From Sarea resinae (lineage: Eukaryota): 64,000 nucleotides of DNA. A model generated the notes under the pieces. That model was not told the origin of the DNA. It did not search any database and saw nothing but the letters and a program-made list of their open reading frames with translations. Numbering within the stretch: the first letter of the stretch is position 1; the number at the start of each line of letters is the position of its first letter. Of the stretch, positions 1 through 64,000 are shown piece after piece. A program made the translations under genes and the position numbers. The stretch is from positions 372,001 to 436,000 of the forward strand of contig JAPEUD010000001.1 of NCBI GenBank assembly GCA_026026165.1. The letters are read 5' to 3'.

Positions 1-1
1 G

Positions 2-583
2 GATCGTGATGCGAATGCGTATGAAAACCAGCATTTAGTACACGCTCAGAACGATACCGATATGAACGGGACCGAAGGCGGGATCACTGCAGGGGGGGCA
101 GAAGAAGAGGACGAGGACTCTCAGCCGGCGCCGCATCGCATGACGACCCGTGCGCAAGCTCAAGCTGCATCTGACAATGCAACGTCCTCTCGGACTCGTT
201 CATCGTCACCTGCATCATCCGAGTCACCTATGATTCACCCTCTCTTCACCGTCCCGCCTACTGCTCTGCCTGATCGTGATTTTGGACTTCCTCCTGCCGA
301 GGCAGAGGACACACGCCGCTTATTGCTTCTCTACGTGCAGAAGCAAGAAGAAGTGTGTCGTGGTGCCGAGAAGCTGTACGATGGACTTCTCAAGGCGGAC
401 AGAATGAGAAAGAAGGTGCTGCATTGGACCAAAGCTGATGCTCATGTGGGAGAGATGAGCGATGGGGAAGACTGGTATGACAAGGAAGAATGGGGATTGG
501 AGGAAGATTTGAAAAAGGGGCACGAGGAGGAAGAAGATGACACCGCTAATCAAGGCAAGAAGACCAGAGGACGCCGAAATTAG
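2..583 (+). CDS. RXT2: Rpd3L histone deacetylase complex subunit Rxt2-like, 3' part (5' end outside window)
   Basis: Frame is open from base 2. The C-terminus 'RMTTRAQA...HPLF...DFGLPPAEAEDTRRLLLLYVQKQEE...HVGEMSDGEDWYDKEEWGL' matches my recollection of Pezizomycotina Rxt2 C-termini. Confidence 0.7.
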   Translation, partial: DRDANAYENQHLVHAQNDTDMNGTEGGITAGGAEEEDEDSQPAPHRMTTRAQAQAASDNATSSRTRSSSPASSESPMIHPLFTVPPTALPDRDFGLPPAEAEDTRRLLLLYVQKQEEVCRGAEKLYDGLLKADRMRKKVLHWTKADAHVGEMSDGEDWYDKEEWGLEEDLKKGHEEEEDDTANQGKKTRGRRN

Positions 584-918
584 GGATCGCCAATCTATGA
601 GCTGCACGGGGTCCGAGCCATGTTCCATAGTGTTGCCGATCAATGAAATGTTATTGCTGCCGGGTAAAATGCTCATGGCAGTAGCTATTAGGATCGCGTA
701 ACGGCCTGTCGCACCTGGATGATTACAAGGACATATTCTCGCTTTTTCGGTCCCCCATGCTTTTGAATGCGTCATAGTTGATACTCTGCGACGCCAGACC
801 ATTGTTGAAGACACCCTCCCCCTCCTTCCCTTCTTCTCCCCCCTCCCCGGGCCCCCACGGGGCGGCACCCCACCGGCGACAGGGAGCTTGACATTCCGTG
901 TTTCATTTTTAATGATGC

Positions 919-1934
919 TCATGATGTCTTCTTCCCCGCGCGCCTTTCTCGTTCTCTCTTTGCATAGATTTCGGCGGTGAAAGGACTAGAACGCGGCATA
1001 TCAGCAAAGTACGACTCAGATGTGCTTGGGTTCTTTCAAGTACTCACTCCTCAAAGCGTAAAGCGATTAAGTAGACCGCTAGAATCTGAATCGTCAATAG
1101 AACGCCAGCCGGTTTTCCAAACCAAAGCGCGGTGCCGAAAAATGACAACGTCGAGCCGTAGTACATGGGAGAATCGGTGACGTTAAATGGAAATGATGTT
1201 ACTCGATCATTCATGAGGATGCCAAAGTAATCTCCGAGATATGTGCCCGTCACACCGAGCGCCCACATGCTGCTGAGCACAAGCACATTGCCGGCCGCAA
1301 TGAGTGATAAGGCTGCGTACGTGCTGGCTTTGGTTTGGAGCAGGGGGTGAGCTGGCTGGTCTCGAAGGGCACGCTCATACCTAAAGAGCAATACGAGAGG
1401 TCATGTTAGTCGACTCAACGACCGGTATCGCGTGCAATTCGTTACGGCCCAATATGGCCCATGAGATAGGGAGGCTGGGGGAGAGGTTTGAGGTACTGAC
1501 AGAGCATCTCTAAAGATACCAAGGGAGAAGATAACTACAGCGAGAAAGTAGCATCCCCGGCGTGAGTCCCCACCAAACAATTTGGTCAGGACCTTGTTCT
1601 TGTATTCTGAGGTCCAAAGTGCAAAAATTTAGCTATCGGATCGGACGTTCTGGATAGAGCAAAAAAATGGCTGAGGAGCGCACCTTGGCGAGCAACGATA
1701 CTGTAATTCCAACGATTAGAGCCGGCTAGGCGATCGTCCAAACACGATTGATTGCTTACTTCCAGAATAAAGGGTTGAAGCCAATAGAGATTGCAGACAC
1801 TGCTCAGAGCAAAGCAGGAACCATCAGTCAGGTGTTGAATGGGCCAATGGCTATACCGCGGGGCATTCCCTACCTAAGAGACTTTTCTGATTAAAGTCTA
1901 CAAGACTGTCATATTGACTCAGGAGTTTCGACAT
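919..1934 (-). CDS. OPI3: Phosphatidyl-N-methylethanolamine N-methyltransferase (PEMT family), multi-exon
   Basis: ATG at 1934 (MSKLLSQYDSLVDFNQKSLL), exon 'SAISIGFNPLFWN', 17-nt microexon 1684-1700, core 'ALGVTGTYLGDYFGILM...FPFNVTDSPMYYGSTL', last exon 'PFTAEIYAKRERE', stop at 919-921. Confidence 0.93.
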
Positions 1935-2296
1935 GGTGTCACGACGGCGTGTTTGCTCTTGAATCGTGGCAGAGAGCGTAGTAACGTATGCTTTGTCCGA
2001 GAAGTGACGTTGTCACGTTGAGCAGGTCGCAAGCAAGCGAGTTGCGCGAATGTGATGGCTGTGCACAGTAGAATTTCTATTGCTTTGTATCCGCCAAAGA
2101 AGAGGGCCAATGGGCCTGATGTAGTTCAAAATTATACTTCAATATCTACTGTGCAGGCGATGAGCTACGATCTGTTATTGTTGTCCTAAGAGTGGCGTTA
2201 TTCGTGCGCGTAGGAAATGGCTAATTCTGTTGCTTGTGCTAAATTGCTAATGCTGCCCGCCACTATCAATGGGACTTGGGTATGATTTCGCATGCA

Positions 2297-3468
2297 TCAA
2301 ATTTCGGGATAAATGTCCCTGATTCACACAACTATCAGCATTCGCTGCGCAACAGACAGGATGGACATGAAGACGTACGTTCGCCGCAACAATGGCATTT
2401 CATTCCTAACTCTTTCTAGGAGGGTGAGATCAATCGCTGCGGTAGCAATCTCGCTAACCTGCCCTTCACCACCCAGCTCGACGAGGACCTGGCCCCAAGG
2501 ATCCACAATCATGGAATGTCCATAGCTAATCCTCTTCTCGTTGTGCGCCCCGATTTGCGCAGCCGCTATAACATACGATTGAGTCTCAATGGCTCTAGCT
2601 TGCAGAAGTGGTTTCCAATGCACTCTTCCCGTCGGCACAGTGAACGCAGACGGGAACGTGATGATCTGGGCATTTTGGCGCCTCAGAGCGAGACTTATTT
2701 CAGGAAAACGTAGCTGCCAAGCAATAAGTATACTCATAGGCCCTCAGCTCCAGTTACAGTCCTCTTGCACTGTAGCATTGAGTGAAACAAATTGGCACTA
2801 CTTACATCGAAGCATATGGTGGATCCTACACGCCCAACTGGTGTTTCAAACGGGGGCAAGATGCTCATACCTTTTTCCACACTCCTGTCATCAATCATCA
2901 GCAATGAAGTGAGAAAGTCCCAAAATTGGTAGAACTTGCCTGCTCTCTTTTAAAATGGGACCATCTTTGATTTCCACATCGAAAAGATGGATTTTCTGAT
3001 ATCTTCGTACTATATCTCCTCGACCGTCGATCCAAATGAGCGTATTTTTCACCTTCTCTCCTCCTTGGGCGGGCTCGTGGATGCCCACGTGGATCGGCAG
3101 GTCCAATTTCTGTGCTTCATCCTGCAAGCCCACGACGAATTCACTGTCGGCCACTGATCGGACGAGTGAGATGGTTTCAGCAGGCGAAGAAGCAATGTAG
3201 TCGCTGGCTTCTGGGAGAAATAAAGCCTAGATAGCGGCGGCATAAGTCATCGGAGCTTCCTCGGGCTGTGAAGGATTCAGCCTGGAGACCAACTTTAGCC
3301 CCTGCGGCAGCCGCTTTCTGCACAAGAAGCCGGCATTGGGTCAAGTTATGAGCCATGCTTGCAGTCGAGCATATTTGCCCAACCGCCTTGTAAGGTCCGC
3401 GTCCGAGCGTTAGTAATATGATGATGATGTGTTTGTACGGGCGCGGGACGGCATACTGCGATTGCCAT
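2297..3468 (-). CDS. NIT2: Carbon-nitrogen hydrolase, NIT2/Nit1-type (deaminated glutathione amidase-like)
   Basis: Spliced start MAIA|AVGQICSTAS. Catalytic E-K-C motifs FLPEASDY, YQKIHLFDV and ICFD|LRFPE; also 'LQARAIETQSYVIAAAQ', 'SYGHSMIVDPWG' and the end RRTDIYPEI*. One intron is GC-AG. Confidence 0.88.
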
Positions 3469-4099
3469 TTTTTTGGTTCTCCTCAATCGTCAATATTCAA
3501 TTGAATCATGCCTTGGACGGATATGAGCTAGATATGGATATGTTTTTTGTTGGAATGATAGGTAATGGTCACCATGTTGTGTACGGAGTCGTTAGACAGT
3601 GGACTGGCCGAAGTGGTCACCACCTCAGAGGGTCTCTAATCATCATCATAGGTATGCGGTACCGGTCTCTACCTCTTGCTTTGTGCTTTCCCATGCTGTG
3701 AGGATGTTTCTTTCATCAGTATATACTTTGTACCAGGAAATAATGCAGTGGAGTGCTGCCGATGACCCGGAGCTCTTCCACTTGCAGCGTACTACTCCGT
3801 ACTGCGCAGTAGAATTCACTGCCCTGGTCGAGGTCCTTCGGTCCTCCAGCTGCGTCACACCAATGACCTCAAGAGTAAGGTAGTGCACTTCTCGTTTTGG
3901 AGCTCTCAACTTGGTACGAAGTAACCTCGTAGAGTCAACCCGTTAGGTATTCAACGCATTCCACCCACCAAGGCAAGCTCCTAAGCTTGCTTCCCTCTCT
4001 TCAAGCTGCAAGCTTTGGCAGGATGCGGAAATCATCGCCTGAGTCTCATTCAAACATACATACGAGATAGTCAAGGGCTGTGTCTGTCCTAAGGCGGAA

Positions 4100-5190
4100 A
4101 TGTCAGATGGAGCTCGATCGCGGTCTTCGTCTTCATATCCGTTGTCTTCATCATCTTCCTGTGAGTATACCGCGATCCTCCCAACGACAGGGAGAGGCAC
4201 GGACGTTTAATTAACCACATCTGCATCCTAATTCTAGCTTTTCATTTCTTCGCCGGATTGGGTTCCGGTGTTCTATCCGCCGTATTACTTCAGCCCGCCG
4301 ACCTCCTTAAAACCCGTGTCCAACAGTCTGGCTCGGCCTCACTTCTCTCTACTGTTCGCGCCATCTCCCAAAGCCCGCAGCCATTGCGTAGCTTCTGGCG
4401 AGGCACCCTTCCGTCAGCTCTACGTACCGGCATTGGATCTGCGCTGTATTTCACCAGCCTGAACGCGTTACGGCAACATGTCGCTCGCTCCGAACTACTC
4501 GCGACTCGCGGCCTCGTGCCAGGGACCGAAAGGAAGACAGTGGGAAATCACTCTTCGTCGCTGCCAAAATTATCCAACCTAGCCAACCTATCAACGGGTG
4601 CATTCGCGCGGGCTTCGGTGGGCCTCGTCATGATGCCCATTACCGTCATCAAGGTACGGTATGAGAGCAGCTTGTACTCGTATCGTTCCTTGTGGGGAGC
4701 AGGATCCGACATCATGCGCACGGAAGGCTTGAGAGGCTTTTTCTCGGGCTTTGGTGCAACTGCCATCAGGGACGCGCCGTATGCTGGACTCTACGTACTG
4801 TTCTATGAGCAGTGCAAACGGCGGCTGAGCACATTGGCACATGCAGCTCCATTGAACTCTGAGCCGCGATCACCGGAAGCCATGAGGAGCAGTACATCGG
4901 TCTCGATCAATTTCGTATCTGGAATTCTGGCGGCCGGGTTAGCTACAGCGATCACCAACCCCTTTGATGCTATCAAAACTCGAATTCAGCTTATGCCAGG
5001 CGAGTACGGGAATATGCTTCAGGCGGGTCGGCGTATGGTTATACAAGATGGATACAAAAGTCTCTTTGATGGATTGATGTTAAGAATAACAAGGAAGGCG
5101 CTGAGCTCGGCTTTAGCTTGGACATTGTATGAAGAGCTCATTCGGAGGGCAGAACAGAAGTGGGAGGACAGAAAGGAGCATGTGCTCTAA
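4100..5190 (+). CDS. HEM25: Mitochondrial carrier, glycine transporter Hem25/SLC25A38 type
   Basis: ATG at 4100 and one intron (GTGAGT...TTCTAG). Three PX[DE]XX[KR] carrier repeats ([27 protein letters not shown]), plus '[11 protein letters not shown]' and 'RDAPYAGLY'. Confidence 0.88.
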
Positions 5191-5762
5191 CTGCCATATA
5201 GAACGATCCAAATCTTACATTCTCACAAGAGTTGCAGCTCTTTTAAGAATGAGCCAATACACCGTTCTCTGGGCGATTGGCCAAATGGCGTAGGCGGTTG
5301 AAACGTCAAGGTGCTATAATACCATCTGACCGTCTGTAGTGAAACATACCCTCGATCACATTGGCTGCATACGAACGCTATTGGATGAGACGTGCGGCCA
5401 CTGGGGCGTGCAAGATCTGGGAACATGAGCATTGAACTCTTGACCAAGAAAATAATTATTTTAAATACAAAGAAAATCTCCCAACGCAAAGACAAGAACA
5501 TAATCAATCCAACAACTATAATAATCAATGATCATGTCAATAGAGAGGAGCGCATTTTGTGATCAGAATATGCGCGGTCAAGGGCGTCTCGTGCGGCTTT
5601 CGTCATGCAGCGCGAATCCCCCTGCTAAGCCTCAACGCCGTGCTTCTGCTGCTGCTGCGAAAACAAAAGGAAGCCTACTCCCAACTCGACAAATCCCTCG
5701 CCAACTGAAAGGAGAACGTTGAAACCTCAGCATGCAGTCGTAAGTTGCCAAACGGGGCAGTC

Positions 5763-7144
5763 TCAGCCCCACATAAGGTCGAATAAGCCAGCCTTGGCTG
5801 GAATCTTCTTCTTCTTTGCGGGTGCCTTCTTCGCGACATATATAATATCATCTCTCTGTTGGAGGTGCTGTTGCTGCTGCTGCTGCTGCTGCTGCTCCGC
5901 CATCTGTATCGTACGCCTCGTCTCACGGATTCGCCGCGTGTGCTCAAAGAGAATCATCTGCTCGTTCTCAGGTACCCATTGCTTTATAAGGATATAGTTA
6001 GGGTCAAACTGTCAAAGTGATCGAGGTCAGTATAGATCCATCATAATGCAGAGAGAAGAGAGAGACTGACAGCATCCCATTCCCATGGTAGACCATACTC
6101 CTGCAATGTCTCGATCATGATATGTTTCCTGTGTACTTTGATCCATGTTGTCTTGCTCATGTCCACCACGGCTGCGTCCTTTGGCAAATTGACAATGGTC
6201 GAAATCTGCTGATCGGGGACTCCGTAACTGGCCAGGTCTCTGCGAAGCCGCTCCTCGTACTCTTTATCAGCTTTCTTCTTTGCTTCCTTTTTCTTCTCCT
6301 CTTCTTCTTTCTGCTTCTGTTTCCACTCCTCGACGGCCTTCTTCTTCATCTCCTTCTCCTTCTCTTCGGCCTCCTTTTTCTTCTGTGCCTCCTTTGCCTG
6401 TTCTAACGCAATTTGCTCCTTGATGCGTTTCTCGGCCGCCTTCTGCCGCTCGGCCTCCTCTCTCTTCTTCTCGGCCTCCTTGGCTTGCTCTAAAGCCAAT
6501 TGCTCTTTAAGGCGCTTCTCTGCCGCCTTTATTTCCTCGGCTTCAACTCTCTTCCTTTCCGCCTCCTTTGCTTGCTCGAGAAACATCTGCTCCTTGACAT
6601 GCTGCTCGTGTGCTGCCTCTGCTTGTGCCTTCTCGATTCCGTGGAGTTTCGCCAACTGCATCTCGTAACTCTCGAGTTGCTTTCTGGTGCGCTCGGCTTC
6701 TTCGTTTGCCAAACGCTGCTGCTCATACTTCTGCTCATAGTCGGCGTAGTAGTACGGGGATGGGTCTCGTTCCTTGGATCTATGCGCGCGACCAACAGCT
6801 CGCGATCGAGAGCGGGAATGCGAATGGTGGTAAGCCGGACTCTGCCCTCGGTCCCAATCGTCGTCCTCGTCAACCTGCAGGTTCCGACCTCTGATAATCT
6901 CGTCAGTGGGGAAGTTGTTGTTGATGATAACGTCCGGGCGATGTCCTGTCGACCGGGAGCGTTGCAAGCCGCCACCGCCTCCGTACCCAGGTTCTGGCAT
7001 CATGTAATAAGCTTCTTCGGGGACAGCCCCATAGTATCCCGGTGCATGCTCGCTAGCCATGCGGGGTCGGTGAAAGGGCGGCCGTTGCGGTTGCAAATGT
7101 CGAGGACCTTCGACATAGCCATAGCCAGGGTAACCTGAAGCCAT
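5763..7144 (-). CDS. Fungal hypothetical protein: Arg/Ser-rich N-terminus, E/K-rich coiled coil, small conserved-looking C-terminal domain, poly-Q
   Basis: The 367-aa ORF splices (GTCAGT...GACAG) into 'FDPNYILIKQWVPENEQMILFEHTRRIRE'. The joined motif 'WIKVHRKHIMIETLQEYGLPWEWD' resembles a recurrent ascomycete domain of unknown function. Confidence 0.75.
5867..5896 (-). repeat. (CAG)n microsatellite encoding a poly-Q tract
   Basis: Run of ctg triplets on the + strand; ORF track reads EQQQQQQQQQQH. Confidence 0.9.
6335..6595 (-). repeat. Three tandem 87-nt (29-aa) coding repeats
   Basis: KEQMFLEQAKEAERKRVEAEEIKAAEKRL / KEQLALEQAKEAEKKREEAERQKAAEKRI / KEQIALEQAKEAQKKKEAEEKEKEMKKKA. Confidence 0.85.
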
Positions 7145-9896
7145 CTTTACAATCGATCAAGCCGACGCGGCCGACGGTCAGATTTGCCCGCGAGTATATC
7201 TCGTGTCCCTCTTCAATGACAGTGATCAGGTAGAATAATTTAAGACGAGTCGCCACCGGCAAAAGCTTTCGCGGGAAGAAGTGAAGGGAAGAGAAGAAGC
7301 AGTGGCAGGAGGACGGCGGGAAGACGGGAGGATGTTGGTTGCGGAGGTAAAACAGCGGTCAGCGCTTGGCGGGGTCAACAACAATAATAAGGTAGATACC
7401 CGTAGGTAGAGAGAAGGTAGGTAAGGTCGGTTGGCTATGGGAGTTAAGGTGAGTATGAGGGCAGGGGTGAGCGACCACCAAAGTACGGGATATACCAAGG
7501 TACGGAGTAGTAGGGATCCGTAATCGAAGACCGGAGGCGAGAACAACGCGGTAAGATCTGCTGAGCCAAAATTCAAAGGAAGGAGGAAAGGAAGTCCTAA
7601 AGGAAGAGACGGCAGGACCATTTAAAAGGCTACGAGGATTGATCTATGACAATCGCGAGACGACCTATTGACTGGGCAGGTAGGTACGCCGCCGCAATGA
7701 TACTGTGACGGTATGGGATGCAAGTCTGCCTGCAGCCCAACCGCGCGCGATGGCTGGGAGTAGGGACCAGGGGTGTTCTGGACGAGTCTCTGCCGTTCTC
7801 TGTCGCTCCTTCTTTCTGTTTTTGACGATTCGATTGCACCGGCACGGGGACGCAGTACGTGGTTCGTATTGCACCACTCAATCTGTGCGTGAGGCTACCT
7901 CAATGGTACATTGATAAGGCAAGGTTGTTGGATGCCCGAACAACCTGCGTTGTCCGGGTGGTGGGCTGGCATGCATGAAGCATCCATTGGATAGAACCGC
8001 CCTTGGGTATCACGGTATCCAATCCACCGCGAGTGAAGCAGCTGGCAGTAAGTATGACCATCAAATCCTTGAAAGCACGGATCCGACCAGGACTGCCGAT
8101 CCGTTCAATTGCTTCGTCCAGTGACCACGTCGCCGGAATGCAAATGAACATGAAGAATCGACATGATTCAACCACCGAACTATTAATACCGCTCGCATCG
8201 TCCAAACAGACGTATTCGCGCGATACCCAAGCGCGAGGGGAGGGGTCGGGTGAACCTGAAGACTCGAGTAGGGGCACGGGAAGGGGACAGAAGCGACTGC
8301 CCCACATCTTCGGCGAATCCGACGGAGTGAGGAGAAGTCGATCGGATCCAGCCCGGACGCACTGTGAGAAGACGCCCTGTGAGATGTGCGTGCGGGACAT
8401 GTTAACCCGTTGTCATCCTGTGTCGCTCTCTTTATGCCTCCTGGCCTATCAAGGGTGTCGCTTTAGTGTACTGCAGTAGTGGTGTCTTCTGACCAACTTT
8501 CCATCTTTTCTACAATGCGAATTCGGGATAATTGAGCGTGAAAAAGGCACCCATTCCTTCATGTGTTGTCAAGGTGTCAGATAGCGTGTCCATGGCGTTT
8601 CAAGGGTCCCAAGCTGTCTGACACATTAAGTAAGGCGTCAGGCATCGTCGGTAAGTACCTAGGTAGAAAGCTGAGGTAAGTTTCGGGTCCAGGCTAGCGC
8701 CGAGACTCCAGAATACGAATACTTCGTACCTCCAGGTACGAGAAATCTTGCAAGGCCTCCATTACTATTCCCTTGCCTTGAGATCCGCCGGCCATCACTG
8801 CCATCTCAGAGTATCACAGAAATTATAAGCCCGAGATCTATCCGATGATACTTCGTAGTGAGATGCATGACAGGGGGTAAGGGAGCAGATGATATAGGCC
8901 CTCAAATGAAGTGGTGCTCTAGTCTATTCCTTACACAAGATAACCCCTTTCCTCTTTTACTGGAGATCTGATGCGATGCACCAGGACAGTCAATTATTGT
9001 CAGCGTGCCGTGCAGTGTTCCTATTCGCTCCGTCTGCGGCCCGTCTACATCCTATCTCCTAGACCGGCACTGCTGCTTGTTGAGTGACCAAAAAGGAAAT
9101 TTGCGCTTTGAGGGGCCAATAATAGCTTGATAAACATCTATGTCAACGTACGAAGGCATCATTCGAGAAAACGAATCCTCGCGCATACATGTCCAACGAC
9201 CGATCATGTCAACTTGTGTGTGGACTTTACCGTGATACCGCCCGTTTACATTATTTGACCATACTAAAAGACGGTAGTATTCTGCATATTCTATAGCAGG
9301 GAGTATAGAGCAGTGGCTTACTTTTCGTTTTTCTCCAAGGCTGTCCCATCATTGTTCCAGCAGGGCTTGAAATATCTGATAGCTACTGCGGTTGCGGGGT
9401 TTTCTAGAACAATACGGAATGAAGAGTGGCATGTGTAAAGGGCTACCGCTGTTGCTCGAGAGTCGAGAATCAATGATATTCGATACGTATTACATCCGTG
9501 GATGGCGTACGGTCCCGAGGACCAAGTCACCAGATATGAAAGAAAAACACCATTATCGCTTACAAGTATTTGATACCTTGATAGACTTGATCTTCTCGTG
9601 ATACTCTGGCTTAAGCATTGCCATATAAAAAATCGATCATGACGAACGATGTGTCTAGTCTGCGGCAGGGATAGTGGACTACCAGATTACCCTAGTCAGA
9701 GAAACTCCTACACCTAACTCCGGAGACCCGTGCCGTGGATCTACTTGGTCGGCACATGGCACAGAATGCCAGTCAAATGCCAATTGCAGCTCGTAGATGG
9801 CCGTTATGGCTCGATTTAGAAACGGGTGCTCTCGTCCCATCGATACGAGCTTGAAGCCTCTCTCTATGATCCGATTCGTTGTTCGGCGCCAGATCC

Positions 9897-10394
9897 TCAA
9901 GCTCTTCCACTTGACTTGAATATTTGCTCGATATGATCACGACTATTCTTGTGGGTAGTCTCCAAATAATGTAACTTCTTGTCCAGGTTGTTTATATCGG
10001 ATTTAAGTTCTTCGCTCTCCGATGATAGCCTCTGATTAACGTCCGCTATGGGACTAGATACGAACCTGCACCGAACATCGTTAGCATCAATGGTATGCAG
10101 CTAGGTTCTTTGCAAAAGGGGCGAGAAACTGACATCTTTCCAACTCCCTCGTACACACTCGTATCCTTGGGCAGCGTAGCAACTTCGCCCGAAGTCAGTT
10201 GCAGCAGCCGGATGTCCCGTTGTTTTGCTGCCATCTGGGCCTTGACAACGTTGATCTGTTGCTGCGCAAGAAGAGCCCGAGTCTCTATTTCTTGTGCGAG
10301 CTATTAATGATGTCTTCTGTTAGTGTATTGTCAAGTGAAGAAAACTCAATGCGTGGAGATTTGCCTTTTGCAGAGCTTCGTTCGGTATTGACAT
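9897..10394 (-). CDS. PFD1: Prefoldin subunit 1
   Basis: Three exons: MSIPNEALQK|LAQEIETRALLAQQQI...VYEGVGKM|FVSSP...LDKKLHYLETTHKNSRDHIEQIFKSSGRA*. The first intron needs a GC donor. Confidence 0.9.
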
Positions 10395-12063
10395 AATGAC
10401 AGTCCTAATATGGGCCTTGTGATGGATATCTGTGTAGACCGGGGATAACAATTCAGCTGCTTGCTCGAGAAGAGAGAAGAGTGCAGAGTGGTTCATAAAG
10501 GCTGCCGTATCTCTACTGGTGAGGTGATGGGGTACCCTAGTACCGATAACGAGCCACCGACGTCCAGACTGGCAGACGGAATCCCCCTGGACATCATCCA
10601 TGGATTTTTGCGGACGGTTCCTTGCGCACCATCGTACCTGTACAGTCAAAGCACCCGAGCGAGATCGAACGGAACAACGTTTGTACGCAAAATACGACCC
10701 ATGATCGCGAGAATACAACAAAGCATTGTACTGTGTATGTAGCAGGGAGCAGCGGGACAAGGCCAGATCAGACTGGAATGCTTGACTGAACCTTCAGTAC
10801 TCTAACACTGGAAAATGAGGTAGCATAGTAGGGAGCACGATTTGTAGTACCTTGATGTAGAGGGGCATCTTCTGTGCAGTAGCATTAGGTACCTTAAGTA
10901 ATTCGTAGATACTTCTCACTATAGTGATAGAAGGACTACATCGGAGTACTCTACCTATAAGGGACAAAGCAGATGGCTGCAGTGGCGGCACTGAGGCGCT
11001 GACCCACTACCTACTCCTACTTCATCCGGGGCAACCGCGAGCAGAAAATATTGAAGCACCGAGGATTTGAGGCACGTTTCCTACCTAGTACGAGTACCTT
11101 ACCTGGTCGCTTGGGTACTGAATTAAGAGACGCCGATTAAGAGAATGAGGATGCCGCCATACGTGTGTTCGTACTTCACTTCTTACGATAGTGCCTCCTG
11201 ACTCCTAAGTTCTAGTTTAGAGCTCTCTCCTGCCTTTACCGTCCATTCCAAGGATGTCGTCCGTTTGCAACCATGATACCTACCGGGCAGGTATTCCTAT
11301 CACTTCGTTACGATTCCTATGGTTTCTGTAGGAATACGACACTGGAGCCCGAGTCTGGCTCTGGAGATCTCCGGCTCTTGAGTGGTTTCCCGCCGCAAGC
11401 GGATCGACGCCGGACGCACCCACTATGTAAGGTAGATACCGTAGATACCTAGACATCCATGCAAGTGGAGTACCCCCCTAGGTATTCTACGCGCCGTCGT
11501 CGCTCCTACTCCGTCATTCGTCATACGGATTATTCCTGCCAATTATGACCTTCTGCTGGCCACTGCAATGACTGCATTCTATTAGCCCTGTTGCTTTTAC
11601 TCCGTACTTCCGGTGATGCCGTGGTCTCCTCCACCGGCGTTATGATACTTACCTTGCATGCACGAACCGAACCAGCGCGTGCCTTTCTACATAGTACTCC
11701 GAGTAGACCATCGATGTACGAATGAGGTAGGCCAAAAACATTCAATCCCTTAGAAGTTAGGGAGAGTATGAGCGAATAATTAGTAGAACTAAAAGGAGAG
11801 AGAGTGCCTGCTGTAGGCTGTATAATCTATCCACGCCGAATTAAATCATTTCCATCCTCACCCTCATCCCTTCCATCTCTCTCTCACTCGCTCGCCCCAT
11901 CCAAATATCAAAGCATCACTCTCCTCCACCTCACCACAACCATCCGCCCTTTCACATTCATATAGCCATACTAAGCATCGCTACCTTCTCATCCAACTTC
12001 CATCACCATCAGTATTCTCATTCGATCCATAGCGTTACCAATCATCCAATTGAACACTCCATC

Positions 12064-13229
12064 ATGCCTTCGTGGTTGCCCTCCTTACAGTATCCGCCAA
12101 CGAGGCAGGGCTATTGGCATCCCATCACGTCAACCATCAATTGGTGCGAAGAGGTAGTTCGCTCAGATTATTTGTCGCATCCGAATCGCCCTGACAATAA
12201 TATCAGGACTACTATGCCACCGTTTACATGGCCGAGATCGTCAATACGTTGACGAACCTTCTCTTCGTATACCTTGGCTTGAAGGGAATTCGCAGTTGTA
12301 TCAAATATCAGCATGACCCCATCTTCTTGGTTACCTTTTTGGGGTACATGGTCGTTGGTCTTGGGAGTTTCTGCTTCCATGCGTCTCTCAAATGTGCGCT
12401 TACTCCGAATCCATTCTCCTGAATCAAATCTGCAAAGGGCCTATACTGACTATGCTCTCGTTCAGATCCCATGCAATTGGTTGACGAGTTGTCCATGATT
12501 TACACCACTTGTCTAATGTGCTACGCGACCTTCTCATATAATAAAAGTCGACTATACGGCCTCATACTGGCTCTGCTCCTCGTCTCTCTGGCCCTGTTTA
12601 TTACGCTCTATTACCATTACGTCCAAAATCCCGCTTTCCACCAAAACGCGTATGCCATTTTGACCGCTATAGTATTATTGAGAAGCATGTACGTCATGGA
12701 GGTGAACATCCGTCCGTCACTGCGGCAACGAGAGCAAAGGCATAAGGTAATACAGGAAACAGGAAAGGTGAGCGCGGAAGAAAAGGCGATGCAATTTGCC
12801 GAGGATAAGAGAGATGAGGAGGTACTACGAACTATGTGGACCATGGTGGGGTACGGACTATCAGTCTTCCTCGGCGGCTTCGCCATCTGGACTCTCGATA
12901 ATGAATACTGTACAACCATTCGGAGATGGCGGCGAGACATTGGGCTCCCATGGGGTATCATCCTCGAAGGCCATGGTTGGTGGTGAGTTGAAGCAATCGA
13001 TGATGAGCCGAAGGAGCAGCAAGCTGAATGGGCACGATTTAGGCACCTTATGACCGGCGTTGGCGCATACTTCTATATTACGTGGGCAATCTGGCTACGA
13101 CATTGCCTCAACCACCGGCAAACCGAATACAAACTCGCGTGGCCGCATTTGGTTGCACTACCGGAGGTGGTTCGTCGAGAGATAGGCAGCAATGGTTCCA
13201 TATCGAATGGGATGAAGAAGACACGCTGA
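12064..13229 (+). CDS. Alkaline (phyto/dihydro)ceramidase, Ypc1/Ydc1/ACER3 family
   Basis: Motifs 'GYWHPITSTINWCEE|DY', 'AEIVNTLTN', 'GSFCFHASLK', 'MQLVDELSMIY' and 'LEGHGWW|HLMTG'. Ends KKTR*, a KKxx-type ER signal. Confidence 0.92.
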
Positions 13230-13521
13230 TATGCGTGGTGACAAAGGCGTTTCTCCTCGGGGCTTTCATGTGTATTTTGAGCGCCACGATACGGTGCAGT
13301 GAGGCGTAAGCAGGCACATCCTTCTTGCGTGGGTTCTTTTTTAGGGTTTTGGTCTCAGTAGAATGTCTACGGTGGACCTGGGTTCAGGAAAAAATGTATA
13401 GACGCACCTCGTTTTTTTCTACATAAGTATCACTATCCAAGGTCACTGAAAGAAATGCAGCCTGATGCAAGTACTAATGAGGTAAAAAGGTTGATGAGGG
13501 GCAATAACCCCTATCTTGCTA

Positions 13522-15035
13522 TCATAATTTCGGAGATCCGAGAGCCTTGCTCGCGTACTCGCGCTGAGACCCCGACGTGATCATTTTCTTCCATTCTTCA
13601 TTGACAGCCGCCTTTTCTGATGGATACCGTTTTCGCCATTCTTCAAATTGCGCCGCCTCACCATCCCGCCATCTTTGAATTTCTCGACCGAGCCACGGCA
13701 CAGCCGCTTCTGCGCAAGCATTTACGGCCTCCATAGCTACCAAATGTCCAACGCCGTCCAGAACTACTTCATCGACACGACCTTGTTTGGAGCCGCCACT
13801 ACCGCCCACACCCGTACCCGTGCGCTCTATCTTCTCGCGCCGGTATTGGGGGCGCGAATTTGGTGAATCACCCCCAAAGATGTATAGCACGCTGGGCCGG
13901 ACAAAAGGGAGAAGTTGCCATGCGCGTATCGTTTCAGGCCTGTAAAAGGCTGGTGGAGGCGATATGGAGTCATCCATGCCTGGGTACGTAGTTCTATCGA
14001 TGATGGTCTCCACGTCATCACCATGGTTGCTCTTGGGGTCCCCGAAATTGGGCCGCAGGAAGACAAAGACTTCCTGGTGCTTCGATGTCGTCAACGTGAC
14101 TGGTTTTTCTGCGTCTGGGATGCTGCTTTTATCTGGATAAAGGGGTGTGGGCAGATCGCGTAGGCCGTAATCAAGCCATCTTTCACGAACACGATCATCC
14201 CACTTTTGGTAAAATTTGTTGTTATTCACCGCTTCTGTGGCAGCAATGCGTGAAGGCCAGATGTCCCGGCGAAAAGTCGAGGTACGTGTTGGTGGGAAGG
14301 GGCTGGGATCGTCCGTAGCAGGCTGGATGACAGGGTCCATAAGGATAAGGGTCGAAAAGAGGCGCGGATGAAGGAGAGAGAGGAAAACCCTGTAGGTTCG
14401 AAGACGTACATTAGCATGGCAAATTCATGATGACAGACTCAAGCTCCGCTCACAGATGCACCGATCCCATGCTGTGGCCCATACCAACCAGAGGCCGTGG
14501 CATCTGGTCGCGGAAGTGGTTGATCATTAGAAGGAGATCTCGAGGATGATCGCCCCAAGATGCTAGTGTGTCCAAGATACATTAGCAGACGCGTTCAGAC
14601 TAAAAAAGCTTCTTCAGGGGCAGCTCACGGTCGTTGCCGAGCTCATCTTCATTCATGACGCCACTAGCTCCTTGGTTGGAGACGTCGGCGATCCAGATGT
14701 TTCGAATGCGGATGCCACAGTCACTTGACCGGTGGAGTATCTCATCCCAGAGAGGCTCGTAGAGTTCCTAAGCAAAGCAATCAGCATCGAAATGTGCTCC
14801 CTCGTTGTGGTATCTTGGAGAAGTGCTGGCCATCACCGACTTTAGGGAATCCATTGGCATGGGCGCCGATGATTGTCACGTCGCCAGGCTTCGGATTGGT
14901 ATTGTCAAGTGGGCGATACTGTTTGACGGCCAGATGTAGGACCTCTTCCTGGCTGTTGGCTGTTGCACGTGGGAACTCTCGGATGTGCTGGCAAGGGACG
15001 ACGTGCTCCTGAACCTGAAAGTAGGCGGACGACAT
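13522..15035 (-). CDS. Alpha/beta hydrolase (Lpx1-like / 'toxin biosynthesis protein' family), probably peroxisomal
   Basis: 'IIGAHANGFPK|ELYEPLWD', nucleophile elbow GHSMG, catalytic-His region 'GVGHLVAME', C-terminal -PKL (PTS1-like); three introns. Confidence 0.82.
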
Positions 15036-15718
15036 TGTTCATGAAACCAAAGAAAAGGGCTTCTCCGTGGCAGAGTCCTGTAGCTGGCACAGGAAATGAA
15101 GGATATCTTGGAATCAAAGTCGGCCTAACGTTTCTGTCGTGAGAGGGTCATGAATATCTAGATCCTGTTGAGCAAAGATGTGATGCGAGGTAAGCAAGAG
15201 AGAGATCGAAGAATCATACTACAAGGCTTGCACTTCGAGTCGAAAGAGCGCCTCCCTCGGTATCTGAGCTGGACAGAGATCCGTGCTCAAGGAGCGGCAG
15301 GTATTCAAGCAGAACAGGTCGAGATGGTCAGAGCAGGTATGACCGACTGCTTCTACGATGCAGCATAGAATCCGGTACCGACAGTTGGAAGGCAAGAGCC
15401 CAGCGCATCGCGGTCACCACCCAAGGCAAGGTTGAAGTAAATAGCCCGAGGTACCTAGATCTGACTATGGTAGGTAGGTAGATAAGGTAGGTAGGTTGGA
15501 GGTACCTAGTCTGTTCAATGCTGTAGCACGTCCGCGGGCGACTGCCCTCCAGGAGACGATGCGGGGTGTGGATCTTCGATAGCCGAGACCAAAGCAGGTA
15601 CTCCGCGGCATCACTCTCAGAGACACCGGCAGTCGCTGAACTATTCAGAAGAGATGGAATGCAGAAGTCCTCCAGAGCTCCAGCTCTCCCTCCTCTCACC
15701 TCAGTAGACTAGGGCTCT

Positions 15719-15912
15719 CCGCGTCGACCTATCTGACCTGCCCTTACCCAACGGCTTTCTGACGATGAGGAATGAATTCAAAGAAGGATGGCCGAGCCGT
15801 GATTTCGAGCATCGTCTGTTTACGGTAGAGAGGGGTCGCTCACGTGATCGCGTCTACCCTCGAAGCGCGTCTCGTGTTCGCGTCCATGGATAAACGAGAT
15901 CAAGACGCGTTT
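15719..15912. promoter_or_regulatory. Cluster of MCB-like (CGCGT/ACGCGT) elements upstream of the BRCT gene
   Basis: Five CGCGT cores including GACGCGT near 15905, plus a CACGTG at 15841, all within 200 bp and 220-420 bp upstream of the ATG. Confidence 0.55.
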
Positions 15913-16135
15913 GGCTCATCTGCACCTGCACACGGTAGCAAACTACCTACCCATTCGCCGCCGTCCATCTGGACCTTCAGCACTTACCTTGGGCTACGGA
16001 CTTGACGAGCAGAGGAGCCTGTTTCGTGTCACCTCAAGCCTCGCCCTTCCGACAATGAACTGTGCTCTCCCGACGAGCCCGCGTTCCTCTTCCTTTGCAG
16101 CGACAATTTGAGGCAAATTGATAGCGCGACAAAAC

Positions 16136-18907
16136 ATGGCTGCGAACGGAGGTGCTCCACAGGTCATTGAGGAGACACCATCGATCTTTGGACAGGTCTC
16201 GTTTGCTATCGTTCCAAGCGGAGATCTAGGGGAGCAGACGATCGAGGAAGTATGTCCAATTCGGAGGAGATACGCTTGTCACTTACTGACAAGTGTTTCC
16301 CAGCTCCAACGCACCCTCACCGAAAATGGAGGACTATCTTCTTCGCCGACGAATGACACAGATAGACTCCCGCTTCAGGAGATCTCACATATCATCTCGA
16401 CCACGTCTGATTTTCCAGACTATGAGGCAGCCTGCGATGCTCTTATCCCAGTCGTGAAGCCAGAGTGGGTGACGGAGTCTCTGGCGCGCAAACGAGTCTT
16501 GAACCCGCGACAGTACAGTCCTGACCCTCGACTGTTTCTCTCAGGCGTCCACGTTTGCTGTGCAGACCTACCGAGTGGAGACAAAGATGCTATCGTTGGG
16601 GGCGTTCTGGCCATGGGTGGACTTTATTCGAACCATGTAACCAGACAAGTCACCCATATCGTAGCCTTGACCGAGACGGACGACAAATGTCAACTAGCCC
16701 TTGCGAAAAAGATTCGCTGCAAAATCGTGCTGCCGCATTGGTAATATTAGATGTCTCATCTTCTCCAGAAGAAAGCGTTCTGACTCCCAATAGGTTCGAC
16801 GATTGCCTTAAGCTGGGTAGGAGAATTGACGAAAGTCCATACTTGCTGCCCAATCCTGATTTGATGGCGAAAACGAGCAGAGATCCGGTCCGGATTCTCG
16901 AAAACTCGGATATCCGTGGTGCTTCTTCTCCATATGTTGGTCGGCTTCCATTCCCCACACCGAATGAGACACCAGATGCTCAGCGACGTTCGCTCAAGGT
17001 ATTCAGCAATAAGTGTATAATGCTGTCCAGCGATCTGGAGATTGGAAGCCATCTACGCGGGACAATTGAAGATCTCATTACTGGTGGCGGAGGTGCGATG
17101 ACTGGCAGTGTGCATAAAGCAGATATCCTAGTCTGCCACTACCGCGAGGGAAAAGACTACCAAATTGCGTCTCGGGGGGGAAAGGACGTTGGAAACCTAT
17201 CATGGCTGTACCATCTCATTACCCATGACACATGGACATCGCCAATGAGGAGGCTCTTACACTATCCAATCGCCCGTCGGGGTTTGCCCGGCTTCCATGA
17301 TTTTAAGATCAGTGTCTCAAATTACAACGGCGAAGCACGTACTTACCTGGAGAATCTGGTGAAAGCTACGGGCGGGGAGTTCACGAAGACAATGAAGCAG
17401 GACAACACTCATCTAATCACCGCGCATACCGTGAGTGAGAAGTGTACTGCCGCAAAGGAGTGGAATATCAATATAGTCAATCATCTCTGGCTGGAAGAGA
17501 GCTACGCGAAATGGCAGCTGCAGAGTCTTACGAATCCTCGTTACACGCACTTCCCACCCAGGACAAACCTTGGCGAGGTCGTAGGACGGACGCAGATTGA
17601 CCGTCATGCCGTTGAGCACTTCTTCTTCGGGGCAGATAGCGAGCGAAGCGGGGCCCCAACCTCAGAGAAATTGAGCGAGCAAGCCTTAGCTGGGCATGTT
17701 AGAAACCCGAATGTGTCACGCTCGTCTGCTCCTGGGGCAGAGAACCCTACATCTAGCGGAAGGAGCGGAGTAGCTAATTCTTATCAACCCTCACCACCAA
17801 CAGCCAAGCCTCAGAAAAACCATCCAGAGGTGGATTTTCAGACGCCCGCCGCATCTCGTTTCCGCAATACGGATGAAAAGGAGAACGAGACCCCATCCAC
17901 TAATGGGAGCCGTGGTGCAAAGGATCGTGCCGTCGCTAGGCTACACGATCTAGCTCCAGACATCGCACTCTACGAAAAGGAAAAGAAACGAGTCGGTGGG
18001 GTCATCTTTGGTGGTAGAAGACCCAGTGGAGAAGATAATAGGAAGAGAAGCATGAGCAGAGAGCAGGAAGGCAGTCTGGATGGACAGGATGGCGGGGAAG
18101 CTAGGAGAACAAAGAAGGCAAGACCGGGGCCTACCATCAAGTTACTATTGTCTCGATATCTAAGATGGGTTGATCAACCCAAACGAGAAGATGAAGATAG
18201 AGTAAGTCTCCTTCATCGTCCGCTGATGATCCCCTGGATCCTAACAAGATGCGCAGAAACGTCTCAGAAACTTAGGAATCATTGTGACCGAGGATCCGAG
18301 CCAGTGCACTCATCTAGCAGCACCGCAAATCGTTCGTACAGTAAAATTCGTCTGCGCCCTGGCCAACGCTCCTATTGTCGTCTCTACAGACTTTGTGGAT
18401 CATTGCATTCGTGAGGATGAAGTACCGTCAGCGACAGATTATCCTATCAACGACCCAGATGGGGAAGAACGCCTAGGCATTAATCTCCAAGCCGCGATAA
18501 CGAGGGCGAAATCGAATAAGCATCGACTACTCGCAGGCCAGACGATTTACTGCACCGCGGGCGTAAATGGCGGTTTCGAGACGTACAAATCTATCGTCGA
18601 GGCAAATGGGGGCTCGTGTCTCCTGTATCGCGGACGTGCTGGTTCGGTTCCTCGAATGGGGGTGGTCCATGATGGAGCTGCTGGTGAGCAAGATGAGACT
18701 GATGAGAAGGACGTTGTTTATCTGATAAGCGATACCGTTCCGGACGAGGTCAGATTGTGGGACAAATTCCGCCAGGTAGCTACCAAGAACAAAAGGGTAC
18801 CGAGGATCGTTCCGACCGAGTGGATATTAGACGTCGCCATGTCTCAGGAAATGCAGTGGAAGGACAAGCACAAGTTGGATGAGGATGTTGTTATGCTTGA
18901 TGGTTGA
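16136..18907 (+). CDS. RTT107: Multi-BRCT DNA damage scaffold Rtt107/Brc1
   Basis: Several BRCT repeats: 'PVVKPEWV', 'GGVLAMGG...VTHIVA...IVLPHW|FDDCLKLG', 'LLHYP', 'NTHLIT...VNHLWLEESY', 'CTHLAAP..VRTVKFVCALA'. Four exons. Confidence 0.88.
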
Positions 18908-19090
18908 GTCGGGCTTCTTCGTTAGAGTTTGCGTCCAAACCCATCGCAACTATTGATCCCCTCCTAATGTGCCTTCTCTTTTGTTCCGGCGCATAGCATA
19001 GCTTCAGGCGTGGTTTATCTCGAGAAGAGCATCTTCCGGTGTATAGTTCTAGAGGCAAATGGAAATAGCTAGGTCCCAATGCATCTGATA

Positions 19091-19886
19091 TCAGAAGAAC
19101 TTGACGCCCAGTTCATCCCCACTTCCAAACACCTGTGCCTTGCCACGCTTGACCAGCACGTTGAGCGAATTCCGCAACATCTCTGAATCCATGCCATAGA
19201 ACTCTACAGGGAGGCGTCGTCCTATATTAGAGATCCTTTGCTTGTGAAAGGAATTGAAGTTCTCGACCTACCTTGGGACCTCGTGCTCTCTCCTTGGGTC
19301 AACTCGTAAAGCGTCAAGACGGTGTTCTTCTGGCCTGTTTCTTCAACCTGTGTATGGCATCGGAGTGAGACTAAATCGAATAGAGTGCTCCACCAATACT
19401 ACTCACCCTTGCCGCAATCAGCGTCGCCCACTCCTCCTTCTTCCTCCACCAAACCCACACCACATCCCCTTTCTCCTGCGCCCCGCCACCACCGACCCAC
19501 TCGACCCTCTCATCGCCCTCCCTGCCCGCCATCCACCCCAGCACATCCCTCGCGTCCTTGCCACCCAATCGTCTACCCAATTTCTTGTTCCAGAACAGTG
19601 GGCTCTCGAGCGCGGACGACAGGGATAGCGTCCAGAGGCGGTGATGGCGGCAGTAGGCTTGGATCAGCGATGACCATTTGGCGAGTTGGGCGAGACGCGT
19701 GGTCGTGTTCGGTTGCGGGGTGAAGAAGGGCGGAAACGAGTATTCAGGAGGGAAGGTGAAGGCTGTTGGGTCGTCTGTTATTGTTGATGCGCTGCTGCTG
19801 TGGGGATTGGGCGTCGAGGCTGAAGCGGAGGGATTGGAGAGGGGAGGAGGGGTGATGCTGATGGACGTGGTCGGAGGGGTTGCCAT
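19091..19886 (-). CDS. VPS25: ESCRT-II subunit Vps25
   Basis: Double PPXY-like 'FPPEYSFPPFFTPQPN', 'QLAKWSSLI', 'VEETGQKNTVLTLYEL' and the end 'GVKFF*'. Three exons. Confidence 0.92.
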
Positions 19887-20414
19887 CGTTGTGCGATTGT
19901 TGAACTTATAAATGCAGAGAGGACATAGGCAGGCCAGTGACATACAATGGAAGAATCTGGCTGGGAATTCAATATCCTTGCTATGAATTTTCGGTTGTTG
20001 TTGTGATTGTTGCCATGTCAAATACAGTAGCAGGTAGTCTGCTGCGATGCGCTGCGCCTAGGTGCGACGCGGCAATTTGCGCGCGGCCGTGAATGGGATG
20101 TTCCGAGCCACTGTTCTAGCTTGTAAGGAGTCACATATTATGAAATGGCATCGAACGCACACACAAATAGGAGATGAGTACTATTCATACATTCCTGCCT
20201 GGGCGCGGTTTTCTCTAGTGAGATCAGAGCTAGACTATAGAAGCCTTTGTCCGCAGCAGATCTTGCTCATTAATCATGCATCCTACCCCTATGCTCGCAG
20301 CACACTGCCGCCGATGGTGCCGCTCGAATGGTATAAAAAACGCCGCCAAAAATGCTTTGAGTCACCGACAGCCAGCCATTGGGCCATGTTCAAACGCCTG
20401 GTCAACTGTATCAT

Positions 20415-23400
20415 TCATCGCATTACAATATCGCCAAATAAAACCTGTACAATCTCATCGAGGAGGGTGAATGCGAGATGGGCACTAGAGTGAAGAGCGT
20501 TCAATCAGCGAATAAACCGGAAAGATGACCAGACCTGAGAACTTACTTTAGCCTCTGGTTGTTCAGTGTTGCAAATATCCTCCGGCTCGCCGCTTGCGCG
20601 TTAGCCCGTCCGACGACGCTGCTTGCCAGGTCGGGTATCAGGGTCGCCAGCACCAGACTCGCTTCCCTCCGGCTTTTGGCTTTTTCACTCATTGTCCGCG
20701 CTGTACTTTCCCGGCGTGCCCCGCCCCCGGGCCACATAGTCTCTTTAATAAAGTCGACGTACTTACATAAACTCTCCTCTTGCACCAGTCCCTTCGCATT
20801 TTCCCGGACCTTACGTTCAATAGTGCCGCCGAGAAGTTGATGGAGGACGACGACGACAGCACGACCTCGTAGCCAGTTGTTTCCTTTGTTGAGCTCGAAT
20901 GTCTCGAGGAATATATCGCAAATCGGCTTCACGAATGGCTCGAGTTCTCGATTTTCGAAAGCATTGAGCTCCGCTTCGGCTTCCGCGGAGGTCAAGGTAT
21001 CTTCCAATATTCCATTTGGCATTGTATTGAGTTGGCTGGTAGCAGCGGTAGCGGCGCTGATTAGATTCTGTCCGGCAATGGACAATTGGTCAATGACAGG
21101 AATGTTGCCAAGAAAGTCTTCCATTCCGTCTGCGACCGAGTTGTAGATACGACTGACAATGTCTCCTCTCTCCGAAGGATTTCCATCCTCCTTTGCGATG
21201 ATAGCTTGCTGAGATAGAAAGGCACGTAATTCTCGACTGCGGCACACATCGGGAAGTTGAAGGAGTTCCTAAAAGTGTGAGCGAGATGGCTACTATTCGG
21301 TTTCCATTAAACTCACTCGAAGATATCTTTCTAGCGATAAGCGTCGTTTGTGGAGGAATTCGCGTTGTAATTTCATCATAACCCGTCGGCGTGGAAAATC
21401 AAGATGCCTTACTGATGGATATTTTGACCGAAGCCGTTGATGTAGGTCATGAAACTCGCTATACCGACGTGCGATGGCCCACGTAGCGGCCGGCATCTTC
21501 TCTCCGGCTTTGCGCTGCACCTCAATCACGTCTTCGATGTTTAGCAGAGCTCGCCAACAGCTTTTAAGAATATACTTACAAAGTGCATACTCTCGCCCAT
21601 CGTCCTCTGCGCCTACCATTATGTTTTTGATGTCTATAGTAGATCGTCCGAAGAGACTGTTATCGCTCTCCTGCACGATATACTGCTGCCTCTGAAGCTC
21701 TTTTCGATGCATTTCACGCTCCAAGCTAGCCTTGGACTTTCGTAGAATTCTCAGCTCAGCACTATTATTAGTAAGTTCAGCCTTGCGTAGGAGAGAATCT
21801 ACGACGGAATCTTGAGCAGCTAGCCTCTCGATATCCGAAGAGAGCGCAGCTATGGCCTCCGCTAAACCCAGGTCTCCTGGAGCGGCCTCATGAATTTCAT
21901 CATCGTCCTCTTTCTTTGCGTCCGAGTCTTCCGGATCATCATGCTCATCGGAAAGATACTTTTCTTCTTCATCGGCGAAGAGATCATCATCCGAAAAAAC
22001 ACCAATTCGGGAGGACGTGTTGACAAGACCTAACGACGCTATACTTGGCTTCTCTTTATCCTTGGCACTCATAATGGAATCGGCACGGGAAAAGTCGATG
22101 GAACTGCGAGGCGAGTCGTTTTCGAGACGAGGAGACTTGATGCTCGAAGGAGCCGAGCCAAGCAGCGAAGCTCTTGAGTCTTCAAGGCTCGGTTCATCTT
22201 CCATTATGTTGTTCAGTGCAGCCTCCATGGCTTCCACGATTTGGTCATCTGGGCCGGTAATCTGAGGGCTTGTGTTTAGGTCTGTGTCAAGGCTTTGCGT
22301 AGACCTCGAAAGAGGATCATTGTCGTAATCATCGTCAAAAAGGGGTTTCGATGGACTCAAGTCAAGTGACCGTCGCGCTTGTGGGCCTCTTTCAGCTGAC
22401 TTTGCGGCAGAGACAAGGTCTGTGGAAGACACGGCAGCTCTTCGCAAGTCAGACGAGTCCGCCGTAGACAATCGCGGGGGCACCACACGAGGCGTCGGCG
22501 CCGCGCGCTTGGAAGGATCTCGACTAGATGCGCGCGAAGGTGTCGGCGATGGCCTTTGAGGACCGAGTGGAGGATGAGCGGCCATTGATTCGTCGGAAGT
22601 AAGGTATTTATAGTAAAGGTCTGATTTTTTGAAATTGGGGTAGTGATAACGCTCCATCTCCTCGTAGACCCCTGTCTGAGCTCTTAATATGGCAATGCGT
22701 GCACGTTGATACTGCACCGGAGTTGCCCTCCGCCCAGCCTGGAGGAACGTGACCACGGCTGACCTAGACTCATCAGATATCTTCAGTTCTCGCTTTGATA
22801 GATAGGCCTCATTGATTTGAGCAAGATCTGCCCTGTCTGACTCGGTCCACTTCTGTTGCGTCTCTGGAAATTGTCCTTGCTCTGCCAGGTCGTCTTCCAA
22901 GGGATTGCGGAAGCCATCCACCACGATCCAAAATTGCACAAGTGACATGAGCCTCTGTCTATCCATGTATTCCATGAAGTATGATAGCCCAGAAGCCTCG
23001 TTCAGTATGTCCGCAAGAGTACTGTTTTCTCGTCTCGACGGCCTACCGCCGTCTGACGAGACGCGTTGAGCGAACGGCTGGTTTGATCCTCCGCCAGCGG
23101 CAAGCATTGCCACCTTCTGGTCCAAAACGCGTTTCCCGGTTGCTAAACGTCGCAGATAGACCTGATCTTGGCCAGGGATCTGACTTTCTTTTTTCAGCTG
23201 GCTTGCGACCTCGCTTCGAAATCGTCGAGCGTCAGACAGATTATTGCATTGCCTTGCCGCACGTATGAATCGCTCAAACTGACGCTCGTTATCCCGGGGT
23301 GTGAGTCGAGGGAAGAGCATCGCAGAGCGCAATTTTGCTGGGGGGGAAGCATGCTCGTCGAGAGCAGCACGAAGTTTGCGGACGGTCTTTCGATCCTGAA

Positions 23401-24315
23401 GCATCGTCCGGCCCTGAGAACAATTAACAGAGCCCATAATATTGAGTGCAGGCTCCTCACATAAGCTTCCATGAGCTGGTTCCACGTATCTGGGTCGGAG
23501 AGCATCTCCATGACGGGCAGAAGCACAGCGCAAGCCATGATCTCCCTGACGAGCACTGAGACAGAGCGACTTTTAGTGAGACTTTCTGGGAGAACATCCC
23601 CTATCAGTCTTCCTACAAGCCTTCGTAGGTACTGCTGCTGGACTAGCTTCGTGTCGGAAAAGGTCAGAGCGGCAGCGGGATGCAGCCTGCCCTCGTTGTA
23701 TTTTCCGGCAATTGCAAGGTCGAGCTCTTCCGATTCTGTGACATTGCGGTTGAGATGTTTCCCCCTGACCGCTCGCTCCGCCTCGGAGAAGGCCTTGAGA
23801 TGCGCGGTCATGATCGGTACGAATCGTGCTATTCCAATTTCCACAAGGTCCACCGCCAGCACCCTGTCCCTCAAGTTGATCAAAGCTAATCGTACAGCTC
23901 CGTCGATCTCATTTCGAAAGGAGGGGTTGCGACTGATATTTCCATACCATGACGAGACGAAGTCTCGTAAGACCAAGCGGAGGAGCCCATCGAGGCTGTC
24001 GGAAACTGCAGAGGACTCCGGGTACAATTGAGCGGGGTTATAGGTCGATCTCCGCGACAAGGCTGCTACTTCTGCCTTCCATGCTTCAGGTGCCACAAAA
24101 GCGACGGACCGGGACGCCCGAGCCCTGCTCTGGCCAAGCGCTGAGCCTCTTGATGTCGACAGGACCAGCGCCGTAATTGTCAAGAGAGTGACCGTAACGC
24201 CCGCAGCAAAAGCCCAGCCGACGTATCGCAGGACGGGGACAAGTTTGACTGCAATGGCCCACGCGACGAAGCTGCTGATGGCTGCTAAGATGACATCTCT
24301 CTTGGTCAAAGCCAT
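20415..24315 (-). CDS. MDM1: Sorting nexin Mdm1/SNX13-14 type (PXA-RGS-PX-PXC)
   Basis: N-terminal TM pair, PXA 'LVLRDFVSSWY', RGS 'GLSYFMEYMDR', PX 'ARRYSEFHDLHQRLR...FP', PXC 'NNWLRGRAVVVVLHQLLGGTIERK'. Five exons; a 48-nt in-frame intron at 21532-21579 is read through in the ORF track. Confidence 0.9.
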
Positions 24316-25067
24316 GGTAGCAGGCCCGTATTGACTTCGACCCGCATGACGCGATATCTCTGACACGCCGACTCGAGGATGAAGATACGTGCCAGTCTCG
24401 GCTTGAAGAGTTGAGGGTCAGAGGGTCAGGAGGGTGTCGAAGAACGGTCGCGAATAGTTAGTCAGTGTTATGCAGCTGCTCGTTCGTGCCCTGACAATTT
24501 CTGGAACGATATCGCTAAACGGGATTGAGATAGTTAGGGATGATGGATGGAGATAGCGATCTGCAGGCCACAACAGCCAGCGGTCCACGACTGACAGCCG
24601 ACAGCGCAGCGAACGCGCGTGGGGAAACGTGTCGAGTAATGGAAGTCACTGCAGCCGACGACGTTGCGTGTTTCACTCGCGAGTACACAGTACCGCGCAG
24701 GAGGTACGGGGTACGAAGTACAGACCACAGTGATCCAAGGGGAAGGGGTACGGAGTACTGAGGTGCGACTGCTGTGGATGCACGACTACGAGATACCACT
24801 GAAGTACTTTGAACGACTATGATAAGGTGCCTTACTACCTACTATGTACCTTAGGTAAGGTAGGAGGTAGATAGGTAGGTACCGACACTGAACGCTACCG
24901 CAGTAAGGTACAGAACAAGGTACTCAGAGTACTTCAGTAGTAGGTACGGTCGATTTCCTTTCCTTATCAGATCGAGCCGGCATCAAATCTCATGAACTTC
25001 GAACCTCCACAGCAACTCGCAGATTTCACCAGAAGTCCAAGCAACTGCTCGGACGCTGATAGAGAGG

Positions 25068-26057
<990 letters not shown>

Positions 26058-26833
26058 GATTCTAAGGAATGCCCTCTACATTAATATCTTTTGATAGCAT
26101 CAAGGCGATGGCACTTTTTTTTTCGCTCAGCCTCCAATTGGATGCCTCGAGCAGGTGCAGGGCAGTTTTCTGACACCAATCGACGAACTGCGCCTTGTGA
26201 TGCTTGACGCAGTTGTACCTTCAATAGGTCTCCCGACTATTTCCCCAGCCAGTACGAACCTTCTCAGGTGCGAATAAAGCCAAGTAGACATAAGACCAGA
26301 CTGTCTCTCCGGGGTGACTAACGCAGATCGTCGACGACGACCTCAGTGCCATAGACGCTGAGGATTACTCTAGTCTTTCCGAAGAATCCTTGATCTACTG
26401 AGAACTTCATCGAAAGCGTCTCAGGCAAACAATTGCCTCTTGAAAACAGACAGACATATCAGAGGAGTGGAAAGGTGTCTCAGAGTACTGTTGTAGAGCT
26501 TCCGCTCCCAAAATATCAGACATTAGATATTCGACCGTCGATCAAGATATATAATCCCTCTCAAATCCTGGAGAAAGGAGAGAGAGAAATGAAAGGGCGC
26601 GCTAGCGCCGCTGAGAAACAGGGTCCTTCGCGCCTTACCCCGCCCCTTTCTGCCCCTTGACCCTGCCAGTCCCGTCAACCGTTATATCAGCCTGGGAGAC
26701 AGAAGGGATGGAGTAGAGTAACACATAAGGCCGCGCTAAATGCTCCCAAAATTTCCCATTTCAATTCCCTTGCTCCGTTACGCTTGATACCATCGCTAAA
26801 TTTCCGGTTTCATAATCATTATAGAGACACAGC

Positions 26834-28064
26834 TCATCGAAACTCCATTGCACCGTAACATCCCCTATCTTCAACATGCGTTAATTCAAGCTGCTGGTAT
26901 CTGATTCCACACATCATTAGCTCTGAAATTTCCTTGTAGTGATACTGAGATACTTACTTCTCGCTTTTGGCGTGGAAATAGATGCCGCTCACGGTGCCCA
27001 GGACCTGGTTGAAGCAAATGTAGTAGAAACCTTCGAAACTCGCGCCGGATATAGTCCGCACGCGGTGGTCCGGCACCAAGAAATACTCCTTCCACCGCAT
27101 GAAGATATTCTCCCTCTGCGCGAAGTTCTTGTAGTTGAAGTCGGGTCGCCTGGCTTGCTTGGCCAGAGGACGCCAAGACGGAAACCGGGCCCAGTGCTGC
27201 ATGTCCACTTTCTCGTTCGAGCCCCATTCGGCATGCCTCGTTTGAAAGGTGTATTTCGTGCCGATGATTTCGCCCTCGAAATACGTCGTGAGTGTAGGAT
27301 GATCTTCGGTCAAGCCTGTGGTCAAGAGGCGTTGCCCGTCAGTCCCAGTAATCCAACTCGAAGTTAAGTGGAGAGAGTATCTCACCCTGGATGCGCAGAT
27401 AACCGCATAGAAAAGATTCATGCATGTCAACATGCTTGATCTCGACCTGGACATCGTACACTTGCGAATCAGACTGCTGGGTGCCATGGAATTTGCTACC
27501 AGAATGAAGGAAAGAGGACGTCGAGTTCGGCAGCAGCTACATCGATTAGTATCAGCGAATGACAACCTCAGTCTTAGAAACCCATCGAACACTTACTCGG
27601 ACGTTGGAAAACTCATAACCCATTGACGAAGATGGAGGCGCATCTTCAACCACAGGCGAGGATAGATCCAACGAGACGGGCGAGTCTGCGGTATCCTTGG
27701 TTTCGGCAGCCTGCACGCCACTCATGGGACTCATGGCATCTCCCGAAGACGCATCGTCGTCAACAGTCAGCTCCTTGGCGCGCAATCTGGGCGACTGGTC
27801 GATAGCCTCCGCCTCCAGTGGACCGGATGGATCTGAGTCCACTGGAAGAGTAGGCTGCTGCAAGGGCTCCCGCTCTGCAGCAGAGGAATTGCTGTCATCG
27901 TCATCACGGTCATCATCGTAAAGGCCATCAATGGAGCGCGTCTGCCAGACGCTGGGCCGTTCCTCGTCTATGGGGCATGTCGCATGCTGTGCTCGAAGGG
28001 CCTGAACCTCGATCGGAGGCGAAGGTTGCGTCGCAACTCGAACATTATGGCTAGGGGTCGGCAT
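26834..28064 (-). CDS. VID24: GID complex substrate receptor Gid4/Vid24
   Basis: 'SFLCGYLRIQ|GLTEDHPTLTTYFEGEII', 'IFMRWKEYFLVPDHRVRTISGASFEGFYYICF', 'SEK|YQQLEL', end 'MEFR*'. Confidence 0.92.
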
Positions 28065-28840
28065 CGAGGGTGATGGGGAAAAGGGAAGGGAAAATCAGCA
28101 CATAGGAAGAGATAGGAGTTCTATACACTTTTACAAGCGGAGATGGCGAAGGAAGAAGAAGAAGAAGAAGAAGAGAAGGAAGTGCAATCAGAAAGCAAGT
28201 GCGCTGGATTGATCTGCAAGATTGGAAAAGGAATTTACTCTAATCATGAGGACAGACGAGTAACAGCGTAATGTTCTCGAACGGAGATTGTGGAGTGAGA
28301 GTATGTACACCATCCATGGGATGTACGAGTATTCGTACCAGTCTTGGCAAGCACGCTCATGCGAGTTCTCGAGGGTCAGTCCGACTCGATCCACCAGCTA
28401 CGGAGTACAGCAGGGCAGCTGCAGTACAGCAGTACAGCCTACAGCCTACGACACGAGTGACTGAACGACATTTGAATCGCGGGGAAGCGAGTTGCAATTG
28501 GGACCAGCGACATACCGTGGCTGTCCGCATGAGTCCATCTGGTACCAAATCGTACTATTCCATAAAGTGATTGTGGCCAAAAGCCCTTGCAAGTTGGGGG
28601 GTCCAGCACTCCAGCTGTCTCTCTGTCTCTCTCACTCGGATCTACTAGGTACCTACCTAGAACATTGGCATTTCGATTGTTCATAATTGTCTGTCAGAGA
28701 TTCGAGACTCGAATTCAATGTATCTTCGTACTTCGGTGAACCATATTCAATACCATCATAACTGGCTCTAGAGAGTACCAACTCCAATATTTTGCCTGAT
28801 CCCACGCAGACGACGACGTCCATCCCCGCTCCAAAGACTC

Positions 28841-29663
28841 TTAGATGGGTTTGATCTGGCACAGTTCCTCGCGTGTTAGTATGCATACACATCTTTCGTT
28901 GCTTCGGCAATCTGCTTTTCCATTATCCGATTCGATCTTACCTTGAAATGCAGAGATATTAATGAGAATACCAGCGCCTTGAGATCTTGCACCAGGTAGT
29001 AGAAGACACGCAGTCCCTCGGGGTCTGCCGATTCTGTGACATCAACAAGCGACCCGATTTTAGCCGTCTGTGAATAGCAATCAGTAAAAGCCATCGAGTC
29101 TGTCTATATCTCTGGATGAGATGTGTACTTCAAAAGAGATGTGTTCGTTTCCAAGACGGATCTCGAGCTCCTGTCGTCCGTCCTTGTTCTTCTGGGGCCA
29201 TTTGGTGTCATCTTCCCTGTCGCCGTGTCAGTATCTGCGATCGACATGACACTCATTCCATTGCTCACTTCATTATCTCGCTATCCTTGATGATCCGCTT
29301 GATCTCAGAAATGAGGAGAGAGCTCACGCACACTGTGAGGCCCGTCAGATGGGCGAATTCAGTCATAATTATCAGGATCCCGTACTCTCTTTGCGAATGA
29401 GTGAGTCATTGCGATAATTCGAATTGTTTGCGTATCGTGCAGATGCGCTGCGTCCATCGCCGAGGGCACGGAAGTCGAATTCTAAGCAACATTAGCCAAT
29501 CAGCTTTACCTTTCACCCTTGGAATTCCCGTGTACCTAAAAACTCATGTCCAAACCGCCCAGAATGACCAGAGCTGTGCAGAAGCCATCAGCAGCTGGAA
29601 GAGACTGGGCATCAAAAGCTCTTACTAGTAGCGAACGTAAAAAGGCTCGTTCGAAGCCGCCAT
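28841..29663 (-). CDS. MAGO: Mago nashi, exon junction complex core
   Basis: Seven short exons: [30 protein letters not shown]...[17 protein letters not shown]|...|EDDTKWP...GRQELEI...|[10 protein letters not shown]...[15 protein letters not shown]. Confidence 0.96.
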
Positions 29664-30204
29664 AGCTTGAAGGTTGCGACACGCTGCCAGAGATGCTTGG
29701 TCGCTGGTATTCACCGATGACGAAAGGTGGTGAGGGCCGCAGAATAGCAAAGAATATCGTGATGGTGGAAAGTTTAACTGATTGATATGGCTGGGACGCT
29801 CTGCTTCACACCTCCAGTCTGAACAGCTTTGGTGGGGTGGACTAATCCGGTATAGCGCTCGCGTAAGGTATGGCACACAGTTTTGACAGGTAACAGGTAA
29901 GGTATGAAGAGGACAGCGACCATGAACAGACAGACCGTAGGCGTATTGTGAAGCTCACCCCAAGCAACGCCGACCTCCTTATCACCAATCGCCTTGCCGT
30001 TCATTGATCTCGACCGCACGCCCCAACGGTCACGCCTCTCTTTCAGGCCAATATCAGAGACTGGTGGTGAAAATAGCTGTTCAGGCATACCAAGTGATTG
30101 AGCATACCCTTTTACGACATTGGCGGTGCCTGGGGAAAGGGTTACAACGTAATCCGATCTTATAGCAACACTATCCCGACGATATCCTCTACAGAGCCAC
30201 CAAT

Positions 30205-33200
30205 ATGGCACTTTTTCTCGAGAATGCCTACAGTCTGGTGCACCAGGACAATGCGGCAGATCAGCCATCGGTCCAGGAGCTGAAGACGCAGCTAGAGAAG
30301 GGGACGGATGAGACCAAGGTTGAGACGATGAAGCAGATCTTAACAGTCATGCTCAACGGAGATCCAATGCCACAGCTTCTCATGCATATCATACGTTTCG
30401 TCATGCCATCCAAGGGAAAGGCATTGAAGAAGTTACTCTACTTCTACTACGAAATATGCCCGAAGCTGGATGCGAGTGGAAAGTTAAAGCAGGAGATGAT
30501 TCTAGTCTGGTTCGATATCTACCACCCCAAGAGCAGGATTGAAGTGTATCCTGCTAACTCTCATTTACAGCAACGGTATCCGCAATGATTTGCAACATCC
30601 AAATGAATATATTCGTGGCAACACCCTCCGATTCCTCTGCAAGCTCCGTGAGCCGGAGCTCATCGAGCCGCTACTATCTTCTGCGCGATCTTGTTTGGAA
30701 CACAGGCACGCATACGTACGAAAAAATGCAGTCTACGCCGTCTCTTCCATATACCAACACTCCGAATCTCTTATCCCTGATGCACCGGAGCTGATCCAGA
30801 CATTCTTGGAGTCAGAGAGCGACAATACTTGCAAGCGTAACGCCTTTGCCGCTCTTACTGCTATCAGTCATGAGAAAGCCCTAGAGTACCTCAGCAGTGT
30901 CTTTGAGGGCATTACCAGCGCAGATGAACTCCTACAACTGGTGGAACTGGAATTTATCCGCAAAGACGCCGTCCAAAATGCACAAAACAAGGTTCGCTCT
31001 CACGTTTGTTCTACTTCGTAGATCGTGTTCTGACATAACCGTAGGCTCGATATCTGCGACTGATCTTCGATCTTCTCGAGGCTGGAGCCAACACTGTTGT
31101 TTACGAGGCAGCTTCCTCGCTTACCTCTCTCACAAGCAATCCTGTAGCAGTCAAAGCTGCTGCTGCAAAGTTTATCGAATTGAGCATTAAGGAGCCTGAT
31201 AACAACGTCAAGCTGATAGTTTTGGACCGCGTGGATCAATTAAGGCAGAAAAATGAGGGCGTCCTAGACGATCTAGCAATGGAGATCCTGCGTGTTCTTT
31301 CCAGTCCAGACATTGATGTCCGAAGAAAAGCTCTGGGGTTAGCTCTAGAGATGGTCTCGAGCAAGAATGTCGAGGAGGTTGTCTTGTTGTTGAAGAAAGA
31401 ACTATCAAAAACCGTGGATGAGCAGTACGAAAAGGTGAAGAGTACCTTCTTAAAAGCGTAAATACCTGCTAACTGATTGATACAGAATAATGAGTATCGG
31501 CAGTTGCTCATACATTCTATTCACCAATGTGCCATCAGGTTTTCGGAAGTCGCCGCTAGCGTAGTAGAGCTTTTGATGGACTTCATCGCAGACTTCAATA
31601 ACACTTCAGCTGTCGATGTCATCTCCTTCGTCAAAGAGGTCGTTGAAAAGTTCCCTAAGCTCCGGCCTACAATCGTCGCTCGTCTAGTTTCCACTCTAAG
31701 CGAAGTTCGTGCTGGAAAGGTGTATCGGGGCGCACTGTGGATCGTTGGAGAGTATTCTCTTGAAGCCAACGATATTCGAGAAGCATGGAAACGAATCCGA
31801 GCAAGTCTTGGAGAGATCCCAATCTTGGCGTCTGAACAGCGTCTTCTCGAAGAAGTTCCGAATGAAAATGCTCAGCCAAAAGAGCAGACAAATGGGCATG
31901 CCAAGCCGTCGGCGCCCACAGGATCTCGCAAGGTATTGGCCGATGGTACATATGCGACTGAGAGCGCATTGACAAGTCAATCCGCGACAGCGGCCAAGAT
32001 TGAGGCCGTCAAAGCTGCGCAAAAGCCTCCATTGCGCCAGCTGATTCTGGATGGCGACTTCTATCTGGCCTCCGTCCTCTCCTCAACCCTGACTAAACTC
32101 GTGATGCGACATTCAGAAATATCTCCAGAAACCGCTCGGACAAACGCTTTACGTGCTGAAGCTATGCTCATCATGATTTCGATTATTCGGGCAGGTCAGT
32201 CTCAATTCGTCAAGGCGCCAATAGACGAGGACTCCGTGGACAGAATAATGTCCTGTGTCCGGTCACTTGCCGAATTCTCAGAAAATAAGGAACTAGAGAC
32301 GGTGTTCCTAGACGATACTAGGAAGGCATTCAGGGCGATGGTTCAGGCGGAGGAGAAGAAGCGCGCAGCCAAGGAAGCTGATGAGAAGGCCAAGACAGCC
32401 GTGCAGGTTGATGATATTGTGTCCATTCGGCAACTGGCTAAGAAGACTGCTGTTGATGGTACTGATGAAATCGAGCTAGACCTTGAGCGGGCAACTGGTG
32501 GCGACTCTACCGTAGAGGATCTTTCCTCTAAGCTGAGCAGAGTTGTCCAGTTGACCGGTTTCTCGGATCCTGTCTACGCAGAAGCATACGTCAAAGTACA
32601 TCAATTTGATATTGTTTTGGATGTTCTCCTCGTCAACCAGACCACGGAAACTTTACAGAATCTCTCTGTTGAGTTTGCCACTCTGGGAGACTTGAAAGTT
32701 GTCGAGCGACCGACGACACAAAATCTTGGTGCACACGATTTCTTCAACGTTCAGTGTACAATCAAGGTTTCATCGACAGATACTGGCGTTATATTTGGCA
32801 ACGTTGTGTACGACGGACCAAGTTCAACAGAAAGCAACGTCGTCATACTCAACGATGTCCATGTAGACATCATGGACTACATTCAGCCGGCAACTTGCAC
32901 GGAGACCCAGTTCAGAACTATGTGGACGGAATTCGAATGGGAGAACAAGGTCAACATCAATTCGAAAGCCAAGTCGTTGCGTGAATTCCTTGCGCAACTG
33001 ATGGCTTGTACAAACATGAACTGTCTGACACCGGAGGCATCACTCAAAGGTGACTGTCAATTTTTGAGTGCCAATCTCTACGCTCGAAGTGTTTTTGGTA
33101 AGAATTGCCTGCCCATCAGATGAGATGATTATACTGATAAATGATGCAGGCGAGGACGCGCTGGCGAATCTTAGCATCGAGAAAGAGGGCGACGATGGTC

Positions 33201-33295
33201 CCGTCACCGGCTTTGTCCGGATCCGCAGTCGATCGCAAGGTCTTGCTCTAAGCCTCGGCTCGCTAAAAGGACTTAACAAGGCAGGGGAGGCATGA
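30205..33295 (+). CDS. SEC26: Coatomer (COPI) beta subunit
   Basis: '[11 protein letters not shown]', '[19 protein letters not shown]', '[12 protein letters not shown]', '[14 protein letters not shown]', '[14 protein letters not shown]', '[14 protein letters not shown]'. Five exons; divergent from mago nashi. Confidence 0.97.
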
Positions 33296-34487
33296 ATGGA
33301 GAGTTGTCGGGTTTGGTGTGAGTCGAGTTTACTGGCCTGTGGGTCTCAGCGTGAGGTGTGCATCTACTCCTGTGCCTGGTTGCTCTCCTATTTGACGGCG
33401 TTTGTCCACTCTTCCTTCTAAGTAGCTCTGGCAGTCGTCCTTTGATTATTGCACAGGCCTAAAATTCAGACTAGAATACGGGAAGATAGTAATGAAGGGA
33501 TGCATGGTCACAGAACGTTCTATCATTGTACTATTTAGAGCTGGACGTGCGGAATAGATAGGTATGCGTGTACAGTTACAGTTACCCGTACAAGGTATCC
33601 TCGTCGCGGGATGTACGAAGTACGAAGTACTTCCTGTAGCTTGTTCCGGTACTGTCAAAGCCCCGGGGTCTGACTGGTCAGGGTCTCGGCGAAAGCGCGG
33701 TGAGGCCTAGGTACAGGTAGGTCTATGAACTACGGAGCTGGTACCTACCGGGCCACTGTAGGTGACTCAGGTACCAGAAGATCTGATGACTGGCTGTGAC
33801 AGCTGCAGATGCGACTGCGGTACGGCTTGAGAGGAAAAGGAAAGCTCAACAATACTTCCAGCGGAAAAGGTACCTTGTGTCAGAGTTGGACAGCTGTCAA
33901 TCAGCGGTAGCAATACTCCGTACATGGTCTCATTATTGATCTGAAAAAATGGTCAGATGCATTCGTCCTCATGGCTTCTCTCTACCGCAGTAGGTAGAGA
34001 GTATCTCAGGTACCTGTTCCGACGTGGAAGCTGAGGCAATTGTCAAAGTCTCGTGGGCAGGTCTTGGCAACAAAAGGTACGAAGTACAGGAGGCGGTAAG
34101 GGAAAGAAGCGGATTGTCCGGAAGAACGCATGCGTGCGAGCCCTGGAGGTACGGAGGTACTGTTGCGTGTACGAAGTACCATGTACGAGGTAATCCTCAG
34201 CTGCCTCGCGTATGTGGGTGGTTCTTCATACCATCATATCATCTACATGCAGATCTCTGATCAATCCATTGATCTCTGATATCGATCATTCATCCATACC
34301 TACAGCCTACCTACTACTCTATCCACCTCTGGCGTACCTGGTAGCCGTCTCGCCCAGACCCAGCTAACCACCAGCTCACGCAACTCACCGGCCTTCCTTT
34401 GATAACGATGGCTTCTTCCACCTTTCATTCATGATAACCCACCGTTCTCCTTCGGAGTTCCAGCATGCTTCACTGCCTGGAAACACC

Positions 34488-36159
34488 ATGACCTCTGATG
34501 CACGAGTCGCTGGCGACCCATTCGCTGATCCAAGCGATTCGGACCAGCAGCGAGATGTCCTTGTCGCCCTCGAATCTACCCTGTCCGTTGGGAGGGATGT
34601 TTCCTTGTCCTTGGGGACCGATTCATTGATTGTTTTAGGTGAGATCCGACTACTACTTATGGCATACCGACATGGCCTCCTGGGACTGACTCACGCCTTG
34701 TAGATGAAAGCTTGGTTGGGGCAGATCGTGGCCTTTGTTGCGGCATCATCCCTCGTGGTAAGACCAATACGCGCGGCGCAAGGAGCTCTCCGATGCTAAA
34801 CAACCAATAGCACCCAAGACCACCTACGCTGTCCCCTTATATAACGTCCTCTGGGCCGAACTCACCGAATTTGATTTAACTATCCACTACGCACGGTCGC
34901 AGTCGCAGGACAGCGTTCGAGTCGCATTCATCAATTACAGCATCGAAAAGACGGAGAGAGCTAGAGCATCAGCATGGATAGCCAGGCTTTTAGATCGGGC
35001 GTACGGAGAAGCGCAGCGAGAGAAACGGATTAAGGTGTTGATCAATCCATTCGGCGGAAAGGGCGCCGCTCAGAGAAATTACGTACGGGACATCGAGCCG
35101 ATACTTGCTGCGGCGCACTGCACGATCGATGTGGAGCAAACCAAGTATCAGGGCCATGCTGTTGATATTGCAGAGAAGCTAGATATCGATGCCTATGATG
35201 TCATAGCGTGTTGCTCCGGAGATGGCGTGCCGCACGAGGTCTTCAATGGGCTGGCGAAGAAGGGAGACGCAAGGAAGGCTTTATCAAAGATAGCAGTTGT
35301 GCAGCTCCCTTGCGGATCAGGAAATGCCATGAGCCTCAACCTCAACGGCACGATCAGCCCGAGCATAGCCGGACATTGCTTGGTCAAAGGGCTCCGAACC
35401 CCCTTGGATCTCGTCTCAATTACCCAAGGCGACCGCCGGACATTATCCTTCCTATCGCAGTCAGTCGGCATTGTGGCTGAGAGTGATCTTGGTACAGACA
35501 ACATCAGATGGATGGGAAGTGCTCGCTTTACAGTTGGCTTTCTCGTCCGTTTACTTCGAGACTCTCTATATCCGTGTGATATCGCCGTTGGGGTTGAAAT
35601 TGCGGACAAGCCTTCCATCAAAGAGCATTACGAGCGTGAGGTTCAGAAGCGGACGGTAGCCAAAAACAGGAGGGAAACTCCGGCGGTGATCGAAGAGTCG
35701 GCCTCTACCGCGTCCAATGACTCCAATAGCTTGCCACCCCTAAGATTCGGAACGATCAACGATTCTTTGCCCAAGAGCTGGAACATGGTTCCCTATGACA
35801 ACCTGGGCAACTTCTACGCAGGTAATATGGCTTACATGTCCAGTGACGCGAATTTCTTTCCAGCCGCTCTCCCGGATGATGGGTATCAAGATCTCGTCTG
35901 CATAGACGGTGACATTAGTCGGGCAGCTGCGCTGCGTGCAATGTTAGCAGTGGAAAAGGGCACGTTCTTCAACTTGCCTTATGTGGGCTATCGGAAAATT
36001 ACGGGCTATCGGATTATACCTAAGGCGCAAGGAGATGGCTACATCAGTATCGATGGCGAGAGAATACCCTTCAAGCCTTTCCAGGCAGAAGTACATAGAG
36101 GTCTGGGCACTGTGCTCTCCAAAAACGGGCAGATCTATGAAGCTATGGGACCACCTTGA
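34488..36159 (+). CDS. Sphingoid long-chain base kinase (Lcb4/Lcb5, DAGK family)
   Basis: 'LINPFGGKG', 'CCSGDGVPHEVFNGL', 'QLPCGSGNAMS', 'ESDLGTDNIRWMGSARF', 'ISIDGE'. A small second exon encodes GLCCG. An alternative in-frame ATG lies at 34431. Confidence 0.92.
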
Positions 36160-36299
36160 GCTTCTTCTCTGCTGTCGACTCTCATGGCAGGTTTATCTAC
36201 ATGTTTGGCGTTTTATTTATACCTTACTATTGTCGATACAGTTGCGGAACACTGTTGTGCATAGCTAGCCATTGTGCATAGCTTAAGAATTTACGTGTA

Positions 36300-37620
36300 G
36301 ATTTGTAGTTTAGAACATAGATTCATCTCAATTAAAGTTACTAGAAAGCCTTACACCGATGCTATTACTATATGATTCTGTTTAGTGGTAGTAGCTAGGT
36401 AATTCACTCTCTTCTACTACGCCCTTATTATTTTAAGCAGCTCTAATATTTGTTCTAGTCTGTTCTTAGATCTCTCTGCTATATCCTCTCTTCTTAATAA
36501 TCTAGTTAGTTTAAAAATATTATCTAGCCCCTTATAAAGTCTCTCTATCTAATTAAACTTAACCTTGTTTACTCTAACTTATAAAGTAGTTCTAGCAATT
36601 TCTTATATAGCTAAATGTATATCTATTCACTCTTATAAAGAGCGCTAATATATTATAGGTAAATACAAATATATAAGGTAAGTATAAACTAGAATAAGCT
36701 AGGTTGTTAGTAATTTTAGTGTATATAGTAATACTTAAGGTAGATACTAAGGTTTACCTAGGTACTAACCTATAATATATAGATTGATTATTAGACTAGA
36801 TTATTAAATAAAAAAGAGAGTTATATTACTACTTATTAATAATTTACTAAAATATAAATAAGAAAGTCTTTAAAGAGTAAGTTATTATAAAGACTCTACT
36901 AATATAAGCTTTCTCGCTTAGTATATACCTATTAGGTTACTAATCTAGTAAGTAAGTACTTACTATATAGGTAGGTAGGTACTTAAGTATCTATACTTAA
37001 CTTCTAATATCTATTAGATCTACTCTTAGAAGTAAAGTTATTCTTTACTACCTCTTACTCTTACTCTCTAATTTTTTTAAGTGATATAACTTTCTAAGCT
37101 AAGAATAAAATGCCGACTGTAAGTTTACTATATCTCTTTAAAAGTATATTATCTTTTTTATACACCTTTAATCTCTAGCTTTTCTCTTTATAACTTAATT
37201 CTAAGAGAAAGTTAGAATTCTAAGACTTAGATTCTAAGACATACTCTAATATATTACCTAATATCACTTAAGAAGATAATTGCTAATACTACTTAAAAAA
37301 CAGTCTAATAGAAGTCTATCTTCTAACTCCTTACAACAATATACTGTATGTTTTCTTAGCTTATATAGAATTACTAGATATTCTAACCTAATACTAATGT
37401 TAATACCTTATCTAGAACTCTAAAATTGTCGACTACAAAGTATTACAACGTGGTGTAAGTCTTACCTTACTATCTATCTACTAGTGTTTTTATAAAACTA
37501 AGTATATTGTTAAGAAGAACAAGTGATTTCCTAGTACAACCTGTACAGCTATTTGCTATACTCTGTCAAGACAAAGAAAGCTCTTAAAGGTTGTAAGAAA
37601 ATAGCCTAGAGGTGCTAATG
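36300..37620. other. AT-rich island with RIP-type mutational signature
   Basis: Hand counts give 10/60, 15/60 and 16/60 G+C in the lines starting at 36781, 36481 and 37201. The lines starting at 36721, 36841, 36961 and 37021 have no CpA, TpG or CpG and are saturated with TpA. Flanks are about 50% GC. Confidence 0.9.
36378..36620 (-). pseudogene. Possible RIP-eroded coding remnant of unknown origin
   Basis: 43 open codons at 36548-36420 (IERLYKGLDNIFKLTRLLRREDIAERSKNRLEQILELLKIIRA), bounded by TAG/TAA codons that could be C-to-T products. Confidence 0.3.
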
Positions 37621-39109
37621 AGGAAAAGATACTCCGCACCTATCTCAAAAACGTGTCAGTCTTAGTCCAACGCTATCCATTCAAGACGAAGACAGACTAC
37701 CTGCAGAAACACCCAGGAGGCAGCCGAACCGTGGAAGATCAGATGGGGACGGAAATAGAAGTAGTGCTGGCATTGATCTGTCCCCTTCTCGGGATTCTTC
37801 AGGAAGCCGTGACCGGAGCCACTTGAGACGCGGCCCGCAGAAAGATTACAGGGTGAAGCTCTCACTTACTCGACAGACAGACACCAAGGATACCACCAGA
37901 CGCGCATCCACGAACGGAGATCGAGTACACAAGGTAAGCAAGATACATGACTCTACTTTCCGTCTCGTGTCTGTTTCAATTGACACCCTTCCATTTCTCA
38001 TAATCTTGCTCGAACTCACTATCCATGCACGTGATCCTAACATCAAACCAGATACAGGATCCGATTTATTCCAATACTCTGTCTACATTGAACACCTCTA
38101 CGTCTCTGACCAGGTAGGTCATATTGATTTTCACGCGGCTCTCTTTGCTTTACTAATTTCAATAGAGCAGGAAGTAGGGCTCAGATCTCGGGCGTGAAGC
38201 CTCCTCTCTATGTTCAGAACAGCATCGATAATGACTGGCCGATCAAAAACGGCTTCAATCTGATAGAAGCGTCTATCTACCGAGAAGGTGTCTCTCTCGT
38301 AGAGGAGGACTTCAATGCTGGTTGTGACTGCGACCCGCAGGGCTGCGAAAATGCGTCAGATTGTGCGTGCCTGTCAGAAACGGACCTGAAAGATTCTCCC
38401 TATCATACGATAGGCATGAAAGCAGGAACCCTAAAAGACGTATATCTGGAGGGATCGGCTGCAATCTTTGAGTGTAATCAAAACTGTGCCTGCGACGAGA
38501 ATTGCCCAAACAAACTTGTCCAAAAAGGCCGCAAGGTACCACTAGAGATATTCAAGACTCACAATCGTGGGTGGGGTAAGCCTTCGTTGTTTATGGTACA
38601 CTCTATTTCTCCAGCCCCATACTGACTTCTCTCTAGGTCTTCGAACCCTAGTGGCTCTGAGGAAAGGGGAATTTGTTGATACATACAAAGGAGAGTTGAT
38701 TACTGAAGAGGAGGCCTCTAGGCGTGACGCGAAGCGCCAAGTGAAAGACGTTTACACCTTTGCTCTCGACAAGTTTCATGGCGACAACCCTGACAACGAA
38801 AGACTGCGAGACAACAAATATGTCATCGATGGAGAGGTTCTTGGGGGTATTACACGCTTCATAAACCATTCTTGCGATCCGAATCTCCGAATCTTTGCCG
38901 TCTCTTACAACCATGCAGACTTTTGCATCTACGACCTTGCCTTCTTTTCCACGGAGGATGTTCCCGCAAGGACTGAGCTCACGTTTGATTATACTGGACA
39001 GGAGGCGTCCGATAGTATTCCAGACCGTACCTCTTCGGGAGTTAGTAAGGAGAAGATGACGAGGTGCCTCTGCGGCAGCGAAAACTGCAAGGGAGTCCTA
39101 TGGATGTAA
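37110..39109 (+). CDS. dim-5: Histone H3K9 methyltransferase DIM-5/Clr4/ClrD (pre-SET, SET, post-SET); proposed 8-exon, 465-aa model
   Basis: Pre-SET GCDC..C..CAC...IFECNQNCAC..C, 'RGWG|LR', 'RFINHSCDPN', 'ELTFDY', post-SET 'CLCGSENCKGVLW'. Proposed exons: 37110-37118, 37304-37345, 37416-37454, 37535-37592, 37629-37933, 38052-38113, 38166-38575, 38637-39109 (1398 nt, open). Family call is firm; the first four exons are inferred. Confidence 0.85.
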
Positions 39110-40007
39110 AGATGAAGAACCTTTGAGTGAGCATGGAGAAGTGGGGCCCGGAGAGCGATGGTATGGGACTCGACGTTGATAGTGATTCTCGATTTGGGAA
39201 TGCATGCCACCACAGGCAGACCATTGAGCTTGCACACTTCTCGGGCGTTCTTTTTCGGCATGATAGAGAGGATCTTCTCATGAAGCGTTTCGCTGTTCCT
39301 TCTTTTTCTTCGATGAGCTCAACAAGGCTGTATCAGGTAGCATGAAGATTGATACCAGTCCCGAGAGTTCTGCTATCCCACGGCCTAGGAGAGGATCCAG
39401 CTCCTCAACTCGTGGCGGCCACGGTGCGCCATGCTCTCCCGTGAAGTTGGTGATGTTATGCAATAGGCCATTAAGCACGAGCGGAGACGCCCCATATTCT
39501 CATCCTGCATCTTTCTGGTAGTGGCCACAAGGATCCGACAACTCGAGTATTGCCATCGACATGGGCAGTGTTGTGAAGCGAACTGCTGAAGTGAGCAAAC
39601 CATTCTGATCTCAACTGCCGCTCTTGGCGGGTCCAGGTTTAGCAAGTGCTCGAGGCCGTGGCACACTTGTGGCGGGCCGTTGGAAGTACGAATAGTGAAG
39701 CCGATTGTACATTCACGTAGGTATGTCAGTATGCAGCAGTTTTCTGATCCCTTCAAGAACTAGACTACTGGTTCAGTATCAGACTACGAATACATGGTCC
39801 CATGCACGAGGGTTCAGGTCCAATTGAATTCCACGGGTGAAGGATCTTCTGCATGAACGTCTCAGAACGCCTCATCACATCAATGATCAGATCAGAAGCG
39901 TCCGACATGACGCCAAACCGATCATCAAAGTTGCAATCGAGTGATGAATAGCCTACCTGCCTTACTTTGCCTGAACTTGCCTTACCTCCTCACCTTCTTA
40001 CCCCTCA

Positions 40008-40041
40008 ATGATGATGATGATGATCGATGATGATCGATGAT
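40008..40041. repeat. Imperfect (GAT)n microsatellite
   Basis: atgatgatgatgatgatcgatgatgatcgatgat. Confidence 0.8.
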
Positions 40042-40820
40042 GGCCCATGATTCCCGCTGTTCTGGTGATGCTGCTACCTCACTTCTCCATCCATCTTCGT
40101 CCGCTACGTAGTCGAACTCTCGTACGTCACGGATGTTCTCTGCGAAAACCGACATGATTGGTTTACCCGGCCGAATTCGCTCTCGAGTGTCCCGGGCCAG
40201 ACCGGCGCGAAAACTTCAATCCCCAGGACAGGGTACGAGGTACGAACACTCGACGCAGTACTGCGGTAAGAAACTGGAGTAGTGGAAATAGTGGGCAGCC
40301 ACCCACTGGCCCCGCCGCGGCTCATCAAGAACCTCCATCGCCCTCGACCTTACAGTGGAAGGACGACAGTACTCGAGTAGAACCGAGCATGGAATTCCAC
40401 ATTTATCCGTCCCAATCTTAGCTGCCGCTTCACGGGTCACGAGTAGACAGTCCCTTGCACTGCATCATTCCGTCACTGAAGACTTCCATTGGGTCTCCTT
40501 CTGCTGTGCAGCTACTCTCCCTCCCAATTCTCCCAATCCCCCCAATCCCCAACCATTGTCCATTCTTTCTGCAAATTGCTACACTCGACCGAGTCAATTG
40601 CTCATCAGGATCGCCTCTTGCGTCAATTCCAGTCTGTCCCGAGACCGGCGGTACGGTGCCGATCTGCATACTACACCGATCAATACTACTACGAACGCTC
40701 GCTTCGCGCTTCCACCGTGCAGGATAGATGCATGCGTGCATGTGATGGCTATCTGATAGAGCTGTGAGCTATCGCGAATACTGCCCGTGTCGTTGCGCGA
40801 TCTTGGACAGGCCCAGGGGA

Positions 40821-43800
40821 ATGTCAGGTCCATCCAGCAGACTTGGGGAAGGTCACAATCCCCTGGCTCGCCAGCACCAACTTCACCCCACGGCGGAGCA
40901 GCTGGTTGGAGAAAATGGGCACTCGACGGATAATAGCACCCCTCTCCCAATTGAGGACTCCACCGGGGGATCATTGAGATTGCCGCGAACAGACGCGCCT
41001 GCGTCGCTGGTGATTGCACCCTCTTCACTGAACCAGAAAACTCCGGCACGATCCTTCTTCCACCGTTCCTACCACAAATCGCTGAGTATGGGCCCTGATC
41101 GTTGCTCGTGGCAATTGCAAGCTGACGCATCGTAGCTCCTTCGGACGTGGCACAATACTCATCGCAAGGAGTGCGAGAACAGACAGCGGAATTGGCTTCG
41201 TGGGCGTTGTCAGATACGGCTTCGACACGTAGCGGCAGCTCTCCGCCGCGGAACTATGCTCCATCAGGCTCAATTGTGCAACAATCAAATCTGGATTCAT
41301 ATTTTGCCGGCACCAACCCAAATCATGAAGATACAACATCGTTCATTTCGAATGAACTGCTCCGGCCAGACGTGATAGAGGAGCTGCCAGAGGCCACCAC
41401 ACCCGGGAGCACCGCTTCAGGACGCGGGTCGACGGTAACTTCTGTGCTGACGGAAATGCTGCGAAGTCCTCCCCCAGACCGGGAGCAAGAAGAGCTGGGC
41501 GATACTGGCGGCCTGCACGACCGAAGGAGCGCAGCACATGTTGCAGGAGGGGACGAGACACCTCGTGCAAGTGAGAGTACGCCTCTCCTATCGAAACGTC
41601 GTAGTCTCGACCCACAATCGATGCATGACAGTAGCGAAGAGCGCGACCTTGAGGGGCAGACGATTTCGAGACGGCTGCCATGGAGGAAGTGTTTCTCTTG
41701 GCCAGCGGAACGCGGGCGTGCGTTTGTTCGGGCTGCTACCAATCCTAAGAGTTGGAACCGGAAGGTTATCTGGAGACAAGGCGTCATCCAACCGGCCAGA
41801 TACGTTCCAGCAGTTGTTCTTGGGCTTCTGTAAGTGGAATTGGGAATGCTGTAATCTTTTGTAATTGTACTAATATCTCTGGATCAGACTGAATATTCTG
41901 GATGCTCTCTCTTACGGTAAGTTTGCCTCATCCTTCAAGCCGACACACGAACTGAAGCAATTTCTAGGAATGATCCTGTTCCCACTGGGGCAGCCACTTT
42001 TTGCAGGTCTTGGACCAGATGGCCTTTCTATGTTTTACGTGAGCTGTATCGTGTCACAGCTAGTCTATTCGTGTGGTGGGAGTATTTTCAAAGGTGGTGT
42101 AGGATCAGAAATGGTAGGTCTCGAACCCGACTAGAGCAGTATTGCTTGCTAAAGTCTTGCAGATCGAAGTAGTCCCATTCTTTCACAAGATGGCCTTCAC
42201 CATTTTGAGCCAAGTAGGAGAAGAAAATCCGAAGTCCGTCTTGGCGACTACTATCTTGTCCTATTCTATCAGCTCTGTGCTTACCGGTCTTGTCTTCTTT
42301 CTCATGGGAACCTGCAAACTCGGGTCTCTGATCGGCTTTTTCCCGCGACATATATTGATAGGCTGCATCGGCGGGGTCGGTTGGTTCCTCGTTGCCACTG
42401 GCCTCGAAGTGTCTGCACGGCTTGACGGAAACCTGGAGTACAATCTGGTGACCCTTCGAAAGCTCTTCGAGCTTGATACAGTTTTCCTGTGGTTGATACC
42501 CTTACTTCTAGCGGTCTTGCTAATTACTTCGCAACGTTTCATCAAGAGTCCAATGCTTGTGCCGATATATTTTCTGGTCATACCTGCTGTATTCTATTTC
42601 TTTGTTGCAGTCATCCCTCGTTTGAACCTGGATGATTTGCGTCAGATGGGCTGGGTATTTACGAAGCCTGAAGCTGGTGTACCGTTTTATCACTTTTATA
42701 CCTTGTACAGTAAGTCTTCACGCAGCAACTGTACTACTGATTACTAAGGTCCTCACAGACTTTGGGGCGGTCGACTGGAAAGCACTTGCCAGCACCATTC
42801 CCGCCATGTTTGCTCTGACTTTCTTCGGCATATTGCATGTACCAATCAATGTTCCTGCTCTTGGATACTCTTCTGGAGAGGATAACGTGGACGTCGATAG
42901 AGAGCTGATTGCTCATGGTGTCTCAAATGTGCTTTCCGGTGCTGCCGGGAGCATTCAGGTATGGCCTGACATATATTCATATAATCTGCTTTGAATGCTG
43001 ATCAGGGGTTAGAACTATCTTGTCTACACCAACAGCTTACTCTTTATGAGAAGTGGTGGGGACAGTCGCATAGCTGGTATCATGCTAGCCATTGGCACGT
43101 TCGGCATCATGGTCGTAGGTCCCGACATTATCGGTTTCATTCCGATCATGGTAGTCGGCGCTTTGATTTTCCTCCTTGGCATCGACCTCATGCGAGAAGC
43201 GTTATATGACACCTGGGGCAAGGTGCACCGACTAGAGTATCTGACTGTGAGTATCCTAACTTGCTGAAACCTGGCAAACCGGCTCATATAAGCAGATAGT
43301 TGTCATCGTCATCACCATGGGTGCTTGGGACTTCGTTATTGGCATTCTAGTCGGCATCGTTTTGGCTTGTGTCAATTTTGTTGTTCAGACCTCTCAGAAA
43401 TCCGCTGTCCGGGCCAACTACACTGGTGTGACTGCAACATCTCTAGTCCGACGGCCTCCCGTGCAGCATAGGTTCTTGAGAGAAGTCGGACAGCAGATCT
43501 ACATCGCAAAGCTAGCTAGCTTCCTATTCTTCGGCACGATTGTCAGCGTGGAAAAGAAAATCCGTGCATTGATTGACGAAGAGACGTTTAAAGAACGGCC
43601 GATAAGATTTCTAGTTTTTGACTTGCTCCAAGTACGAGGTATTGACTTCTCCGCTGCAGAAGCCTTCACTCGCATCAACAGGATTCTGCAAGCGAAAGAC
43701 ATTCAGATGATCATGTGTGGTGTCTCAGCAGACAGTGACATCGGAAAGAGTCTCCGCAACGTTGGGCTTTGGGATCAAGACAACGAGGTCCGCGTTTTCG

Positions 43801-44665
43801 AAGATCTCAATTCGGCCCTAGAGTATTGTGAAAATCAGCTGCTAGAGGCTTTCTACCATCGAAGGGATGCTTTGGCCCAAAGAGAAGCTCCATCATCGAC
43901 CTTGGGTAAGAAAGGCAATCCTGGTTCGCGGGCGTTGTTCTAACGACTTTCAGATGTGCCGAAGCCTACTACCAATCCTCTTTCGAACGATCTTATGTTC
44001 AGCTCTCCAAGGAGAAATCATCTGCGAGAAGCTGCCGCAACTACGCTCAGCGAGTCTGACGCTGTCCCGCACAAGTGGTCAAGCTTCAAGCAGCCATTAC
44101 CCCTTATCCTGCAAGTCTTCCACGATTTAACCACCAAAAACGAAGATTTCTGGTTTAAAGCGTGCCAATTCTTCCAGCGTAAAGAATACTCTGCGGGGGC
44201 TGTGCTCTTTCACTGTGGGGTGTGTATGACGTCTTCTGTATATTGTTCGGTATATCTAACAAGACATACCTAGGATCGCCCAAATGGCTTCTACCTGCTT
44301 GAGGAGGGCACGCTGCGTGCCGAGTATGACCTTCCGCAGGGCAAGTATTACGAAAGCGTTATGCCCGGTACCACATGCGGCGAACTCCCTTTCTTTTCGG
44401 AGACAAACCGAACCGCTACAGTGTCTGCAGAAACGGATTGCGTAGCTTGGCTTCTGGAGGAGCGGGCATGGGAAGATTTGCAGCAGAAGCATCCAACTGT
44501 TGCACAGGAGCTGCTGAGGATCAGTCTGAAGCTGACGAGCGAGAGGATGAGCGCTGTTACTTCGTAAGTCACTGAAGATCCACTGCTTGAATCTGCTTTG
44601 GATCTGTTATAGGAGTTACTGGGCTAACATTGTTCTGCAGCTACGTTCTGACTACGGCTGGCTGA
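40821..44665 (+). CDS. VSB1: SLC26/SulP-family transporter with STAS and cNMP-binding domains (Vsb1/YGR125W-like vacuolar basic amino acid transporter)
   Basis: '[23 protein letters not shown]', '[15 protein letters not shown]', '[15 protein letters not shown]', '[11 protein letters not shown]', 'DRELIAHG', STAS '[10 protein letters not shown]', cNMP '[13 protein letters not shown]'. Many introns. A possible extra 5' exon would start at ATG 40732. Confidence 0.85.
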
Positions 44666-46876
44666 GAGGCCGGCATTATTGTTCATTGTCAAATTTGTAA
44701 AAAGCCCTTTGCTGGGTTGGCGGCTTATCTGAAAATTTGTATCGCATGTCCGTAGGATGTAGAGGATAGGAGGGAAGGGGGGAATTGTTTTGTAGCGCGA
44801 CCATCGCCATACCTCATACAACAGTCCGAAGATCCATTTGGGTCATACTTCTAGGTAGTCTTGAGGTTCTCAACGTGGTTGCCTGTACACGTGATATGCA
44901 CCAAATGAAATCGAAGGGGAGGCTCCGAAGGCTCACCGTCATGAAGGCGTGATTTAATGATAATATGTTGTCGTCTCCTCTCACGTAAGGTCTACTATGA
45001 GTAGAGCTGCGTCGGAATAGAGTGGAAATATCTACGCCCACAGATCGTCAGCGTTGGGCTTATTATTTACCTCGCTATGTAGTATTTGGCCCATCTCGTG
45101 ATTGGAAGTAGGTATGGCGACGTAGATAATAGTGCCGCTGCATCGGAGAGAAAGAGAGAAAGAAGCCACTAGATAAATCGATAAGCGCCACATAGACCAT
45201 CTAATGCCTTATCCATCGAATCCTATTGATCGAAAGCCACACACAGATGTAGGGTCGGTAGACGAACAGACAGGCGAACGGCACGCAGGACCATGTGCCA
45301 TGATATCTGATCGCGATTTGCATGGTGAGAATAGGGTGTGGAAAATGAGCTCATTGGATGGAGATGGATCATCAAAAGCTCCTCCCCCTACTCCGGAGTT
45401 GATATGCACGAATAGAGAACAGCAGCACACGCTTCCTGTTTGCCTCTCCGGATGTGGACAATCATGGACTGCAAATCAATTGGAGGTAGGTGCATGGGCA
45501 GATGATCTCTGTCCTTTTCTCGCTTGTGCGCTTTCGGGACCGTTATCAACTATGTCGATCTCTCTTCCAAGGTTCATCATTGTCTCTCGACAGCTAGTAG
45601 AATGCATTCATAGACAGAGACTTCGAGGGCAAAGAGAAATATCGGAATAATCCTCCTCACCGTGTGAGAAAGGTCTGATCGCTTGAGAAGTTACTGCGGA
45701 CGCCATCACCGCCAGCATATCCATCTGGCATTACATTCAAGACTACAAAAAAGATAATACACGCCCTATTCATTGTTTGAGGGGAAAACCGGAGTGGCGG
45801 CCAAGGGCTGTGGCAGGAAGTTTCAAAACCTATCCACGTGCATGCACGCATGCGACCGAGGGAGCTCGTCCTTCCCGATCAGCGCGTCCAATCCTTCGTC
45901 TGCTTTCCCGTCATTCTTGACCGGTCCGATAATACTCTATTATCAAGAACAGAACAGAAGGCGAAGAAAGGAGAAGAAGGAGAATCTGAATAGTAGCTTC
46001 GTACTTCTTACAAAGAGCGTAGACTCATGCCATCTCATTAGAGTATTTGTGCTTCTCTTGTTACTCTGCATTATGAGTAGGTACCTTGCAACCTTGGAAA
46101 TGATCCATCATTGGTGGTTCGGAAGTCCTGACACGGCTAGCCGGGATATGGGAAGAGCGTTAAGGGTCTTTCTTTCTCGTCTTGATTCGTTTCGTATCAT
46201 TTCGCACCCTGCAGGTCCTCCACGCGCGACCGAGGGAACCTCACATACCAAATTTCGACGTTCGCGACTGGGATCAGCTACTATGTACAGAGTACGCAGT
46301 AGGGGTCCAGCAGCCACTCTGTGCTTGGGAAAGACGAAGCGTGGTAGTGCAAGCCCAGCGTCCCATTTGTACGAAGTACAAGACGTACTTTGTACATCCT
46401 CAGATGCGAAGGACAACACGCGATCATCCCTTGATCACCGTCAGTCGAAGGGCCTTTCTTTTGGCACTTTATCCCAGACGATTCCTCGTAGAGATTGCGA
46501 CTTTACGAAGAAGGCAAAGAGAATCGGTCTCATCATGACATTCAAGTCGGATGCCCGACCGTAAAGGACGGCATCTCTCGTTGCCGTGGCACCAGCTTTA
46601 CCTGGCCAACAGACCGGCCGAGTATCCATTCGTAAGATTTCACGATGCCTCCAAAGATCATCGCATCGCAATTTCCCCAAGACTGAGAGCAGACAATAGT
46701 GGCCGCACGCACCACCCGGGGAACTTTCCCAGTACTTTTGGCTGAAATTGGCTTGCATCTCGCTTAAGCTCCCGCCCCCCCCCTTTTGGTTGATAGCAGA
46801 CCAGCACTTCAGGCGCACGACCTAAGGCAGGGTTCGAGGAGGCGGGCTTGCGCCTAAAGAAACCTTAGGGTAGCCG

Positions 46877-46901
46877 GAGACGAGACGAGACGAGACGAGA
46901 C
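46877..46901. repeat. (GAGAC)5 pentanucleotide repeat
   Basis: gagacgagacgagacgagacgagac read directly. Confidence 0.85.
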
Positions 46902-48430
46902 GACACAGAATTACTGGTCATGCGCTCGAGCAAAAAATCTTATTATTACCGTGTGCGTATGACGACTGCCGATAGGAGACGTTAGATCTTGCCAAGCTTA
47001 GATTGACCCTTTGGGTTTTAGGGGCAGGTTGAAGCAAGCAGGGCAACTTTTTGGTCGGAGAGATGAAGCTTTACGGGGTGGCAAATGTTTCTCGACAATA
47101 GGTCTTGATGCTGCGATCATGGTAGATATACTGCGTACGTAGCTCGATGTTCACGTTGTTGTTGGGAAAGAGAGACCGAAGATCCAGTGGCTTGATGGAT
47201 TTTCAAACCCTGGCCTCGGCCTTCTACTCAGTAGTTTCGCGTACCTTGCACTCTTAAAGCCAGAAGTTCGTTTGATGCTCGGCGCCCCCCAAAAGTAAGA
47301 CGAGGTGAGAAGAAGGGGGGCGGAGAAGGGTTGGTAACAACATGCTACTACCGCAGTACTCTAACGATACCTTACTCTACGGTCTGTACTATGTAACGAC
47401 AGCAGCAGACCCTTGCAACGAAAGCGCCGACCAGCGGCCACTAACGTCCTTTGTTTTGCGTCTCGCAATCTCCCCGGGTGTCGTTTCGCTTGGCGCTAAG
47501 AGTGAGGCATCACCTTAAGACACGCGAACTGGCAGCTGATGCGAGGACGGGGACCGAAAAGAGACTCAATATCAACAGCTAAAGCGTGGTGAACAGGAAG
47601 GTAGCCCACCTAGTACCTCGTACCTCGCTACCGTACCCTTGATTTCCATTCGACGGAGCCAAATAGTGCGTCTTAGTGAATATCAACGTTATTGCTCTGG
47701 CTCGTACCCACCACCACCAACTACCTGCCCCCCTTCACCACCATGCGAAGCAAGAGCAACCGACCAAACAGACCAAGCATGGCAAATACCAAGCAACCAC
47801 CCTGGAAGCTCTCTCTTACTCCCTCCCTATCCGTAGGCGCAGACATGGCTAAGGGTATCGGGCTCTTTCCCTTCTCGGTCTGGTCTGACTCGTCCCTCTG
47901 CTCCTACGTAGGAAGTGATCTCTGTCCTCTGTCTGCTACTACCAAACCCTACCTGACCTTGCCTACCATACCTGCTAACCCTAGCAAGCTTTCACTGGCA
48001 TGCTAGTATTACTGTGTACCTTGCCGACCTTGCCTTAGTTAGCGACAGCGCCCAAGGTAGTTAAGAGGTGGTCTTGTTATTCTTCCAGACGCTTTTTTTC
48101 CCCTTCTTCCTCTCTTCTCTCTCCTTCAGCCGGCCTACCATCCACCTCATCTCTTCTTCCTACATCTACTCCTGCAGACTCGTTCTACATCTTACTGCCC
48201 AGCATCTCCCGCGCACCACTGCTACTACTCTCCCATCGCATATAATAGCAGAGACTGTGAGCAGCTTCGTCGTCTTTCGGGGCTCTCAACATAAGCAGCT
48301 CTCGAATAAGCAAAGGGAACCAGTTCGCGTGTCTTTCGTCAGTGTCACTGCCAGCAGCCGACCGTACAAAAATCTAGCAATAGCTATCCCCTAGCCACTA
48401 CTCACCAGAAAGACCTATTACTCCATCGAA

Positions 48431-50677
48431 ATGTCGGACGCCCCAGCAGCACCAGTCGTGGAGACTCCGGCGGCGGCCACTGCCGAGCCCGTTGCTCAAG
48501 AGGCCCCCGTGGCTCCAGAGACGACGGCAGCTGAACCAGCAACCGCCGATCCAGCCACCACTGAAGGCGCGCCAGAGGCTACTCCGGCTGCCGAAACCAC
48601 TGAGGCAGTTCCAGAGGCGGGTGAGACCAAGGTCGAGGCCCAGCCTATTACGGAGGGTGTCTTGGGCTACAAAGCTCCTGGACTCGTGAAGTGAGTATTG
48701 ACATCATTTGGCCCAATAATAACGGGGACCTTGCTGACTTGCGATGTCTAATCCTAGGGGTCTGATTTACACTCGCAAGTTCTTCTGGTTCGGCAAGGAG
48801 GCTGTTGCAACAGATAAGCTTCACGGATATCTTCGAGGCGAGAAGCCCGAGGTTGGTCATGCCAACGCTGCCTGGGCCAGTCAAACCGGAAAGGGTCTGC
48901 TTTTCTTCTCCAAGCATGCTGATCAAAAGCTACACCCCGCTGGAATCATCAAACTTGTAGGAAAAATTTTTCGTCTCCACGGATTGGTAATATACTAATT
49001 TGTAATTTTGCGCAGGCCGATGTTTCGGATGTAACAAAGGAGAGCTTCAACGAGTTCTACTTTAAGATTAATGGCCACAAGCACACTTTCCAAGCGCCCA
49101 CCGGTGCCGAGCGTGACGGCTGGTTGGTCTCGATTGAGCACCGCGTCGAGGAGGCCAAGGCGGATGCAGAGGCAATCACCAGTAGCGAGTCTTACAAGGA
49201 GAACCTCGAGAAAATCGGTAAGTTGAATATGACACCCATTGGAAGTTCCCATTGTTGTCTCACAATAATACCACGACGGAATCGCTGATTTCGGACGCAG
49301 CCAAGCCTGCTGGATTGACTGTCCCGGTAGCGGCGAAATCCGAGCCAAAGAAGAGCAGCGAAGCTCCATCTACCGAGGCACCGAAGAAGGATAATGCTTC
49401 TAGTGATGAAGATGCAGACGGTAAAAAGAAGAAGAGCCGTTCAGTGTCCCGCAAGAGACAAAGCATCTTTGGAACCCTACTCGGAAAGAAGGAAGAGCAT
49501 GAAGAGAAAAAAGCCGAGAAGAAGGAAGAGAAGGCCGAAGAGAAGGTGGAAAAGAAGGAAGAGAAGCCCGAGGAGACTGCAGCTCCAACTGAAACGGCAG
49601 CCGAGGGTGAGCATCGATACCTATTTCTCGGATCTGGAGATTTTGCTAATACGCCATAGTGGCTCCTCCCACTGCTGAGCCTGAGGTCGCCGCTGCTGCT
49701 GAGGCTCCCGTTGCTGAGACAGCCACTGAGCCTGCCACCGCCGAGACTACTGGAGCCGGAGAGACGGAGTCCGCTGTCCGTCCAGCTAACAAGCCAAACA
49801 AGCGAAGCTCTATCTTCGGTAGCTTCTTCCAGAAGAAGGACATCGTAAGCCCCACTGAGGAGAAGAAGGAGGATGAAGTTGCTCCGGCCGTTCCCGCCAA
49901 AGACACTGAGGCTCCTGCTGCGCCCACGACTGAGGCTACAGAAGCCACTGAGGCTGCTGAACCCGTGGCCGCTGCGCCTGCTGCTACTCCATCAAAGGAG
50001 AAGGAGCACTTTTTCGGAAAGTTCTTGAAGCAAAAGGAAGCTAAGCACCAAGTAAGCATGTTTCTATCAAGGGAAATTGTATACCACTAACGTCTCTTTA
50101 GGAGAAAAAGGAAGAGAAGGCCGAGGAGCCAACCAGTGCTACGGACGCTGCTCCGGCTGCTGAGACCGTAGAGGCTCCTGCCGCTACTGAGGCGACTGAG
50201 GCGACTGACGCCCCTGCTGCAACCGAGGCTTCCACTGCGAACGCCGAGCCAGCCAAGGAGAAGCGACGATCATCTTTCTTCGGCAATCTTGCTGGGAAGA
50301 AGGAGAAGAAGACTGACGTCCCATCTGACACTGAGGCTACCGAGGGTGAGCCGAAGCCTAAATCAAACCCTACCTCGCCGCTCCCAAAACTTGGGGAGCT
50401 TTTCCGTAAGCCCAGCCGCGCTGTGAAGGGTCACAAGGAAACCAAGAAGGAGAGCTCCAACCCGGCAACGGTTGAGGAGACAAGCGAGGCCGCCGGTGAG
50501 GCATCCAAGGAGACTTCTCCAGCTGCTGCTACAGAGGCGGCTGCTGTGAACGGAACTTCTACCGAAACGCCTGCTAGCACCAACGTCGTCAATGGCTCTA
50601 TTGGCGATGTTGTCCCTGACGCTGTTACCGTTGGCCAATCTCAGCAAGCCAACTCTGCCGTCGAAGCTGCTGCATGA
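48431..50677 (+). CDS. Meu6-like PH-domain protein with A/E/P/T/K-rich disordered tails
   Basis: 'GVLGYKAPGLVK|GLIYTRKFFWFG', 'ANAAWASQTGKGLLFF', 'GHKHTFQA...ERDGWL'. Repeated RKRQSIFG / KRSSIFG / RRSSFFG motifs. About six exons. Confidence 0.8.
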
Positions 50678-51752
50678 ATTGCGAAACTTCGGGATCCAAC
50701 GAATGCAGCAACGATGGCATGAACAAAATACCCCACCCGCCTCTTGGTGATTCCCTTCGAAGGTTTTCATTCTCGTTTTTCTTACGTGCAAGTACATACA
50801 TTCCGACGGTCTCTGCTCTTCACGGACAAGATTTGTTTTGATTCTCTCTTTGATGTCTTGACGATCATCCTCAATCTTTGTCTGCACTCCTTGGCGTATT
50901 TTTCCTACGATCCCAAATTGTTCCCGCTCCTTTTTTGATTAGTGGCAGATTCGTTCCTGTGATACCCTGTGTACTCCTTATAAGGATCGACACAAGCGGC
51001 CACTAGGGCAACAACAGCGTAATTCCTAATAGATCATTCTTATTCCCGCGCTGTCAACTAGTTTCTCCGGTCTGGTTGCGGTGATCAGAATGCGGAACTT
51101 TGTAGGCCTGTATGTAAAAAGCTCGTGACATGATAAGGAACCGTCGGAGGGCTGAGAGCGTAAGCTTAGCGATAGCTCCTGATTACTTTATCAGATAACA
51201 GAATTGCCTTCCGTGGCAGATGACACGGAAGTTGCATTGTGTATTATAGCACTGACTGTGATTGCGTCCCATTACGCCCCTCAACAGCTCGTGCGGTGGG
51301 TCATTGGGGCCATGGAATGAATGTCGTACGTAGGGAGGGAGCAGCGGGGCATGCACGAAGTAACCAAAGTAGAATGGATATGGGTCTAAGGTTCGTAGTT
51401 TACTGGCGAAATGCTACCAATTCATCCATTACATAACGACAAGCTACCACTTCCGCTGTATATGTAAACCTCCGTCGCCTGTTGACAAGACGACGACCTG
51501 GTGCAGTTTGTTGTTTCTCGGACGAGCAAGCAGCGATAAGTGCTCGGCGGTTCGTCGCGGAGATTTCTCATTTTGCTCAGAGCGTCTTTCTTGTATCTAT
51601 CTGCGTGCACAACAGTCGTTCGTTCCATCCCTTGGGCTTTCTGGACTGTGCAGCGGTTTCATTCGCGTAGAGAACTTGGGCTCCACTTCCATCCATACCA
51701 TTTACTCATCCATTGGAGGCGAGTGGGCCATACCCAACTTACAGAATGCGCT

Positions 51753-52975
51753 ATGGTACGTCTGCATTTTGACCTCTTCTATTGACTATGATCTTCTCTT
51801 CTGATCCCTCGTAATGGAGGCCAATATTGACGCTCTCATGTAACCTCTTCGCTGCTTTGCTCCTTGACTAATGGCCTTTTGCCACCACTTTCGCAGGGTT
51901 GCTGCCAATCCTCATCTCGAAGCCAGAGGTCGCGGAGTCCTTACCCGCCTTCCATCGGTCCAGGTGACTCCTCATCTCGAGCGGCGATCACCTCTGACAC
52001 CTCGGGTGTCGTGCCTCCAGCCGATACGCTTCCGCCTTCCTCGGGCATCTCACGCGACCACAGCTCCAGCGGTCGAAGGCGCAGAAGACTCGCTCTTGGC
52101 GAGCACTTCAATCGGCCCTTGCAGCGACATGTATGGAGCAGTGCTGCTGGCTCGAGTATCAGTGAAGATGGGAGTAATAAGCGGCGGGTATGGACCCGGG
52201 AAGAGCTGGAAAAGGAACGCATCGAGTTCTTTGAGACCCGCGTGTCTGGTCGGCCGGAGATTTGGCGTGTGCTGAGGACTGTTGTCGAAATGATGGGTAC
52301 TAGTGTGGGTGGTGGGGCAGGTAACGAGGACTTGGCTACGGCACAGGGCATTTTGGATGCGGCCGCTGTGACTGTGCCGACGGGAGATCTAGTCAACGGT
52401 GCTTATGACGAGTTCGGCAACTTCTATCAGATGCCCGAACAGATTGTGGCCGATCCTGTTAATGTGGCTACTGGAGGTAGCGCGAGTGGTAGTGCTCCTT
52501 CGGGCGACAGGCTTCGCTATGGAAGGGGAGCGGAGGCGACTATTGCAGACGATAGTCTTCGAGAAGACAGCATTGGAAAGGGCGACCAAGAAGATGAAGA
52601 AGAGGTGGAGATTGAGCGAGAGAGACGAAGGGAGGAGAAGGGTAAGGACGTTTTGCACACCTTGGAGACCTTATCTGTCAAGGCAAGGCTAAGCGATAGA
52701 GGCGGACGAGATGTGAGGGTTCTGCTGGGGAAGGAGCAGAAAGTGAGAGTGCTGGTGCGGAAGGTGCAGGAAGAGATTCAGGTAAGTCCTTGGTGCTTTG
52801 GTTGCATGTTCGCTCGCTATAGCATTGATAAGTGTCTGGTCTGATGTCCTCTCTATAGATTCCAGGATGCAAGCTCAGGATCGCGTACATGGGCCGCATC
52901 TTGAATGAAGGCGAGACTCTGCAGGCTCAGGGATGGAAGGAGGGACATGTGGTGAATGCAATGATTTTGCAATGA
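51753..52975 (+). CDS. UBTD1/2 (DC-UbP)-like ubiquitin-binding and ubiquitin-like domain protein
   Basis: ATG-only first coding exon (51753-51755) splices to GCCQS. UBD 'ERIEFFETRVSGRPEIW...AQGILDAAAVTVPTGDL.NGAYDEFGNFYQMPE.IV.DP'; C-terminal Ubl 'RIAYMGRILNEGETLQAQGWKEGHVVNAMI'. Confidence 0.85.
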
Positions 52976-54207
52976 TCTACATGCTGTCAAGTGAACATCT
53001 GCATATCTTCCTTCCATCTTTCCTCACTTCTACCCACCAACAGCATAAGGATCCACTGTGTCTGCTATCTACTCTGCAGCGCTCCAACGAGCGAGGACTC
53101 GACCCTTCGGCGATTCTTGGGCATGGCGTATTGGCGGTCATTTAGGGTGAAGGACCGGCGTGGTTATCTCTCCAGGCGTTTGTCATGTCACACGGATGTC
53201 ATTTATGCGGAGCATGTATGGAGAGGCATCGTGTACCGGTTGGATCATCATCTGAATGCATATTCCATATCTCAAATCCATCTATCCCAAAGTACCTAAG
53301 GTACTTGATATATCCGTGATGATCTCACATCCCGAATGCGCAGCATATTATTGACGCGTCTGGTATCTTGCCCTGCCTTCCAGGTTCCATTGCGAGTAGT
53401 ACTACGAAAGTAGGCAAGGTACTACGGAGTAGTTGACTGCTGCTATTTTGGGATCATGATGATGACAACTTGCCTCATTGGGGCCAGTTCAAACCCTCAT
53501 GAGGTAAGCTCAGGGTAAGCCCAGGGTAAGCCCAGGTACTGCTAGCACCACTGCGGAATAGGGAGCTACCTCCATAGGTACCTTACCACCTTACCGAGTA
53601 CCTTAAGGTACGGAGTACACGAAGGTACGCAGTACTTCCATCCGCAGTGGGAAACTTTAGGTAGTGGGCGATGCCAAATAGGAGGAGGGTCCCTCGGTCC
53701 AGCTATGTAATCGAAACATTGGGGTACTCGTGTGCACGCCCATTTGAACCCCAAATCCAAAGTACTGCACGGAGTACCGGTAAATAATAGACACACGCAA
53801 GCAGAGAAGTCGCTGCTCCACCATCATTGGCATTCAATGCAAGTCGCCAAGGAGAGAGAAGACAACAGTCAAATCACATCGATATCCCGTATTTATATAA
53901 ATATCGACACGCCCTCAACGATCGGTAGCAAAACGCTTTCCTGGCTCGCGAGTCTATGAGGCAAGGCTTACATCAACTGAATGGAACACCATCTCGCGCC
54001 AGCCGAATCGATTGATGCAGCATTGCCATTTCCACCTGGGCTTTAAGCTCGCTCGCCACGCGCGTCAATTGTCGCGACTGGGAGCTCCTTGCCGCCGCCC
54101 ACGGTGCTCATCAGCACGGGAAGGCTACTCGACGACATCTCAGTCGAGTCCTGACCTCCTCAAGGGGCTGGCTTGGCAGTGAGTGAGCTCCAATTCCCTC
54201 CCTGACC

Positions 54208-57200
54208 ATGTCCTCGAGTTCAGATGAACCTCCACACCACCCCTCCACCCCACAATCAATACCCTTACAGGACCTCTCGAGAGCACCAGGGTCAAGGTCA
54301 ACGCATGGAAAATCCGATAGTGGGAAGATCAGGAATCTGCTAGGCAATCGGCAGTCACTCAGTGGAAGAGGGGCATTTGGCAAGAAATATGAGAGGGTGG
54401 AGGGGTCTCCGAGCCCGCCGGATAGGCATCCTTTACCAAACGCCTCTCCAACCGCCGGACCTTCAAATCTGAGTGGCTCCCCTTACGATACTGGCAGCGG
54501 TGATGTCTCACCCGTGGCGCATCCGGGGGCTTTTCAGGAGGCAATGGGGTTTGCGGGGTTGAGTCTTGGAGGGCATTCCAGTGTGAATGATTCTCAGGGT
54601 CCTCTGCCACTCAATCCGGCATTCAATGCGAGCTTAGTCAGTGAGGATGAAGGAATACCGCCGTTCGTTCCTGCGGCTAGAGATCTGGGCGAGCCAAGCC
54701 AAGGTTACTTCCCATCTCTAGATACGGATACAACTCGATTGACGGACATAAGACACCTACAGCCCATAAGCGGCGCACAGCCTCCATCGCCAGGCGGACA
54801 ATCGCAGGAGAGATCAAGTTTCCAAAGTGTGCGGTTCGCTACGCCAGAAGGGCTCTCGCCAGGAGGGATATCGCCAGGGTCGAGACTGGGGGATGACCTG
54901 CGGAGCCTTGAAGCCGGCCACCTGGGGGCTCCTGAAGTGACGCGGTCACGATCCCGCTCTTTATCTCCCTCAGCTGCAGGATCTACATTGTTCAGGGCAG
55001 GATCTGTGGTTCGAAAGATGTCTCAACGTGTGGTCAATCTCAGTAACGAGCCTGAAATCGTCGAACAGAGCATAAGGAGAAAGTCTTCAATGAACTCGGC
55101 GCGAATGGATGAGCCACCCGATATTCCGGCAATCACTGCCTATGCTCACGATGGAGGCGCACCTCCGTCCCCATTTGAGAAGGAGCCGCCTGTCGTGGTA
55201 GCTGGCCGAGTACCAAACAAATATCAAGACTCAAACCCGCTGAAAGGAAAGTCTCTGGGGATATTCTCGGCAGATAATCCTCTGCGGGTGAAGCTCTGTG
55301 ATATCCTTGTCCACCCTGCTACTGAACCTTTCATTCTCCTTCTCATTGTCTTTCAGACTATCCTTCTGACCATTGAGTCTGGCCATAATGTTTTCCACCA
55401 TCCCCGATCGAAAAGATGGGGTACTAATTGGATAGATCGGACACTACTCTGTCTGTTCGTCGTTTATACTTTTGAATTGATTGCGAGGATTATCGTATCT
55501 GGCTTCGTTATCAACGCTGCAGAGTATAGCACGGTCGATCGACAGTTGGGGTTCAAGAGGGCTGTCTACGATAAATATCGGAACTTCTTGACTCCACAAC
55601 GGCAACCTTCTAGGAAGACGCCCAGCATCCAACCCCCGCAACCGTCAATTCTGAGATCGTTCACAAATGGGCAAATGCCAGTGGAAGACCATAATCACAC
55701 ACGACATCAACAACGCCATCGATTAGCTCGCCGAGCTTTCCTGCGACATTCCTTTAACAGACTGGACTTTGTCGCGGTTGTTTCATTCTGGATATCTTTT
55801 GCTCTTGGCTCAGCAGGCATAGAATCTAGCCAGCAAATATATGTGTTTCGAATGCTCAGCTGCCTCCGAATATTGCGGTTGCTAGGGATTACAAATGGTA
55901 CATCTGTATGCATCACTCATCCCCTATACTTTGGCCTACTTACTTATATAGCTCTCCCCAGGTAATCCTGCGTAGTCTCAAAAAAGCGGCGCCTATGCTC
56001 GTCAATGTGGCTTTTCTCATCGGGTTCTTCTGGCTGCTTTTTGCCATCATTGGTGTGCAGAGCTTCAAGTCAAGCCTTCGGCGCACCTGTGTCTGGGTCG
56101 ACCCAGAAGGCCAGGAAGCAAATTATACAAGCAACGTACTTGGAAACTTCCAATTCTGTGGCGGTCACCTTGACAGATTTACGGGCGACCCAATGCCGTG
56201 GGTCTTTACTGATGGTAGAAACGGTACAGACAAGCACAAGGGATATCTCTGCCCACAGAACTCGTACTGTGTTCAGGGTTCCAATCCATATAATGGCACG
56301 GTCAGCTTTGACAACGTCTTCCATTCGCTGGAACTTGTATTTGTGATCATGAGCTCTAATACCTTCTCGGATCTGCTGTACTATACCACGGATAGCGATT
56401 ACCTTGCCGCGGCTTTATTTTTTGCTGCTGGAATTGTGATAATGAGTCTATGGCTGACCAATTTGCTTGTTGCTGTCATCACTTCTTCCTTTCAGGTCAT
56501 TCGCGAAGAGAGCAAGGCAAGCGCTTTCGCGCCTGACGAACGAGCACAGCCAATGTCCGTGGAAGAAACCCCCCAACGGCCTGGCCCACTAAAGCGCCTC
56601 TACGATATGACTGCTTGGTTCTGGATCCTTGTCATTGTTTATGGCCTGGTCGTCCAATGCCTGAGAAGCGCCGATATGGGAGAGGATAGACGGAAATTCA
56701 TAGACATCACCGAACTTGCCGTCAGCATCGTTTTGCTATTTGAGATCGTCGCCCGGTTTCTTACAGATTGGAGAAACTTCTTTTTAAGCAAGCGCAATTG
56801 GGCTGACCTCGTGCTCGCCGTCATCACCATGATCATCCAAATTCCATCGATCCACAATTCAGGCCGACCGTATGCCTGGTTAACAATCTTTCAGATCCTC
56901 CGGATACACCGCGTTGTTATGGCCTTCCCAATAACTCGAAAGCTCATCGAGGTCGTGCTTCGCAATGCGCGTGGATTGCTGAATCTCATTTTGTTCGTGT
57001 TCCTCATCACCTTTCTCGTGGCTATTTTTGCCGTTCAAATATTTCGTGGAGAGATTCCCCGGGAGGACCTGAGCAACAGCGATACGATCCGGATTACCTT
57101 CGGTACCATCTACAATTCTTTTCTCGGCATGTACCAGGTCTTGTCTAGTGAGAATTGGACTTATATCATGTACTATGTTACGGAATACGAGTCGCATTTC

Positions 57201-60200
57201 AACACCGCATGGATTGGCGCTGCTTTCTTCATTCTGTGGTTCATCCTTGCCAATTGTAAGGGCCTCCGTTCTCGGTCTTTTGATCTGAAAGCACTGACCA
57301 GTCTACTGCAGTCATCGTCCTAAATATGTTCATTGCTGTCATTCAGGAAAGTTTCGACGTTACAGAAGACGAAAAGCGGATGCAGCAGGTCAAGGCTTTC
57401 CTTCAACGAAAGGAGCTGGGTGGATCCTCCCATGGGTAAGCTTTCCCTCTCAATTATATTAAGCTCTGTCAGCTGATTGAACAGGAATCTTTCTTTATCG
57501 GCAATCTTCAAAATGGGTCGATATGGTGGAAGACACAGGGATCCCCTGGACTATGGAGCGGCGCCCTTGGAAATGCTCCTAAAGGATGCAGTAGTGAAAG
57601 ATTTCCTCGACGATAACACCCACTTGTCCGATGCCAAGTCGACCAACGACTCATTAACGTCTGCTCATGCTGCTGCTGAAGTACAACCAGGCTCATTGTC
57701 AGCCTATTGGGGCAGGCTTGTTGGATTGGTGAAGAACCGTGAACCGAACCCTTTCTATTCCCGACTTCAATTTTCCCGCGCCTATGAGGAGCTAGATCCA
57801 CGTACAATGGCAAAAGAAGTCGTCTCGGCCAACGAGCAACGCAAGCGCGCTCAGCGAGAATATCTGGTAAAGCATCCGAACTATAACGTCTCACTCTATC
57901 TTTTCAAACCATCGAACCCTATCCGCAAAATTTGTCAGCGCATAGTTGGTCCAGGCCGAGGCAGTCAGCGTATCGAAGGTGTTGACCCAATCAAAGCCGT
58001 GTGGTACTCGTTTTCTGCCTTTATCTACGCTGCCATCGTGGCAATGGTCTTACTGGCTTGCGTGACGACGCCTCTGTATCAGCGAGAGTATTTCTTGCAA
58101 CATGAAAACTCTAGGCATTCCAGGAATTGGTTTGTCTATTCGGACATGGGATTTGCCATCTTATTCACGGTTGAAGCTATCATCAAGGTCATTGCAGATG
58201 GCTTCTTCTGGACGCCTAACGCCTACTTTCGGGGCACCTGGGGCTTTATCGATGGGGTTGTGCTAGTCACCCTATGGATCAACGTGCTAACAACAATGTA
58301 CAATGAGGGTCCTGTGTCCAGAGCCATTGGGGCTTTCAAAGCGCTCAGGGCTCTACGACTGCTAAATGTCAGCGATAGTGCTAGGGACACCTTCCACTCA
58401 GTTATCATCCTTGGTGGATGGAACGTAGTTTCGGTGAGTTCCCCCAATTCGTCTTGATCTCAGTGATTCTAATACAGATTCAGGCGGCGCTGGTCTCAAT
58501 AAGTTTGCTTATTCCATTTGCCCTTTACGGGTTGAATCTCTTCAATGGTCAAATGCTAGAATGCAATGATGGCAATTCTGGTATCGTAAACCTGATTGAT
58601 TGTGTGGGCGAATATCAAAGCTCGCCATACGGTTGGAACGTCCTAGCTCCCCGCCAATATTCCAACCCGTACTACAGCTTCGACAACTTTGGGAGTTCGC
58701 TCTTTATTCTCTTCCAAATTGTCTCTCAAGAGGGATGGACAGACGTCATGTGGAGCGCCGAATCAATGACCGGAAGACTTATGCAGCCACAACCGTTTGC
58801 TTCTCAGGGAAATGCCGTCTTCTTTGTGGTCTTTAACTTGCTCGGTGCCGTCTTCGTCTTGACGTTGTTCACATCGGTCTTCATGCGAAATTACACTGAG
58901 CAGACTGGAGTAGCATTCTTGACAGCCGAACAACGTTCTTGGCTGGAATTGCGGAAGTTGTTACGCCGCATTTCTCCATCTAAGCGGCCGCCAAATCGGC
59001 CGAACCAGACCTGGAGGAATTGGTGTTACAGGAGGGCAGTCCAGAAGCACGGTCGCTGGCAAAGGTTCATCACCGTGCTTTTGTGCCTTCACCTGGTTCT
59101 ATTGATCATAGAATTCTATCCCGAACCTGAAGCATGGGACAAAACCAGAGGTATGTCATAATCTATGCCTCCACATAGTGCAATACTAATTTAGCAGAAT
59201 ACATCTTCTTGACTTTCACTGTCATATATATTGCCAATATCGTCATTCGCATTGTTGGTCTGTCATGGAAAAGATTTAGAAAGAGCTCTTGGGATTTCTA
59301 CTCTCTGCTGGCCGTGTCTGGGACGTTCGTAACAACGATCTTCGTTCTTGCCGACCCTTCGAAGCACGTGTATGAACAACTTCACAAGCTTTTTCTGGTA
59401 TCTATTGCCTTACTCCTTATCCCGAGAAACAACCAGTTGGACCAGCTCTTCAAGACCGCCGCAGCTAGTTTGACAGCAATCGGCAACCTATTGGCAACCT
59501 GGTTCGTGCTCTTCCTCGTGTACGCTATTGCCCTGACGCAGACATTCGGTCTTACTCGATTTGGCTCAAACGAGACTGGTAACCTCAATTTTCGAACGGT
59601 TCCTAAGGCGCTCATATTACTCTTTCGCATGAGTTGCGGTGAAGGTTGGAATCAAATCATGGAGGACTTCGCGATGATCTCTGAGCCCAATTGCGTCGGC
59701 AGCAGCGACTTCTTCTGGACTGATTGCGGAAGCGAATCCTGGGCGCGAGGTCTCTTCATTTCCTGGAACATACTGAGCATGTATATCTTTGTCAGTTTGT
59801 TTGTGTCTCTTATATTTGAGAGCTTCAGTTACGTGTACCAGAGGAGTAGCGGTTTAGGAGCGTTAACACGGGAGGAAATTCGGAGGTACAAGCAAGCTTG
59901 GGCGATGTTTGATCCGGAGGGAACTGGTTTTATCTCAAAAGAGGCGTTTCCTAGGCTCCTTGGTGTGAGTATTCGCTGCTTCTGTGCTTGACTGTTATGC
60001 TGACCATCGCTACCAGGAACTCTCTGGGCTCTTCGAGATGCGCATCTATGATGGGGAATTCACGGTGGGGAGCATCCTCGAAGAATGCAGGATCCCACGG
60101 AGGAACTCCGAGGTCAGACCTGGAGCAGCCGACGATGTTGACCTCGAGAAATTGAGGCAAAAGCTGGCTCAAATACCCGTCCAAGAAATTCGAGCTAGGC

Positions 60201-61003
60201 GCAGAGTGTTAGCTCTGTTCTACGAAGAGATCATGTTTTCCGCCGATCCGGAGCGGGGAATATCGTTCAATAGCATTCTCATGATAATGATCCACTATCG
60301 CGTTATCAACGATAGCAAGAGTCTGGGGTAAGTTACACTTGTGTAGAAACCATTTGACTTTTGCTTACATGGCGACAGCTTGGAAGAGTTTCTACGTCGT
60401 CGCGCTCGTCTTCAGCGTGTGGAAGAGGATATCAATCGCAGCGTGGTCTTAGGTTTTGTGAAGACCGTATACTGGCGGACGCGGCTCCGGCGTACTCTTG
60501 AACACAGGAGTCTATCACGCATGGAAGGTGTACCGCAGTTCGCTGTACCCGAAATCTTCGTGGACGATGAGGATGATATTGCAGCTACGAAAAAGCACTA
60601 TTCAGACGACGCCTCTTTTTCGCCTATCCTATCGCCAACGGATCCATTTGATAGCACAACCAATCTGACGAGCAATCTTGATGCGAGGACCGTCTCTCCG
60701 CCAGGAAGTATCACCCTACGTCGTCGATCTGATTCGCGGTCTAGCACACAGAGTAGAGAGCAGCCGCAAGCTAACCCACAATTGTTCCCGCATAGGCCTT
60801 CTGCTTCGGAAGGTGGTGCCTCTGGTCATGATTGGCAATTGGCAGGTGGTCTGAGCGGCGCATCAAGTCCTCGAGCCTTGAGCGACGGTGAACGCAGCCG
60901 AAAAAACAGTAACGTGAGCGCTCGGGATGTGTTGGAGGTGCTGGACAATTCGGCTTGGGGAGAGAGTATTCGACGCAGCTTCACTACGAGACGTCCAGGA
61001 TGA
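54208..61003 (+). CDS. CCH1: High-affinity Ca2+ channel pore subunit Cch1
   Basis: Four 6-TM repeats; S4 'FRMLSCLRILRLL' and 'AFKALRALRLL'; pore loops SSNTF / SSENW / SQEGW / CGEGW (N-E-E-E); EF-hand-like 'FDPEGTGFISK'. About eight exons. Confidence 0.96.
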
Positions 61004-62924
61004 TCGTCTCTTGATATACTCGTCGCGAACTCTTCTCTTCGTTGTCATGAGATGACTTGACGGCAAGTGTGAGACAGGAACCTCAATCATGGGTATCACG
61101 TTGGGATGGAAAAAGGCGTATTAAATGGAAGGGTTCTGCTTTATGTTCTAGGGTATGTGGGCATGGTTAATATGGGGATACCTTTTAACATCAATTTTTC
61201 CTCTCCTTTTCTCTTTTCTTTTTGGCCTGCACTTTCGGCGGGTGGCATTATCATCTCTCTATTGGCGAAGCAGGGACCAAGCAAGCGGCATGACCACGGA
61301 GTTATCAAGGTATCAGATTCCCTGTCTTTCTTTTCTCTGCCTCTCATTTAGATCTGTGGTATTACGTTAGCATAGCATTGCGTCATCTACAAGGCAGGAA
61401 TCACTGGGGACGAAAAATGCAGGCTTTGTCCTTCTTCACAACTGTATGCACCTGTAAGCAATTCTGAGCAATCTGAGCCATAGAGTTCTAGATGTAGCCC
61501 CCCCCTGGTTTGGATGAGGCTGTAGTCACACTACGCGTGCTGGATGCTTCGGTGAGCATTCGGCTATTTAATTCGCTGTTGCGAGTCCCTGCTGTAAATA
61601 AGGTATGAAGGGTTATCTCCCGGCCCACGACGAGAACCTTGGAACCCCTCTACTGCAGTACCTGCCGAGAGATGCACCAGGGTGTCGTATAGGTACCCCA
61701 TACAGATCTTGTACCAGAGAGAAGCCCAACGCTTTATTAGGACTACCTAGGTGGTACTTCGTGCTCCCCATCGTTCTCCTACTATGTACTCCGTACTTCG
61801 TATATGCCTACGGTACTCCGTACATCAGCATAGTTCAGTCAACCAATACCGAGCCCCGGGCCTGACTTCACTGCACTGCGCTGTCTCCACGCTGGGCACC
61901 GGACAGCGATCAAGCCCAACCTCCAGGCTGCTAAGCCGGTAACCCAGCCTGGCCGCGGCCCTCGGCCCCCGTATCCGTCGTGCGAAGAGGTACTCTACTC
62001 CACTGCGGTAGAGTACTCCGAGTACTCCCTGCTCTGTAACGGTATCATGGATATGATGGGCATTGAAGCTTGGCAGCCAGCCGGCCAGCAGCCGGCCAGC
62101 AGCCAACCCCCCGCAGGTCGCACCGCCACATGTCGCATCTGATTACTCAAGCGTGACGATCCCCGTATCTTCAATCCCTCCATCGCAACAAATCGATCTT
62201 CTTTTGACGGGTGGCGGCGTGCAAATGATTCATACTTGTCTGGCCAAGAGAAGCACTATCACTTCTTCTCCTTTTCTCGTTGTTTTTTGGCTCGTCGCCT
62301 GCAGGCCCCCAAGATTTGGAGAGGCTAACGACTCCTAATAGCGTTGGAGTGGCCACTTGGACCGCATTGGGTAGGCACGCTGGGCAAGACTCGGCGCGTT
62401 GTACGCATTGGGCTTCGCTACTTTGCTTCTGGGCCCTTCCTCCAGTCCTCTCCTCCTTCCTTCCTTCCTTCCTACCTTCCTTGCTCACTACTACTGCGCA
62501 GTACGGAACTCCTGACCTTTCAGCTCAACAGCTCCTCCACTATTATTTCCCCCTCCTTCCCACCTTGCCTAAGGGACCTTCCCAAACCCTTACAATACCT
62601 TACCTCACCTTACCTTCCGTAGGCTACTCGTACTCTACATGACTCTACCGATCACTCCCGTCTCTTCTTACCTATTTCTTCGCTAGTGGTGGCAGCCACA
62701 GAGGAACAAACACTTCCAACACATCGATACGTCTTGCTCAAGGTACACGCACATCAAGAGTCTCACGATCCACTCACGACAGGTACCACTACGTACCCGC
62801 TACAGAGTACTCTCCAGGGCTGTCGAGTACCTCCTGCTTGTTACTCCCTACTGTAAGGTGTTACCGGCCATTCTCGTTCCTCCAGTACTTCGTAGTCCTT
62901 CCAGGCTACTACTTCGTACATTCA

Positions 62925-62958
62925 TCACCATCACTACCACCACTACCACCACCACCAC
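62925..62958. repeat. Imperfect (ACC/ACT) trinucleotide repeat upstream of KIN1
   Basis: tcaccatcactaccaccactaccaccaccaccac. Confidence 0.75.
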
Positions 62959-63447
62959 TCGCCATTCACTCTCCACATACTACTCACTCAGCACTGCTTT
63001 CTTCGTGCATACCCACCACATATTGCCCGTACTTACCTACTTATACCACACTTGTCGTTATCACTCCCTTACCCACTACTGCAGTTCCCGGCAGCTGGCC
63101 ATCCATCTCACCACGAATCTCACCAGACTTTCCTTCCATTATAGTCCTGCCTTGTCTCATTTGGGGGGGCATTGCGCGTTCATCCTGGGATTGCTCGAGA
63201 TCCAAGCGATCCCAACCTATCGAATATCCCCGGGGTCATTCTTTCCCTTGACCTTCTCCCATCCATCGATGCCTTCCCGAACGGTCTGATTACCCGTATC
63301 TTTGCCCTCCGGGCTCAGCTGCGACCGGCAAAGTCATAGCAACCAAACTACCCCCATTCCATACAAGCATTCTCGCTCGACACTACCCAGATCTGAGAAC
63401 GCTCCGATCTCTTTCGTTTGACGAAGCTTGTTTGTACTCACATCATA

Positions 63448-64000
63448 ATGTCTGCGGCCTCATCAGCCTCACCCGCTGTCCCTCGTAGCCACTCTTCATC
63501 GCACCGGCAACAATCATCTTACACGCCCCCCACCACCGATCGGCCACACCGGGCACAGTCCACGACGGCTAGACCATCGACACTTCCTTCTACTCCACGT
63601 CGATCCAACTCTCAGTCCCATTCCTTTCATCGCCCCACGTCGTCATCGCAGCAAACTCCTCTTGCCAACGTTGCTCGAAAGGATTACGAGACCTCGAATG
63701 TAGCTCGACCTCCGTCTTCGTCGCGCCGGAGTTCATCACACGATCAGAGTTACAGCGCAGCACCTACACCGGTGCATACCGAATCTTCACGCAGCCATCA
63801 CCACACTCCATCCAGGTCTAGTCATACGAGATATACATCCGACATGTCTGGGGTTGCACCAGCTGCTCCCAATGGAGTGTCGACTCCCGCTCAAGCCCCA
63901 CCCGCTTCTGTCGAGCACGGCGACCGATCAGTGCCGGCAAACAATGGAGCTGCCAAAAGAAGGACGACCATCACGGCGCAGACGGGTCAATGGGCATTAG
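63448..64000 (+). CDS. KIN1: Kin1/MARK-family Ser/Thr kinase, N-terminal part (runs off window)
   Basis: Open from ATG 63448 to the window end. Ser/Pro/Arg-rich N-terminus with 'LANVARKDYETSNVARP', ending 'KRRTTITAQTGQWAL(G)', which I recall as the segment just before the kinase domain in fungal Kin1. The kinase domain itself is not in the window. Confidence 0.78.
   Translation, partial: MSAASSASPAVPRSHSSSHRQQSSYTPPTTDRPHRAQSTTARPSTLPSTPRRSNSQSHSFHRPTSSSQQTPLANVARKDYETSNVARPPSSSRRSSSHDQSYSAAPTPVHTESSRSHHHTPSRSSHTRYTSDMSGVAPAAPNGVSTPAQAPPASVEHGDRSVPANNGAAKRRTTITAQTGQWAL

Follow-up and report, generated by a model that had tools for sequence, protein, structure and literature searches.

In the Sarea resinae window (the whole 64-kb stretch of DNA that was analysed), the spacer between a sphingoid-base kinase gene (stop codon ending at 36159) and a gene for a DIM-5/Clr4-type H3K9 methyltransferase is filled by a block of AT-rich DNA that is probably a relic of repeat-induced point mutation (RIP). 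We infer that ~0.6–1.2 kb of spacer sequence between the two genes was once present in at least two copies during a sexual cycle, probably as a small non-autonomous transposon or a duplicated fragment. Such a copy would have been riddled by C-to-T and G-to-A changes, chiefly at CpA and CpG, and the mutations would have tapered off (‘leaked’) within a few hundred bases of single-copy sequence on either side. By analogy with Neurospora, the resulting AT-rich DNA probably now forms a small patch of heterochromatin, which would carry H3K9me3 and HP1 (with or without 5mC) beside the 5′ end of dim-5. Any influence of the block on dim-5 expression would follow from where it lies, and not from its being a dedicated sensor; on this account it is an ordinary genomic scar, suggestively placed. 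The features of the region are the following:

34762–36159, + strand: last long exon and stop codon of a sphingoid long-chain-base/diacylglycerol-type kinase (Pfam; open reading frame ending at 36159)
36160–36337, + strand: probable kinase 3′ UTR, which is also the left shoulder of the RIP gradient (end of an RNA contig at 36337)
36300–37620, no strand assigned: AT-rich RIP-type block (GC content and RIP indices in 200-nt windows, dinucleotide observed/expected ratios)
36489–36512, no strand assigned: left arm of a marginal inverted repeat (repeat search, shuffle test)
37495–37518, no strand assigned: right arm of the same marginal inverted repeat (repeat search, shuffle test)
37622–37933, + strand: 104-codon open frame that lacks an ATG and abuts the block, its translation being rich in Ser, Arg and Asp (open reading frame list)
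37934–38051, + strand: intron-like segment of the form GTAAGC...CTAAC...CAG, which holds the deposited start codon at 38025 (sequence)
38052–38113, 38166–38575 and 38637–39109, + strand: exons of the conserved DIM-5/KMT1 core, with Pre-SET and SET domains and a stop codon at 39107–39109 (tblastn of P0001–P0019)

The GC content of the block is 0.21–0.31 in 200-nt windows, as compared with 0.504 for the entire 64-kb window. Two 1-kb bins (36001–37000 and 37001–38000) have GC contents of 0.322 and 0.363, with the remaining 62 of 64 bins lying between 0.464 and 0.574, and each of the six 500-nt windows with a GC content below 0.42 falls within 36001–37750. A sliding 1-kb calculation (mean 0.503, standard deviation 0.040) reached its minimum of 0.248 at 36501 and never fell below 0.455 outside of 35500–38500. 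These profiles, together with the stripping of CpA/TpG described below, confirm the original prediction of a single strongly AT-rich segment in the 64 kb. Its onset, placed by that prediction ~150 bp after the kinase stop codon, was measured at ~50–150 bp past that codon (36157–36159), where the GC content drops below 0.40 from ~36200. The proposal that AT-richness extends over all of 36300–39109 did not hold, however: it stops at ~37600–37620, and 37700–39109 displays an ordinary GC content (0.44–0.55) and a composite RIP index of −0.91 to +0.33.

Both edges of the block are graded. Its most saturated portion spans ~36500–37300, with shoulders (36200–36500 and 37300–37600) that are mutated in part. 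The number of CA and TG dinucleotides falls from 12–16 per 100 nt to 0–3 over 36500–37299 (0–1 in 36800–37099) and then rises again, producing a bell-shaped profile with shoulders of 300–400 bp.

Sliding TpA/ApT and (CpA+TpG)/(ApC+GpT) indices, which had been suggested as a check, revealed a RIP-type signature across 36251–37750. The five 500-nt windows in this interval have GC contents of 0.238–0.346, TpA/ApT (product) indices of 1.67–1.92, (CpA+TpG)/(ApC+GpT) (substrate) indices of 0.12–0.64 and composite indices of 1.05–1.79, and all five pass the three stringent thresholds given in PMC7882544 (product >1.15, substrate ≤0.75 and composite >0). In 200-nt windows the same block has TpA/ApT values of 1.5–2.4 and substrate indices of 0.00–0.74. 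The values in its core (GC ~0.24, product ~1.9, substrate ~0.13) agree with those tabulated in PMC7882544 for large RIP regions (GC 21–23%, product 1.6, substrate 0.2–0.3). More generally, the block resembles the RIP-affected AT-rich regions of Pezizomycotina (of the Neurospora type, as defined by van Wyk et al. in PMC7882544) in its GC content (~0.25), TpA/ApT ratio (~1.9) and substrate index (~0.1–0.6), as well as in its positive composite index and the preferential loss of C at CpA and CpG. It differs from the large RIP-affected regions (LRARs) defined there in its size (~1.3 kb, as compared with at least 4 kb) and in having no recognisable partner repeat or transposon. The RIP indices by themselves are not specific to the block, since the composite index exceeds 0.5 in a further 14 windows of 500 nt with normal GC content, three of which likewise pass the stringent thresholds; what distinguishes the block is the combination of GC depletion with CpA/TpG stripping.

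Observed/expected ratios of dinucleotides within the block are 0.36 for CpA/TpG, 0.32 for CpG, 0.79 for CpC/GpG, 1.94 for CpT/ApG and 1.42 for TpA, as compared with 1.06 for CpA/TpG and 0.92 for CpG in the remainder of the window. The C-to-T erosion had been attributed to long-term methylation. The loss of CpA and CpG, accompanied by enrichment of CpT/ApG, is instead indicative of RIP in DNA that was formerly duplicated, rather than of general deamination of 5mC. The dinucleotide pattern also argues against a NUMT, which was rejected.

The kinase gene on the left of the block (Pfam matches to DAGK_cat, E 1.8e-23; DUF7493, E 3.7e-22; and YegS_C, E 3.2e-07) could be compared with another strain through a 479-nt RNA contig from a wood-decay metatranscriptome (run X2), which covers 35859–36337 and ends there. 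All seven differences between the two are T or A in the window and C or G in the other strain; their contexts (CpG three times, CpT three times and CpA once) do not reproduce the preference for CpA displayed by the core. On the right-hand side of the DIM-5 gene, A or T is found in the window at one of the seven listed differences, with six of the seven exchanging G/C and A/T and the other being a G>C change. Contigs from this run lie on 35302–35334, 35859–36337 and 39106–39420 only, and the lack of one on 36338–39105 (the block and the DIM-5 gene) says nothing on silence either way. The graded density of mutations on both sides of the block and the polarisation of the kinase gene and UTR differences towards A/T are similar to RIP leakage in N. 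crassa and at AvrLm6/NC3 of Leptosphaeria maculans, as described in PMC2973834, where leakage in N. crassa is cited as reaching at least 930 bp. The Sarea comparison involves one strain and a single 479-nt RNA contig.

We found no partner copy of the block elsewhere in the 64 kb (no purine/pyrimidine 28-, 32- or 40-mer matches), which ruled out a duplicate or segmental duplication within the window as its origin. Neither LTRs nor long TIRs were indicated by purine/pyrimidine 28-mers, none of which are common to the block and the rest of the window, or repeated within the block, on either strand. Translations of the block in all six frames, read through stop codons with X, matched no Pfam family at E ≤10, those of transposases, reverse transcriptases and integrases included. 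The earlier statement that TIRs, LTRs and transposase motifs are missing is therefore supported by the Pfam and k-mer searches, save for one marginal 24-nt inverted pair. The best ungapped inverted-match score of that pair (15) was reached in four of 100 Markov shuffles; its arms enclose ~1,030 bp, where mutation is heaviest, and no target-site duplication is evident beside them by eye.

An independent Logan contig of 1,820 nt, assembled from a run that may correspond to the source sample, covers 36016–37835 with no differences. It crosses both edges of the block, ruling out a misassembly, and its depth of 415, as compared with 352–380 in the flanks, indicates that the block is contiguous and single-copy at 31-mer identity (a depth that speaks solely against a near-identical second copy). 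Another X1 contig agrees with the block from 36754 onward and is preceded there by 73 unlike letters, hinting at a second, diverged copy.

The neighbouring gene is of the DIM-5/Clr4 type, as had been proposed. Its deposited model from a Sarea resinae MAG (P0001, 306 amino acids) contains Pre-SET (E 1.2e-15) and SET (E 2.6e-18) domains according to Pfam. In an alignment of 27 proteins it retains the conserved residue at each of the 44 invariant columns, among them N226, H227, S228 and C229 (the NHSC motif), Y268 and post-SET residue C293; post-SET residues C295 and C300 occupy nearly invariant columns (≥90%). The protein therefore has the Pre-SET, SET and post-SET regions and the catalytic NHSC and Y residues of the SUV39/Clr4/DIM-5 (KMT1) family. 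The catalytic gene is intact, and its core (38052–39109) bears no RIP signature. The block had been thought to end inside the coding region and to include 5′ exons, and neither statement was supported, as the block does not extend to any coding sequence that can be demonstrated: the deposited coding sequence starts at 38025 (the position from which P0001 maps), 405 bp beyond the block, similarity to relatives begins at 38182–38203 in tblastn searches, and comparison of the block with those relatives' N-termini and chromodomains yielded nothing significant.

Between the block and this core, the open frame at 37622–37933 runs up to a GTAAGC donor that falls between two codons, and splicing from there to 38052 would keep the reading frame. 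Three RIP-type stop codons (TAG at 37604, TAA at 37613 and TGA at 37619) are located directly upstream in the same frame. Its codon-usage score is near zero (0.024, as compared with 0.001 for the next-best frame), and a word search returned no homologues at E ≤0.1. The only two matches of an exhaustive HMMER search, to repetitive proteins of 2,122 and 2,174 amino acids with 17 and 8 matched stretches, were rejected as reflecting composition only. Four spliced models, all of which use two or more perfect GTAAGT donors, join an ATG at 37110 to this frame. Judged by its sequence, the frame may be a current or former N-terminal linker exon and is regarded as a candidate for one.

Among 79 distinct metagenome loci returned, two (L003 and L010) have a kinase upstream of the DIM-5 match; composition was profiled for L001–L011, and most other loci match the SET part only, at 24–33% identity. 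The kinase–DIM-5 spacer of L010 contains a 560-bp block with a GC content of 0.18–0.23 that ends ~160 bp before the start codon. That block is not depleted in CpA/TpG (observed/expected 0.93), is RIP-like in part only, and has no detectable homology to the Sarea block (best blastn E 0.08; no purine/pyrimidine 24-mers in common). The L003 spacer contains an additional ORF and only ~300 bp at a GC content of 0.29–0.32, for which the composite index is negative, and in L002 no AT-rich block was seen in the 2.5 kb preceding the DIM-5 match (at 200-nt resolution) or across the locus (in 300-nt windows). The comparison of GC profiles at orthologous loci, offered in the original prediction as a means of support, thus gave a divided answer: an AT-rich block is present at L010 and missing at L003, and the one present is unrelated in sequence.

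These comparisons bear on whether the block was ever duplicated, or is instead a natively AT-rich promoter or spacer, or DNA that spontaneous 5-methylcytosine deamination has eroded. AT-leaning spacers are likewise present at L010, L003 and L001, and the intergenic tracts of the window itself contain TpA-rich motifs of the GGTA type and have high TpA/ApT ratios at normal GC content. Runs of the GGTAGGTA type are also present in other intergenic tracts; GTAGGTAGGTAC (with up to one mismatch) occurs six times in the 64 kb, as compared with 0.12 expected, and TACCTAGGTAC occurs six times, as compared with 0.42 expected. These counts agree with the earlier remark that the block retains host-promoter-like runs resembling those of other intergenic regions, and because of them it could be native spacer instead of an insertion, although such motifs lack CpA, TpG and CpG and would outlast RIP either way. 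A GC content of 0.25 over 1 kb, however, is six standard deviations under the window mean, no other intergenic tract drops under 0.455, and neither simple AT-richness nor deamination irrespective of context would be expected to produce the strong asymmetry between CpA or CpG and CpT. We therefore find an origin without duplication hardly credible. The interpretation of the block as a RIP relic is favoured by the thresholds that it passes, the context-specific loss and the bell-shaped CA+TG profile, by the polarised differences in the left flank and the X1 contig hinting at a diverged copy, and by a DIM-5 core that lacks a RIP signature and keeps its invariant residues. Weighing against it are the lack of a partner copy in the 64 kb and of a transposon domain, LTR or target-site duplication (with a TIR that is only marginal), the contexts of the left-flank differences, and the AT-rich spacer of L010, which would not be expected from insertion by chance. 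Should it be a RIP scar and nothing more, the block is routine for an ascomycete genome; its main value would then be as a small, clean case of graded RIP edges beside an essential chromatin gene that escaped damage.

An unlikely, though more serious, alternative concerns the right half of the block (~37100–37620), which might be the RIP-eroded native 5′ part of the methyltransferase gene. A Clr4-type N-terminus (an ATG plus a chromodomain or chromo-like exons) would then have been destroyed by leakage or direct RIP, leaving the frame at 37622–37933 as a relic and a short DIM-5-type protein that starts from the ATG at 38025; in a milder variant, tiny 5′ exons would still be working within the AT-rich DNA. 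The syntenic L010 locus encodes a genuine chromodomain ahead of the linker and Pre-SET domain (Chromo E 2.9e-12, above the cut-off), and the closest relative, the Piccolia protein P0002, has a weak Chromo match at residues 32–74 (E 0.0039, below the cut-off). P0002, P0003 (from Thelocarpon) and P0004 (from Sarcosagium) are 494–577 amino acids in length, as compared with 306 in the deposited Sarea model. The open frame, with its in-frame splice onward, its missing ATG and the stop codons just upstream, fits this account, as do the spliced models from 37110 and the right shoulder of the block, which is milder than the core (3–6 versus 0–3 CA+TG per 100 nt). Direct searches for the lost sequence argue against it. 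No Chromo domain was matched by Pfam in 36250–37934, and Smith–Waterman comparison of the three frames of 36300–37700 with the L010 chromodomain exons and the N-termini of P0002 and P0004 did not rise above shuffles, with the observed score reached by 89 to 219 of 300 shuffles for four of five queries and by 38 of 300 for residues 25–80 of P0002. The best case in a RIP-aware codon scoring was matched by 14 of 200 shuffles. Two strings that resemble chromodomain remnants by eye, ‘KIVDYKVLQRG’ (37422–37454) and ‘Y*IF*PNTNV’ (37369–37398), were treated as chance because they lie in different frames and in the wrong order. The near-zero codon usage and missing homologues of the open frame also count against a lost N-terminus, the models from 37110 draw only 23–65 nt of coding sequence from the block, and P0003 and P0019 likewise have no detectable chromodomain, such that its loss may predate the block. 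Set beside the Clr4/SUV39-type and short DIM-5-type KMT1 enzymes, the Sarea gene presents the Pre-SET, SET and post-SET core; L010 has the complete chromo, Pre-SET and SET layout, whereas in Sarea no chromodomain is detectable between the kinase gene and Pre-SET, and the RIP block sits at its expected place. The pair of loci bears on the origin of the two KMT1 architectures, with L010 retaining a Clr4-type chromodomain where Sarea has the block.

The block has also been proposed to be a selected heterochromatin sensor, in which DIM-5 would place H3K9me3 on the AT-rich DNA, the mark would spread to the promoter, and dim-5 transcription would fall, providing negative feedback on genome-wide H3K9 methylation. 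We consider it a candidate, and a very unlikely one. If the block did silence or tune dim-5, it would represent a natural, DNA-encoded heterochromatin homeostat in a filamentous fungus, a question addressed so far, to our knowledge, in yeast mutants only; S. pombe is not known to have RIP. The main support for a sensor is position, in that the 5′ end of an H3K9 methyltransferase gene adjoins the sole block of the RIP type in the 64 kb, and the same spacer is AT-rich in one of two syntenic metagenome loci. That association was spotted post hoc, however, and if ~2% of the genome is of the RIP type (as in the window), we estimate that a few percent of genes would be so placed by chance. The L010 block, moreover, shares neither sequence nor CpA/TpG depletion with that of Sarea, L003 has only its short AT-leaning stretch and L002 has no block.

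The precedents invoked for such feedback exist, but fit loosely. Genes beside RIP-type AT-rich DNA are described in PMC3945186 as being repressed via DIM5 and HP1. In S. pombe, heterochromatin over clr4+ lowers Clr4, a case that is alike in concept (an H3K9 methyltransferase gene damped by H3K9 methylation) and that differs, as described in PMC4395908, in arising only in mst2 epe1 double mutants under selection, being lost in wild type, requiring a 3′ UTR region rather than the promoter, and involving no RIP-type DNA. The methylation monitoring sequence of the Arabidopsis ROS1 promoter similarly allows the promoter of a chromatin modifier to read the mark that it controls; according to PMC12228296, that element is 39 bp in length, is read by SUVH1/3, activates transcription when methylated and is experimentally established, whereas any sensing by the Sarea block is hypothetical. 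A broader proposal would make an AT-rich, heterochromatin-prone block 5′ of KMT1 a recurrent, selected trait of the kinase–DIM-5 pair (in Sarea and the distantly related L010), renewed by independent sequence in each lineage and exerting negative feedback on its own transcription, with the same event perhaps having turned a Clr4-type chromodomain enzyme into the short DIM-5 type in Sarea; this we regard as quite improbable.

A further observation concerns the junction of the intron-like segment with the first core exon, where a 15.8-kb X1 contig (depth 52) displays a ~90% match to 37980–38057.

One segment of the window stands apart in base composition: a block at 36300-37620, between a sphingoid-base kinase gene and the gene for a DIM-5/Clr4-type H3K9 methyltransferase (the DIM-5 gene). 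GC content in 1-kb bins was 0.322 at 36001-37000 and 0.363 at 37001-38000, with the other 62 bins at 0.464-0.574; the lowest 1-kb value, 0.248 at 36501, compares with a window mean of 0.503 (sd 0.040) and a minimum of 0.455 elsewhere. Sliding indices gave the block the signature of repeat-induced point mutation (RIP): 200-nt windows across 36301-37600 had GC 0.21-0.325, TpA/ApT 1.53-2.42 and (CpA+TpG)/(ApC+GpT) 0.00-0.74, and all five 500-nt windows across 36251-37750 passed stringent thresholds (product >1.15, substrate <=0.75, composite >0, as given by van Wyk et al., PMC7882544). Observed/expected ratios within the block were 0.36 for CpA/TpG, 0.32 for CpG, 1.94 for CpT/ApG and 1.42 for TpA, against 1.06, 0.92, 1.10 and 0.74, respectively, in the rest of the window. 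Such context-specific depletion is expected from RIP and not from context-free deamination of methylated cytosines; the CpA/CpG-specific loss and the CpT/ApG excess thus fit RIP instead of the long-term methylation footprint that had been proposed. The original prediction was correct that an AT-rich, RIP-type segment is present, with GC, dinucleotide ratios and RIP indices in agreement, but had extended it to 39109, and only 36300-37620 is confirmed. The catalytic part of the DIM-5 gene escaped RIP: it shows no RIP signature in sliding-window indices and keeps all 44 invariant columns of a 27-protein DIM-5 alignment.

The indices alone do not single out the block, since windows at normal GC pass them as well. 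The composite index exceeded 0.5 at normal GC in 14 further 500-nt windows, located in intergenic tracts where GGTA-type motifs abound, and three of the 14 passed all three thresholds. What sets the block apart is GC loss combined with CpA/TpG stripping; calling RIP by index alone in the Sarea genome would yield false positives. Stringent thresholds were passed at GC 0.51-0.52 by 500-nt windows within 62251-63000, 24501-25000 and 11001-11500.

Counts of CA+TG per 100 nt, 12-16 in normal DNA, fall to 9, 5 and 2 across 36300-36599, lie at 0-3 over 36500-37299 (lowest, 0-1, within 36800-37099), rise to 6 across 37300-37499 and are again 10-13 by 37500-37700. The block therefore consists of a saturated part of ~600-800 bp with partly mutated shoulders. 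An RNA contig from X2, a wood-decay metatranscriptome containing another strain (~98.5% identical), matches 35859-36337, and at all seven differences within 35944-36284 the window has T/A and the other strain C/G; two X2 contigs to the right of the DIM-5 gene (39106-39420) have A/T in the window at one of seven listed differences. Three differences lie in kinase coding sequence, two synonymous and one K/R. The polarized left-flank differences fit RIP leakage into the 3' end of the kinase gene, a functional gene, after the lineages split; for N. crassa, PMC2973834 cites leakage that extends at least 930 bp. The argument is somewhat weakened because the seven sites (three CpG, three CpT and one CpA) lack the preference for CpA that characterizes the core.

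A 1,820-nt Logan contig from a second run, X1, covers 36016-37835 with no differences, at a depth of 415 (neighboring contigs, 352-380); it follows that the block is contiguous with its left and right flanks and single-copy at 31-mer identity, although this evidence is non-independent in that X1 may be the source sample of the window's assembly. In a further X1 contig the match to the block does not begin until 36754 and is preceded by 73 unlike letters, and bins across 36711-37112 carry extra X1 depth of 36-48, a hint of either another, diverged copy or a second organism. A 15.8-kb X1 contig at depth 52 (main contigs, 350-415) matches the intron-like stretch 37980-38057 at ~90%, with G>A and C>T among the differences, and weaker similarity extends beyond it; this contig comes either from another, related organism or from an additional copy present in the sample.

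Nothing recognizable of a transposon is left in the block, in agreement with the original reading that it lacks TIRs, LTRs and transposase motifs. Six-frame searches with stops read through as X returned no Pfam family at E<=10. After purine/pyrimidine recoding, which is blind to RIP transitions, 36200-37750 had no 28-, 32- or 40-mer in common with itself or the rest of the window on either strand, and there is therefore no LTR pair, long TIR or local duplicate. The best inverted pair, a marginal one of 24 nt (36489-36512 and 37495-37518, 21 of 24 positions complementary), flanks 1,030 bp of the most heavily mutated DNA; its score was reached in 4 of 100 shuffles, and no target-site duplication was seen around it.

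The ORF upstream of the block, ending at 36159, encodes a DAGK_cat-type sphingoid-base kinase (Pfam). Downstream, the DIM-5 gene matches Pre-SET (E 1.2e-15) and SET (E 2.6e-18), and a 306-aa 'hypothetical protein' from a metagenome-assembled genome labeled Sarea resinae matches the SET-domain ORF 38636-39106 at 100% identity; the next relatives are Piccolia, Thelocarpon and Sarcosagium proteins (61-63% identity), followed by many fungal proteins named DIM-5 or SUV39H at source. We read the conserved part of the gene as follows.

38052-38113, plus strand, DIM-5 exon
38166-38575, plus strand, DIM-5 exon
38637-39109, plus strand, DIM-5 exon

The deposited Sarea model (P0001) starts at ATG 38025, 405 bp past the block, and splices out 38373-38423, and is probably wrong at both sites. 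The 17 in-frame residues that this intron removes line up with conserved positions in the Pre-SET region of relatives, so that the intron is probably an annotation error. The deposited ATG falls within a canonical-looking intron (GTAAGC ... CTAAC ... CAG): an open frame at 37622-37933 (104 codons, Ser/Arg/Asp-rich, without ATG) ends at a codon boundary with the GTAAGC donor and, past the branch site and acceptor, continues in frame into 38052, which would make that ATG intronic. Stops lie directly upstream in the same frame (TAG 37604, TAA 37613, TGA 37619). The Piccolia, Thelocarpon and Sarcosagium proteins are extended at the N-terminus by 170-270 residues whose composition is similar. The codon-usage score counts against coding (0.024, with 0.001 for the next frame and 0.106-0.188 for known exons); a word-based search gave no homologues at E<=0.1, and exhaustive HMMER gave just two repetitive proteins of >2,100 aa. 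Brute-force enumeration of spliced frames, with any ATG within 36300-37933 allowed as start, produced four models, all from ATG 37110 (MPT, then GTAAGT) and taking 23-65 nt from the block; because RIP-type DNA often contains strings of this kind, 5' exons inside the block are only possible. The predicted overlap with 5' exons is thus unconfirmed, and similarity to relatives begins only at 38182-38203.

Scanning metagenome contigs with the 27-protein alignment returned 79 distinct DIM-5 loci, only two of which have a kinase match upstream, L003 (62% identity) and L010 (54-69%). These two metagenome fungi keep the kinase-then-DIM-5 order (L010 2611-6889 and L003 1002-7044), with DIM-5 only 36-38% identical to that of Sarea. 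The L010 spacer is arranged as follows, in contig coordinates.

4044, kinase stop
~4440-5000, block of GC 0.18-0.23
~5163, DIM-5 start codon

The L010 block is poor in CpG (observed/expected 0.14) but not in CpA/TpG (0.93), and met RIP thresholds only in windows 4401-4700. The L003 spacer contains an extra minus-strand ORF and just ~300 bp at GC 0.29-0.32, where the composite index is negative. A third DIM-5 locus, L002, showed no such block in the 2.5 kb upstream of the match when profiled at 200-nt resolution, and across the whole locus none of the 300-nt windows fell below GC 0.36. Against the L010 and L003 spacers the Sarea block gave a best blastn E-value of 0.08 and no common purine/pyrimidine 24-mers. 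An AT block thus recurs at one of two syntenic loci, as independent sequence with a different dinucleotide pattern, which we take as a hint rather than a pattern.

The best-supported reading is that the block is a RIP relic: a sequence in the kinase-DIM-5 spacer would once have been duplicated and then hit by RIP, with mutations leaking into both flanks. A compatible but rather unlikely addition is that RIP eroded the 5' end of the DIM-5 gene itself. The L010 enzyme has a true chromodomain (E 2.9e-12), intron-split and followed by a linker and Pre-SET, the same layout as Clr4, and together with a weak Chromo match in the Piccolia relative (E 0.0039, below cut-off) this raises the possibility that a chromodomain-coding part was lost where the block now lies; however, neither plain nor RIP-aware alignment found a chromodomain remnant in the block.

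In Neurospora, RIP-type AT-rich DNA nucleates H3K9me3, HP1 and DNA methylation, and by analogy the block would be expected to do likewise. Genes embedded in such DNA in Leptosphaeria are described as repressed via DIM5 and HP1 (PMC3945186). Damping of dim-5 by the block is mechanistically possible, judging from position alone; that the block is a heterochromatin sensor feeding back on dim-5, as first proposed, we consider highly improbable. Of the precedents invoked for it, heterochromatin over S. pombe clr4+ exists but is a weaker parallel than had been suggested: it arises solely in mst2 epe1 mutants, wild-type cells lose it, and it depends on the 3' UTR region (PMC4395908). The ROS1 element is methylation-responsive, but there methylation activates transcription (PMC12228296), the opposite sense to the proposed damping. 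The block is an ordinary kind of feature at a suggestive location.

Runs of the GGTAGGTA and TACCTAGGTA types are strongly over-represented in the window's intergenic tracts (6 matches each, where 0.12 and 0.42, respectively, were expected), and those near 36971 and 36755 do resemble other intergenic regions, as had been noted.

7676, 15470, 24871, 28649, 36971, 63029 (also 8655, 36755), GGTAGGTA/TACCTAGGTA-type runs

At some sites, such as 15470-15510 and 24850-24885, they are grouped in short arrays, and the runs may represent a promoter-type motif of Sarea resinae.

Follow-up and report, generated by a model that had tools for sequence, protein, structure and literature searches.

The 64-kb window, the whole stretch of DNA analysed here, comes from a metagenome-assembled genome of Sarea resinae (contig of 950,568 bases) and contains, on the + strand, a predicted methyltransferase gene that adjoins an AT-rich island. 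The spliced main frame is open across four exons, A (37629-37933), B (38052-38113), C (38166-38575) and D (38637-39109, with its stop codon at 39107-39109). Exon C encodes a pre-SET segment with nine cysteines and the beginning of SET, and exon D encodes SET and post-SET. Pfam analysis gives matches to Pre-SET (PF05033; E 8.4e-16, 58.8 bits against a cut-off of 29.1) and SET (PF00856; E 1.4e-17). The nine pre-SET cysteines align with those of relatives, the translation contains the SET motifs NHSC and ELTFDY, both conserved across the alignment, and a post-SET C-x-C-x4-C near the C-terminus is common to all six full-length aligned proteins. The best solved-structure match of exon D is Neurospora crassa DIM-5 (1ml9, E 1.9e-39), the top solved matches being DIM-5, Clr4 and SUV39H2, and dim-5, kmt1 and SUV39H occur among the names that the source gives to the 120 listed homologues. 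As judged from its sequence, the gene is a DIM-5/Clr4-type (KMT1) H3K9 methyltransferase whose pre-SET, SET and post-SET regions are intact and whose activity is predicted. [quoted passage not shown]

The neighbouring gene to the left lies on the same strand, and its last long open frame (34762-36159, 465 codons, stop codon at 36157-36159) is diacylglycerol/sphingoid-base kinase-like, with Pfam matches to DAGK_cat (E 1.8e-23), DUF7493 (E 3.7e-22) and YegS_C (E 3.2e-07). It ends about 40 nt before the island, which occupies 36200-37620 (~1.4 kb) and fills the whole intergenic space. A first exon of the methyltransferase gene to the left of the island was considered and is ruled out because this same-strand kinase gene ends at 36159.

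The public model of the methyltransferase (P0001) has 306 aa and begins at an ATG at 38025-38027 on the + strand, inside intron 1 (37934-38051) and in frame with exon B, which the model shares, when the 3' end of that intron is read through. This leaves about 41 residues ahead of Pre-SET. P0001 also splices out 51 nt at 38363-38413, which are most likely coding, the annotated intron being false: their 17 residues include a C-x-C that is kept by five of five relatives, and the Pre-SET score is 58.8 bits when the segment is left unspliced versus 43.2 bits in P0001. The public model thus appears faulty at two places, with a truncated N-terminus and a 51-nt false intron that costs two pre-SET cysteines, and the earlier expectation that automated annotation would truncate this gene is borne out. 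In fungal metagenome-assembled genomes, the 5' ends of genes abutting RIP islands need transcript evidence.

Exon A has normal G+C content, encodes a Ser/Arg/Asp-rich stretch, is open from 37622, ends with the donor AAG|GTAAGC and is joined in frame, by splicing, to the exons that homology supports, and it lacks an ATG. The first ATG of the spliced main frame is at 38416, within pre-SET, as the initial annotation had pointed out for a frame deprived of an earlier start. Exon A stays open for 104 codons, a length equalled in only 357 of 20000 shuffles, and its codon-usage score is about 0 bits, a value that favours neither a coding nor a noncoding reading. It has no Pfam family, and a search of 1.84 billion representatives returned two matches, neither of them orthologous: both proteins exceed 2100 aa, are repetitive and show 25-26% identity. 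A metagenome scan with P0001 gave 19 pattern matches, none of which was confirmed by tblastn. We infer that exon A is, or was until recently, coding. A long ancestral exon continuing to the left in the same frame is unsupported, stops being as numerous there as in other frames or more so; upstream of 37622 no frame is stop-poor, and that of exon A, with 8 stops in 74 codons, ranks second among the six in its number of stops.

The island has a GC content of 0.277 and a pronounced RIP signature. TpA/ApT is 1.79 in the island versus 0.75 in the whole window, and (CpA+TpG)/(ApC+GpT) is 0.43 versus 1.21; the usual RIP thresholds for these indices are about 0.89 and 1.03, respectively. The core (approximately 36500-37100) is near-saturated and the flanks are graded on both sides, with surviving CpA, TpG and CpG sites numbering 0-3 per 50 nt in the core, 1-6 at 37100-37600 and 9-10 past 37650. 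There is no second island of this kind within the 64 kb, and a purine/pyrimidine-word search for relatives of the island elsewhere in the window gave only two chance matches. Translated in six frames with X at stops, the island matches no Pfam family. No clear terminal repeats are present; an inverted repeat (36489-36517 and 37490-37518) was considered as a pair of transposon ends, lacks a target-site duplication and is probably due to chance. In tblastn searches of 36001-39200 with six relatives the best island match has E 0.27, and a recurrent weak SET-like match at 37044-37130 is attributed to chance because no copy of the gene was seen in the island when purine/pyrimidine words were compared.

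AT-rich repeats are difficult to assemble and the source is a metagenome-assembled genome, which raises the question of whether the junction between the island and exon A is chimeric or otherwise erroneous, with the true upstream exon or exons lying outside the window. However, GC climbs through 0.33, 0.43 and 0.54 in successive 100-nt bins at this boundary, a gradual shift over about 200 nt with no sharp break, and both the length of the contig and the kinase-like gene ending so close to the island argue against a misassembly; we regard this explanation as very unlikely indeed. RIP-type C-to-T/G-to-A mutation appears to have overrun the DNA upstream of 37622, a region that must formerly have housed the gene's promoter and 5' UTR as well as its first start codon.

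The initial annotation had proposed that an intact start codon and splice sites are threaded through this DNA, and all of the motifs that it listed are found where it placed them. Exon 1 of the proposed chain (37110-37118, + strand) is ATG CCG ACT with GTAAGT directly after it (37110-37124) and an A at -3 of the ATG; the ATG at 38025 has a T at this position. Exon 2 (37304-37345) is preceded by GCTAAT and a CAG acceptor, has 14 open codons and ends at a GTATGT donor, and exon 3 (37416-37454) is preceded by ACTAAT and a TAG acceptor, with 13 open codons and a GTAAGT donor; both are on the + strand and are optional in the chains. Exon 4 (37535-37592, + strand) has a TAG acceptor and ends at either 37589 (donor GTTGTA) or 37592 (donor GTAAGA), its open run stopping at the TAG at 37607-37609. 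Exons 2 and 4 share the frame of exon A, with stop codons intervening. The first three junctions are in phase 0, as had been claimed.

The putative introns of this chain are 185, 70, 80 and 36 (or 39) nt long. Those at 37119-37303 and 37346-37415 satisfy all strict splice rules, and that at 37455-37534 combines a strict donor with a TAG acceptor, its branch-like motif being only CTAAG. Exon 4 reaches exon A only through the last intron (37593-37628, + strand), of 36 nt with the GTAAGA donor or 39 nt with GTTGTA, and in either case with an AAG acceptor at 37626-37628; within it, GCTAAT at 37614-37619 resembles a branch site, and three stops fall in frame (37607, 37616 and 37619). A rough de novo survey of introns in the window yielded 155 junctions, most of them false, and only the top-scoring ones were used: the nine best junctions that bridge open reading frames span 49-83 nt, and 35 of the 36 junctions scoring at least 7 are at least 40 nt long. 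Measured against typical intron lengths and the rarity of AAG acceptors, which are taken from this rough survey and from general knowledge, the last junction is poor and forms the weak link of the chain.

We considered whether translation does begin at ATG 37110 and passes through three or four small exons to 37629, preserved by selection amid RIP. Nine ATGs are present at 36160-37621 (12 on the + strand at 36160-38060), and among the nine only ATG 37110 reaches exon A, under all three rule sets. Consensus donors, YAG acceptors, branch-like CTAAT or CTAAG and lengths of 70-185 nt characterize three of the four introns. Exon A is very probably coding, and the gene body is free of decay; a working upstream start is therefore expected. 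If the chain were real, selection would be maintaining a reading frame together with its start codon and four introns amid heavy RIP mutation, and the promoter of a heterochromatin writer would lie inside its own likely substrate, suggesting self-limiting control.

Comparison with shuffled sequences tempers this reading. Under strict splice rules there are no complete chains from an ATG to exon A. With one weak intron allowed there are four, and at least one chain arises in 194 of 1000 dinucleotide shuffles and as many as the real four in 46 of 1000. At least one is found in 194, 261 and 299 of 1000 shuffles as leniency rises (19-30%), and in 76-99 of 300 in a separate run, although the real count exceeds that of 94-98% of shuffles and so stands in the top 2-6%. 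The chain is possible, and at best marginally above chance. The RIP core, for which the proposal has no exon, is just as rich in the components: the + strand of the island has seven copies of GTAAGT or GTATGT versus 1.7 +/- 1.3 in dinucleotide shuffles, which under-represent these motifs, and four of the seven precede ATG 37110, within the core. Exon-like modules with a strict acceptor, an open frame and a strict donor number six in the core versus three in the flank.

The initial annotation had further emphasized that the exons are stop-free in DNA rich in TAA and TAG. The open runs are real, but 27-39% of comparable windows at 37110-37628 are stop-free in their own frame (172 of 477 windows of 14 codons, 185 of 480 of 13 codons and 126 of 464 of 18 codons), and there are 24 stop-free runs of at least 13 codons in the six frames at 37100-37621. 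It had also held that surviving CpA, TpG and CpG sites are concentrated in the exons. Nominally they are, with survivors at 17 of 141 exon slots versus 17 of 377 other slots (p=0.004) and all three CpGs of 37110-37628 falling in proposed exons, two of them in exon 3; unconditioned random placements match the survivor count in 348 of 20000 cases. The enrichment shrinks, however, when placements are required to be stop-free (1066-1600 of 20000, p about 0.05-0.08) and within 37400-37628 (13 of 92 exon slots versus 8 of 136 others, p=0.06), and open runs at 37387-37621 have equal survivor densities (0.07-0.18) in every frame and on both strands. Stop-free runs, motifs and survivors are thus within or near what is expected of RIP-type DNA, and the claim of purifying selection on the four micro-exons is not upheld. 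Nor was a homologue of any part of the chain found by tblastn, Pfam or the exon A search, and its promoter would have to sit in DNA with the lowest survivor density of the island. We consider a start at ATG 37110 somewhat unlikely.

The searches brought up no close orthologue, the nearest being Piccolia ochrophora P0002 (577 aa) and Thelocarpon P0003 (523 aa) and P0004 (419 aa), which have 59-63% identity to the Sarea protein over SET/post-SET and the same conserved cysteine pattern. In all three, Pre-SET is preceded by a long low-complexity N-terminus; these N-termini are mutually unalignable and align with neither exon A nor the island. P0002 has a sub-threshold Chromo match (E 0.0039), with none in Sarea, where neither exon A nor the six island frames (with X at stops) match Chromo in Pfam. 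RIP could have erased the N-terminal chromodomain that characterizes the Clr4/SUV39 subtype. N. crassa DIM-5 (1ml9/1peg) has the same pre-SET, SET and post-SET architecture, and the lack of a chromodomain match in Sarea is a further likeness; if exon A codes, the Sarea protein has an extra Ser/Arg/Asp-rich N-terminus of at least 100 aa.

The reading that we tentatively favour is that the body of the gene is intact, that its original start has been lost to RIP, and that ATG 38025 is now used. Exon A's original start would have been erased beyond recognition by RIP-type mutation, the micro-exons would have arisen incidentally from the composition of RIP-type DNA and would not be conserved exons, and the present-day enzyme would most likely start at ATG 38025, giving a product of about 320 aa with complete pre-SET, SET and post-SET and a size similar to that of N. 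crassa DIM-5. Such a start would need either a transcript beginning downstream of 37934 or retention of intron 1: ATG 38025 would be spliced out of transcripts started upstream because it lies inside an intron with good signals. The three closest relatives carry 135-268 residues before Pre-SET, an observation that, like the 104 open codons of exon A and their in-frame splicing, weighs against a start at ATG 38025, since a long N-terminus and with it a start inside the island are then expected.

The same lesions could be those of a recently inactivated gene. RIP leakage would have ruined its native start along with early codons, for example in the exon A frame just upstream of 37622, no full-length enzyme would be made, and the body, though intact, would be a relic of recent date. 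The main frame has no ATG before 38416, and three stops lie no more than five codons from where the open frame begins, in a zone with about half the normal survivor density. A single transition separates ATG or a sense codon from each of ATA 37601, TAG 37607, TAA 37616 and TGA 37619, and the hypothetical protein of about 420 aa would fit the length of P0004. However, every stop codon or ATA in RIP-type DNA lies a single transition away from a sense codon or ATG, so that this reading is no evidence by itself, and the open codons, complete motifs and body without RIP signature noted above speak against inactivation; loss of dim-5 is, moreover, costly in N. crassa. Inactivation therefore seems improbable to us, and continued use of the gene from ATG 38025 remains the reading that we prefer.

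The literature on Sarea resinae that was found is, in the portions available, taxonomic or ecological, and a full-text literature search found no paper combining dim-5 with RIP leakage and AT-rich DNA. In Leptosphaeria maculans, RIP is reported to leak into single-copy genes beside repeats. Coding sequences can be affected when RIP leaks into adjoining non-repeat DNA (PMC4943192). The described cases (Leptosphaeria maculans and the OcculterCut survey) likewise have a graded signature running from an AT-rich core into unique DNA; unlike them, the affected gene in Sarea encodes an H3K9 methyltransferase.

In RIP-competent fungi, RIP-mutated AT-rich DNA is the kind of sequence that KMT1 coats with H3K9me3, and in N. 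crassa it is DIM-5 that methylates H3K9 over RIP-mutated DNA. A KMT1 promoter and first exons lying within such DNA could constitute a DNA-encoded negative feedback of the gene on itself, which we consider very unlikely. If it did operate, more KMT1 would lead to more heterochromatin over its own 5' end and hence to less KMT1, and selection would keep the start codon and splice sites inside the island. The arrangement would parallel, in fixed genetic form, the epigenetic adaptation of clr4+ in fission yeast, where heterochromatin over clr4+ in mst2/epe1 mutants is reported to reduce its expression (Wang et al. 2015, PMC4395908). The likeness is that the gene of a heterochromatin writer would in Sarea, too, be open to heterochromatin. 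The fission yeast adaptation proceeds without DNA change and depends on sequences 3' of clr4+ (PMC4395908), whereas the Sarea locus has a fixed DNA signature, and it is located at the 5' end.

On the forward strand the gene comprises exon A (37629-37933) and exon B (38052-38113), both open frames, exon C (38166-38575; Pfam Pre-SET, E 8.4e-16) and exon D (38637-39109; Pfam SET, E 1.4e-17), and these join through AAG/GTAAGC...CAG, CAG/GTAGGT...TAG and GGG/GTAAGC...TAG into one uninterrupted reading frame of 416 codons that stops at 39109. The translation contains the nine pre-SET cysteines, NHSC, ELTFDY and the post-SET C-x-C-x4-C, and the best solved-structure match is Neurospora crassa DIM-5 (1ml9, E 1.9e-39), with Clr4 and SUV39H2 next. 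The product is the DIM-5/KMT1 orthologue and has an intact catalytic part, and recent inactivation of the gene seems unlikely. A search with the SET/post-SET exon (38639-39106) gave 528 candidates, including 170 proteins with E <= 1e-20; among the best 120 of these, a 306-aa hypothetical protein from a Sarea resinae metagenome-assembled genome is 100% identical, and the next relatives listed are from Piccolia ochrophora and two Thelocarpon (63%, 60% and 59% identity over this query). No close orthologue is present in the protein collections searched, a metagenome scan found no relative, and we found no literature on this locus or on a Sarea resinae transcriptome.

The spliced translation confirms that the main frame lacks an ATG until 38416, within pre-SET, as noted in the initial annotation, and its forecast that automated annotation would truncate the gene is borne out. 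The public model (P0001, 306 aa) begins at ATG 38025, which lies within intron 1 (37934-38051) in the same frame as exon B. This model also excises an in-frame 51 nt segment (38363-38413) as an intron, with loss of 17 residues including a C-x-C (two pre-SET cysteines) kept in all five aligned relatives; Pfam Pre-SET scores 58.8 bits with the segment unspliced but 43.2 bits in the public model. The gene itself, the lack of an ATG, the truncation in the public annotation and the AT-rich island upstream of exon A are all real.

[quoted passage not shown] Surviving CpA, TpG and CpG sites are graded, numbering 9-11 per 50 nt at 36200-36300, 0-3 through 36400-37100, 1-6 at 37100-37650 and 9-10 past 37650. 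This is most simply read as a repeat core mutated by RIP, from which the mutation has leaked into the flank on either side, and RIP leakage into flanking DNA is described (PMC4943192). A same-strand diacylglycerol/sphingoid-base kinase-like gene (34762-36159, forward; Pfam DAGK_cat / YegS_C) ends at 36159, so the island occupies the whole intergenic space, and a first coding exon beyond it is ruled out; the 3' UTR of the kinase-like gene must extend into the island's left flank. We found no further copies of the island within the window (two purine/pyrimidine words matched, by chance), no Pfam families in its six frames with stops read as X, and no convincing terminal repeats. An inverted repeat of 29 nt (36489-36517 and 37490-37518; 83% complementary, 972 nt between its arms) flanks most of the island with no target-site duplication seen, and is probably a chance product of AT-rich DNA. 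That the 5' end owes its present form to an assembly artefact we regard as very improbable.

Exon A itself is open for 104 codons, an opening equalled in only 357 of 20,000 dinucleotide shuffles, and has no stops in its frame compared with two to six in each of the five others. It closes with a good donor, splicing restores the homology-supported frame, and the three closest relatives listed have 135-268 residues ahead of Pre-SET. Against a coding role, its codon-usage score is about zero, it contains no Pfam family, and its only two matches among 1.84 billion representative proteins are both to repetitive proteins. Exon A is quite probably coding, or a recent coding relic. A long ancestral exon extending it upstream is unsupported, as stops are not scarce in any frame upstream of 37622 and the exon A frame has eight in 74 codons at 37400-37621. 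In this frame ATA 37601 (A at -3, G at +4), TAG 37607, TAA 37616 and TGA 37619 are each one transition from ATG or a sense codon; these are compatible with a native start destroyed by RIP at 37601-37621, and are not evidence for it by themselves. None of the relatives' N-termini resembles the island, the best match (SET-like, E 0.27) being taken as chance. Residues 32-74 of the Piccolia ochrophora orthologue (P0002) give a sub-threshold Chromo match (E 0.0039; 17.5 bits, cut-off 25.1), which suggests that some close relatives carry an N-terminal chromodomain of the Clr4 type; in Sarea, neither exon A nor the island shows a detectable one. We tentatively favor, at somewhat below even odds, degradation of the 5' end, the enzyme today being started at ATG 38025.

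The initial annotation proposed that purifying selection has maintained four micro-exons (37110-37118, 37304-37345, 37416-37454 and one from 37535) spliced from ATG 37110 into exon A. Its motifs are all placed and phased as described, micro-exons 2 and 4 share the frame of exon A, and the chain is the only canonical route giving exon A a start codon. The last junction is poor: the open run of micro-exon 4 ends at TAG 37607, and the sole ways to reach 37629 are an intron of 39 nt (donor GTTGTA) and one of 36 nt (donor GTAAGA), both with an AAG acceptor. Among the ORF-bridging junctions picked out by a rough survey of the window the nine best are 49-83 nt and one of the 36 scoring at least 7 is below 40 nt; an intron of 36 nt would fall on the lower limit or under it. 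Enumeration of paths that lead from any ATG, by way of open exons and GT...AG introns, to the exon A frame yields none under strict rules (donor GT[AG]NG[TC], YAG acceptor, branch CT[AG]A[CT], introns of at least 45 nt); rules barely loose enough for the proposed chain yield 70, all beginning at ATG 37110, with 15 joining at or before 37700. One or more chains occur in 76-99 of 300 dinucleotide shuffles of the island, or in 194, 261 or 299 of 1000 according to the number of weak introns permitted, and 6-16 of 300 (26-57 of 1000 in a second run) have as many as the real sequence. The existence of some chain is thus unremarkable; the number of chains ranks within the highest few percent, but this count is inflated because micro-exons 2 and 3 are both optional. 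These shuffles are moreover too kind to the chain: the real island is richer in GTAAGT/GTATGT (seven on the forward strand and two on the reverse; shuffles 1.7 +/- 1.3), there are six strict acceptor-open-donor modules in the core and three in the flank, and stop-free windows of the three exon lengths in their own frames are common (172/477, 185/480 and 126/464). Four of the seven forward-strand GTAAGT/GTATGT sites precede ATG 37110 and lie within the RIP core, and CT[AG]A[CT] occurs 18 times on the forward strand and six on the reverse (shuffles 12.1 +/- 3.2); this forward-strand excess of splice-like motifs reaches into the core.

The reported concentration of surviving sites in the micro-exons holds nominally (17 of 141 slots versus 17 of 377 elsewhere, p=0.004), and all three CpGs of 37110-37628 fall within them. 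This enrichment is partly positional: at 37387-37621 the open runs of all frames, on either strand, have survivor densities of 0.07-0.18, versus 0-0.05 further upstream. It is also partly circular, since a stretch without stops cannot contain the RIP products TAA and TAG. Restricted to 37400-37628 the counts are 13 of 92 versus 8 of 136 (p=0.06); random ordered stop-free placements of micro-exons 2-4 reach the observed 15 in 1066-1600 of 20,000, and unconditioned placements of all four reach 17 in 348 of 20,000. The enrichment is a hint of selection and does not demonstrate it. The patch 37427-37454, the least mutated spot in 37100-37500, retains two CpG along with four CpA/TpG, a GTCGAC palindrome and AACGTGG among them, and could equally be a protected promoter or cis-element instead of an exon. 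With no feature of the chain clearly above the background of RIP-type DNA, purifying selection on it is not sustained; translation from ATG 37110 is rather doubtful and the exact five-exon chain improbable, with the remaining weight on something outside these accounts.

In N. crassa this enzyme is known to silence RIP-type DNA, and an H3K9 methyltransferase gene with its 5' end in such DNA is a nice coincidence. One could speculate, from the case of fission yeast clr4+ described in PMC4395908, that the gene is subject to self-limiting control.
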